This document shows, one piece after another, positions 1 through 41,900 of a stretch of DNA of 41,900 nt. The DNA comes from a virus. Lineage: Duplodnaviria > Caudoviricetes. The stretch is taken from IMG/VR virus record IMGVR_UViG_3300037461_000072, positions 1-41,900 of that record. One strand, written 5' to 3'. Under the pieces are notes generated by a model. The model was not told the DNA's origin, searched no databases, and saw only the letters and a program-made list of their open reading frames with translations. The number at the start of each line of letters is the position of its first letter. The first letter of the stretch is position 1. The translations under genes were made by a program, and so were the position numbers.

Positions 1-166
1 CTACCTTCTTTATCAGCGAGTAGAAGTTGACTAGCGTAGTAAGATCCCTGAATAGGCACATCAAAGTTACACATATACTCTTGTTGATACAGTGCATCGT
101 TCCCATCTTTCCTAAATATTTCGTCATACTCTTGGTTTAGAACTTCCGGAGAGATAGCCTTAGTCT
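1..166. repeat. Terminal overlap, left copy (circular genome / assembly overlap)
   Basis: Matches 41735-41900 except C31/T41765 and G39/A41773. Joining the ends restores an intact terminase ORF. Confidence 0.97.
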
Positions 167-740
167 TCTCAACATCCAACACTTCCGAGTACCATATGTC
201 CGGATACTGTCTTGCGGTCTCTAAAAGCGTGTAGCCGTGATTTTTACCTCTAGGGGTATAAATGAAAGCAGCCCAACCACCATTCTCAGCTAGTATCGGT
301 CTAACATAATCCCATGCTTGAGGATTCTGCAAACTCCATTCGCTAAATACACAACCGACAGGATTAGATCCCATGACTGCATCAATATTATCTGTACCAA
401 CTAATCTGAATATTGATCCGTTATTAGTCTCTATCAGCATTTCGCTATCGTTAGTTCTTTTCCTTAGTTCTTTTGGGATATAGTCTATAAACTTGAAACC
501 ATCTCTAGTCATGCCATCCCATATTACCTTCTTAGCCTGTTTATAAGTTGGGAAGAAATAGTAGTAAGAGCCGACTCTCTCATACATAGCCTTAGCAATA
601 TAGTTCATCATAGTAAGATCTTTACCGGATCTTCTATGCGCTACCCATACAGCACGTTTATATCCATTATCTAACGCCCTAAGAAGTGGTAACTGATATT
701 CTCTGGGCTTGAATGTTTCAATCGGTAGGGTTATCTCCAT
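1..740 (-). CDS. terL: Terminase large subunit, N-terminal ATPase half (continues across the join into 41734-41128)
   Basis: Absent from the ORF track. ATG at 740 reads MEITLPIETFKPREYQ...VWVAHRRSGKD (Walker A)...YFFPTYKQAKKVIWD...GCVFSEW (Walker B)...FIYTPRGKNHGY. The joined ORF is 1347 nt (448 aa), in frame. Confidence 0.95.
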   Translation of the reverse strand, partial: MEITLPIETFKPREYQLPLLRALDNGYKRAVWVAHRRSGKDLTMMNYIAKAMYERVGSYYYFFPTYKQAKKVIWDGMTRDGFKFIDYIPKELRKRTNDSEMLIETNNGSIFRLVGTDNIDAVMGSNPVGCVFSEWSLQNPQAWDYVRPILAENGGWAAFIYTPRGKNHGYTLLETARQYPDIWYSEVLDVEKTKAISPEVLNQEYDEIFRKDGNDALYQQEYMCNFDVPIQGSYYASQLLLADKEG

Positions 741-1107
741 ACTTTATTATTTTAACTGCTGTGATTGTGTGTTCCATCTTCTCAGGAGCGTAGTTTCCTT
801 TTATCTTATATGCCATGTCCACTCCGGCTTTGACTGCATTAGCATCTATATCCCCAGTATCGGGATCTATCTTATTCAAAAGCGCATTGTGTTTCTCAGT
901 GATTAAAGAATCCGGCAAATAATATTCTACCCACTCCCTGAAGGACTTAGTAGATGTTATGTGTTGGGGGTTCTTTGAATATGCTTCAGAGTATCCGGCT
1001 TCTCTCATTGCTGCACTGACGCTAGTTCCACCATTTTCCAACAGCTTCTCAGCAAGTTTTCTTCTTCTAATGTTAGTTGGAGCTTTAGGTTTTTCCTTTA
1101 TAGCCAT
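718..1107 (-). CDS. terS: Terminase small subunit
   Basis: Directly upstream of and overlapping terL. HTH motif SAAMREAGYSEAYS. Start moved to ATG 1107, 6 nt downstream of TATAAT. Confidence 0.8.
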   Translation of the reverse strand: MAIKEKPKAPTNIRRRKLAEKLLENGGTSVSAAMREAGYSEAYSKNPQHITSTKSFREWVEYYLPDSLITEKHNALLNKIDPDTGDIDANAVKAGVDMAYKIKGNYAPEKMEHTITAVKIIKYGDNPTD

Positions 1108-1340
1108 ATGAGTATTATACCTGAATAAATGCCGGTGATGAGTAGTGTGTTCCAGTACTCCTGCCCAAAGTACCAAAACCAAAAGATATTTTAGGGTATA
1201 AAAGTTCTACCACTGCTCATACCTAATAATTATTATATCAAGAATCTTTTTATCTATCCACCAATGATGTTTATATCGTTTATGAAATAAAAACAGCTTA
1301 CAGGTCATTCTAGAGCCTATGTTTTTCCCTATAGCTACAA

Positions 1341-1901
1341 CTAATACCCAAAAAGCTCGAAATCTTTAATAAAGTACTCAGAAACTATATTTTTTACTTC
1401 AGGAGTGTAATATAAATCGTAATTAGCAAACTTACCTTTATTCACATGAGGTAATTCTGTATGTTTTATTCCCAACTTATCGCACACTACATCGAAATCA
1501 TTTTGGAGGTTCTCAAATCTACCTATAAAATCTACAACCAGCTTTCCTTCTACAGAGATGAATTTATTTTGTTCTCTCAGAACCACCTGTTTATTAAAGT
1601 CCGACTGTTCCGTTACAAATTTATATATCTTCTGCTTTATTATGTTTCTGGGCAATTCTTTATTTATTACATGGTTTAGAACACCGGACATGAATCTATC
1701 GTAGGGATTTCTGACAAACGCAAACTTAAAATAATTATCTAGGATATCAGTCTGAGTAAGTTTAAGCATGGAGTTATAGAAAGACATATCCGCATGTTTG
1801 TTATATGCATCAGTAAACGGCTTAACTTCTTCTATGCTAGATCCGGCTGTCTTTGGTATATGAATATATATAAATCTGTATCGACTATTACACTGACTCA
1901 T
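1341..1901 (-). CDS. Sulfotransferase family 2 protein
   Basis: PAPS-binding motifs FIYIHIPKTAGSSI (5'-PSB) and FAFVRNPYDRFMS (3'-PB), plus DFIGRFENL and DFELFGY. Confidence 0.88.
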   Translation of the reverse strand: MSQCNSRYRFIYIHIPKTAGSSIEEVKPFTDAYNKHADMSFYNSMLKLTQTDILDNYFKFAFVRNPYDRFMSGVLNHVINKELPRNIIKQKIYKFVTEQSDFNKQVVLREQNKFISVEGKLVVDFIGRFENLQNDFDVVCDKLGIKHTELPHVNKGKFANYDLYYTPEVKNIVSEYFIKDFELFGY

Positions 1902-1904
1902 TTA

Positions 1905-2144
1905 TTACATCAACTGCAACAATAAGAAAGCTAAAAACCCTGCAAACGCCACCATAACCGCTAAGAAACCAACCACCAACATTACATGATCGTTCTGACT
2001 TAAAAATAAAGGCTCGGCACTAGCGATTGTTCTTACCTTCTCCTTACCATATTCAGGACTATCTTTCCCCAAAGCTTGATCGTACTTAGCTTCTAAACTT
2101 TCTACATCATAAGGATCATATTTTTCTAGCAGATCGTATTTCAT
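1905..2144 (-). CDS. Small membrane protein
   Basis: C-terminal hydrophobic helix; GAAAGGG SD. Confidence 0.6.
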   Translation of the reverse strand: MKYDLLEKYDPYDVESLEAKYDQALGKDSPEYGKEKVRTIASAEPLFLSQNDHVMLVVGFLAVMVAFAGFLAFLLLQLM

Positions 2145-2165
2145 ATATCCCTTTCAATTAAATAG

Positions 2166-2867
2166 TTACTTAGAATTAGCCTTAAAAAAGGCGTGTGCAA
2201 ACCCTTTAGGCGTTATTGCCCGTCTTGCTTGGCGGTCTAACTTTCCAAACCATTCCGGAGCGATATCCCCCGACTTCATATAATCAAACTTTGGTAGTAC
2301 CTGACTGTTAGACTTATGTTTCTCTATCTGTTCAGGTGTTAGTACTGTCTTTATATCCGTAACTGTCTTTATAGGCTCATTGAAGTATCCCCAAACCGCT
2401 GTCTTTTTCTTATATGCATCTCCAAACTCCCATGGACTGAATGTAAACTTGGGGTTACCTAAAAACCATTTGAGCCTACCGTACCACGGGTTCTCTAATG
2501 CCCAAAACTTCAACGGAGAATACTTTTGTTGGTCGGACTTGGTTCTGTACTGCAACTCCCATATTATAGACAGACAGGCGTGTACTATTCCAAAACCTTC
2601 TTGCAAGTTTCTTGGTTCTTTTGCTTTTGTCCGGGCATCTGAAAACATTGTGCAAGGTGGCGCGGCAAGTACCCCGTAAATGTCTTTTATATCAACAACC
2701 ATATCCTCAAAACTATCGCTATGAAAGTATAACTTGTCGGCAATAAAGAACGCCTCATTCACATCATATTCCGGCAGGGTTATCACACGCACATCGTACC
2801 CATTCTCTTTATAAGGCAGACCCCAAGAGCCCGTACCCCCACATAAGTCTAAAATAATGGGTTTCAA
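2166..2867 (-). CDS. DNA cytosine-C5 methyltransferase (compact phage type)
   Basis: Motif I ILDLCGGTGSW, catalytic AAPPCTMFS, motif VI ALENP. TTG start with GAGGAG SD. Confidence 0.85.
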   Translation of the reverse strand: MKPIILDLCGGTGSWGLPYKENGYDVRVITLPEYDVNEAFFIADKLYFHSDSFEDMVVDIKDIYGVLAAPPCTMFSDARTKAKEPRNLQEGFGIVHACLSIIWELQYRTKSDQQKYSPLKFWALENPWYGRLKWFLGNPKFTFSPWEFGDAYKKKTAVWGYFNEPIKTVTDIKTVLTPEQIEKHKSNSQVLPKFDYMKSGDIAPEWFGKLDRQARRAITPKGFAHAFFKANSK

Positions 2868-2957
2868 CTATAATCTCCTCGCATACATAAAAAATAAATA
2901 ACTCCACCAACAAAGCGCAAGTAAGATAAATAATCCGCAACCTAATTCATTTTGCAT
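2868..2957 (-). CDS. 29-aa hydrophobic peptide
   Basis: MQNELGCGLFILLALCWWSYLFFMYARRL; fills the gap between neighbouring genes exactly. Confidence 0.45.
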   Translation of the reverse strand: MQNELGCGLFILLALCWWSYLFFMYARRL

Positions 2958-3099
2958 GTTTGGCTTCATCGCATTTAGGACAGTAATACCTTACTGAATA
3001 ACCCATTAACCACCTCTCTCTATCAAACTTCATTTTAGTACCACACTTAGGGCATTGATTCTTACGCCTTATTCCTCTTAGGTACATCCAAAAGTTCAC
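2947..3099 (-). CDS. Small zinc-ribbon protein
   Basis: CPKC...YCPKC. GTG start overlaps the TGA of the upstream gene. Confidence 0.65.
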   Translation of the reverse strand: MNFWMYLRGIRRKNQCPKCGTKMKFDRERWLMGYSVRYYCPKCDEAKHAK

Positions 3100-3332
3100 T
3101 GCTTACCCCCTTTAGTTTGTGATAGGTACTTACGAAGTTGTATCAACCTTATAGGGTCTTCAAAACCTCTGTTTTCTTCTCTATCTACCCAATCAACAAA
3201 CTCTCTTAACGCTCCCTCCCTTTCCTTTTGTATGAGGGTGGAGAATTCTTTAATTAAGTAATATTTGCAGTCCATAACTAAGCTTATATCGCATCCATTT
3301 AATATTTCTTCAAGTTGTTCTGTTAGTTCCAT
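3096..3332 (-). CDS. Hypothetical protein
   Basis: AGGAG SD; operon packing. Confidence 0.6.
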   Translation of the reverse strand: MELTEQLEEILNGCDISLVMDCKYYLIKEFSTLIQKEREGALREFVDWVDREENRGFEDPIRLIQLRKYLSQTKGGKQ

Positions 3333-3472
3333 TATTTATTCTCCTTATTAACCGAGCCATCAGCGTGAGCCATCACTCTACCTTTTTGTAAATCTTGTAT
3401 CTGCTTCAGAAGTTCATCTATCTGTGCCATAGGATCGCCAAACATTTTGTTAAGATATTTTTGTTTTCTCAT
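3332..3472 (-). CDS. Hypothetical protein (46 aa)
   Basis: MRKQKYLNKMFGDPMAQ...; its TAA overlaps the next ATG. Confidence 0.55.
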   Translation of the reverse strand: MRKQKYLNKMFGDPMAQIDELLKQIQDLQKGRVMAHADGSVNKENK

Positions 3473-3479
3473 CTCCAGC

Positions 3480-3493
3480 CCTTATCTACCCAA
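3480..3493. repeat. 14-bp direct repeat CCTTATCTACCCAA, copy 1
   Basis: Identical to 3987-4000. Confidence 0.9.
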
Positions 3494-3494
3494 C

Positions 3495-3644
3495 TTAGTA
3501 CGACCCCGACCTCGACCACGACCACGACCTCGACCTCGACCTCGACCACGACCCCGACCTCGACCTCGACCTCGACCACGACCCCGACCCCAACCACGAC
3601 CACGACCCCGACCATAAGGTGTTTACATTAGCGAGTTGAATCAT
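3495..3644 (-). CDS. Low-complexity (W/R/G-Ser)n repeat peptide, 49 aa
   Basis: ATG overlaps the upstream TGA (ATGA). Reads MIQLANVNTLWSGSWSWLGSGSWSRSRSRSGSWSRSRSRSWSWSRSGSY. Confidence 0.7.
   Translation of the reverse strand: MIQLANVNTLWSGSWSWLGSGSWSRSRSRSGSWSRSRSRSWSWSRSGSY
3501..3614. repeat. Hexamer tandem repeat (CGACCH)x19
   Basis: Counted directly; one unit is CAACCA. Confidence 0.97.
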
Positions 3645-3976
3645 TTTTGGGTCTTAGGAAGATCGTGTTTCCACGGGAAAATATCTACTATCGACTGAAC
3701 ATTAAGCCAAGCAGTTCCCACAGGCTCAACCTCGTCAAGAGTCCCGTCTTTAATAGCACCCATAAATCTACCTGAGTCCGCTACCCAAGAAGCGTCTTTT
3801 AATTCAAAGAATTGCCCGACTAACTTAGTTACTTTCCCGACCATGTGGTAAGTCACAGTTCTTATAAATAACTTCTGACCTACAAAATCAGCTAAACTAT
3901 CTACATCTATCGTATCCTCACCTAATTGAGATTTTATTCTCTCGTAGGTTTCATCTGAAATTTGTATTTCCCTCAT
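3641..3976 (-). CDS. Small beta-barrel (Sm/SH3-like, DUF6948-like) protein
   Basis: VGQKLFIRTVTYHMVGKV...LKDASWVADSGRF resembles phage DUF6948-type proteins (by recollection). AAGGAG SD. Confidence 0.6.
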   Translation of the reverse strand: MREIQISDETYERIKSQLGEDTIDVDSLADFVGQKLFIRTVTYHMVGKVTKLVGQFFELKDASWVADSGRFMGAIKDGTLDEVEPVGTAWLNVQSIVDIFPWKHDLPKTQK

Positions 3977-3986
3977 TATCTATACT

Positions 3987-4000
3987 CCTTATCTACCCAA
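3987..4000. repeat. 14-bp direct repeat CCTTATCTACCCAA, copy 2
   Basis: Identical to 3480-3493; includes part of the SD of the gene starting at 3976. Confidence 0.9.
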
Positions 4001-4021
4001 GCTAATAGCCTGAGCAAAAAT

Positions 4022-4321
4022 TTAATTACTAGCTTCCTCATATAAAAGATGGGAAAGAGCTTTGATGATTTCTTCCTCTTGTTCCCTTGTGTACCTTACG
4101 TTTAATCCCGATACCTCAAACATGGCGTGTAACACCTCATGCCAATAAGTCACCTTCTGTTTCTCTAACGCCATATCATCAGCAATCCTTATTTCCAAAG
4201 TTGAAAATTTAGTATGACCGTTACCTTGCTTCCCTTCCTTATTCTTCAATTCTTCAGCAGGTACGACCTTTACATCAAAATATAAGTTTCCTATTTTTAC
4301 TTTACTTGGTATGTTTTTCAT
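4022..4321 (-). CDS. Zn-metallopeptidase-like protein (ImmA/IrrE-like HExxH)
   Basis: YWHEVLHA plus downstream EEE. Likely start MKNIPSKVKIG. Confidence 0.7.
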   Translation of the reverse strand: MKNIPSKVKIGNLYFDVKVVPAEELKNKEGKQGNGHTKFSTLEIRIADDMALEKQKVTYWHEVLHAMFEVSGLNVRYTREQEEEIIKALSHLLYEEASN

Positions 4322-4330
4322 ATAGTGTGA

Positions 4331-4380
4331 GGGGATAGGTACTGTCTGCAATTTGCAGGTTCAGTTTATAACCTATCCCC
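4331..4380. other. Long imperfect hairpin just upstream of the peptidase start
   Basis: GGGGATAGGT/ACCTATCCCC outer stem; inner ACTG/CAGT and CTGCA/TGCAG stems. Confidence 0.75.
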
Positions 4381-4587
4381 ATTTAGGCTCAACGCCTATT
4401 CCTCTCCTGTTGCCTCGATCTCCTCTTCACGCAGTTCCCACCTCGAATCTTCTTCTTCATCGGGCATGTTCTTCATGGCTTTTACCTCCTTGTAAGCTTA
4501 CTTCTCAAGACGTACAGCATATGGGAGTGACCCACCAGTACCCGACATCTTCCGATCCAACTCTTTCCGCTTCATCTCACCCTCCTT

Positions 4588-4662
4588 AACAACCGATTTG
4601 TTGTTCCAGTTTGGAAACTGGTTAGTGCATATAACTGCCGCTACCAAGATAGTTATACGCAC
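4588..4662 (-). other. Three consecutive intergenic hairpins
   Basis: 12-bp stem 4625-4636/4651-4662 (G-U on the minus strand), CCAGTTT/AAACTGG, and AACAAC/GTTGTT. Confidence 0.65.
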
Positions 4663-4677
4663 CTATCAATTCCCAAA

Positions 4678-4908
4678 TTACCCTACGACTTTATCTACCA
4701 AATCCGGATCTATCTTTCCGTTCCTGATAGCTCGGCTGTATTTTCTTCCTACAGCAGTCAACACATCTGCTACCATGCTATCCGGAAGAAGATCGAATCC
4801 GGAGTACTCAATGCTTTGCAATTCTTCCCTGTCTATTGTGATCTCAACCGTTAAACGAACCCTGCCCTCATTCAACAGTGCTTCTTTTGTTAATTTAGTT
4901 ACTTTCAC
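4678..4908 (-). CDS. Hypothetical protein
   Basis: GTGA overlap with the upstream gene. Confidence 0.6.
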   Translation of the reverse strand: MKVTKLTKEALLNEGRVRLTVEITIDREELQSIEYSGFDLLPDSMVADVLTAVGRKYSRAIRNGKIDPDLVDKVVG

Positions 4909-5252
4909 TCTAACCTCTCTTTAACCACATTTATAAACTTTTCAATATACTTCTTATAAAACTCGTCAAATTCTCCCTTTCCCCCTTCTTGCTCCCATAA
5001 CACATACAGCGTGTTTCTCAGTCTGTTAGAAGGTGTCTTAGTTTCTATCTCTTTATCTATCTTGTACTTCGGAGCGTTTTTCTCTTCCAACGGTACAAAT
5101 GTTGCATCTATATTTACTCCCTGTAACCTCATAAACTCTGCCTTTTCTTCCGGACTAAGTTCCGGAGTAGTCATAGATATCCCCAAGCTACCATCCACTT
5201 TAGATCTTATACCTGTAATTATAATATTAACTTGCAGTGTTTTCATTTTCAT
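4905..5252 (-). CDS. Conserved phage hypothetical protein
   Basis: KTPSNRLRNTLYVLWEQ..FDEFY motif, familiar from small phage proteins. Confidence 0.7.
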   Translation of the reverse strand: MKMKTLQVNIIITGIRSKVDGSLGISMTTPELSPEEKAEFMRLQGVNIDATFVPLEEKNAPKYKIDKEIETKTPSNRLRNTLYVLWEQEGGKGEFDEFYKKYIEKFINVVKERLE

Positions 5253-5460
5253 CCATCTCTTTCGGAAGCACTGCGGATATCACTATCGTATCGTGCTTTC
5301 CGTAAACTTTATCTATGAACATTAGAGCCGGAACGAAACCAAACTGTTCTTTTAGGTTGATAACTACCCTTGCACGAGCAATGGGATTATCTTTTAGCTT
5401 TGCCGGTCTTAGTTGCATAACCTTAATCATCTCTTCTTTTTTCTCCGGATACTTCTTCAT
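5227..5460 (-). CDS. Hypothetical protein
   Basis: Overlapping operon packing. Confidence 0.6.
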   Translation of the reverse strand: MKKYPEKKEEMIKVMQLRPAKLKDNPIARARVVINLKEQFGFVPALMFIDKVYGKHDTIVISAVLPKEMDENENTAS

Positions 5461-5723
5461 AATTGATATATCCTCGTCTTGTTATTTTTCAAACTGTTAA
5501 AGTACTCAAGCGGATTCACCTGTGCGGTATTTCCGTAAAACTCATCCACCATATCCCCCAGTTCCTCCGTATCGTGAAAGTAGAACGTTACCTTACCCGA
5601 CTCTCCCTTGATCAAGTCTAGTGGGTTTACTTTCAAAGTTAGGTAAGATACCAGAGAAAGATCTGTAGTGCTAAATACATCTCTTTTGTCTTCTACCACC
5701 TTCCCTGTCATAATTCTAGCCAT
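5457..5723 (-). CDS. DUF5659-like protein
   Basis: FSTTDLSLVSYL...KVTFYF...FY....VNPLEYFNSLKNNKTRIY pattern. Start trimmed to the ATG after AAAGGA. Confidence 0.7.
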   Translation of the reverse strand: MARIMTGKVVEDKRDVFSTTDLSLVSYLTLKVNPLDLIKGESGKVTFYFHDTEELGDMVDEFYGNTAQVNPLEYFNSLKNNKTRIYQL

Positions 5724-5808
5724 CTTTAATCCTTTATAAATTACTACTTGGTAGACTCCTAGACTGGAGTGAAGGAATCTACCCCCCAGTCTAGAAGTTT
5801 GTATCGCC

Positions 5809-6396
5809 TTAGAAATTATCTGCGATAACCGAAGCGAAATTCTCTGAATACGGACAAACGCTCTGATGTTGAACGCCTGTATTGTAATAACATACCGCTT
5901 CAATTATGTTATTTCCGTTAGTGCTTAGCCTTTCCTCGTACCATTCGTTTACTCTCTCTGTCACCTGTTCGAAACTGTCGTAGCATTTCCATGAAGTCTT
6001 ACTCTGTGCATAACCGTAACCATTGAACTTACCTTCATCTTTACACCCGTCATTCTTGCCTGAAGTGCTTTCCAAGAAGTAGACTGTCTTCAATAACGGA
6101 GATAATTTATACTGCTCTATTATCTCCATATCAGTCTTTTCCGGTACAACCGGTTCAGCAATAGGAGAAAGAATCTGTATTTCGGGTTTATCTATTGCAT
6201 ACACAAAGTTCCTAATTACTATGGGTGATTGATATTGATGCCAAGCTCTCCAATCTGCATATGCTTCTAAAGCAGCAGCCGCACCAAACATCCCTGCCAA
6301 AACGAACACGATATAAAGTATAGGTCTAAGAACAATCCTACTTTCTTCTACCGCTTTTTCATTGTTATTGTCATTTAATATAGATATGTGTTTCAT
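5809..6396 (-). CDS. Membrane-anchored lysozyme-like (SLT/glucosaminidase-like) protein
   Basis: N-terminal TM helix; LESTSGK (candidate catalytic Glu), FNGYG and YYN. Confidence 0.55.
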   Translation of the reverse strand: MKHISILNDNNNEKAVEESRIVLRPILYIVFVLAGMFGAAAALEAYADWRAWHQYQSPIVIRNFVYAIDKPEIQILSPIAEPVVPEKTDMEIIEQYKLSPLLKTVYFLESTSGKNDGCKDEGKFNGYGYAQSKTSWKCYDSFEQVTERVNEWYEERLSTNGNNIIEAVCYYNTGVQHQSVCPYSENFASVIADNF

Positions 6397-6427
6397 TTAT
6401 AATTCACCACCATTCTATAGTACAAAT

Positions 6428-6667
6428 TTATAATACTACCCAGTCCTCTCCGTTCATGTCACCATCACTTAATATCCAGTTATAATCTTTTCCATCAGGC
6501 TTGTGTAAGGTAAGAACCCCGTTCAAAAGATGCCCATAATATTCCCTATCTTCCCACTCAACCTTATGTACTTTCTTTCCTTCCATGACCTTTCCAAGTG
6601 CTTCAAAAAACTTGTACATCTGTTCTGCTTTTACTTTATTCTTTAATACCGGAGACTTTGTAGCCAT
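6428..6667 (-). CDS. DUF2829 / Thoeris anti-defence Tad2-like protein
   Basis: F.EAL....GKKV....W...W..S..DM..EDW family signature. Confidence 0.75.
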   Translation of the reverse strand: MATKSPVLKNKVKAEQMYKFFEALGKVMEGKKVHKVEWEDREYYGHLLNGVLTLHKPDGKDYNWILSDGDMNGEDWVVL

Positions 6668-6864
6668 TATATTTGCCTCGAAAGAACTTTAGTTCTCAAA
6701 TTTATTAACTCTGATAAAGATATCTCCCCTAGTTCGTAACAGGCTTTGTAGAACAATAACCAGCTACCCATTCTGTAATACTCTTTCTTCTGATCCCTGA
6801 CAGTCATAGAAAATATCTTTCTACTTAACTTATCCATATTGGATTCTCTACCTCTAACGTACAT
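6667..6864 (-). CDS. Hypothetical protein
   Basis: Operon packing. Confidence 0.55.
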   Translation of the reverse strand: MYVRGRESNMDKLSRKIFSMTVRDQKKEYYRMGSWLLFYKACYELGEISLSELINLRTKVLSRQI

Positions 6865-6867
6865 ATG

Positions 6868-7146
6868 TTAATTCTCCGATTCCGGATTGTATTCTCCATC
6901 CGGCAAAATATGTAACAGCTGTAACTTATAACAAAAGTCGCAACCATCTTCGGGGGTAGCAGTACACTCGTGGTCATTGTGAGTTTTCAGATAACCGATA
7001 GCCACATCAGATAAATGTACCCAGCCACCGCCTTCCGGATGAGAAACAATAAGGTAAGACTCTTCCTCTATTCCGGAAAATATCTCCTCCAAAAAGGTTT
7101 CTAGTTCCATCAATGTTTTTTCATCGTAGAAACCCACTTTAACCAT
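6868..7146 (-). CDS. Hypothetical protein, possibly Zn-binding
   Basis: H.C......C..C motif. Confidence 0.6.
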   Translation of the reverse strand: MVKVGFYDEKTLMELETFLEEIFSGIEEESYLIVSHPEGGGWVHLSDVAIGYLKTHNDHECTATPEDGCDFCYKLQLLHILPDGEYNPESEN

Positions 7147-7550
7147 TATCTAAACTCCTTAATAACTTTGTTTAGTCTGACTTCTTTTTCATCTTCAGCC
7201 AAACTCTCCCAATCTTCGGGCATAATCAAACCCTTGTTTTCAAGACCGGCTTTCAACATGCGGATTTTCCAATCATTTTTATCTTTTTTGTCTTGGCAAA
7301 ATATGTCCCCAAAAGCCATTACTAAACTGATAGACTTTAATGAGTTATCTTTAGCTTCGTCTACAATGGGTCTATCCTCTATCTCCAATTTGTATTCTCT
7401 AGCAACGTAATTTATATGCCTTGAGGTGGTAAATGACCAATAACCGTGTCTATATAGCTTTCCAGCTTCCCTATCTATTGTGGCAACGTGAGTTGTATAA
7501 CTTATTACGTTGTCTCCTTCTATGTGAAGGTTTTGTTTGTAGCGTTCCAT
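7146..7550 (-). CDS. Conserved phage hypothetical protein
   Basis: SYTTHVA...WSFTTSRHINY motif; TAATG coupling. Confidence 0.65.
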   Translation of the reverse strand: MERYKQNLHIEGDNVISYTTHVATIDREAGKLYRHGYWSFTTSRHINYVAREYKLEIEDRPIVDEAKDNSLKSISLVMAFGDIFCQDKKDKNDWKIRMLKAGLENKGLIMPEDWESLAEDEKEVRLNKVIKEFR

Positions 7551-8323
7551 TATTTAACCCCCTTAGAGAAATCGAAATCATCTAAAGTAGCGTTCTCTTC
7601 ATAGTTGAATGATCCGTCTTCATCCTCGCTAGTAATATTCTCAGTCTTAGCTACCTGTTTCTTAGCTAACTCCTTGCCCTGACAAGCCATGCATAACACG
7701 CTACCAAACTTCTTTATTGAATACTTTTCTACCGCATCTCCGACTAATCTTCCACAACTCGCACAAGCGGTATGACCATTTCCATCTCTAACTATCTCGC
7801 CTTTTTCGTCTCTAAAAGCGTCTCTTTTTACCTCTTTGGCTACGACTTTCCCATTGGATACAGTGTGTAACCCATCGGCTTCTACCTTTTCTTTTGCGGT
7901 TGTCTTTTTCTCAGGTTCTTTTGGGCTGTTATCGTTATTATCGGCATCTTTAGTATCATCTATAGCGAATAATCCGTTTAGCGCATATTTTCTTGCATAA
8001 CTAGAGGATGCTCCGGTAACTTGAGCCTGATCCATTCCAGACTTAGTATCGGATTCTCTAGCGTAAGCAACGGAACTGATAAACTCTTCCCCATCGGAAA
8101 TAGTAGCTGTAGCTTTAATATAAAATCTTGAATTTTCTCCACTAACTACCGGATATACTTCATCCCGTATAATAAGAGTTAATTCCCCAAGTAAAGGCTT
8201 AACTGCCTCTAATATATCCTCGGAGTTTCTGAAATGATACTTTCCAAAACTATTATACTGACTCTTGGGAGCTTTGAGTTTCTGTTGAATCTCGGACAGT
8301 TTTTTATTTAATTCTATTTTCAT
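7550..8323 (-). CDS. erf: ERF-family single-strand annealing protein with C-terminal Zn finger and acidic tail
   Basis: LKAPKSQYNSFGKY.FR..EDILEAVKP and QVTGASSSYARKYALNGLFAIDD..DAD; CxxC...CxxC. Confidence 0.92.
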   Translation of the reverse strand: MKIELNKKLSEIQQKLKAPKSQYNSFGKYHFRNSEDILEAVKPLLGELTLIIRDEVYPVVSGENSRFYIKATATISDGEEFISSVAYARESDTKSGMDQAQVTGASSSYARKYALNGLFAIDDTKDADNNDNSPKEPEKKTTAKEKVEADGLHTVSNGKVVAKEVKRDAFRDEKGEIVRDGNGHTACASCGRLVGDAVEKYSIKKFGSVLCMACQGKELAKKQVAKTENITSEDEDGSFNYEENATLDDFDFSKGVK

Positions 8324-8353
8324 ATTTATACCCTTCAAATATTTACTAAGTTA

Positions 8354-8382
8354 ATAGTAGCAAATTATTATACATATGTCAA
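8354..8382 (-). promoter_or_regulatory. Sigma70-type promoter of the early operon
   Basis: TTGACA-17-TACTAT with extended TG. Confidence 0.85.
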
Positions 8383-8394
8383 GTACCTATATAC

Positions 8395-8631
8395 TTATTG
8401 CTTTATTTTCTTCTTTTTCTTCTTACCTACACGCTTTTTAGGCACATCATACTTGCACAATATCTGGTGTATTCTAGTGGGAGTTAGGGGAATTGATACC
8501 CCATCTTCCACTCTTGCGTATTTAACTCCAAGTTGGGAAATGGTGTATACCCACTCCTTTTTCTCTTTCTTCATATAGTCTGCTATTAGCAGTTTGTCTC
8601 TTTTTATATCCGGTTTAGGTATATTTCCCAT
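8395..8631 (-). CDS. Small basic DNA-binding protein (HTH-like)
   Basis: YTISQLG...LTPTRIHQIL resembles a sigma region-4 HTH; Lys-rich tail; leaderless start. Confidence 0.55.
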   Translation of the reverse strand: MGNIPKPDIKRDKLLIADYMKKEKKEWVYTISQLGVKYARVEDGVSIPLTPTRIHQILCKYDVPKKRVGKKKKKKIKQ

Positions 8632-8637
8632 AGCGTA

Positions 8638-8666
8638 ATAGTACAGGTAGTATAGTATCTTGTCAA
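8638..8666 (-). promoter_or_regulatory. Sigma70 promoter, leaderless transcript
   Basis: TTGACA-17-TACTAT-6nt-ATG(8631). Confidence 0.85.
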
Positions 8667-8702
8667 CATAAAGATAACCCCACCTTTGACTATATTTTGT
8701 CA

Positions 8703-9011
8703 TTAGTGGGGTATATGCTCCCTGATCCATCTCTCTGTCCTTCCTCCTGTTCTTTTTAGCCTCCTAGCGATTATTTGCGGAGATTTACTATGTCCTTTTT
8801 TCTTACTAGCCAAGAAAATATGAACATTGTAATGGCACTGGACACAAAGAAACTCCATATTCTCAAATGTATCCTCGCCTCCTTGCGATGTCGGAATACG
8901 GTGGTGTGCTTCAAGCATCCAGCCGTCATAGAAAGATTTTCCGCATCTTTCGCATCTCCACTCGACACGTTTACCGTAGACCATCCTCATCCATTTTGGA
9001 AATCCACTCAT
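8703..9011 (-). CDS. HNH endonuclease
   Basis: CERC...LEAHHRIP...GG....N...LCVQCH. Confidence 0.9.
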   Translation of the reverse strand: MSGFPKWMRMVYGKRVEWRCERCGKSFYDGWMLEAHHRIPTSQGGEDTFENMEFLCVQCHYNVHIFLASKKKGHSKSPQIIARRLKRTGGRTERWIREHIPH

Positions 9012-9223
9012 TACCCACCTCGCCAGTTGTCTACTTCCATGACGCAGTTATCGAAAACTCGACAGCTGATTCGGAACATCGTTCCTTCGAACTCCCCCAA
9101 AGCTACGGTACATATGTAACCTTTAGGAGTTATCTCGAAAGTAACGGGTGTCCCTGCTTCAAGTGTGATCTCCTCCAAGTTAATGGTTTCAATCGTCATG
9201 CCCAGAGACACCCTCTTGTCCAT
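9011..9223 (-). CDS. Small accessory protein
   Basis: GGAGGTGTGAAATG start context. Confidence 0.7.
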   Translation of the reverse strand: MDKRVSLGMTIETINLEEITLEAGTPVTFEITPKGYICTVALGEFEGTMFRISCRVFDNCVMEVDNWRGG

Positions 9224-9224
9224 T

Positions 9225-9410
9225 TCACACCTCCTCGAACACGATGTTGAGATTGTTATACTGAAGCTCCCAGCCCTCCTTTTTCCACTCCGAAACGTGC
9301 TTCGAGATTGCCTCGTTTATTTCAGCAAATTCTCGGACTTCCATCTCGATGGTCTTGGTGACGTAACCATGACGGTTCTTGAACACTCCTACCCACTTAT
9401 AGACGAGCAT
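9225..9410 (-). CDS. Small accessory protein (probable paralog of 9412-9615)
   Basis: N-terminus YKWVGVFKNR; GGAGTGTGAAATG start context. Confidence 0.7.
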   Translation of the reverse strand: MLVYKWVGVFKNRHGYVTKTIEMEVREFAEINEAISKHVSEWKKEGWELQYNNLNIVFEEV

Positions 9411-9411
9411 T

Positions 9412-9615
9412 TCACACTCCTTGGTAGTCTTTGTTGCATCTGATCAAACACTCATCACACAGGGTGAAGCCTTGAACAAGCATTTGGTTCACCTTCTCAC
9501 GAATAGCCAACATAGCATATCGCTTTGCGGTGACGTGCATCTTCAAGGTCACAACAGCCACATTCTCGCAACCATCTGTTCTGCTGATAAACGTACCTAC
9601 CCATTTGTAGTACAT
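9412..9615 (-). CDS. Small accessory protein (probable paralog of 9225-9410)
   Basis: N-terminus YKWVGTFISR; GAGGTGTGAAATG start context. Confidence 0.7.
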   Translation of the reverse strand: MYYKWVGTFISRTDGCENVAVVTLKMHVTAKRYAMLAIREKVNQMLVQGFTLCDECLIRCNKDYQGV

Positions 9616-9651
9616 TTCACACCTCTTTCTAGTACATGTATGTACAGGTAT

Positions 9652-9843
9652 TTACTCCGTGTTTCGTTGCATCCACTTACGATCAACCGAGAAGTACCAA
9701 CCTTGCCAAGTTCCGTTGGCGATTACCAAGACATGTTCTGCGTGAAGATACTCGTGCTTGACCTCCTGTCCTTTGGGTAGCGTGACAACTGCGCAAATAG
9801 TGTTACGGAATACAGTGACTTGAGTTTCCTTCGTGAGTTTCAT
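9652..9843 (-). CDS. Small accessory protein
   Basis: GGAGGTCGAAATG start context. Confidence 0.7.
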   Translation of the reverse strand: MKLTKETQVTVFRNTICAVVTLPKGQEVKHEYLHAEHVLVIANGTWQGWYFSVDRKWMQRNTE

Positions 9844-9875
9844 TTCGACCTCCTAGTTTTCAAGGTACTAGAAAC

Positions 9876-9904
9876 AAAAAAAGCCGCCAAAAATTAGCGA
9901 CTTT
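9876..9904 (-). terminator. Intrinsic terminator upstream of the accessory cassette
   Basis: AAAGUCGCUAA-UUU-UUGGCGGCUUU followed by a U tract. Confidence 0.8.
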
Positions 9905-9938
9905 CTTAGGACATTTTATTCAACAAATCCATCTGTAT

Positions 9939-9947
9939 ATTTTAACA
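9939..9947 (-). promoter_or_regulatory. Extended -10 promoter
   Basis: TGtTAAAAT-6nt-ATG of the 8-aa ORF 9906-9932. Confidence 0.55.
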
Positions 9948-10268
9948 AGAATTGTGCTAACATTTAATAGTTATTATGCTCCTGCTAAACAATAACAGCT
10001 TAATAAAAACAAGAAAGATTCTCTCTACTTTATTCCCAAAAAATTGTCTAGATTCCTTATCCGGATAGATTCTTGGGTAGCTGTTATTCTCGTAACAAAC
10101 ACAAGGAGTGAACCTATCTTGGTAACGTGCCTTTGTATAGTACGAATGTACGGCTATCCATGTTTTTTCTAATAGCCTCACGTCCCTTAGCTCCAATCCC
10201 TTTTTATATGCATTGTTTTTTTATCCTTGTTTCCAAGTTTCGAAAATTTTTATGTTCGTTTGCAAGTG

Positions 10269-10420
10269 ACTAAATATAGAACTGGGGTTCTACGGTTGGG
10301 GAAGAGACCTACGAGTCTTCCTTATCTGAACCTGTAACCCAAAGTTGCATCTATCCTGAAACCTCGTAGTAGGACTAATCAGTTCGATGGAGCTTACGGG
10401 ATCACAATCTTATATTTAGT
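10269..10420. ncRNA. Unclassified multi-stem structured element with loop-loop pairing
   Basis: Nested complementary segments plus CTACGAG/CTCGTAG loop complementarity. No known family recognised. Confidence 0.55.
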
Positions 10421-10532
10421 ATTATCAAATTGCCTTTAACCTCACGTTGCCCTGTGCGTTGAGCTTAATTCGTGCTTTTACTATCCTTGTGTCGGCACGA
10501 CAGGTTTCTCAACTATCCTCCCTTACGACAGG

Positions 10533-10561
10533 AAAAAAATAGACACCTGTTTCAAGGTGTC
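10533..10561 (-). terminator. Intrinsic terminator (possibly bidirectional)
   Basis: GACACCU-UGAAAC-AGGUGUC followed by UAUUUUUUU. Confidence 0.75.
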
Positions 10562-10639
10562 CTGTTTGATTTCTTTATTCTTTTTTGTTACACTATGATT
10601 ATTCATGTGATAATGAAAAGACTACCATGTAGTCGCAAG

Positions 10640-10665
10640 AGCCGTCAAGTAATTGGCGGCTTTTT
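10640..10665 (+). terminator. Intrinsic terminator
   Basis: AGCCGUCAA-GUAA-UUGGCGGCU followed by UUUU. Confidence 0.8.
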
Positions 10666-10711
10666 GTTTCTGTTATAGTATTTGCTTTCATAACAACATA
10701 ATCCCCTTGTT

Positions 10712-10739
10712 TTGCATCCTCATGCGAATAGTGTATAGT
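10712..10739 (+). promoter_or_regulatory. Promoter, leaderless transcript
   Basis: TTGCAT-16-TATAGT-6nt-ATG(10746). Confidence 0.65.
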
Positions 10740-10745
10740 ACCTAT

Positions 10746-11234
10746 ATGCAAGAGACGTTTAACAGGGACTTGAAAGCCGGAAAGGGGGTTGAACATGAGG
10801 TTTGTAATCACCTTAAAAAGAGATATCCCGATACTTATGTGGTAGATGGGTATTGTAAAGAATGGGACATAGTTATTCCGGAAATTGGTAGAACTGTAGA
10901 AGTGAAACAAGACGAAAAAAGTAATTTCACCGGAAACTTCTTAATTGAAATTGAGTTTGGTGGAAAACCCTCAGCATTATCAACCAGTAAAGCGGACTGG
11001 TATATCCTCGTGGATAAGAATTATTACTACATAGTACAGACTGATATTTTACGTTGGCTAGTTAGAGATTATTTGACGAATGAGTATGGAGAATTGTATA
11101 CCCCAGCATCCTTTGTTGGAGCTGGGGATATAACACCTAAGAGAGCGTATCTAATACCAAAAGATAGGTTAGTAAACTCCGGCTACATAAGGGTAGCTAA
11201 TAGACCATCAAAACCTGCTAATACCTTTAGTTAG
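10746..11234 (+). CDS. PD-(D/E)XK nuclease-fold protein (the only clear plus-strand gene)
   Basis: E...WD...VEVK.D....TGNF.IE.....S....SKADW. Confidence 0.8.
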   Translation: MQETFNRDLKAGKGVEHEVCNHLKKRYPDTYVVDGYCKEWDIVIPEIGRTVEVKQDEKSNFTGNFLIEIEFGGKPSALSTSKADWYILVDKNYYYIVQTDILRWLVRDYLTNEYGELYTPASFVGAGDITPKRAYLIPKDRLVNSGYIRVANRPSKPANTFS

Positions 11235-11498
11235 TAATGAGGTTATTGGTTTCTTAGCAGTACCTTCTTCTTCCTTCTCTTTTCCGACCTCATGCATGAA
11301 TTTATCGATAAAAGAGAGGATTGACCAGACAATGGGTGTGCCGAAACCCATTAACTGTAGCTTTTGTTCTTCAGTAAACTCAAACCCCGCACTTCGAGTA
11401 ATAAAGCCGAACAACCAATTTAATAACCAAGCGTATACGAATAGTAACGCCTGTCTTAATGGTTGTTTAATTGACTCATAGATCATTTCCCAATTCAT
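11208..11498 (-). CDS. Putative holin
   Basis: Two hydrophobic segments and a charged C-terminus; follows the endolysin. Confidence 0.6.
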   Translation of the reverse strand: MNWEMIYESIKQPLRQALLFVYAWLLNWLFGFITRSAGFEFTEEQKLQLMGFGTPIVWSILSFIDKFMHEVGKEKEEEGTAKKPITSLLTKGISRF

Positions 11499-11526
11499 AT
11501 TTACTCACCGCCTTTTGTCAAAATAA

Positions 11527-12480
11527 CTACTTGCCCTTTATCGCTATAATTAACAGGTTCAACGCTTCCCCTACCGTGTACTTCTTAGCCTTTAGACGCT
11601 TAATTTCGCCCTCTAGGGCTGTTTTAGATAGAGTTAGGGTATCTACACTATTTTGAGCTATTTCTAAGTCCCTGCGGTCTTGTAGCGCCTGTTCCCTTAG
11701 TTTGATATTGTCCTGATTTCTTTCTTCTGCAAGGTCTTGCAGTTTCTTATAGTCTTCTTGGGCTTGATCTATCAGGGTTTGTCTATTTTCAGCTTTTATC
11801 TTCCAACCCTCTCCCCAAGTAGTCATTTTAGCAAGTTCGTCTCTTAATCTGACAATCTCTTCTTGTAACGGATCAGTAAGTTTAGAAAATCCATACTTAT
11901 AGAACTGTGTAATCTCACCATAGAATACGTTTCCGTCTACTCTACCATTTATTCCTTTTACCTGTTCCTGATTCGAGTACTGTCTGAACGCTACCACTTC
12001 CCACGGGGTTTTCGGAGAATCGTTTATCGTGTAATCCCAGTAAGCCAACCAAAGCCCGTACCCCTTATCTACAACAGGTTTCCAGTCATAAGTCTGTGTA
12101 ATATGTCTGTTTAGGTAGACTAATGGTTTATATCCCCCATAATTAGCTGAAAGTTTATCCAAAAACTTCAAACTCCAGCCAACAGGATCGGGGTACGATT
12201 CCTCAAAATCTAGGAATAATATTTCCCCCTTCTCAATAATCCCCACTACGTGTGAAAACCAATCTGCTTCCGCTTCGGGTGAATTATAGGTCGGGTACGC
12301 ATAGTGATAGAATCCTCTCGGAATCTTTAACCTTCGTAATTCCTTACAGTTGTAAACAAAACACTCGTCTATATATCCGTTTCCATAAGAGGATCGGATA
12401 ATCACAAAATCAGTATTCTCTTTTAGAATATCGAAATTAACCGCACCTTGCCACTTACTAATATCTACACCTTTGAGCAT
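11527..12480 (-). CDS. Endolysin: GH25 muramidase with coiled-coil C-terminus
   Basis: GVDISKWQG, GFYHY, LDFE, LWLAYW, QYS and VDGN motifs. Confidence 0.93.
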   Translation of the reverse strand: MLKGVDISKWQGAVNFDILKENTDFVIIRSSYGNGYIDECFVYNCKELRRLKIPRGFYHYAYPTYNSPEAEADWFSHVVGIIEKGEILFLDFEESYPDPVGWSLKFLDKLSANYGGYKPLVYLNRHITQTYDWKPVVDKGYGLWLAYWDYTINDSPKTPWEVVAFRQYSNQEQVKGINGRVDGNVFYGEITQFYKYGFSKLTDPLQEEIVRLRDELAKMTTWGEGWKIKAENRQTLIDQAQEDYKKLQDLAEERNQDNIKLREQALQDRRDLEIAQNSVDTLTLSKTALEGEIKRLKAKKYTVGEALNLLIIAIKGK

Positions 12481-12921
12481 TTAGTCCCTTTCTATAACTT
12501 TAAACGGCTCGGTATGAGCTATAACTGTAATCTCTCTTATGGGGTTTACATAATAGGTAAAGGCTATCTTTAATCTGTAAGTTCCTGACGGTAGTTCATA
12601 GGGTACAACCTGAGCAATCCTAGCAACCCTACAGCCCTCAAAATTACTTGCCTGAGTAATAGAAGCAGGGAAGGTTATATCATTAACATAGGATTTTTGT
12701 ACCTCACAGACCTTATCCGTGAATTTACAGTAGTCTATCTCGTAAATTAATGGCGTACTTTTTCCCACTACAGGAGTAACTATTTTTATAGGTTCTTTAT
12801 TAACCTCTAAGGTTTTATATGGGTAAGTTAACCAAAAGGTGATTGTCGCAATCATTATGAATGCGCTAAAAAATGTTAGGTATGTAATTATATTAAAAAT
12901 CTTTGCCTTGGTTTCTTTCAT
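12481..12921 (-). CDS. Membrane-anchored protein in the lysis cassette
   Basis: N-terminal TM followed by a beta-rich domain with Cys residues. Confidence 0.65.
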   Translation of the reverse strand: MKETKAKIFNIITYLTFFSAFIMIATITFWLTYPYKTLEVNKEPIKIVTPVVGKSTPLIYEIDYCKFTDKVCEVQKSYVNDITFPASITQASNFEGCRVARIAQVVPYELPSGTYRLKIAFTYYVNPIREITVIAHTEPFKVIERD

Positions 12922-13175
12922 TTTTTTATCACCAAACTCAATAACGCACCCATGACGCTTGTTAAAATTAACATTACGATTATATCTACCTTTTTTTTAA
13001 TCGCATCTAGTTGTTCAATCTTGGAAGTTAGTTCTTGTTTAAGTAGCATCATCTCTCCTTTTGTCGCATATTGAGATTCTATTTTTCTCTCTATAGAGTC
13101 GAGTTTCTCCTTGATATATATTATATCTACTTCTATAACAGATGCCTTTGAGTTCCTATCAGTACTTCTTTCCAT
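12918..13175 (-). CDS. Coiled-coil + C-terminal TM protein (holin/XhlA-like)
   Basis: Architecture and position. Confidence 0.6.
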   Translation of the reverse strand: MERSTDRNSKASVIEVDIIYIKEKLDSIERKIESQYATKGEMMLLKQELTSKIEQLDAIKKKVDIIVMLILTSVMGALLSLVIKK

Positions 13176-15363
13176 CTATAGCTTTCGTGATCTGATCCTT
13201 AGTCATATCCCCATTCTTGAATTTAATAATTAAATCCTGAGCCTCTTTCTTGGTTACTTTTCCTTCCTTTAACGCCTTTCCGAGTGCGTTTTCTACCGGA
13301 GTGAAACTTCTCCATTTAGATGTACTAACTAATTTTAGATTATTTTCGTCATTAGTTCCACCTAACTCCAACGGAATAGTATGATCCAATTTCATTTCCG
13401 GATTATCTGCATTAGCCTTTTTCTTTATCTCCTGTGACTCAGATACCGGCATTCTTTCTACGATAACTGTATTACCAGTCACTCTAACTATCTTCTGACC
13501 TGTAAATATCCTGTTGAAAGCGGTAACAGGATCTACGTCTAAGGCTTTAGAGTACACCATGACGTAACTTATGATATCCCCATCTGTAACCTTAGTATTC
13601 TCCGGAATGATCTGCGAGTTTTTATTAGGAGTTATACTCGTTGAAGTAGAGAATCCTAAAAGATCTAATATAATAGATCCTAGTACGAATCCCGATGCCG
13701 GATCTTCTATTATTTCCTTCATATTCTGTAGCGGCAGTGGAATTGTTGCTCCTTTAACGGCTTTACTTAACGTAACCGGTTCTCCATTGAAATCTTCTCC
13801 CTTCCATATATCCGCTAATACACTAGCTGCTGGAGCTAACTTTCCTTCCAAGAATCCAGTAATTACATCCCATGCTGACATATATCCTTCTGGTTCTAGT
13901 TTGAACCAGTTTCCAGACGAACTCTTATACCAAAATGCCCTTTCCCCCTCGTGTTTAGTAGGTATCAGTCTGGAAGCTAACGTAACAAGAGAAGCCATGC
14001 CTCCTGTTATGTCTACCCAATGACCGAATATCTTTACTTTCCCAAAGTTAGTGCTTCTGGGGTCATCATCTACCCAATCTGGGTTAAGAAGACCGGCTAT
14101 GGTTATCAAAGAAGCTGCAGTCATAGCCATATTCAAAGTGTTTTTAGCAGCTTCAACTCTTGCAAATTTTTCTCCAGCACTCTTGAACGGTTTGATTCCC
14201 GTTTCACCGGCTAACCAATTTATTGGAGCAGTGACTTTATCTACATTAGATTTCAAATATTTAATTGAGAAAAACAAAATGTTGGCTTCTTTGGCTATTA
14301 CCTCTGCTTTACCCAAACTACCTCTTCCAGTCATAGATCCAATCATTCTCCCAATAGGTTTCGCATCGTCTGGGTTTAAGGTGTTTATTCCCTGCTTTTC
14401 AGCTATAGCGATGTATCTATCAGCTAAATCCGCTCTTAATCTAAGTGCTGCACCGTTATAAGCTGAGGTAGAAGCTCTATACAGCCTTCTCAATAAAGGT
14501 ATCTTTTCCGGAATTGTTGAGGGGAACGCTTCTTCTGACAGTACATCTAGTCCGTACCCACCGGCTTTATACTTTCCGTTTACAGCGTTGGGTCTTGAGT
14601 ATATGTCTGCCTTTACAATCGCCATTGCGTCTTTACCGGCAAGTTCTGTTCCAATATCAGACCACGACTTCATAAAGTTTCTAGTCCATATACCGGCTGT
14701 TCTAGTATTCAGTAGTACCGGAAGACCCTGCCTTCCCCAAAAGCTGTTATCCATTGAGGAGAGTAGCGACTTGGATGCGGAAGGAATATCTAACGCTAAC
14801 GTGCTGACTTTCTTCAGCGGATCTTCTTTGAAAGTTATTTTTCTTGATTCCAATTTTAGTTCGTTTACATACTCCTCCAACGCTACCTTACTAGCACCAT
14901 ACTCCAATCTATTTTCTTCTGACGGGAAAACCCCATTCTTATCGGCTAGAGATTTTGCTGTAGTTACCGCTTTGGAAAGATCTGCTATGTTTTTAGCCTC
15001 TTCTTGAGTAACTTCCATCTTTAGTTTAGTGGAAGCTAAATCGTGTAAAAACTGTTCTCCTTCTTGTGGATCTAATATCTTACTCATTCTCTCTATTCTA
15101 GTTACTATGTCGGATCTTATTTGTGGTGTCATTCCGGCTACTCTCTTTGCCCAACTAATCATTCCCAACTGTTGATTTTTTAACAACAGTTTACTTTCAA
15201 ATAATGAGTTGACGTTGGTAGCATTTTCTTCACCGACATATTTAGCTAGGAAAGAATTTCTCTCGGCACTTGTCATCTGAGATAACTTAACAGGATCTAT
15301 AGTCCCATCTTTTAGAGCTAGTCTGAAAGCGTCTGCAAATTGTTTTATTAGACACCATGCCAC
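13159..15363 (-). CDS. Putative internal virion/ejection protein with C-terminal HNH-like motif
   Basis: Helical body in the ejection-protein position; LDHTIPLELGGTNDENNL near the C-terminus. Confidence 0.6.
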   Translation of the reverse strand: MAWCLIKQFADAFRLALKDGTIDPVKLSQMTSAERNSFLAKYVGEENATNVNSLFESKLLLKNQQLGMISWAKRVAGMTPQIRSDIVTRIERMSKILDPQEGEQFLHDLASTKLKMEVTQEEAKNIADLSKAVTTAKSLADKNGVFPSEENRLEYGASKVALEEYVNELKLESRKITFKEDPLKKVSTLALDIPSASKSLLSSMDNSFWGRQGLPVLLNTRTAGIWTRNFMKSWSDIGTELAGKDAMAIVKADIYSRPNAVNGKYKAGGYGLDVLSEEAFPSTIPEKIPLLRRLYRASTSAYNGAALRLRADLADRYIAIAEKQGINTLNPDDAKPIGRMIGSMTGRGSLGKAEVIAKEANILFFSIKYLKSNVDKVTAPINWLAGETGIKPFKSAGEKFARVEAAKNTLNMAMTAASLITIAGLLNPDWVDDDPRSTNFGKVKIFGHWVDITGGMASLVTLASRLIPTKHEGERAFWYKSSSGNWFKLEPEGYMSAWDVITGFLEGKLAPAASVLADIWKGEDFNGEPVTLSKAVKGATIPLPLQNMKEIIEDPASGFVLGSIILDLLGFSTSTSITPNKNSQIIPENTKVTDGDIISYVMVYSKALDVDPVTAFNRIFTGQKIVRVTGNTVIVERMPVSESQEIKKKANADNPEMKLDHTIPLELGGTNDENNLKLVSTSKWRSFTPVENALGKALKEGKVTKKEAQDLIIKFKNGDMTKDQITKAIDGKKY

Positions 15364-15364
15364 T

Positions 15365-18300
15365 TTAACATTCTATGGAGTCGATAAACGACTTCCAATC
15401 TCCTTTCGATATTTTCTTAACTTGATTATCCACTTCCTTCTTAATTTTACTCACCTCGTCTTTGACTGTCACTCCCCTCGCTTCTTCTACAGCTTTTTTC
15501 CTAGCATCCGCAACCTCTCTAATCTTACTCACCGTAGAATCGGGGTCTCTTCCGGCTAACATTCTGATTCTCTGACCCATTGCTGTTGCTTCACTCACTC
15601 TAGGAGATGTGGCTAACTGTCTTAGTAGGTCTACGCTTCCATCCGCTTCTGCTTGTAACTCCACCGCTTTGTATACACTTTCGGGAAGTAAGCCGTATGG
15701 GGGATTCTCTTGTCCTAACGCTATTCTCTTTGCTCTCTCGTAATCCTCGGTAATCATTTTCTCTGCTCTATTAGCCTGATTGTCAACGTGTACTTCTTTA
15801 TATTCCGGAAGATCTGCAAACTGTCTAGCTAGTCCGGCTTCAATAGCTCTAGCCTCTACCTTAGATCCCAGTGTGCTTATCTTAGTGTCCCCCCTACCTA
15901 TGGGTTTCATAAGAACAGGGGGAGCAACAGTCTTTTGAGCCGTAGCTTTTTTCTGTGCAGTCTTGGTTATCTTTTTTAGTTTAGCCTCTTTAACTTCAAC
16001 TGGAGCAAGTACTTCTGTATAGAACTTCAGTATCTTATTTTCGTTTTTCAGAAACGATTGTATTCTCAACAACACCTTATCAAAAATTACTTTAATCTTT
16101 CCTGTAACTCCTTGTCTGTTCTTAGCATACCCGATAAAGTCCTCCATTATGTTCTCTTCTACCTGAGCTAAATCCTCTGATTTATATTTTCTTATACTGT
16201 ATAAAAATAGCTCTCTTTGCTCTTCTCTCGTAGTAAAAACGTCTAAGTACTTATGTCCGGCTTCGTGATAAAACGTATCCTTCGGATTAGCCTGACCGCT
16301 TAGAATGTATATCATCCTGTCTCTATATGCTCCGAGAGCCTTAGCGTTCCCCAATACCTGTTCTACAATCTTTATGCTCGTACCATCAGGAAAGAACTCT
16401 TTGTTTAGATCTATTATCTGCTGTTCTTGTTCATCGGTAATTTCGTAGCCTATCTGTTGAAGATCGTCTTTTACTCTGTAGGCTGTTGGCGGTTCTTTAT
16501 CTTTTTCTGTTAGCTCTGATTCCCACCACTGATACCCCTGTTCGTCATCCACTAAAACCAAATCGCTTCTTGTCTTCTTGATATAGGGTATGACCTGTTT
16601 GTCGTAAAAGGAAAGCACTGTCTGTTGTTCTCCTTCAAAATCTTCGATATTAAAATCTTCTACTGACGATGACTTTTGGTATTGATCCGGCTGATTAAAT
16701 GATTCACTGTTCCCTTTCGTTACAACATATACGTTGTCGTTCCCATCGCTAAATACTTCGTTATAGATTCCATCTAGATCATCGTATGTATTAAAGTTAT
16801 CAAGCTGGTTTTGCTTCCAATCCTCTTCGATATCGTCAAGCGAGAAAGATTCTTTATTGTCTACGCTATTTTGAACAGCATCGTTGAATACATTTTCCAA
16901 CTCGTAATCAATATCGTACCCAAAGCTATAAGAATCGGGATCTAGTGCTTTCTGCATCTCTTCTTCCGGTATACCTTTTAGCTCGGTTGCTGTAGGTTTC
17001 TTTCTTCCCTTTATTTTCTTTAGTGTGTCCTCGTGATCAGCCTCAAAACGATCTAACCTTTCCTGAGCTTCCTCTAAACCCTCAGTTGAAGATAGCCTCT
17101 TTATATTCTCCACCCTAGTTTTTAGTGTATCGCTGTCTAGACTCCATGAGTAGTTTTCACTGGCAATGTCTTTGTCTATCATTGCGTACTCGTGCAATCT
17201 TTTTAGAACCTCATTAACCGATAACACCTTTTCTACATCAGCTATAGTTTCTATCTTTCCAAACTTTTCTTCTATCTGATCGAAACTGTATCTAACTTGA
17301 TCCTCCCAACGCATATTTACCGTCTCGTCTGCATATACGGATTCACTAAAACTATTTACGTTGTCGCTTGGAGCTGCGGTAATTGCGAAATCATCGGTTT
17401 GTAATACCGTGTAGTCCTCTCCACCATAGGATATTACGTCTCCGGCAACCAAACCCTCTTCAGATCCGGATACTATTTCGTAGGGCATCGTGTCACCATA
17501 TTCTCCTCCTGTGAATCCCTCAATAGCCGCTACAGTTCTTGGAGTTGGAAATCTAATCTTCTTGAAACCCTCCTGTGCTTTTATGTTTATAGCCTCTCTG
17601 ATTGTTCTCTCCTGCCATATATTCCTGTATGTTTGGAAAACCCTTTCTCCTTCCGATATCTCCGGTAGATGTCCCAACTGTTTCTTTTTAAGATCCAACC
17701 TTGGTTCATAAGCATATTCAGGTTGGTTTGGATTATCCGCTTTGTCTTTAGCTATCATTGCCTCTAAGTTTTTGATATCCGTTTCCAGTCTTCTTCTTTC
17801 CTCTGAAATTCCAACACCCTTTTGGAAAGCATCTGATTGAACCTCTACCACATAAGCTGTATCGTCAACAACTCCGGCTCTGAAATGAGAAAATAACCCT
17901 ACCGATCCCCTAGCCTTGACCATCTTACCCTCCCCGTACTGAGAGTTTGCCTCTATCCAACTTTCAGCCGCCTCTCTGCTTGTAGTGATAGTTAGAGCTG
18001 CATTTTGTATGGTTTCCTCATTCAACGGTACTGAGGTGTCTAGAACAACAAATTGTTTTACACCGTTTTGTTCTACTTCCCGTATCTCTATGTCTTCTTT
18101 GGATATGCTCTTATTAAAGTCTGAACTAAAATGTCCGGCTGTGCCGTGGTCGTAGGGGGAATTTAGGATATACGTCTTAGCGGAATCCTCTCTCAGATTT
18201 ATGTTTCCCATTCCGTAATCAGCATAAGTATCGGAGGGTATTACTTCTAAGGGCAACATCTGTCTAATAACCGCTTTTCTAAACTCAGCACCGTTAATCT

Positions 18301-20998
18301 TATCCTGTCCTGAAAAGTCTTTGTTGAGTACGTCTTGTATTACAGAATATTCGTATGCTTTGAGACCTAATCCTTTGGAATTAGACAGGTTTTGGATATA
18401 GGATTTACTCAGCACACTCTTACCTTTAATGTCGGGATGCTCTAAAAATTTAGTAGTTAGTTCTCTTGAGTTTTTAGTAGGGATTAGTTCGTCTTCTTTT
18501 GTTCTTAGTTTAATTCCCCTTTTATCTATGTAATCGTCAATAGTTTCTTCTATCGTCTTACTGCCGGTAAACTTACCGTCTTTACCTTTTGTGTATCTCG
18601 GTGGGGTTTCTCCGCTCTCGAAGTCTGACAGTTTGTTATATATCTCCTCTTCGGTGGTTATTTCAATAAACTCATCCCCCCTGTTTAATGCTTCAGCCAT
18701 TCTGTGATTGCCGTCTTTTATATCGTACTTACCTTTTCCATCCGGAGTAGTTAATAGAGGTAATTCTGATGGGGATGTTTGTCCCTCTTGAACATCTCTA
18801 GCCGCCACCTGAAAATCATCAGTATCAGTGTTTACAAGTTCTATGGGTACAGTTTTGGAAACACGCATTATAAGACCCCTGAAGTTTTGTTTCGTTACTA
18901 CAACGCCTTCTTCTACAGTCCTAAACTTTGTACCCTGTTTAGCCAAGTAGTCCTGATACCCCTGTAGCTTTTTGTGTTCAGCAAATCTCTCATCTCCGAC
19001 CCACTTTTCCGCTAGTGCATCCATAAGCATGAAGTCAAGATCGTCTAGAGATTCTTTCTTCACCATCTGTCTATAATCCGGAAGATCTGACCCCTCTCTT
19101 TGGGCTTCGTTAGCTTCTCTATATTTTCTTTGTTCGGCTGTTTCTGCGGTTTCTTCCCTGAACTTGACAGTTCTGTTACCGGCTCGTTCTTCTAGAGCCT
19201 GTACGGTACGTTGAGTTTTAGTTATTTTTTTGGGAGTTACTTTTTGTTCGACTGGTTTTCCGGCTGTAGTTTCTGATACTTCTGGTACGATTCCCACAAC
19301 TCCTTCACCAGTTGTTCTTTGTTCTTCCCCTGTGGGGATATTAGAGATATTAGTTTCTTCATTTTGTCCTTGTTGTTGCTCCTGACCTAACTTAGTGTAA
19401 ATGGTAGCAAAGTTCTTCAGATCAAAAACAGCTAATTGACCGGCTTGTTCTGCCTTAGATATAGTGACCTCATTGGGATCTCCCACCTGAGATATATCTA
19501 TGTATATTTTACCACCATCTTCCCAAATACCCAAATGATTACCTTGTTCTAAAAGCCTATCCGAGAATTTATCTATAAATTCTGCTATGTTGTTTTCTTT
19601 GAAAGATACCTTATCGAAAATAGTTTCAGAGTCTTTATATGGAGAATACGCATACCCATCACTCGGCTTATTCCCTTCTAAGTTAATAGTGACCCCACCA
19701 CTTGCTAAAGTTGCTTTGTAAGCCTCGTCTGCTACAACACGAGTTTGTGTTTGAAAAGACTCTACTATATCCTGCTGTTCTGCAGTTCTACTCTCTGCCG
19801 GAGTAGCTAAAGCCTCTGATACTATCCCATTAAGATCGTCTACGACTTTGGGATCTACTATTTGAGTATCGGATATTGATTCGTCTCCCCCACCACCCAC
19901 CAGTCCCATTATGAACCCTACAGCTCCGGATTCTGGCAATCCCTCGAACAGTTTTTTGTCTTCGTTATAGGTTTTCTCTATCGCATTGGCTACTAACTCT
20001 TGTACGGTTTCTGTTCCACCCTCGTATAATCCTCCCTCTATTCTATTTAATCCCCAAGACAGTATGTTATTTAACACCTTATTTTTTATGATTTTACTCT
20101 GAGGGGATTTGTTCATCATTTTACCTAGCGGAAGTTGCTCTATTACCATATTTCCCAACCCAACTAGGTTAGCCAATTTATTGGATTCATAGTCGTTTAA
20201 TCCGTTTTGTTTACCGGTTTGATATGCACCTCCGGCTTCTAGTACATAGCTTGAGGGCATACCTACAGCTAAAGCTACAGCCGGATTCTTTGTAACCATA
20301 AATGTAGCAGCCGACATTCCAAAACTACCTATAAACTGAGGGGTATTGAAGGCTACCTCATTAGCTAACCATTGAGCAGACCACTTTTTCTGTTCCCCAA
20401 ATTCTTCTGTTACCTTCTCTCTTTCCTTTTGGGATATTTCAGCATATTCCATCCCTTTTTTTTGCAACTTCTCCGATACGGTTATTTCCTCTTCTTCCCG
20501 TGCTTTTATTCTGTCTACCTGTTGTTTCCCTGCATCTATCTGTCTTTGCAAGTTCTCTCTATCCAAATCCGTTAGGGGTACTTTTTTCATTCCCTTCCAC
20601 CACCAACCCTGATCGAGATAATTCTGCAACATTCTTGTACTGGCTTCTCTGGAAACTATAAGATCTCCGGTCATTTGTTTATTATCTGCAGCGACCCCAG
20701 TTCCCGTAAGAGCTAGTCCGGTTAAAGAAGGTACTCCAGCCTTGAAACTTGCAGCAAACTCTTTTACCCTGCTCCAGAGGCTTCTCTTTTCCGGTTTAGT
20801 CTCTTCCGGTACTGGCTGCTCTACAGGTTTTGTTTTACGTTCAACTGCAGTATTACTGGAAGGGAAACTTTTTTCGTATGCTTGAATAAAAGGGTTATTT
20901 GTTTGAATACCAGATCCTTCCGACTCCCGTCTTCTTCTTTTCTCGTCATCTTCCTCGTTCCAGTACGAGTCGTATCCCTCGATGAAAGGATTTGCCAT
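15365..20998 (-). CDS. Large polyvalent virion/ejection protein (1877 aa)
   Basis: Gly/Ala hydrophobic N-terminal region, ParB/Srx-like IKDGNHR, EVQSD motif and zincin-like FYHEAGH. Confidence 0.7.
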   Translation of the reverse strand: MANPFIEGYDSYWNEEDDEKRRRRESEGSGIQTNNPFIQAYEKSFPSSNTAVERKTKPVEQPVPEETKPEKRSLWSRVKEFAASFKAGVPSLTGLALTGTGVAADNKQMTGDLIVSREASTRMLQNYLDQGWWWKGMKKVPLTDLDRENLQRQIDAGKQQVDRIKAREEEEITVSEKLQKKGMEYAEISQKEREKVTEEFGEQKKWSAQWLANEVAFNTPQFIGSFGMSAATFMVTKNPAVALAVGMPSSYVLEAGGAYQTGKQNGLNDYESNKLANLVGLGNMVIEQLPLGKMMNKSPQSKIIKNKVLNNILSWGLNRIEGGLYEGGTETVQELVANAIEKTYNEDKKLFEGLPESGAVGFIMGLVGGGGDESISDTQIVDPKVVDDLNGIVSEALATPAESRTAEQQDIVESFQTQTRVVADEAYKATLASGGVTINLEGNKPSDGYAYSPYKDSETIFDKVSFKENNIAEFIDKFSDRLLEQGNHLGIWEDGGKIYIDISQVGDPNEVTISKAEQAGQLAVFDLKNFATIYTKLGQEQQQGQNEETNISNIPTGEEQRTTGEGVVGIVPEVSETTAGKPVEQKVTPKKITKTQRTVQALEERAGNRTVKFREETAETAEQRKYREANEAQREGSDLPDYRQMVKKESLDDLDFMLMDALAEKWVGDERFAEHKKLQGYQDYLAKQGTKFRTVEEGVVVTKQNFRGLIMRVSKTVPIELVNTDTDDFQVAARDVQEGQTSPSELPLLTTPDGKGKYDIKDGNHRMAEALNRGDEFIEITTEEEIYNKLSDFESGETPPRYTKGKDGKFTGSKTIEETIDDYIDKRGIKLRTKEDELIPTKNSRELTTKFLEHPDIKGKSVLSKSYIQNLSNSKGLGLKAYEYSVIQDVLNKDFSGQDKINGAEFRKAVIRQMLPLEVIPSDTYADYGMGNINLREDSAKTYILNSPYDHGTAGHFSSDFNKSISKEDIEIREVEQNGVKQFVVLDTSVPLNEETIQNAALTITTSREAAESWIEANSQYGEGKMVKARGSVGLFSHFRAGVVDDTAYVVEVQSDAFQKGVGISEERRRLETDIKNLEAMIAKDKADNPNQPEYAYEPRLDLKKKQLGHLPEISEGERVFQTYRNIWQERTIREAINIKAQEGFKKIRFPTPRTVAAIEGFTGGEYGDTMPYEIVSGSEEGLVAGDVISYGGEDYTVLQTDDFAITAAPSDNVNSFSESVYADETVNMRWEDQVRYSFDQIEEKFGKIETIADVEKVLSVNEVLKRLHEYAMIDKDIASENYSWSLDSDTLKTRVENIKRLSSTEGLEEAQERLDRFEADHEDTLKKIKGRKKPTATELKGIPEEEMQKALDPDSYSFGYDIDYELENVFNDAVQNSVDNKESFSLDDIEEDWKQNQLDNFNTYDDLDGIYNEVFSDGNDNVYVVTKGNSESFNQPDQYQKSSSVEDFNIEDFEGEQQTVLSFYDKQVIPYIKKTRSDLVLVDDEQGYQWWESELTEKDKEPPTAYRVKDDLQQIGYEITDEQEQQIIDLNKEFFPDGTSIKIVEQVLGNAKALGAYRDRMIYILSGQANPKDTFYHEAGHKYLDVFTTREEQRELFLYSIRKYKSEDLAQVEENIMEDFIGYAKNRQGVTGKIKVIFDKVLLRIQSFLKNENKILKFYTEVLAPVEVKEAKLKKITKTAQKKATAQKTVAPPVLMKPIGRGDTKISTLGSKVEARAIEAGLARQFADLPEYKEVHVDNQANRAEKMITEDYERAKRIALGQENPPYGLLPESVYKAVELQAEADGSVDLLRQLATSPRVSEATAMGQRIRMLAGRDPDSTVSKIREVADARKKAVEEARGVTVKDEVSKIKKEVDNQVKKISKGDWKSFIDSIEC

Positions 20999-21001
20999 CT
21001 T

Positions 21002-22324
21002 CTACTTTCTGACTACATATTTGCCAAATTTTGCCCACCAATCATTCGCACTTCTGCCGGTGGTTTCTGTCCACAAAGATACCAACGATTCAGCCTGATT
21101 CTCGGTTATCATATACTCTTGATCGAAACCCTCATAGGAAATACCCATCTTTTGTGCCGACTCACTGGCGTGTTGTATGGCTTCGTTCATCATGTTTGTG
21201 TATGTAGATATGGTCTCTCCCCCACCACTTCCACCGCTACCGCCACTTCCACCGCTTCCCGAAGACCCCAAAGAGATACTTTGAGTAATAGGCTGACCGT
21301 CTGCTCCCTGAGTTATTATGTCCAAATATTTAGTTCCACCAGCCTCCCTCGTTCCCTGATACAGCACTTTTTCTTCCGGATTGAGGTTAGCTGTAAATCC
21401 TACGGGGAGTCCGGACTGTACTTCTAGTTTGTTTATGAACGCTCTCTGATCCCCCGACAAACTTCCGTAGTCCATATTTCCTCCCAGTATGGCGTTCTGA
21501 TATAACTGCAAATTTGCTCTAGCGGATGCGACCTGTTCATCCATCTCCGCATCTATTAAATTATAAATCTGTAAGTTTCTATTAAAATCAGCGTTGTACT
21601 GAGCAACCGCATCCTGATAATCTAATCCCATAAAGTTCATGTATGTAGAAATGACATTGTATGACGTAGTTAGTTGGTCATTTATTACGTTTAGTTGTCT
21701 ACCCAGAGCATCTATCCTCTCGTTTTCTTGTCTCTCGATCTCTCCTACTCTTCCGGCTATAACTCCCATCTCCACTGGTTTTCCTTCTGCTGACTGAGTT
21801 CTTTGTCTTTTGATTGCGTACTGTTCTTCTAACTGCGCTTTCAAATCCGTGAGTGTGGTTTCAAGATCCGCCACTCCCATATCTTCCCTCAAGTTTTCGT
21901 ATGTTTCTACTCTATTTAGTAATTCCGGTCTGGGGGTATCGGGTTCTAACTGTGCCATTATGGATTCCCGTAGTTCTGGAGAACCGGCTGCACCATATAC
22001 GCTGTCTTGAAAGTCACTAAGGTAAGAGGGTAATTCCATACTGGATGTAGGAGAAGTAAGTTGGGGTCTTGAGCCTGTATATTCTTCTATTTTATCCAAA
22101 TTGGCTTCAGTCCAACCTCCGGTAGTGGTAACTCCTCTGGATAGTTTTGCAAAAGACTTGGCTAAATCTTCTTTGCCGTATCTCTCTTCAGCATCGGGAG
22201 TGATAGTTTTCATGTAATCTATCAGTTTGCCGTACTCCTTTCCGCCCTCTCTTCCGGCATCTTTTAGATAAGACTTGTATTCTTTAGCCTCATCCCACGT
22301 CATGCTTTTTATTTCTCTTCCCAT
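21002..22324 (-). CDS. Putative ejection protein (coiled coil, GS linker)
   Basis: Position, helical composition and GSGGSGGSGGSGGG linker. Confidence 0.6.
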   Translation of the reverse strand: MGREIKSMTWDEAKEYKSYLKDAGREGGKEYGKLIDYMKTITPDAEERYGKEDLAKSFAKLSRGVTTTGGWTEANLDKIEEYTGSRPQLTSPTSSMELPSYLSDFQDSVYGAAGSPELRESIMAQLEPDTPRPELLNRVETYENLREDMGVADLETTLTDLKAQLEEQYAIKRQRTQSAEGKPVEMGVIAGRVGEIERQENERIDALGRQLNVINDQLTTSYNVISTYMNFMGLDYQDAVAQYNADFNRNLQIYNLIDAEMDEQVASARANLQLYQNAILGGNMDYGSLSGDQRAFINKLEVQSGLPVGFTANLNPEEKVLYQGTREAGGTKYLDIITQGADGQPITQSISLGSSGSGGSGGSGGSGGGETISTYTNMMNEAIQHASESAQKMGISYEGFDQEYMITENQAESLVSLWTETTGRSANDWWAKFGKYVVRK

Positions 22325-22330
22325 AGTATA

Positions 22331-22339
22331 ATTATATCA
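22331..22339 (-). promoter_or_regulatory. Extended -10 promoter, leaderless
   Basis: TGaTATAAT-6nt-ATG(22324). Confidence 0.75.
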
Positions 22340-22359
22340 GCAATATATACACCGTTCTA

Positions 22360-23679
22360 TCAGCTGATACCTTTCTCTAATGTTTTTACTCTTTCTAGTA
22401 ATTCCATAATCATTTTATTTTGTACCATAACCAATCTGTTCAAAGAATATCCAGTAATTTCCTTATCTATCAATTCTTTTTTCCCATCCCCTTTAGTCAC
22501 AACCTGATGTTTTGTCCATGTTTTTTTTATAGCCTTGTGTACCGGAGCGTGATCCATTTTCACCCAATCCTTATCTTTATCTTCCCCCTCTTCCGCAACT
22601 TGAACAGAGGATATAATATCTTCTAGTTTATCCTTGCCGGTATAGGTTTCGGAGGCATAACTCAAAGACCCTATTTCGTTAATATCGTTACCGTTCATGT
22701 CCAAATCTCCGCCAAGAGAAGCCCAAGAATCCGTTGCCAACCAACCCCCAACGTTCAAGTCATCGTTCACATCGACATACCCAGCACCATTTTCGTCTAT
22801 GGTATCAACGTGTAACTTGTCGTTACAATACACATCCCCACCGGAAGCTGTAAATTCAATATCCCTGCTACTTTTGGCTTCAAACACCATTCTTGTTCCG
22901 GTGTCATCTATAGTTCCGGCAACATTTCCACCGGAATCATAAAAGTTAATAACGGCATCGTTGGCTGCCATAGATACTCTGATTCCAGTAGAACCCGTGG
23001 ATATAGTAGACCCTGTTATAGTGACCCCAGATATATTTCCAGCAGTCATATCCCCTTTTATTATTAGTTTCCCAGCCGATTGATCCCATAAAACACCGTT
23101 ACTTCCAGCATAGTTTCCAAAAGTCACATCCCCAACGTTAGTTCCACCGACCTCTACTTTGAATACAACAGAAGTGCCATCCGAAGCATAAGCGATTATT
23201 CCGGTATTAGCGTCTGGAAATATCTTAACCTTAGCTGCAGCAGCAGTTTCCGTGGTTACATAAGTTCCACCTACCTTATCTAGTTTGTAAGCATCCTGAT
23301 CCACTACAACCCATTCCCCAGCAGCAATCTGATCAGCACCAACGGAAGCGGCTCTATACATTTTGTTGTCATCGTTTGTATCGACCCATAAATCACCGAT
23401 AGCGGTAGATGTAGGAATAGCATCCTGAGCGAATGTGACCACTTTAGAGTATCCAGTTCCACCAAGATCTGCGGAAGTAGCTGTTAAATTTCCCGACATA
23501 TCTACCTTAAAGGGAGCGTTTGCAAACTGTTCAGCACCTAGCCATATTCCCGACTGATCCGCTCTAAATACCGCAGATCCGTTTCCTATAGCCATTGAAG
23601 AGGCGTTAGCCTCCATCGTGCCGGCTACTTCTTCTGTGTCTTGTACTTCTTGGTTTTCTACATCAACGAATACACTCAT
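22360..23679 (-). CDS. Tail fibre/spike with C-terminal chaperone-like coiled coil
   Basis: GDLWVDT motif, Gly-rich beta repeats and ELLERVKTLE end. ATG 23679 is coupled to the upstream TGA. Confidence 0.7.
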   Translation of the reverse strand: MSVFVDVENQEVQDTEEVAGTMEANASSMAIGNGSAVFRADQSGIWLGAEQFANAPFKVDMSGNLTATSADLGGTGYSKVVTFAQDAIPTSTAIGDLWVDTNDDNKMYRAASVGADQIAAGEWVVVDQDAYKLDKVGGTYVTTETAAAAKVKIFPDANTGIIAYASDGTSVVFKVEVGGTNVGDVTFGNYAGSNGVLWDQSAGKLIIKGDMTAGNISGVTITGSTISTGSTGIRVSMAANDAVINFYDSGGNVAGTIDDTGTRMVFEAKSSRDIEFTASGGDVYCNDKLHVDTIDENGAGYVDVNDDLNVGGWLATDSWASLGGDLDMNGNDINEIGSLSYASETYTGKDKLEDIISSVQVAEEGEDKDKDWVKMDHAPVHKAIKKTWTKHQVVTKGDGKKELIDKEITGYSLNRLVMVQNKMIMELLERVKTLEKGIS

Positions 23680-25115
23680 GTGTATTGAACCTCCAATACT
23701 TCGAGAGAAGGGGTTGTGTTTCCTGAACAAGTGAACGCTACCTTTAACTGCAGTGCTGTAGCCTCTATCCCCTCCTCCAAAGTTATTATCTTTCTATCCG
23801 TGTCCGTAATCTGAGAAGACGTTGGTGCGGTATAAGATCCGGCATAGTTCTTGTCGTAAGTAAGAGTTAGTGCGGTTGAAGCCGGAAGACTGTTATATCC
23901 CATTATGAATTTAGAAAAAGAACTCTGTTCCGTTCTGGAGGGTCTCATGACCCTAGTTTCAAAATATGCACCGGATAGTTTATTGTCGGAGTCTAACAGA
24001 TCCACCCCATAAGTAGTTCCGTTCTTCCAAGATACTAATATCTTTTGCCCTATGGTAACGATAGACCCTATCTCAATACTACTCATTACTAATGCACCGC
24101 TGGATCTTTCAGATATAGGATAAGCAAGATCTAATATCCAGTTATAGTTTCTAGAGTGCCTACCGAATCTATATACCCCCTGTAAGCACGGGTTTCCGGT
24201 TGAATTGGATACCCCAAACAACACCTGACCGTCTAGGTTAGCTGTAGCATCCGGATGTACCATACATCTAGCCGTAGGAGTATAAGTTCCCTGCACTTTT
24301 TTATAAAGTTCCAACACCTGACCATCGTAAGTATAAATATTCCCGTATTCTCCGGCAGAAACAAACACAAAGTTATCCGCTTGTAAGAAACAGTTTATTC
24401 CGGTTTCTTCTATAGAATCTGACTTGGTAAACGATACCGACCAAGTATTCCATCTTAGTATCTCAGTCTTAGCTATATTATCGTCAACCGTAGTTCCGAT
24501 TAGAATATCCGTTCCCATTTTCCCCAAAGATTTTATTATTAAAGAAGCGGTGATATCCAAAGCGTCTGCTGTAAAAGCACTGCCATCCCATTCGGAAACA
24601 TAATAGCCGTCTCCAATATATAAATTTAGATTTTGTATCACCATCGGATGATACTTTTTGTTAGTGATTGAAAATGTTTGCCAGTTTAGTTGTTTATTAG
24701 CAGCCCATTCCGTAGCACCCTCAGCATTTGTAGCTAGTATTCTGTGTAGTCTGGACTCTGTTGCCCATATTATATAGCCATCGTGTTCTATAGCTCCTAA
24801 GCACTTAACTTCCCCTGCTGCTGCCGTAGTGGTTAAAACTAGGGTATAAACACCGGCTGAAGTTCTTTCCCATATCTTTCCGGAGTCTGCCGAAAAATGA
24901 TACGTTCTCCCATTAGAAGACACCACTTGCCATTTTACAAATTCATCAATCGTTGTACCTGAGTTCTTGGTCAACTTTTGCTCTGCTTTCAATACTGCCG
25001 GTTCGGTATGGGGGTCTAGTCCAACCATTCTGTAAAGAGAATCCGGAATACCCGACCATTTGGAATCTGACAACCCCCCGTTATTAAAGTTTGATATTTC
25101 AATAGGTTCTGCCAT
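23676..25115 (-). CDS. Tail nozzle / head-closure protein (beta-propeller, P22 gp10-like position)
   Basis: ISNFNNGGLS N-terminus typical of podoviral tail tubular proteins; beta-rich. Confidence 0.6.
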   Translation of the reverse strand: MAEPIEISNFNNGGLSDSKWSGIPDSLYRMVGLDPHTEPAVLKAEQKLTKNSGTTIDEFVKWQVVSSNGRTYHFSADSGKIWERTSAGVYTLVLTTTAAAGEVKCLGAIEHDGYIIWATESRLHRILATNAEGATEWAANKQLNWQTFSITNKKYHPMVIQNLNLYIGDGYYVSEWDGSAFTADALDITASLIIKSLGKMGTDILIGTTVDDNIAKTEILRWNTWSVSFTKSDSIEETGINCFLQADNFVFVSAGEYGNIYTYDGQVLELYKKVQGTYTPTARCMVHPDATANLDGQVLFGVSNSTGNPCLQGVYRFGRHSRNYNWILDLAYPISERSSGALVMSSIEIGSIVTIGQKILVSWKNGTTYGVDLLDSDNKLSGAYFETRVMRPSRTEQSSFSKFIMGYNSLPASTALTLTYDKNYAGSYTAPTSSQITDTDRKIITLEEGIEATALQLKVAFTCSGNTTPSLEVLEVQYT

Positions 25116-25132
25116 ATGTGTATATTATACCC

Positions 25133-27829
25133 TCAAATCCAATGACTCTGTTTAGTCCAAGTACTAGAAGTCTTATCCTCTTTAGTCCAAGTGCTAGAGG
25201 TCTTATCCTCTTTAGTCCAAGAAGCCGGAGATGGGCTTGGCGATAGAGAAGCACTGATAGAAGGTGACAACGAAGCTGATGCAGACTTTGAAATAGAAGC
25301 CGATAAAGAAGAAGACGGAGATTGCGAAGACGATATAGAAGCAGATAAAGAAGCGGAGATACTCCTACTAATAGAAGGTGACAACGAAGCCGAGGGAGAC
25401 TTAGATATCGAAGCCGATATAGATTTAGATACAGATGGGGACATGGAACTTGACGGTGAAACAGAAGACGATGGGGATTGCGAAGACGATGGGCTGGGTA
25501 TCTCGTCAAAAGGATAGTAAGCCACGAGTCCTGCTTCAGATCCGGTTAGCTCCCTGTCGTAATTATCAGCTATCTCCTGAGCGGTTCTGATATCGTTCCA
25601 TACACGGACTTCGTCTATTACACCATCAAAATAATCGGATATAACTCCTGCTGTTGTACCTCTAGCACCGACTAAAAAGGCTTTAGCATTATTTTTGATA
25701 GACGTAGCGTCACTAGCAACCGTAGTAGTAGATGCAGCCGAGCCGTTTATATAAAAAGTAGCAGAGGGAACGCTTATATCTACAGTCACCGCCAAGTGTA
25801 CCCACGCACCAACATCGTAGCTGTCTAAAAATGTATCGCAATCAAAAGTAGTAGTGTTTCCGCTACTGTCGTAAAAATTTAATCTAATTTCATCGTTTGC
25901 TTGTATGATAAACTCGTAAGACCTGTCCGGAACGTTGATCTCTGATTTTGCTACTATGGAGAACTGATCCCCAACAGTGCTTGGAAGTTGCTCCAATTTA
26001 ATCCACGCCTCTATCGTGAAATCCGTCTGAAGATCCAATCCGGTCTGATTAGCGTCTGTAATACTCAAATACTGTGAGCTAGAAAGCTCAAGATTCGCAG
26101 CTACAGTACTTCCAACGAAAGGAGCATCGGAAATGTAAGTCATGACCCCGTTATTGTTAGTTAGGTCGTTGTGGTTAGATGTTCTATCATAAATATCCGC
26201 TAATACTGATGGGGAAGGGCTGGGGGATACAGAAGATGACGGGGATTGTGAAGACGAAACCGAAGCTGACTCAGATTTAGACCCAGATTTTGAGACAGAT
26301 CCGGAAACACTAGCAGATTCGGATTTAGATTCCGAAGCCGAGGGAGACTGAGAAGATGAAATAGATGCGGAAGGTGATTTAGAAACAGAAGCCGATAATG
26401 ATTTTGATTCGGAGGCTGACAAAGAACCTGAAGGAGATTTAGAAGGTGATGCCGACTCAGATTGAGATTCCGATAATGATGGGGATTTAGAAATGGATGC
26501 AGAAAGCGAACCGGATACAGATTTAGAAATAGAAGCAGAAGGTGATTTTGATTCACTAGCCGATGCCGACTTCGACACACTAGCCGACAAGGACTTAGAC
26601 TTGGAAGATGACGGGGATTGTGAAGACGAAACCGAAGCTGACTCAGATTTAGATTTCGAGCTAGATGGAGATTGGGTACTAGACACACTAGCCGATCTAG
26701 TAGGAGATACAGAACTACTAGCTACAGCCGGTAAAGTTACAGTGAATACCTGAGTGAAACCATCCCCGTCTGCACCGTACCAAAAGTTTATATAATGCGC
26801 ATCATCTATCTTTGTGGCAAAGTTGGTCACACTAACAGCAGTTTCAAACTCAAACATAGCGGCTGAGGTACTGATCGCATAAGTCGAGGTATTAACCTCG
26901 AACACTTGGGCTTGAGAGTGATGATCTGTACCTTGCCAAAACACTACGAAGTGGTTGCTGTCTACAGTATTAGCTGACGGATTTAGACCTTGGGTATCAA
27001 ACTTAAAAGCGGCACTAGTGGTAGTTACCGCCCATGTGGTTGTATTAACTGCAAAAGTATGAGCATACCCCACGTTAGAACCATCGGCTTTCCAGTTTAT
27101 AAAGTGGTTAGCGTCTATCTGACAAGCATCTGGGTACTGTGAATTACTATAGTAAGAAAACTTAGCACCTGCGGTAGTTACAGCCCAAGTAGTAGTATTA
27201 ACCTCCAAAACCTGCGCAGAACCATAATTAGGATTAGCACCAGCAGAAGCCCAAAACACTATAAAGTGATTAGTGTCTATCTTAAAAGGTCTTGGGTGGT
27301 AGGAATCCGTAGTATCAAACTCTAACGCTGTTCCTTCTTTAGTTATTGCCCATGTAGAAGTGTTGACTGTAAAGATTTGAGTGTAACCGTCACTTCCACT
27401 CCCCCACCAAGTCGCCAAAAAATGATTATCGTCTACCTGTACCATATGGGGGGTAGTACCCTCATTACTATCTAATACGTTGTTAGCCTGAGTTGTAGTA
27501 ACAGCCCAAGTGGAAGTATTGACGGCAAACACCTGACCCATTAAGTCATTGGCGTTACCGTACCATAATAAAAAGACATGGTTAGCGTCAACCTTCAAAC
27601 AGTGTTTATAGTCACCATAAACAGTATCAAATTCTAACACCGAACCGGCTGTAGTAACCGCCCAAGTTGAAGTGTTTACTGTAAAGACCTGAGCAAACCC
27701 ATCAGAGTCTACGCCCTCCCAGAAGTTAATGACGTGGTTATCGTCTATCATACAAGACGTAGGTTTCCACCCAAACTGTGTATCGTATTCTAACCTAGCG
27801 TTAGCTGTTGAAACATCCCAATTAGCCAT
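25133..27829 (-). CDS. Virion fibre/adhesin: 7-repeat beta-propeller + Ser/Pro-rich tract + LamG/ConA-like domain + Ser/Pro-rich tract
   Basis: Seven (I/V)DxxH...VNTSTWAVTT repeats; LamG motifs DFTIEAWIK, WVHLAVT and FDGVIDEVRVWN; two SxSxS tracts. Confidence 0.85.
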   Translation of the reverse strand: MANWDVSTANARLEYDTQFGWKPTSCMIDDNHVINFWEGVDSDGFAQVFTVNTSTWAVTTAGSVLEFDTVYGDYKHCLKVDANHVFLLWYGNANDLMGQVFAVNTSTWAVTTTQANNVLDSNEGTTPHMVQVDDNHFLATWWGSGSDGYTQIFTVNTSTWAITKEGTALEFDTTDSYHPRPFKIDTNHFIVFWASAGANPNYGSAQVLEVNTTTWAVTTAGAKFSYYSNSQYPDACQIDANHFINWKADGSNVGYAHTFAVNTTTWAVTTTSAAFKFDTQGLNPSANTVDSNHFVVFWQGTDHHSQAQVFEVNTSTYAISTSAAMFEFETAVSVTNFATKIDDAHYINFWYGADGDGFTQVFTVTLPAVASSSVSPTRSASVSSTQSPSSSKSKSESASVSSSQSPSSSKSKSLSASVSKSASASESKSPSASISKSVSGSLSASISKSPSLSESQSESASPSKSPSGSLSASESKSLSASVSKSPSASISSSQSPSASESKSESASVSGSVSKSGSKSESASVSSSQSPSSSVSPSPSPSVLADIYDRTSNHNDLTNNNGVMTYISDAPFVGSTVAANLELSSSQYLSITDANQTGLDLQTDFTIEAWIKLEQLPSTVGDQFSIVAKSEINVPDRSYEFIIQANDEIRLNFYDSSGNTTTFDCDTFLDSYDVGAWVHLAVTVDISVPSATFYINGSAASTTTVASDATSIKNNAKAFLVGARGTTAGVISDYFDGVIDEVRVWNDIRTAQEIADNYDRELTGSEAGLVAYYPFDEIPSPSSSQSPSSSVSPSSSMSPSVSKSISASISKSPSASLSPSISRSISASLSASISSSQSPSSSLSASISKSASASLSPSISASLSPSPSPASWTKEDKTSSTWTKEDKTSSTWTKQSHWI

Positions 27830-28511
27830 TACCGTTTCCCCATTTAATCATATTAAAATTAGTTATATGCATCGGTCTTATCCTATCATCTAACCATATC
27901 TCAAATCCCTCTTTAGTTGCTCTTTCACTAAACTCACAATCCTCGGACATTGTTCTACGATCATAGGATTTGCCATCTACAATAACGTTCTTATCAAACT
28001 TAATATCTCCAAATGCGAACACTTCCCCATCATATTTTTTCAGCAAGGTTTCTAAGACGTTTCTCTTAACGAGAAGGCAACCTGTACCAGTAGCATCAAC
28101 TCTATGCAAATTACCGCCATCTCTAAATGTATCTATATTGAAGTAAAGTTTTAACGGACTACCATTAGCTTCTATCTCTCGTGAGTAGAAAGCACACATC
28201 TTGTAATTACCATTCCCATCGGGGTTTCTTCCAAGTATCGGAGCTGTAACTATATCCTTATCATCTTCTACCATCTTCTCAAGTGTGTCGGGTGGTATCG
28301 GGTTATCGTCATCAACCATAAAGAGATAATCAAAGTTTTTAGATACTGCTTCGATTGCTAAAGCGTTTCTAGCCTTATCTATACGCTGTCTTTCTACAGT
28401 CATGAAGGCACAAGGGCAAGGCTTATGCAGTTGCAATAAACTTTGCACCATTACAGCCGGTATATAACCACTATATGTCGGCATACCAATAAGTATAGAC
28501 TGTGGATTCAT
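27822..28511 (-). CDS. Glycosyltransferase (GT-A/GT2-like)
   Basis: IDKARN, YLFMVDDD, ATGTGCLLV and SEDCEF motifs. Confidence 0.85.
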   Translation of the reverse strand: MNPQSILIGMPTYSGYIPAVMVQSLLQLHKPCPCAFMTVERQRIDKARNALAIEAVSKNFDYLFMVDDDNPIPPDTLEKMVEDDKDIVTAPILGRNPDGNGNYKMCAFYSREIEANGSPLKLYFNIDTFRDGGNLHRVDATGTGCLLVKRNVLETLLKKYDGEVFAFGDIKFDKNVIVDGKSYDRRTMSEDCEFSERATKEGFEIWLDDRIRPMHITNFNMIKWGNGNG

Positions 28512-28512
28512 G

Positions 28513-28761
28513 CTACAAATCCGTGTTCAAATTATTTTGTATAGTACTATTTACAGATTCGGCTTTATTTACTTTCGCTAGATAAAGTAGAATCTTATCT
28601 CTTACTTCAACTAAAGTACCGTTAGTGAGTTCTTCTATGTAGATTCTATAAGGTTTGGTAAATTCTTTTCCCGTGTCATAAAACCTTAAAACTAGATCTA
28701 TATAGTCGGTGTCTTTAGCAAAGTTTAAGGTAGAACTTTGTACTTGTACTTTCCACGCCAT
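28513..28761 (-). CDS. Hypothetical protein
   Basis: GAAAGGA SD; lies within the GT cluster. Confidence 0.6.
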   Translation of the reverse strand: MAWKVQVQSSTLNFAKDTDYIDLVLRFYDTGKEFTKPYRIYIEELTNGTLVEVRDKILLYLAKVNKAESVNSTIQNNLNTDL

Positions 28762-28794
28762 AATAATCCTTTCAATAAATTAACTTAATACTAA

Positions 28795-29736
28795 TTATAC
28801 CCCATCAGACCATTCTGGTACTGGGGAAAACTTATCTATCAACCATTGAAAATCATGTTTCGCACCCTTCCATTTGTTATTTACAAACAAATCTATGGAT
28901 AATTCCCTATTAGCCTCTATCTTCTTAGGAGACTGCGTATAAGGAAACCCAAAATCCCCACCTTGAGTCCTGAATAGGTGTGCGTACCAAGTATTCTTAT
29001 TTACTACCACTCTTCCACCGGATAACCATGTCTTACAAGCCACCTCTACCCCCTGTTGTCCCCATGAATGAAAGTCCTCACTACAAATATCAAGTTCCCA
29101 GTACTTTTTCCTAGTCAACATGAAGCACGAACCCTGAATAGACAGCGTATCAACCAAATCCCCCTCTTGTCTCCTTTTGTAACCTCCCCAGTACTGAAAT
29201 TTCATGTTCTTATCGAACCTAAAAGCCGAATTAGTAGGTCTCTTCTTGGGTATCCACACTATCTCTCTCTCAAACTCAGTAGAATCACATGACTCGTTCT
29301 TAACTTTTCCCTTCCCGTCACTGCAACAATGTTGAGGAGTGGGACTTTGATACCATTTATTGCCACATTTCTTACAAATCCAGTTGAAAGCATGGAGGTT
29401 TCTCATTACGGGAATCATAGTCCAATCATCTTGCATATCCCTCATCATTTTCACATCAAAACCTTTATCAAAAGCGCAATGTGCATCAACTTTCATCACA
29501 TATTTAGCTTTAGATAGCCTACAAGCCTCGTTAGTAGCCGCCCTTTGACCTATACTCTTCGGATGATAGATGACCGTTACTCTTTCGTGCTGTTCTACCG
29601 GAGGATCTACCCATTCCCCATCTAATACTACGATGATTTCAGTATTCCCTCTAATATGCGTTAGGATATCTTTAACAGTTCTAGATAGAAACTCCTCATT
29701 CCTAGCCGGAATCAGTATCGATAGATCATAACCCAT
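28795..29736 (-). CDS. Glycosyltransferase (GT-A, ppGalNAc-T-like motifs) with Cys-rich insert
   Basis: SILIPARNE..LSRTV, KVDAHC and WGQQGVEVACKTWLSGG...AHLFR. Confidence 0.88.
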   Translation of the reverse strand: MGYDLSILIPARNEEFLSRTVKDILTHIRGNTEIIVVLDGEWVDPPVEQHERVTVIYHPKSIGQRAATNEACRLSKAKYVMKVDAHCAFDKGFDVKMMRDMQDDWTMIPVMRNLHAFNWICKKCGNKWYQSPTPQHCCSDGKGKVKNESCDSTEFEREIVWIPKKRPTNSAFRFDKNMKFQYWGGYKRRQEGDLVDTLSIQGSCFMLTRKKYWELDICSEDFHSWGQQGVEVACKTWLSGGRVVVNKNTWYAHLFRTQGGDFGFPYTQSPKKIEANRELSIDLFVNNKWKGAKHDFQWLIDKFSPVPEWSDGV

Positions 29737-31828
29737 CTATAAACTCCTTGAAGTTTCCTTCCAGTTGTCCCCAATATGGTACAGATCCGGACTCAGTCCA
29801 CCCAACCCTTCCCCTTTCACTTCTGAATTGTTTTTTATCCATTCTCTTTTTAGTCCAAGCGTCTTTTCTTCTGATATCCAGTGAGGGAAAATCGGCAAAA
29901 TATGTCAATCTCTTACCTTTTCTTTTATTCCTCGGCAATCCTTTTGGTGGGGAATAGCCGTATCTGCTTCTCCAGCCTTCCTTTTCTACCATCGCCACGC
30001 ATCTAGAGTAGTGGTCTATCAAAGTACTCTTTAATCCGCACATCATCGAGGGTACATCGGTATAATAAAACACCGCTTTCCCCGTCTCGTCACATACTGA
30101 CCACCTGTTGTAGTCGTAATAAAATATCCCCTCTTCTGTTGGCATAAACTTAAAATGGGATGGATGATACACAATATCGTGTTCGCATAAGTAAACCACA
30201 TCGGCATCTACCTCTTCCAATCCTTTTAGCACCTGTTTATATAGTGACAGAACGGATCTTTCCAAATCCAGCACTATGTTTCTTCCGAAGTTCTCCACGG
30301 GCTTTTGAGATACGCATACAATGTCTTCTATACCATTCTCCTTAGCACATTTTACTATCTGCTGTCTGCACTTCTCCAGTAGTACCGGATCTCCGTGATT
30401 ATCGGTGTACTGCACAATACCTACCTTATGCTTTCCCATGTTAAAGCTAGGTACATTCTCATTCACCCAAAACCAAGAAGAGTACTGATCCCCGTCTACA
30501 TAGTTAGGTATATTCTTATAAAAGTCCGTAACAAAGAATGGGATCTTGTGTATTCTCGCATAATCATCAACTGCAGCAGTGACTTTAGCTATCTGAGACT
30601 GTCTCCTGTTCTCTGTGAAATAATCGTGTCCTGAGATAATACCCCCAACCTTAACTTTTCTTAGCCAAAATATAATGTCCAACATCACAAAATCGTAGCT
30701 ATGATCCCCGTCTATATACACAAAGTCTAACGATCTGTCCGGTATGTCTTTATAGGCGTTTTCGCTATAATCAAACACATATTGCACTACTCTATTGTCT
30801 TTTAGCCTCTCAACCGTCTGTCTTTTGTACTTCTCGTGGTATTTATCCCAACTCCTGTATCCGAATGGATGATCTTTATACGGGTCTACTAAGAACAGTT
30901 GAAGATCGGGAATGGTATCGAACATCATTTTAGCGTTTCTACCTCTCTGAACCCCGACCTCACACCCCACTTTATACCCAAGTTCAGCGAACAACTTATA
31001 CATCCCTATTCTACCTACTCCGTCTAGCAAGGTAGGATTCTTACTACCGTCTTTCCCAAACTTATTCAATATAAACTCTGTTTTACTCACGCTGGGTTTG
31101 TCCTCCAACATCTTAACTAAGTACTTTCTAGATTTGTCTACCTCTCTTTTATCTAGGACAAATCCCCTATCATCCTTATGCCAGTGTGCATACCAAGTGT
31201 TCTTGTCCCTGATAATCTTCCCACCATCCCCTTTAACCTTGAAGTAAATCTCCTGAGCTTCGTGTCCTGACCCACCAAAGTTCTCATCGTCTTCTAAATT
31301 CAACTTTTCAAAATAAGATTTTCTAATAAAGAAACATGACCCCTGAAATGCGCTAATTTCCACTATCTTTTCGGAATCGAGACTAACATCATTGTTCAGC
31401 TTTTCGTCAATTCTACCCCTGTTTTCAGAGTCTAAGACCATGTAGTTTACATCTCTTCTACCATCGGAGATTATTTCCCACTTATCCGGATCTAATCTTT
31501 TTCTAGTTGGGACTATCACCCAATTATCTTTCATATCCGCTAGGAGTTTGTAATCAAAACCGTCATCAAACATACAATGAGCGTCACACTTGAGTATGTA
31601 ATCTCCTCTCGCTATCGTTACACCGGATCGTATTCCGTTTCTCATGCCCATTGCAGTACCTCTATGCAAGTAATGTACCCTGTCATCCTCTACTATATCC
31701 TCCGGCTCTTCCCAGTATCCGTCTAGAACAGCAATGACCTCAATTTCGGTCTTAGCCTTACTTAATATATCTTTGATTGTTTTGGATAAAAAAGGTTCGC
31801 TTCGTGAAGGTATAACTACACTAATCAT
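29726..31828 (-). CDS. Three-domain protein: GT-A + class I SAM methyltransferase + second GT-like domain
   Basis: KCDAHC; CEVGVQRG and LDFVYIDGDHSY...GGIISGHDY; VYLCEHDIVY. Confidence 0.88.
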   Translation of the reverse strand: MISVVIPSRSEPFLSKTIKDILSKAKTEIEVIAVLDGYWEEPEDIVEDDRVHYLHRGTAMGMRNGIRSGVTIARGDYILKCDAHCMFDDGFDYKLLADMKDNWVIVPTRKRLDPDKWEIISDGRRDVNYMVLDSENRGRIDEKLNNDVSLDSEKIVEISAFQGSCFFIRKSYFEKLNLEDDENFGGSGHEAQEIYFKVKGDGGKIIRDKNTWYAHWHKDDRGFVLDKREVDKSRKYLVKMLEDKPSVSKTEFILNKFGKDGSKNPTLLDGVGRIGMYKLFAELGYKVGCEVGVQRGRNAKMMFDTIPDLQLFLVDPYKDHPFGYRSWDKYHEKYKRQTVERLKDNRVVQYVFDYSENAYKDIPDRSLDFVYIDGDHSYDFVMLDIIFWLRKVKVGGIISGHDYFTENRRQSQIAKVTAAVDDYARIHKIPFFVTDFYKNIPNYVDGDQYSSWFWVNENVPSFNMGKHKVGIVQYTDNHGDPVLLEKCRQQIVKCAKENGIEDIVCVSQKPVENFGRNIVLDLERSVLSLYKQVLKGLEEVDADVVYLCEHDIVYHPSHFKFMPTEEGIFYYDYNRWSVCDETGKAVFYYTDVPSMMCGLKSTLIDHYSRCVAMVEKEGWRSRYGYSPPKGLPRNKRKGKRLTYFADFPSLDIRRKDAWTKKRMDKKQFRSERGRVGWTESGSVPYWGQLEGNFKEFIDGL

Positions 31829-31835
31829 GAATTAA

Positions 31836-31844
31836 ATTATATCA
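31836..31844 (-). promoter_or_regulatory. Extended -10 promoter of the glycosylation cluster, leaderless
   Basis: TGaTATAAT-7nt-ATG(31828). Confidence 0.7.
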
Positions 31845-31857
31845 CTAAATGTTTTGC

Positions 31858-32568
31858 CTAATAGTCACTGCCATCATCATCTGGAACGTTGCCCATCGTG
31901 CTTCTGTCTAAATCTTGAGGTTTCAGAGAATATACAGACTTTTCTAGATCTGTTTTATAAGACTTTTCTCTCTCCGTTAATGGGATGGGTTTTTCTCTGC
32001 TCTCCTTATAGTCTATGATAACTCCCCTTGCCCAGATCTCATGCAGTTCTCTCGGAACGCCATTCGATGTAGAACTGGGATCGTTACTCATGTCCGTTGT
32101 GGAGGCTAGGTTGGTGATTGCTGTAGGATAAGTATTGAACCACGCTTTCAACCCAGCAGCTACAGTAGTAATAGTTCCAGAGAAAATGTATATGGACTTT
32201 CTAAGTAGATGGTAGAAACAGTTACCCTCATCATTGGAAAAGTAATAAGTGATGTGAGTCTCATCTGTTGGCTGTGGCAAACTCGTTAGATCAATGTTAC
32301 TCAGCTTTAACCAGTTAGTCCCATCCAGTTTTGCTTCCACTCTCTTTAGGTTAGATACCATGTCGTTGGGGAAAGAGTACTCTCTTTGATTCGCTACAAG
32401 ACCCGTGGTTTGGGGAATTAGAAGAATGTCCTCATCCGCATCTATAATGGCATTGGATATCTCGTACTGCCTAACCTTCATTAGAGCAAGTATATCAGCA
32501 TCGGGAAATGTCGTGCTATTAGTACGAGTCTTATATCGTACATAGGTTGCAAACTCCGCTGGTGTTAT
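31858..32568 (-). CDS. Head-tail adaptor protein (start uncertain: ATA 32568 or TTG 32598)
   Basis: VANQREYSFP and VPRELHEI adaptor-like motifs; position after the head genes. Confidence 0.65.
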   Translation of the reverse strand: MTPAEFATYVRYKTRTNSTTFPDADILALMKVRQYEISNAIIDADEDILLIPQTTGLVANQREYSFPNDMVSNLKRVEAKLDGTNWLKLSNIDLTSLPQPTDETHITYYFSNDEGNCFYHLLRKSIYIFSGTITTVAAGLKAWFNTYPTAITNLASTTDMSNDPSSTSNGVPRELHEIWARGVIIDYKESREKPIPLTEREKSYKTDLEKSVYSLKPQDLDRSTMGNVPDDDGSDY

Positions 32569-32607
32569 TTTTGTTTCCTCCCAACTGCCATATGTCAATT
32601 ATACTAT

Positions 32608-33150
32608 TTACTGAGCCGCTATTACACTACTTTCAGATAACGGGTAGTAAGAAACATAAAATCTCATAGCTCCAGAAGTAGGAGTATCGCTTGTCGTATA
32701 AACGTACTCAATCTCAGTTTTAACTCCTCCGGTTTTTTGCACAACCATGAATGGAGAAAACATATTTGTTTGCAGAGTGGTAGGTTCTAATAAAGATGCT
32801 GCATCTGCGCTCTTGTATGTCACTGCCGCTGCTGCCAACCCATCCTTGAGAATCAATGCACCTTTTTTAATAGCGTTTAGGGTTGTTCCGGCTGCAGCAG
32901 TTATTACCTGATCCGTTGCAGTCTGATCGTTTACTCTAAAGTGTGCTGCCGTGTGATTAGCACCAAATGTAGTGGTTACAACACCCCATAATCTAGTTAC
33001 CATTACCGCACCTGTTACAGTGAATAAATTTACGACAACAGTCGCACCGCTACCAACAAAAGTATGATCTTTGAAGACTCTGAATGGAGAATCTCCATAT
33101 ATAGGTCTACCGTTACCATCGAGATCAATTAAATGATCAAATGTTGCCAT
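32608..33150 (-). CDS. Putative virion (decoration) protein
   Basis: Beta-rich, Ala/Thr-rich; head module. Confidence 0.6.
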   Translation of the reverse strand: MATFDHLIDLDGNGRPIYGDSPFRVFKDHTFVGSGATVVVNLFTVTGAVMVTRLWGVVTTTFGANHTAAHFRVNDQTATDQVITAAAGTTLNAIKKGALILKDGLAAAAVTYKSADAASLLEPTTLQTNMFSPFMVVQKTGGVKTEIEYVYTTSDTPTSGAMRFYVSYYPLSESSVIAAQ

Positions 33151-33175
33151 TTTTGACCCTTTCTTAACTTAAATA

Positions 33176-33391
33176 CTATTCCTCTATATCCAACTTTTTA
33201 AGTATCTTCTTTATCTTGTTCTTAATCCACTCCAATTCGTTTGCACCATCCACTTTTCCTGTTACATGAAATCCAGTACCAGAACATCCGGTACACGGGG
33301 ATTCTGTAATAGTTTGGTATGAAGAAGTTGGATAAGCAATGCCAGTCCCCCCACATCTACCGCACATAACGTATGTTTTTAACTCTTCCAT
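33176..33391 (-). CDS. DnaJ-type zinc finger protein
   Basis: CGRCGGTG...CTGCSGTG. Confidence 0.75.
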   Translation of the reverse strand: MEELKTYVMCGRCGGTGIAYPTSSYQTITESPCTGCSGTGFHVTGKVDGANELEWIKNKIKKILKKLDIEE

Positions 33392-33403
33392 ATTTTCCCC
33401 TAC

Positions 33404-33435
33404 CTAACAGGGAGTGGTTTTGCACTCCCCGTTAG
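33404..33435. other. Intergenic hairpin
   Basis: CTAAC.GGGAGTG/CACTCCC.GTTAG; no U tract. Confidence 0.6.
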
Positions 33436-33447
33436 TAATAAATATCT

Positions 33448-34464
33448 TTATCCAGTTACCGCAACACCAGAAGTGTTTTGAGTTGGAACAGCTCCGTCTA
33501 CATAAATAGCAACTGAAGCCTGTTTCATAACCGTGTGATCAACAGAGGTACAGTTCTTCAAAAGAACAGAACCGGCTGTCTGAGCCGCACCAAAACCTAT
33601 CGCATGTGCTGGAGTAGCTGCACCCAAGATGTTGGATAAGAACACTGTATCTTTTATTAACAACATTCTTTCAACATCGTTTGCATTAGCACCGTAGATA
33701 TCAACCTTAGCCGTGTTACCTGCTTTTGACAGGAATAAACAGCTATCTATGATGTTATCTCTGCAAACCTTACCCGTAATTGTTTCTCTGGTTAAGAGCA
33801 TCTCTGGTCTTTTTACAGCACCAACCGACTCATTAACCGTAGAACCAAATGTGCATCTAATCCACTGACAAGTATCACCGTTGTTTAATACTTCTGCTGC
33901 TTCTGCGTTCAAGAGTGAAGACTTGTAGAACTCGCAGTTTTCGTAGATGGTATATTCTCCACCCTCTGCAACAGCATAAAGACTTTCGGCTTTAGTGTTG
34001 GATGAATCAAACTTTAAGTTTCTGAAAGTATTACCAACTCCAGTATTTCTCATAACTGCAATATCTGAAGCTGAAGTCGTAACTCCCATCGTTATTCTTG
34101 CTCTTGCGCCAATACCCATTGCTCCTGCTCTTAGACCCATACCTACAAAGTGTAGTCTGTTCTTTGTAATACTCAGAATAGAAGTTTGAGCGTGAGCCGC
34201 ATTAGCTGAAATCATAATAACATCGTGTCTATTAGAAGTAGCTGCCGATACCGCTGCCGAAATGGTGTTGTAGATATTAACAGTTCCATCGCTGTACTTT
34301 CTGAAGTTTTCGCTATAGAACCTCTCATATCCACCATCCGATGCCGGAATAACGTAGTAAACATTGCCGGTTGTTACCGGAACATCGTTTACCCCAGTGG
34401 AAAGATTATTCAATGCTCTTTCTAACTCCAAGTTTCCACTTGAAGCATCGCTATATTTACTCAT
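33448..34464 (-). CDS. Right-handed beta-helix (pectin-lyase-like) virion protein
   Basis: YNTISAAV...DVIMI cap motif; repeating xxENCEF/RCTF/DSCLF rungs. Confidence 0.7.
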   Translation of the reverse strand: MSKYSDASSGNLELERALNNLSTGVNDVPVTTGNVYYVIPASDGGYERFYSENFRKYSDGTVNIYNTISAAVSAATSNRHDVIMISANAAHAQTSILSITKNRLHFVGMGLRAGAMGIGARARITMGVTTSASDIAVMRNTGVGNTFRNLKFDSSNTKAESLYAVAEGGEYTIYENCEFYKSSLLNAEAAEVLNNGDTCQWIRCTFGSTVNESVGAVKRPEMLLTRETITGKVCRDNIIDSCLFLSKAGNTAKVDIYGANANDVERMLLIKDTVFLSNILGAATPAHAIGFGAAQTAGSVLLKNCTSVDHTVMKQASVAIYVDGAVPTQNTSGVAVTG

Positions 34465-34481
34465 TTTTTTCTTTCTGTCTT

Positions 34482-34505
34482 TCCCCGACTACCTCTAGTC
34501 GGGGA
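34482..34505. other. Strong intergenic hairpin
   Basis: TCCCCGACTA-CCTC-TAGTCGGGGA; no sense-strand U tract, so possibly an mRNA stabiliser. Confidence 0.65.
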
Positions 34506-34527
34506 GCAACAACAAATTAACTAATTA

Positions 34528-34857
34528 TTAACCTAACGCTACCCAGTAAACCTGTTCGGAGGTCACATTCATGTCTGTATCAAGACCGAATGTAAAACCC
34601 CTATCCCCTACCGTAAGACCCAAAGACGTTGTCGCTGCACCAGTACCAGCAGCCACTCTCTTATAAGAGTGAGCAGCAGTCATTCCTTCTATCCAGCACG
34701 ATTCGTCACCGGAGGTCGTATTGATAACCCTAATATATCTTGGCTTGAATCCAAGATCTTCATAGGTATATGCAGCAACAGTTCCAGTATCTAGGTAAGT
34801 TCCTGTAGCCATTCTCACTACATTCAATGGCTCTTTAGTTACTATAGTTTGTGCCAT
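34528..34857 (-). CDS. Putative capsid decoration protein
   Basis: LGFKPRYIRV motif; directly after the major capsid gene. Confidence 0.6.
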   Translation of the reverse strand: MAQTIVTKEPLNVVRMATGTYLDTGTVAAYTYEDLGFKPRYIRVINTTSGDESCWIEGMTAAHSYKRVAAGTGAATTSLGLTVGDRGFTFGLDTDMNVTSEQVYWVALG

Positions 34858-34888
34858 GTCATTTTTCCTTTAACTTAATTAAATACTA

Positions 34889-35857
34889 TTAAGCAGATAC
34901 TCCGTGTCTCACTACGACTAAGAAGTTCTGATTTAGAATCTTACCGACAAAAGTAAGTTTCCAACCACTCGTTGATCTCTGATTTAATGGATCAGCAGTT
35001 CCAGCTGAACCTAGAGGCTTAACGATATTCTTTAGCGTTTCTCCTGAAATTCTAGTCATAGCATAAGCGTTCTGACCGAAGATCAAAGTATAGTGGACAT
35101 CTACCGAACCAGCTCCAGCACCAGTATTCACATAAGCGTTGGAGGACATGATGAATCTCACATTAGCTAAAGATCCTATTTCATCTTCCATTACGGTTGA
35201 TTTGTTAGGATACTTCTCTACTGGAATCCAGCCCGTAGCATCGTCAAGATCGTAAGCGGTATCTTCTGAACAAATACCGATAAACGACTTACCAACGGGA
35301 ACTGTATTATACCCAGTCGAGGGGTCGATCATAGAAGTAACGGGTTTGGCGTTATTTCCTCTTAGGGTTCTAACAGCTTCTTTCACTTCGTTTCTATCCA
35401 GTACCATTGCAGCAGTGATATCAGTATTAGCTGCAGCCGTTGAAGCGTATTGAATAGAAGTACCAGCAGCTAAGACGGTTCTCATAAGCTGGTCAATCGA
35501 ATCTCCTGCTTGATCTCCTAAAATTTCTGCAGTCTCAGTCAATATAGGATCATAAGTTTCCATCTCTACCTTGTCGGTAAGGGTTACATAGTCTCCGTAT
35601 TGAAGGGCTGTAGCAGTTACATCAGTCACACTAAGAGCTGTACCGGCAGGAGTTACTCCCTCGGTAAGTGCTGTAGTATTGGCTGTTAAGTTTCCGTATA
35701 CTCTAAACTTTATTACGTTAGTTCCAGAGTTTCTTGGGATGTCTCTAACTTGTGCAAATCTCGTATGCACGAAAGCTGGGACTGCTCTGTCAAGAAGCAC
35801 CCTATCGTAGAAGTTATTAACCTCTATAGGGATCTCTGTTCGAGTTGTCATCGCCAT
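34889..35857 (-). CDS. Major capsid protein, N4-gp56 family
   Basis: FYDRVLL, LTEGVTP, LQYG, EIG....RF and GSAGTADPLNQRST.GWK. Confidence 0.93.
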   Translation of the reverse strand: MAMTTRTEIPIEVNNFYDRVLLDRAVPAFVHTRFAQVRDIPRNSGTNVIKFRVYGNLTANTTALTEGVTPAGTALSVTDVTATALQYGDYVTLTDKVEMETYDPILTETAEILGDQAGDSIDQLMRTVLAAGTSIQYASTAAANTDITAAMVLDRNEVKEAVRTLRGNNAKPVTSMIDPSTGYNTVPVGKSFIGICSEDTAYDLDDATGWIPVEKYPNKSTVMEDEIGSLANVRFIMSSNAYVNTGAGAGSVDVHYTLIFGQNAYAMTRISGETLKNIVKPLGSAGTADPLNQRSTSGWKLTFVGKILNQNFLVVVRHGVSA

Positions 35858-35903
35858 TGTTTATAGCCTTTCTAAATTCTAAATAAATAATTACCCATAT
35901 AAC

Positions 35904-35933
35904 AAAAAAGACGCACCCTTATCGGGTACGTCT
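35904..35933 (-). terminator. Intrinsic terminator in the capsid gene leader
   Basis: AGACGUACCC-GAUAA-GGGUGCGUCU followed by UUUUU. Confidence 0.8.
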
Positions 35934-35962
35934 CGGTTTTTCCGTTATACGTTTATGTGTAT

Positions 35963-35992
35963 ATTCTAGACTAACACAACAGCGTATGTCAA
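35963..35992 (-). promoter_or_regulatory. Sigma70 promoter upstream of the major capsid gene
   Basis: TTGACA-18-TAGAAT. Confidence 0.75.
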
Positions 35993-35993
35993 T

Positions 35994-36560
35994 TTATAAT
36001 ACTTCTGATAGAGGTTTTCCGGTTCTAGGGTCTACCCTGTCTATCGATATGTTTCCACCAGCCTCTAACGTCTGCTGTTGAGATTCTGATATAACCTCTG
36101 CTATCTGTCTTCTCACCGGAACATATCTGCCTTTTGGAATCATAGTTTTGAAACCATTTAGTGTCACGGTCTCGATAGCTCCGGAGATATGCACTTGATA
36201 TTTTCTACCGTCTTTTCCAACTCTTTCCTCTACCACTCCTACTTTTTCTGTAGGTTCTAGGGGGATTAGTATGCTCACAAACTCTTGTTGTTCCAAATGA
36301 TCCTGCATCCTCTTAGCCTTATCTAACCACCTTCTGTTTATCTCTCTATCCTCTACTGGATTAGGAGCTTCTTCTAGAGTTGCTACCTTCTTTACCTCTT
36401 CCACCACTTCTGGTTCGGTTGCATCCTTAGCCAACATAGTATTGATAGTAGCTATAAGGGGAGCTTTGGTCTTAAATGTATCTACATCCTCTCTTGGCAT
36501 ACCTAGCTCTACTAATTTGTCCTTGAGTTGATTGACTGTTAATAGTTCAAGTTCGTTCAT
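35994..36560 (-). CDS. Head-module hypothetical protein with N-terminal HeH-like motif
   Basis: LTVNQLKDKL...TKAPLI; VTLNG...IPKG..V.V. Confidence 0.65.
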   Translation of the reverse strand: MNELELLTVNQLKDKLVELGMPREDVDTFKTKAPLIATINTMLAKDATEPEVVEEVKKVATLEEAPNPVEDREINRRWLDKAKRMQDHLEQQEFVSILIPLEPTEKVGVVEERVGKDGRKYQVHISGAIETVTLNGFKTMIPKGRYVPVRRQIAEVISESQQQTLEAGGNISIDRVDPRTGKPLSEVL

Positions 36561-36580
36561 AATATCCTTTCAATAAATAA

Positions 36581-37174
36581 TTAAAGGTTTTGACCCAATA
36601 TCTTTCTCTTTAATGCTTCCACCTCATTTTTAGGAGCTTTTCCCCAGTTTACTTGGCTACCTTCACCCTTTCTAACTGTATCTCCTCCGGTCTTTGTAGC
36701 ATCAGCCTTAGCTTGAGCCTCTCTTTCCTTCTTAGCACCCAGTTTTACCAAGTCTCCGGAAGCCACCATAGCTGCAATATTCTTTACCGGAATGTTGCTA
36801 TAAACCGGATGCTGCAAGTATTTCAAAATAACCGGCTTGTACTTTGTAAACTCGGGTTTCTGTTGCACGAAAGCATCTACCTCTAATCTGTCCTGAGTCT
36901 CCTGTAGCTGTTTTTTAACTGCTGCAGTCTGTTTCTCGACAATAGTACCTATAGTCTTTATATCGTCTGGGTCAATGTCTTCTCCGTAGTCTATCTTCTC
37001 ATCCCCACCCTTAGATCTAGTTTCTACGTCTACCTTATCTAAGTCAATCTCCTCCTCTTCTTCAGTCTCTACTTCTTTTTGCTCTACTTCAGAAGTATTC
37101 TCTGCATTATTTTCTTCCCCCACCTGAGAATTTTCGGTGTTTAATACAACATCTTCTTGAATGATATCCGCCAT
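36581..37174 (-). CDS. Capsid scaffolding protein
   Basis: Acidic N-terminus, helical; between portal and capsid genes. Confidence 0.65.
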   Translation of the reverse strand: MADIIQEDVVLNTENSQVGEENNAENTSEVEQKEVETEEEEEIDLDKVDVETRSKGGDEKIDYGEDIDPDDIKTIGTIVEKQTAAVKKQLQETQDRLEVDAFVQQKPEFTKYKPVILKYLQHPVYSNIPVKNIAAMVASGDLVKLGAKKEREAQAKADATKTGGDTVRKGEGSQVNWGKAPKNEVEALKRKILGQNL

Positions 37175-37208
37175 CGGTTACTCCTTTATAAAAACTTAAT
37201 ATAACAAC

Positions 37209-37237
37209 AGTTTAGATAGTGATTAGATAATTGTCAA
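37209..37237 (-). promoter_or_regulatory. Sigma70 promoter
   Basis: TTGACA-17-TAAACT. Confidence 0.75.
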
Positions 37238-37560
37238 TTATCTTTTCTATTCTTCTTGAGGGATTCGATGGTGTGGTATGGGTCTGAGGTCTCAATAAAC
37301 GGTACAGGTTCTTCAAACTTCTTAATCCAAAAGTCTGGAGTATCTATCACTTCTTTATACGCTTTCAGTTTGTCTCTTCTTCTATCTATATTATCTTTAG
37401 TTTCGTTCTCTACACCGTTTATAATCTGCTCCTGCAGTATTTCCATATTAGCTCTAACTATTTCCTCTAGAATCTGCCATCCGGCATTTTCCTTTAGGTT
37501 TTTGAAACTAGCCAAAGCGTGTTCTATTTTATCTGGTGTATCAAAAAGATCTGCTTTCAT
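37234..37560 (-). CDS. Small helical protein downstream of the portal
   Basis: L....GWQIL motif; position typical of podoviral head modules. Confidence 0.65.
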   Translation of the reverse strand: MKADLFDTPDKIEHALASFKNLKENAGWQILEEIVRANMEILQEQIINGVENETKDNIDRRRDKLKAYKEVIDTPDFWIKKFEEPVPFIETSDPYHTIESLKKNRKDN

Positions 37561-37562
37561 AA

Positions 37563-39530
37563 TTACATTTGTCCGCTGGTCTGAGACGGTTTAATAGGAC
37601 TTGTCCCTATAGCAGTGGGAGTAGCAATAGGTTTCACCGGAGCTTGTCCGGACTGGAAGTTTGCCGCTGTAGCATCCATTGGGAACATCTCCGGATGAAC
37701 CTTTTTAATCGAAAGTGCTTTTTTATGTGTTTCTATATGAGCATATGTGGCATCTGTTTCCTTAGCCTTCATGTGTATCTCTAAATGTACGTTATGATCA
37801 TCCTCCGGTAGTACTGGAACTACCTTATCTTGATTTAATAATTCGTTCTGGTCTTCAGCAATTCTCTCATCTATCGTTGGTGGTAATAATCTGTCTATCC
37901 TATCCTTAGTCCATCCGGATAATCTTCCCAATTCTTTTAGTCCGTATCTAACATTAGCTGTAGGATCTCCAGCTACTAAGGATATATACTGAACCATCAT
38001 CTCTCTTTCCTCTAACTGTTTAGCTCTTGATAGCACTCTGGACTCGATCTTAATATCCGGAGAGATCTTAGCTACAATATCCTTTCTAGATAGAGGTCTC
38101 CACCTAGCTCCAAATGCACCAACTATTCTTAATATCTTCTCATCAATATCGGAAGCAAAATTCTCATCGTACATCGCATACCAGTGATACCAAAACTCCG
38201 CCTCACTCCACCCAAATATCTTAGCTGAAAGAGAATACCTAGTATCTACCTTAGAAGATATTAAATTGAGTTCTCCAAGAGTCCTCTGCTCCTCACTCAT
38301 TGCTCCCTGTTGTATCTCTGGGGTCGCTGTAGCCTTCTGAGCCGAAACATCCAAAGATGTGTATATAAAATCTAGCAGATTCATGTTCGGGGAAGCCTTG
38401 TTTATAGGTTGAATTGCTCCAGCCACACTTCCACCTTCCACAATATCTGCCGGTACAAACTTATTGAAATCAAAGTTTAGATCGTTTCTATTCCTGATCC
38501 TATTAGAGTCATAAACATACATCGGATATATATCGGCTTTCATAGCCTTCAAACCTAAGTTTTGAGCAACAGCCCTAGCTCTTTGTTTATCTTCAACTAA
38601 ATCCGGAATAGATACTCCATCCCAATCATGAGACGTTGGGTATAGTGGTCTGTCTACAATAGACCAAATAACCCTCTTTCCCTTTGTTCTTTTTATCTTC
38701 TCAAGTCCTACCACATTGGATCTGTCGTTAGTCAAAAACACTTTGTACTTCTCAGGCTTATTGTCACCGGAATCTTTGTATTGTGTATACCAGACTGTTA
38801 CATCATATTGTGAGTTATCCCCAAGCTCTTCCTCTCTATCAAGTCCGGCATATTCCCTACCCTGAGCCTCATCCCGTGCTTCGTTAGCATCTTTCAAAAT
38901 AGACTTATCCCCACCCTCGTAACTTATTTCGTCAAACTTTATTTTACCTTTGAAAAAACTGGGATGATCTAACATTTCCTGTTTGGTCATCTTCATTTCG
39001 TAACCACCAAACCTCATTGCTCCCCTACCTCTACTGTCTCCATTTACTGACTTGGCGTTGGGATCTCGTAAAAATAGCAAGGGATCTAACACTTGAGGTT
39101 GCGGTACAAATACGTTGTTAGCCGGATCTCTGTCATACTCTTCCATTGCCATTAAGCCACGACCAAAGAAACAGGTATCCCAATCCCAATCATAATCCAG
39201 CTGTGCTTTTCCCATTTCATCGTAATCAAATTCTGCCATTGCCGTTAGGTTCTCAGCAGTTTCTTCATCCCCCTCTTCTCTACCGTTGAACTCTGCATTT
39301 AATTTGTCAACATACAGTGAAGCTAGTACCGTCTGCATGATAGTAAATAGGGTAGTATCTCCTACAGCCGACTTATCTCTTTTCTGATTATTGTAAAGTT
39401 GGAGTCTTAGTTCCCACTCATCTTTTTTATCTTTTTGATGTTTCCACGCTACCTCATACTCATTCTTACACTGATCAGCCAATGCCTTATAACCTGTCTC
39501 GAATTGTACTTTTTCTTGCTCTGTAGGCAT
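37563..39530 (-). CDS. Portal protein (P22-like)
   Basis: 655 aa, downstream of terL; GREEGDEE.AE, DGVSIPDLVEDKQ, TATPEIQQG...RTLGE and DDHNVHLEIH. Confidence 0.85.
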   Translation of the reverse strand: MPTEQEKVQFETGYKALADQCKNEYEVAWKHQKDKKDEWELRLQLYNNQKRDKSAVGDTTLFTIMQTVLASLYVDKLNAEFNGREEGDEETAENLTAMAEFDYDEMGKAQLDYDWDWDTCFFGRGLMAMEEYDRDPANNVFVPQPQVLDPLLFLRDPNAKSVNGDSRGRGAMRFGGYEMKMTKQEMLDHPSFFKGKIKFDEISYEGGDKSILKDANEARDEAQGREYAGLDREEELGDNSQYDVTVWYTQYKDSGDNKPEKYKVFLTNDRSNVVGLEKIKRTKGKRVIWSIVDRPLYPTSHDWDGVSIPDLVEDKQRARAVAQNLGLKAMKADIYPMYVYDSNRIRNRNDLNFDFNKFVPADIVEGGSVAGAIQPINKASPNMNLLDFIYTSLDVSAQKATATPEIQQGAMSEEQRTLGELNLISSKVDTRYSLSAKIFGWSEAEFWYHWYAMYDENFASDIDEKILRIVGAFGARWRPLSRKDIVAKISPDIKIESRVLSRAKQLEEREMMVQYISLVAGDPTANVRYGLKELGRLSGWTKDRIDRLLPPTIDERIAEDQNELLNQDKVVPVLPEDDHNVHLEIHMKAKETDATYAHIETHKKALSIKKVHPEMFPMDATAANFQSGQAPVKPIATPTAIGTSPIKPSQTSGQM

Positions 39531-39531
39531 A

Positions 39532-39936
39532 TTATTTCCTTTTGCTATAATTCCCTCTCAAGGTCTTAACTACAGCATCTTTATCACCCTTTCCCTCAAC
39601 TTTATCTCTATTTTTTTCAAATAACTCTATGCTTTTTTCGGTCTCATCATCTACTTTTATCCCCAGTAAAGTGTCCAATGTGGCTTCTGCTCCGGCATAA
39701 ACTAATGCCGAACACTGTTGTATCTCGTCTTCTGTAAGTTTCTTCTTCTTTCCTGATGGTGTAATTATAATATAACCGGAGTATATCTCGCCATTGTATT
39801 CTGTTAAGTACTCGAAATAGTCTTTACCTATCATCCGTATATAAATCATGTGGCTGTTGTATAAAACAGCCTTCAGTATCCTAACCCTGCCGACTGTTTC
39901 CTTATGTGTTATCTGTAGTTGTTCTTCTTTCATCAC
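39532..39936 (-). CDS. Hypothetical protein
   Basis: Overlap-coupled ORF. Confidence 0.65.
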   Translation of the reverse strand: MMKEEQLQITHKETVGRVRILKAVLYNSHMIYIRMIGKDYFEYLTEYNGEIYSGYIIITPSGKKKKLTEDEIQQCSALVYAGAEATLDTLLGIKVDDETEKSIELFEKNRDKVEGKGDKDAVVKTLRGNYSKRK

Positions 39937-40586
39937 GCTATATTGGTATGTTCATACCATAAAACCTCAACTTTAGTCTTCGCATTATCCGCATCCGGAG
40001 TAAACTTCAGGAAGTAGTCCTCATTCTGTTTAAGAATCAGCTCTACCGATGCCCTAGATTCGCTACCAGCTCTTTGTGGAGCGTTAGTGCCACTCCCCGT
40101 TCTCCATACCTTTATCTGTGTACCATCAGCTGTTGATGTCGCATCGTAGGCTATAACAAGAGTAGCTGCTGTTTCCGAGTTCCTATCATTATTAAATGTC
40201 GTTGCTGTAGTTCCGGCTGCATTTACTGTTGGGTTTTCGAATAACTGCCAAGTACCAAAGCCTTCTGAATACAACACAAACTGAATATGCGCCCATTTAG
40301 TAGTGTTTGGTGTAGTTAGTCTGTAATACTTTGGCGATGCAGTATCAACGTCACTATCATAATCATAATAAATAAAATGACTACCGGCATGAACTTCGTG
40401 ATGTTCATACTCAATAGTCTGGATAGTGTTTGTAGCTTTGTCTAACCTCAGCGGTTGGTAAGTTGAATCGGAGCTTCTAAAACCCTTCATGTTAGCTGTT
40501 ACGGGACAGGGATGATCCGGTTCTGTATCCTGCCAAGACTCCGGATTAGCATTATCCTTCCATTGTAGTCTAGCTTTTTCAGCCAT
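39933..40586 (-). CDS. Hypothetical beta-rich protein, possibly virion-associated
   Basis: EHHEVHAGSHF...ELILKQNEDY; Thr/Ala-rich. Confidence 0.65.
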   Translation of the reverse strand: MAEKARLQWKDNANPESWQDTEPDHPCPVTANMKGFRSSDSTYQPLRLDKATNTIQTIEYEHHEVHAGSHFIYYDYDSDVDTASPKYYRLTTPNTTKWAHIQFVLYSEGFGTWQLFENPTVNAAGTTATTFNNDRNSETAATLVIAYDATSTADGTQIKVWRTGSGTNAPQRAGSESRASVELILKQNEDYFLKFTPDADNAKTKVEVLWYEHTNIA

Positions 40587-40892
40587 TTAGTATTCTCCGG
40601 ACTTTACCTTCGTTACTACGTTCTTGAAATCTTCTTTTTCAATAGTAGTCGCATCTACCGGCTTGTCCCCCAATGCTCGGATACTCATAACTTGAAAGTC
40701 CCCCTCAACCTTCGGTCTGTCGTTATATGCATCGAGATCTTTCCTGTTTCTCAGTCCAACCATCTCTACTTTCATTACGAGGTAATATTTTCCCCCGACT
40801 TGCCATTTCAGGATATCCGGAAGGTCTATCTGTCTTAGAGTGAACATCGGTAGTTCTCTATCTTCATGAATTAAAGCCTGTTCTGTATACAT
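40587..40892 (-). CDS. Hypothetical protein
   Basis: Operon packing. Confidence 0.65.
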   Translation of the reverse strand: MYTEQALIHEDRELPMFTLRQIDLPDILKWQVGGKYYLVMKVEMVGLRNRKDLDAYNDRPKVEGDFQVMSIRALGDKPVDATTIEKEDFKNVVTKVKSGEY

Positions 40893-40894
40893 AG

Positions 40895-41131
40895 TTATAT
40901 TATAGACTGTTCGTTTATAACTTCCAATGCTATAGTCACGCTGTCTGCTTTTCTATCCTTAGTCAACTCACTACTTATGGTCTCTGTTCTAACTATCTTA
41001 CGATTTACAAGATGAGTAGTTACAGATCCGTACCTAACATCCCTAATCTTTTGAATAAGTAACGCCTCATCTTTAGTTAGTAGTACCTTATATGTATCTT
41101 CCGGAGCATAGGGTTTGTAGCCATCGCTCAT
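40895..41131 (-). CDS. DUF2292/YezD-like small protein
   Basis: IRDVRYGSVTTH..N.KIVR.E pattern. Confidence 0.5.
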   Translation of the reverse strand: MSDGYKPYAPEDTYKVLLTKDEALLIQKIRDVRYGSVTTHLVNRKIVRTETISSELTKDRKADSVTIALEVINEQSII

Positions 41132-41900
41132 AATATTCCCCCATCCATACTATTGAAATCAGATGCGGACTTTCTGTAAGGGTCTTCGCTAATCTTTACA
41201 TGAGTCGCTTGTGGCAAGGATATTAACTCTCTATACCCTACAGCGAAAGTTCTAAACGCATCCGCTCCATGTGATGACCAGTCGTGTTCCGGTCTATTCT
41301 TGAACACCTGATTATCTTCATCCCATTCTTTGTGATAGCTTCGTAGTGCGGATAAACCCTTCTCGCATTTGTCTTTATCAAACCAACAACGACTTAAGAC
41401 ATTCCTAACTGCCTGTACCCCATCTTCTATGGCGAGGGCTTTACCCACCTCGAACACTATTCCCAAGCTCTTAGCAACCTCTAACCTACTCTTGCCAGTT
41501 CCAAGCTCTCTAACTGCAATATCATGTGGTGCGAAATGCCTACCGTACACATAATTCTTATCTCTTAGGTATTTGATGTAGTAGTTTATCCCTTCACCAC
41601 TGGATTCGTAATAATCTATAAAATGTATCTCTTGTCCGGCTACTTGAAAGCACCAAATAGTCGTTGAATCATCCATCCCAAGATCCCATGCGGTATGTAC
41701 TAATGCATTGGAGTCATAAGGAACACCGGATATCCTACCTTCTTTATCAGCGAGTAGAAGTTGATTAGCGTAATAAGATCCCTGAATAGGCACATCAAAG
41801 TTACACATATACTCTTGTTGATACAGTGCATCGTTCCCATCTTTCCTAAATATTTCGTCATACTCTTGGTTTAGAACTTCCGGAGAGATAGCCTTAGTCT
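41128..41900 (-). CDS. terL: Terminase large subunit, C-terminal nuclease half
   Basis: RNase H-like terminase motifs AWDLGMDDST, PHD and HDWSSHGADAFR. In frame with 1-740 after circularisation. Confidence 0.95.
   Translation of the reverse strand, partial: TKAISPEVLNQEYDEIFRKDGNDALYQQEYMCNFDVPIQGSYYANQLLLADKEGRISGVPYDSNALVHTAWDLGMDDSTTIWCFQVAGQEIHFIDYYESSGEGINYYIKYLRDKNYVYGRHFAPHDIAVRELGTGKSRLEVAKSLGIVFEVGKALAIEDGVQAVRNVLSRCWFDKDKCEKGLSALRSYHKEWDEDNQVFKNRPEHDWSSHGADAFRTFAVGYRELISLPQATHVKISEDPYRKSASDFNSMDGGIL
41735..41900. repeat. Terminal overlap, right copy
   Basis: 166-bp match to positions 1-166 with 2 mismatches. Confidence 0.97.

Follow-up and report, generated by a model that had tools for sequence, protein, structure and literature searches.

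Phages carry a real, widespread and apparently undescribed two-gene architecture, in which a small barrel protein with a predicted Sm/LSm fold is encoded beside a separate peptide made of a short leader and a long run of Ser alternating with Trp, Arg or Gly. No description of a barrel plus Ser-X peptide module was found in the literature searched. The window, the stretch of DNA analysed here, corresponds to an entire 41.9-kb virus record. It includes capsid, portal, endolysin and Erf-like genes, and its gene order alone suggests a circularly permuted complete genome. The record ends are apparently cut in the terminase large subunit region (1-700 and 41128-41808). The cassette lies within a run of small minus-strand genes, between an Erf/HNH region and a DNA methyltransferase gene, and comprises the following parts:

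3641..3976, minus strand: gene for the 111-aa barrel protein of clade I with a predicted Sm/LSm fold, net charge -5
3990-3985, minus strand: Shine-Dalgarno-like AAGGAG of the barrel gene, from the sequence
3495..3644, minus strand: gene for the 49-aa peptide, which begins in an ATGA overlap with the barrel stop; net charge +7, frame kept in relatives
3615..3644, minus strand: 10-residue leader with an N-x-N-T-L-(W/Y) motif common to many clade I peptides
3501..3614, minus strand: 19 NGG-TCG units encoding (Trp/Arg/Gly-Ser)19 with one Ser>Leu, from the sequence
3987..4000, minus strand: upstream copy of an exact 14-nt direct repeat, running into the ribosome-binding site of the barrel gene
3480..3493, minus strand: downstream copy of the same repeat, one base past the peptide stop and ahead of the next gene start
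3469..3615, minus strand: Val-rich frame that is open across the array, considered a by-product and not a gene

A first-pass annotation had read the frame from the ATGA overlap (3644-3495) as a 10-aa leader followed by 19 NGG-TCG units, and this frame is present as claimed. A unit-by-unit count agrees that only the first base varies, giving Trp, Arg or Gly, save for one Ser>Leu: the first codon is TGG in seven units, AGG in seven and GGG in five, and the second is TCG in all units except unit 4 (TTG, Leu). TRF reports the array (period 6, 18.8 copies) as the only one of its kind in the window, where no second copy was found, and the encoded peptide contains seven Trp among its 49 residues. An assembly artefact is unlikely, because contigs from two public DNA runs, one of which may be the source sample, match both array ends letter for letter; among the matching contigs listed, none covers the whole array. 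A strain variant in run X2 differs in the barrel gene by seven listed changes, each of which falls on a third codon position. RNA runs gave one 111-nt contig of depth 2, which was not taken as expression evidence, and a promoter and terminator scan returned nothing above chance.

Several other genes in the window were recorded. A sulfotransferase-family gene (1341-1901, minus strand) adjoins the DNA methyltransferase gene (2166-2867), and a 79-aa protein (6428-6667, minus strand), 2.5 kb from the cassette, has a Tad2-like match that falls below threshold (E 8e-5; 23.5 bits against a cut-off of 25). Within 25133-31828 (minus strand), an 898-aa protein that combines a LamG lectin domain with extended Ser-X-Ser-X tracts adjoins three GT2 glycosyltransferase genes, one of them fused to a methyltransferase; this is possibly a glycosylated serine-rich virion protein.

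The pairing of barrel and peptide was followed from both sides. With the barrel as the starting point, the peptide adjoins it in 74 of 80 viral loci, in 90 of 95 loci of a second set that has several contigs in common with the first, and in 66 of 80 metagenome loci, or 47 of the 48 with full flanks (16 of them repeat barrels); the three adjacency sets (80, 95 and 48 loci) overlap. The six misses in the first set comprise three loci that end within 90 nt, one with a Lys-rich version (L035), one with no peptide (L070) and one that is paired under a looser rule (L047). The peptide is found upstream or downstream of the barrel, in one to four or more copies that often outnumber the barrel, and in 124 of 156 downstream pairs it starts between -4 and +12 nt from the barrel stop. 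With the peptide as the starting point, 123 pattern matches included 57 with full flanks, and a barrel lies within 1.5 kb in 43 of these. Ten of the remaining 14 contigs were inspected: in three (G002, G004 and G007) a clear barrel is present at another place, accompanied by its own peptide with a near-identical leader, one (G009) has a weak barrel only, and no barrel was found in six that are 3-57% complete, for three of which the clade II profile was the only one used in the search. The single complete genome with such an orphan peptide has a barrel elsewhere. In the complete phage G011, which has a barrel, no peptide was detected, and this counts against obligate pairing.

No third recurring gene was found, the largest other cluster covering 10 loci against 168 for the barrel. 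Only eight of 123 immediate neighbours have a Pfam match, all of them different, and the wider neighbours of cassettes include recombination nucleases, Erf and methyltransferases. These results support the earlier proposal of a leader-plus-core peptide with a dedicated barrel partner, whose homologs keep both the downstream repeat and its reading frame. Two arrangements stand apart. T4-like phages (L197, L206, L217, L434; G002) have basic-leader Ser-X arrays beside a RecA/UvsX-like gene, about 26 kb from a barrel locus carrying three more peptide copies. In L261 (G009), two Ser-X repeat copies stand behind a 43-residue acidic, probably folded head, with the weak barrel 130 kb away.

Selection acts on the peptide. 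Read frame by frame, the DNA downstream of homologs keeps Ser-(Trp/Arg/Gly), which is not the behaviour of the neutral microsatellite that the first-pass annotation had considered as the outcome if homologs conserved no frame. Although the units in the first 13 loci are built on TCG, TCT, TCA or AGC, the Ser frame reads Ser-(Trp/Arg/Gly) behind a short leader in every one. Across 2,023 units in 86 arrays from 74 of 84 loci, the X residue is Arg in 754, Gly in 622 and Trp in 589, and the fixed residue is Ser in 1,954. All three X residues occur in 83 of the 86 arrays, in which the dominant Ser codon is TCG (30), TCT (24), AGC (15), TCA (14) or AGT (3). Within arrays, position 1 of the unit is polymorphic (non-majority 0.54), and homogenisation extends to all five remaining positions (0.02-0.04), including those that are synonymous. 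In 211 arrays with flanks, some of them fragments or mis-phased, a frame-blind scan found an open frame with an ATG and a nearby stop for the Ser frame in 107, for the Gly-X frame in 16 and for the Val/Glu frame in 6. Because A and C occur together at position 1 in only 8 of 230 arrays, it is three residues, and not four bases, that are kept. Unit order is near random and slightly over-mixed (1,366 like-neighbour pairs against 1,441+/-27), and differs even between copies within one genome. Ser-frame conservation, codon diversity and the position-1 pattern therefore show selection on a three-residue mix in the peptide.

The other minus-strand frames described earlier are present in the window. 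The 48-aa Val-rich ORF (3615-3469), which overlaps an ATG at 3472, is as described. The start-less Gly-Arg frame also exists, although its variation is not wholly synonymous as had been stated, since the Ser>Leu change gives one Gly-Trp there; among relatives, the residue in this Gly-X frame shifts between Arg, Leu, Ala, Gln and His. From the comparison of sequences, both the Gly-Arg and the Val-rich frames are judged to be by-products.

The barrel has 795 close homologs and 1,670 clusters at 50% identity. It had been described as a small beta-barrel protein, which holds and can be made more precise, since the predicted structure is Sm/LSm-like. An AlphaFold2 model of the 111-aa protein (pLDDT 90) has Sm topology, with the N-terminal helix and bent five-stranded barrel that characterise Sm, LSm and Hfq proteins (H28-31, E35-40, 44-53, 56-65, 83-92 and 96-101). 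The top structural matches are all Lsm, SmAP or Sm chains (PDB 6ppq, 1i8f, 1n9r and 1loj; Foldseek E 5e-5; VIA Z 9.1, rmsd 2.0 A over 65 residues; identity 11-21%). DUF6948 is the top viral structural match (Foldseek BFVD E 2e-4) and the nearest named Atlas cluster (0.82), and the two families have a weak profile match (hhalign probability 36, E 4e-4). No match to Pfam DUF6948 (PF22253) above the curated cut-off was found in the window protein or in 69 + 61 relatives. The barrel family is thus likely a distant sister of DUF6948 that lies outside that Pfam family, as judged from predicted structure and profile comparison. Searches of Pfam, PHROG, NCBIfam and PADLOC returned no match for barrel or peptide, a PDB sequence search with the barrel gave chance H-NOX matches only, and an Atlas search with the peptide gave no usable match. 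The MAG contigs on which relatives occur bear the labels Saccharibacteria, Falkowbacteria, Solirubrobacterales and Phycisphaerae, among others; mis-binning of phage contigs may account for some of them. In an annotated phage collection, the matches were to uncultured records only.

The RNA-binding motifs of canonical Sm proteins are Asp/Asn and Arg-Gly. In canonical rings, loops L3 and L5 carry RNA binding (as excerpted from PMC3877753). With loops mapped from the predicted strands, positions 53-55 and 93-95 of L3/L5 are variable in 121 relatives, position 92 being Asn in 64%, and conserved RNA-binding residues were not found in either loop. The near-invariant residues (R39, T42, G47, W64, G69, R70, G78, E82, E84, D98, W102, L106 and P107) lie outside L3/L5, in the beta1-beta2 loop, the beta3-beta4 insert and the C-tail. 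From this model-based mapping we infer that the canonical RNA pocket has probably been lost in the phage barrel. Sm, LSm and Hfq proteins assemble into hexa- or heptameric rings by way of beta4-beta5. In the phage family, natural tandem two-barrel fusions (P0129, P0149, P0167, P0198 and L266) are a hint of oligomerisation; a single-sequence fold of the P0129 tandem barrel reached pLDDT 32, too low to be informative.

The peptide-first search exposed a second clade of barrels, which aligns to clade I with hhalign probabilities of 96 and 49 in different alignments; a quick tree of 86 columns was used solely for the clade I/II split. Leaders with at least three Lys/Arg occur in 25 of 35 clade II peptides versus 8 of 146 in clade I, and leader-barrel covariation within clade I is low (Mantel rho only 0.15). 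A Gly-X pattern search found a further kind of partner, (Gly-Tyr/Ser/Asp/Asn)n ORFs, the pattern itself biasing the composition of the acidic peptides found. DUF6948 is carried by 47 of 65 Gly-X loci with room, all 19 tested barrels from Gly-X loci pass Pfam DUF6948, and a fourth barrel type was seen by eye in 16 of the other 18. Both kinds of peptide have aromatic, charged and small residues alternating with a fixed small residue, and they are of opposite charge. The net charge of the barrel core is opposite to that of the peptide in all four clades (-2.0, -1.2, +1.9 and +1.1), a weak sign given small differences and four clades only. Basic and acidic cassettes adjoin each other in L120, L123 and L188, and in L229, where the barrel is seen and the contig ends.

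Variant forms are rare. The fixed residue is Thr in three loci (L437, L439 and L440) and Ala in two (L459 and L477), and no barrel lies within 700 nt of 34 of 36 Ala/Pro-pattern and 2 of 5 Thr-pattern matches. In L459, the leader, the repeat and a diverged barrel (E 4e-6) share one 227-codon frame, and in L324 DUF6948 is fused to its own repeat; a search for longer forms gave eight matches, with a repeat fusion in none. Behind DUF6948 barrels in ten loci (L339, L343, L347, L348, L363, L369, L370, L375, L376 and L388), Gly-X repeats run into a conserved C-terminal domain. Trp/Arg/Gly-Ala and Trp/Leu/Ser-Gly repeats also occur inside larger proteins with no barrel nearby (L457:124-886 and L464:414-1284).

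The exact 14-nt direct repeat that brackets both genes (4000-3987 and 3493-3480) was absent from the first-pass annotation. A comparison of the 45 nt before the barrel with the 48 nt after the peptide showed an exact shared word of 11-29 nt in 16 of 88 barrel-to-peptide cassettes, different at each locus and often including the ribosome-binding site of the next gene. Control counts were 10 of 742 other gene pairs and 26 of 1,511 single genes. Three of the 16 cases are explained by an upstream peptide copy, and replicate sets are smaller (3 of 24 metagenome, 2 of 21 clade II, 1 of 16 clade IV and 0 of 31 DUF6948 cassettes). One locus (L036) has the series barrel remnant, peptide, barrel, peptide. 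A search with the upstream gene for an empty-site relative found none and gave one distant match. We read these patterns as probable frequent insertion with duplication, together with duplicate-and-delete cycles of the cassette. About 1.7% of unrelated small genes (L016-L190) are also flanked by exact direct repeats of 11-22 nt, and this may be a mark that gene insertion generally leaves in these phages.

In the favoured reading, offered tentatively, this conserved and mobile cassette of two genes may be a split "LSm adaptor plus low-complexity tail" that binds and clusters nucleic acid. The predicted Sm-fold barrel would act as a peptide-binding adaptor gripping the short leader of the co-translated peptide, and the basic tail would bind single-stranded nucleic acid by composition, without sequence preference, with Arg contacting phosphates, Trp contacting bases and Gly/Ser serving as spacers. 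Barrel rings, if formed, would make the complex multivalent and cluster nucleic acid. Expressed among early or middle genes, it could coat, protect or anneal phage nucleic acid, much like a split Edc3/LSm14 in which an LSm domain works with a low-complexity tail. Leader binding is suggested because leaders differ by barrel clade, because distant peptide copies in the same genome (G002, G004 and G007) have the leader of the barrel-adjacent copy, and because one repeat-barrel fusion exists. Designed short Trp/Arg/Gly peptides phase-separate in vitro via Arg-aromatic contacts (excerpt of PMC9879991), and RNP granules are described as driven by multivalent low-complexity regions (excerpt of PMC3877753). 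Against this adaptor reading, leader-barrel covariation can be plain co-descent, and the strict two-residue alternation is unneeded for condensates and fits a beta-strand better. Nor can one mechanism cover both cassettes, because the acidic sister peptide cannot bind nucleic acid in this manner. A bolder version, which we regard as rather unlikely, is that the Sm fold has turned from an RNA-binding ring into a holder of a "peptide strand", with one dipeptide per nucleotide-sized step; the basic Ser-(Trp/Arg/Gly) strand would coat single-stranded nucleic acid and the acidic Gly-(Tyr/Asp/Ser) strand would imitate it, the four clades with their own leader codes spreading as self-contained cassettes that are sometimes stacked acid-base.

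Other explanations were weighed against the adaptor reading. The complex could instead be a stoichiometric counter-defence decoy that titrates a host defence or RNA-binding protein while its reshuffled tail evades recognition; this is unlikely, and it can overlap with adaptor and clustering explanations. The cassette does have small unnamed early genes around it, with neighbours that change (115 of 123 have no Pfam match), the tandem copies, like the flanking repeats, suggest that it is often gained and changes in dosage, and the adjoining basic and acidic cassettes are in keeping with a decoy. However, none of the 123 immediate neighbours belongs to a named counter-defence family, the Sm/LSm fold is mentioned by none of the anti-defence papers listed, and one alphabet across very distant phages argues against fast target tracking. 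The charge and Trp content of the peptide also resemble those of Trp/Arg antimicrobial peptides and Arg dipeptide repeats, and it could act on membranes or ribosomes for host shut-off or exclusion, with the barrel chaperoning or neutralising it. Such a toxin-antidote pair would suit both the barrel alone in G011 and the barrel found elsewhere in the sole complete orphan-peptide genome. It is nevertheless distinctly unlikely, given an acidic Gly-(Tyr/Asp) sister with the same architecture, a position outside the lysis region (endolysin at 11527-12480) and peptide copies that frequently exceed barrel copies.

A templated beta-fibre would account for the fixed position being always small (Ser, rarely Thr or Ala, and Gly in the sister family): small residues would line one face and Trp/Arg the other, and the barrel would nucleate or cap a cross-beta or silk-like polymer. 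Monomeric Sm folds are described as having free beta4/beta5 edges (excerpt of PMC3877753), but a third of the X residues are Arg, which would repel one another, another third are Gly, and unit order is unconserved even within one genome, so that we consider a fibre improbable. The suggestion in the first-pass annotation that the peptide is a modification substrate is disfavoured. A RiPP-like precursor phosphorylated, glycosylated or dehydrated at Ser would have the leader and repetitive Ser core seen here, in several copies per genome with one leader, and the window phage encodes the three GT2 glycosyltransferases. No modifying enzyme recurs, however: the 123 immediate neighbours include one radical SAM protein and no kinase, YcaO or lanthipeptide enzyme. 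The Ala versions, moreover, have no hydroxyl. This explanation is highly improbable, although an enzyme could act in trans. Least credible, and largely refuted, is a neutral microsatellite or a DNA or RNA element (a G-quadruplex or a diversity-generating retroelement target) with an incidental peptide. The strongly NGG codon choice and the homogenisation of arrays by slippage or conversion would fit it, but TCN and AGY arrays encode the same peptide, the bases at position 1 are restricted as described above, and no RNA fold signal was found over the array (z +1.29). Diversity-generating retroelements confine variation to template adenines, but here the A of the Ser codons TCA, AGC and AGT does not change and position 1 does, and a diversity-generating retroelement was rejected on this ground.

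The adaptor reading can be set beside known systems. Arg-containing repeats are tied to RNA-handling proteins in the RS domains of SR proteins and the Arg-Gly tails of SmD1 and SmD3; unlike the phage peptide, these tails are part of larger proteins and do not have the Trp/Arg/Gly mix. In SR proteins, the RS repeats are attached to an RRM and are substrates of SR kinases; membership of this group was rejected for a 49-aa free peptide with no Pfam domain in which about a third of units are Arg-Ser. Canonical Sm, LSm, SmAP and Hfq rings are not known to have a peptide partner gene. Such rings (excerpt of PMC5379935) give the best structural matches to the predicted barrel, which differs in its variable L3/L5, in an extra helix in the beta3-beta4 insert and in a conserved W-x-H-x-L-P tail. 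The LSm domains of Edc3 and LSm14A (Scd6) are described as having lost rings and RNA binding and as binding short peptide motifs (HLM; excerpt of PMC3877753). As is proposed for the phage module, the LSm fold there is divergent and without canonical RNA binding, and low-complexity regions drive RNP granules, but those proteins are eukaryotic, the tail is in the same chain and the motif is a helical Leu motif. In the phage cassette the tail is on its own gene with strict two-residue alternation, and any peptide binding or granules are putative. Borg Sm proteins have repeat tails and have kept Sm1/Sm2 motifs, with K/E-type N-terminal repeats (excerpt of PMC9879509); they share low-complexity repeats tied to RNA-handling proteins, and not the Trp/Arg/Gly mix. 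The T4 proteins GoF, MotB.1 and Frd.2, too, are early phage proteins with a predicted LSm-like fold and an uncertain RNA role, although the abstract of PMC12152347 mentions no repeat-peptide partner. The same two-gene layout is seen in DUF6948 (PF22253) with its downstream (Gly-Tyr/Ser/Asp)n ORF, sometimes adjoining a Ser-X cassette, in which the partner differs in being acidic with a fixed Gly; no literature on this family was found.

No family entry thus exists for a large phage barrel family, whose peptide gene is mostly overlooked or assigned to a wrong frame: a 15-billion protein collection has none of the four peptides looked up, from the window and three relatives, and P0122 and P0247 are apparent wrong-frame repeats. 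The novelty lies in the two-gene architecture; if the best explanation is true, its chemistry would resemble that of eukaryotic LSm domains with disordered tails. The arrays amount to an experiment by nature in which composition is selected and sequence is not, and their letters, Trp, Arg and Gly, are those that chemists picked for minimal condensate peptides. As a two-component and easily synthesised system, the cassette would allow one to ask if a peptide can take the place of RNA as the molecule that an Sm fold serves.
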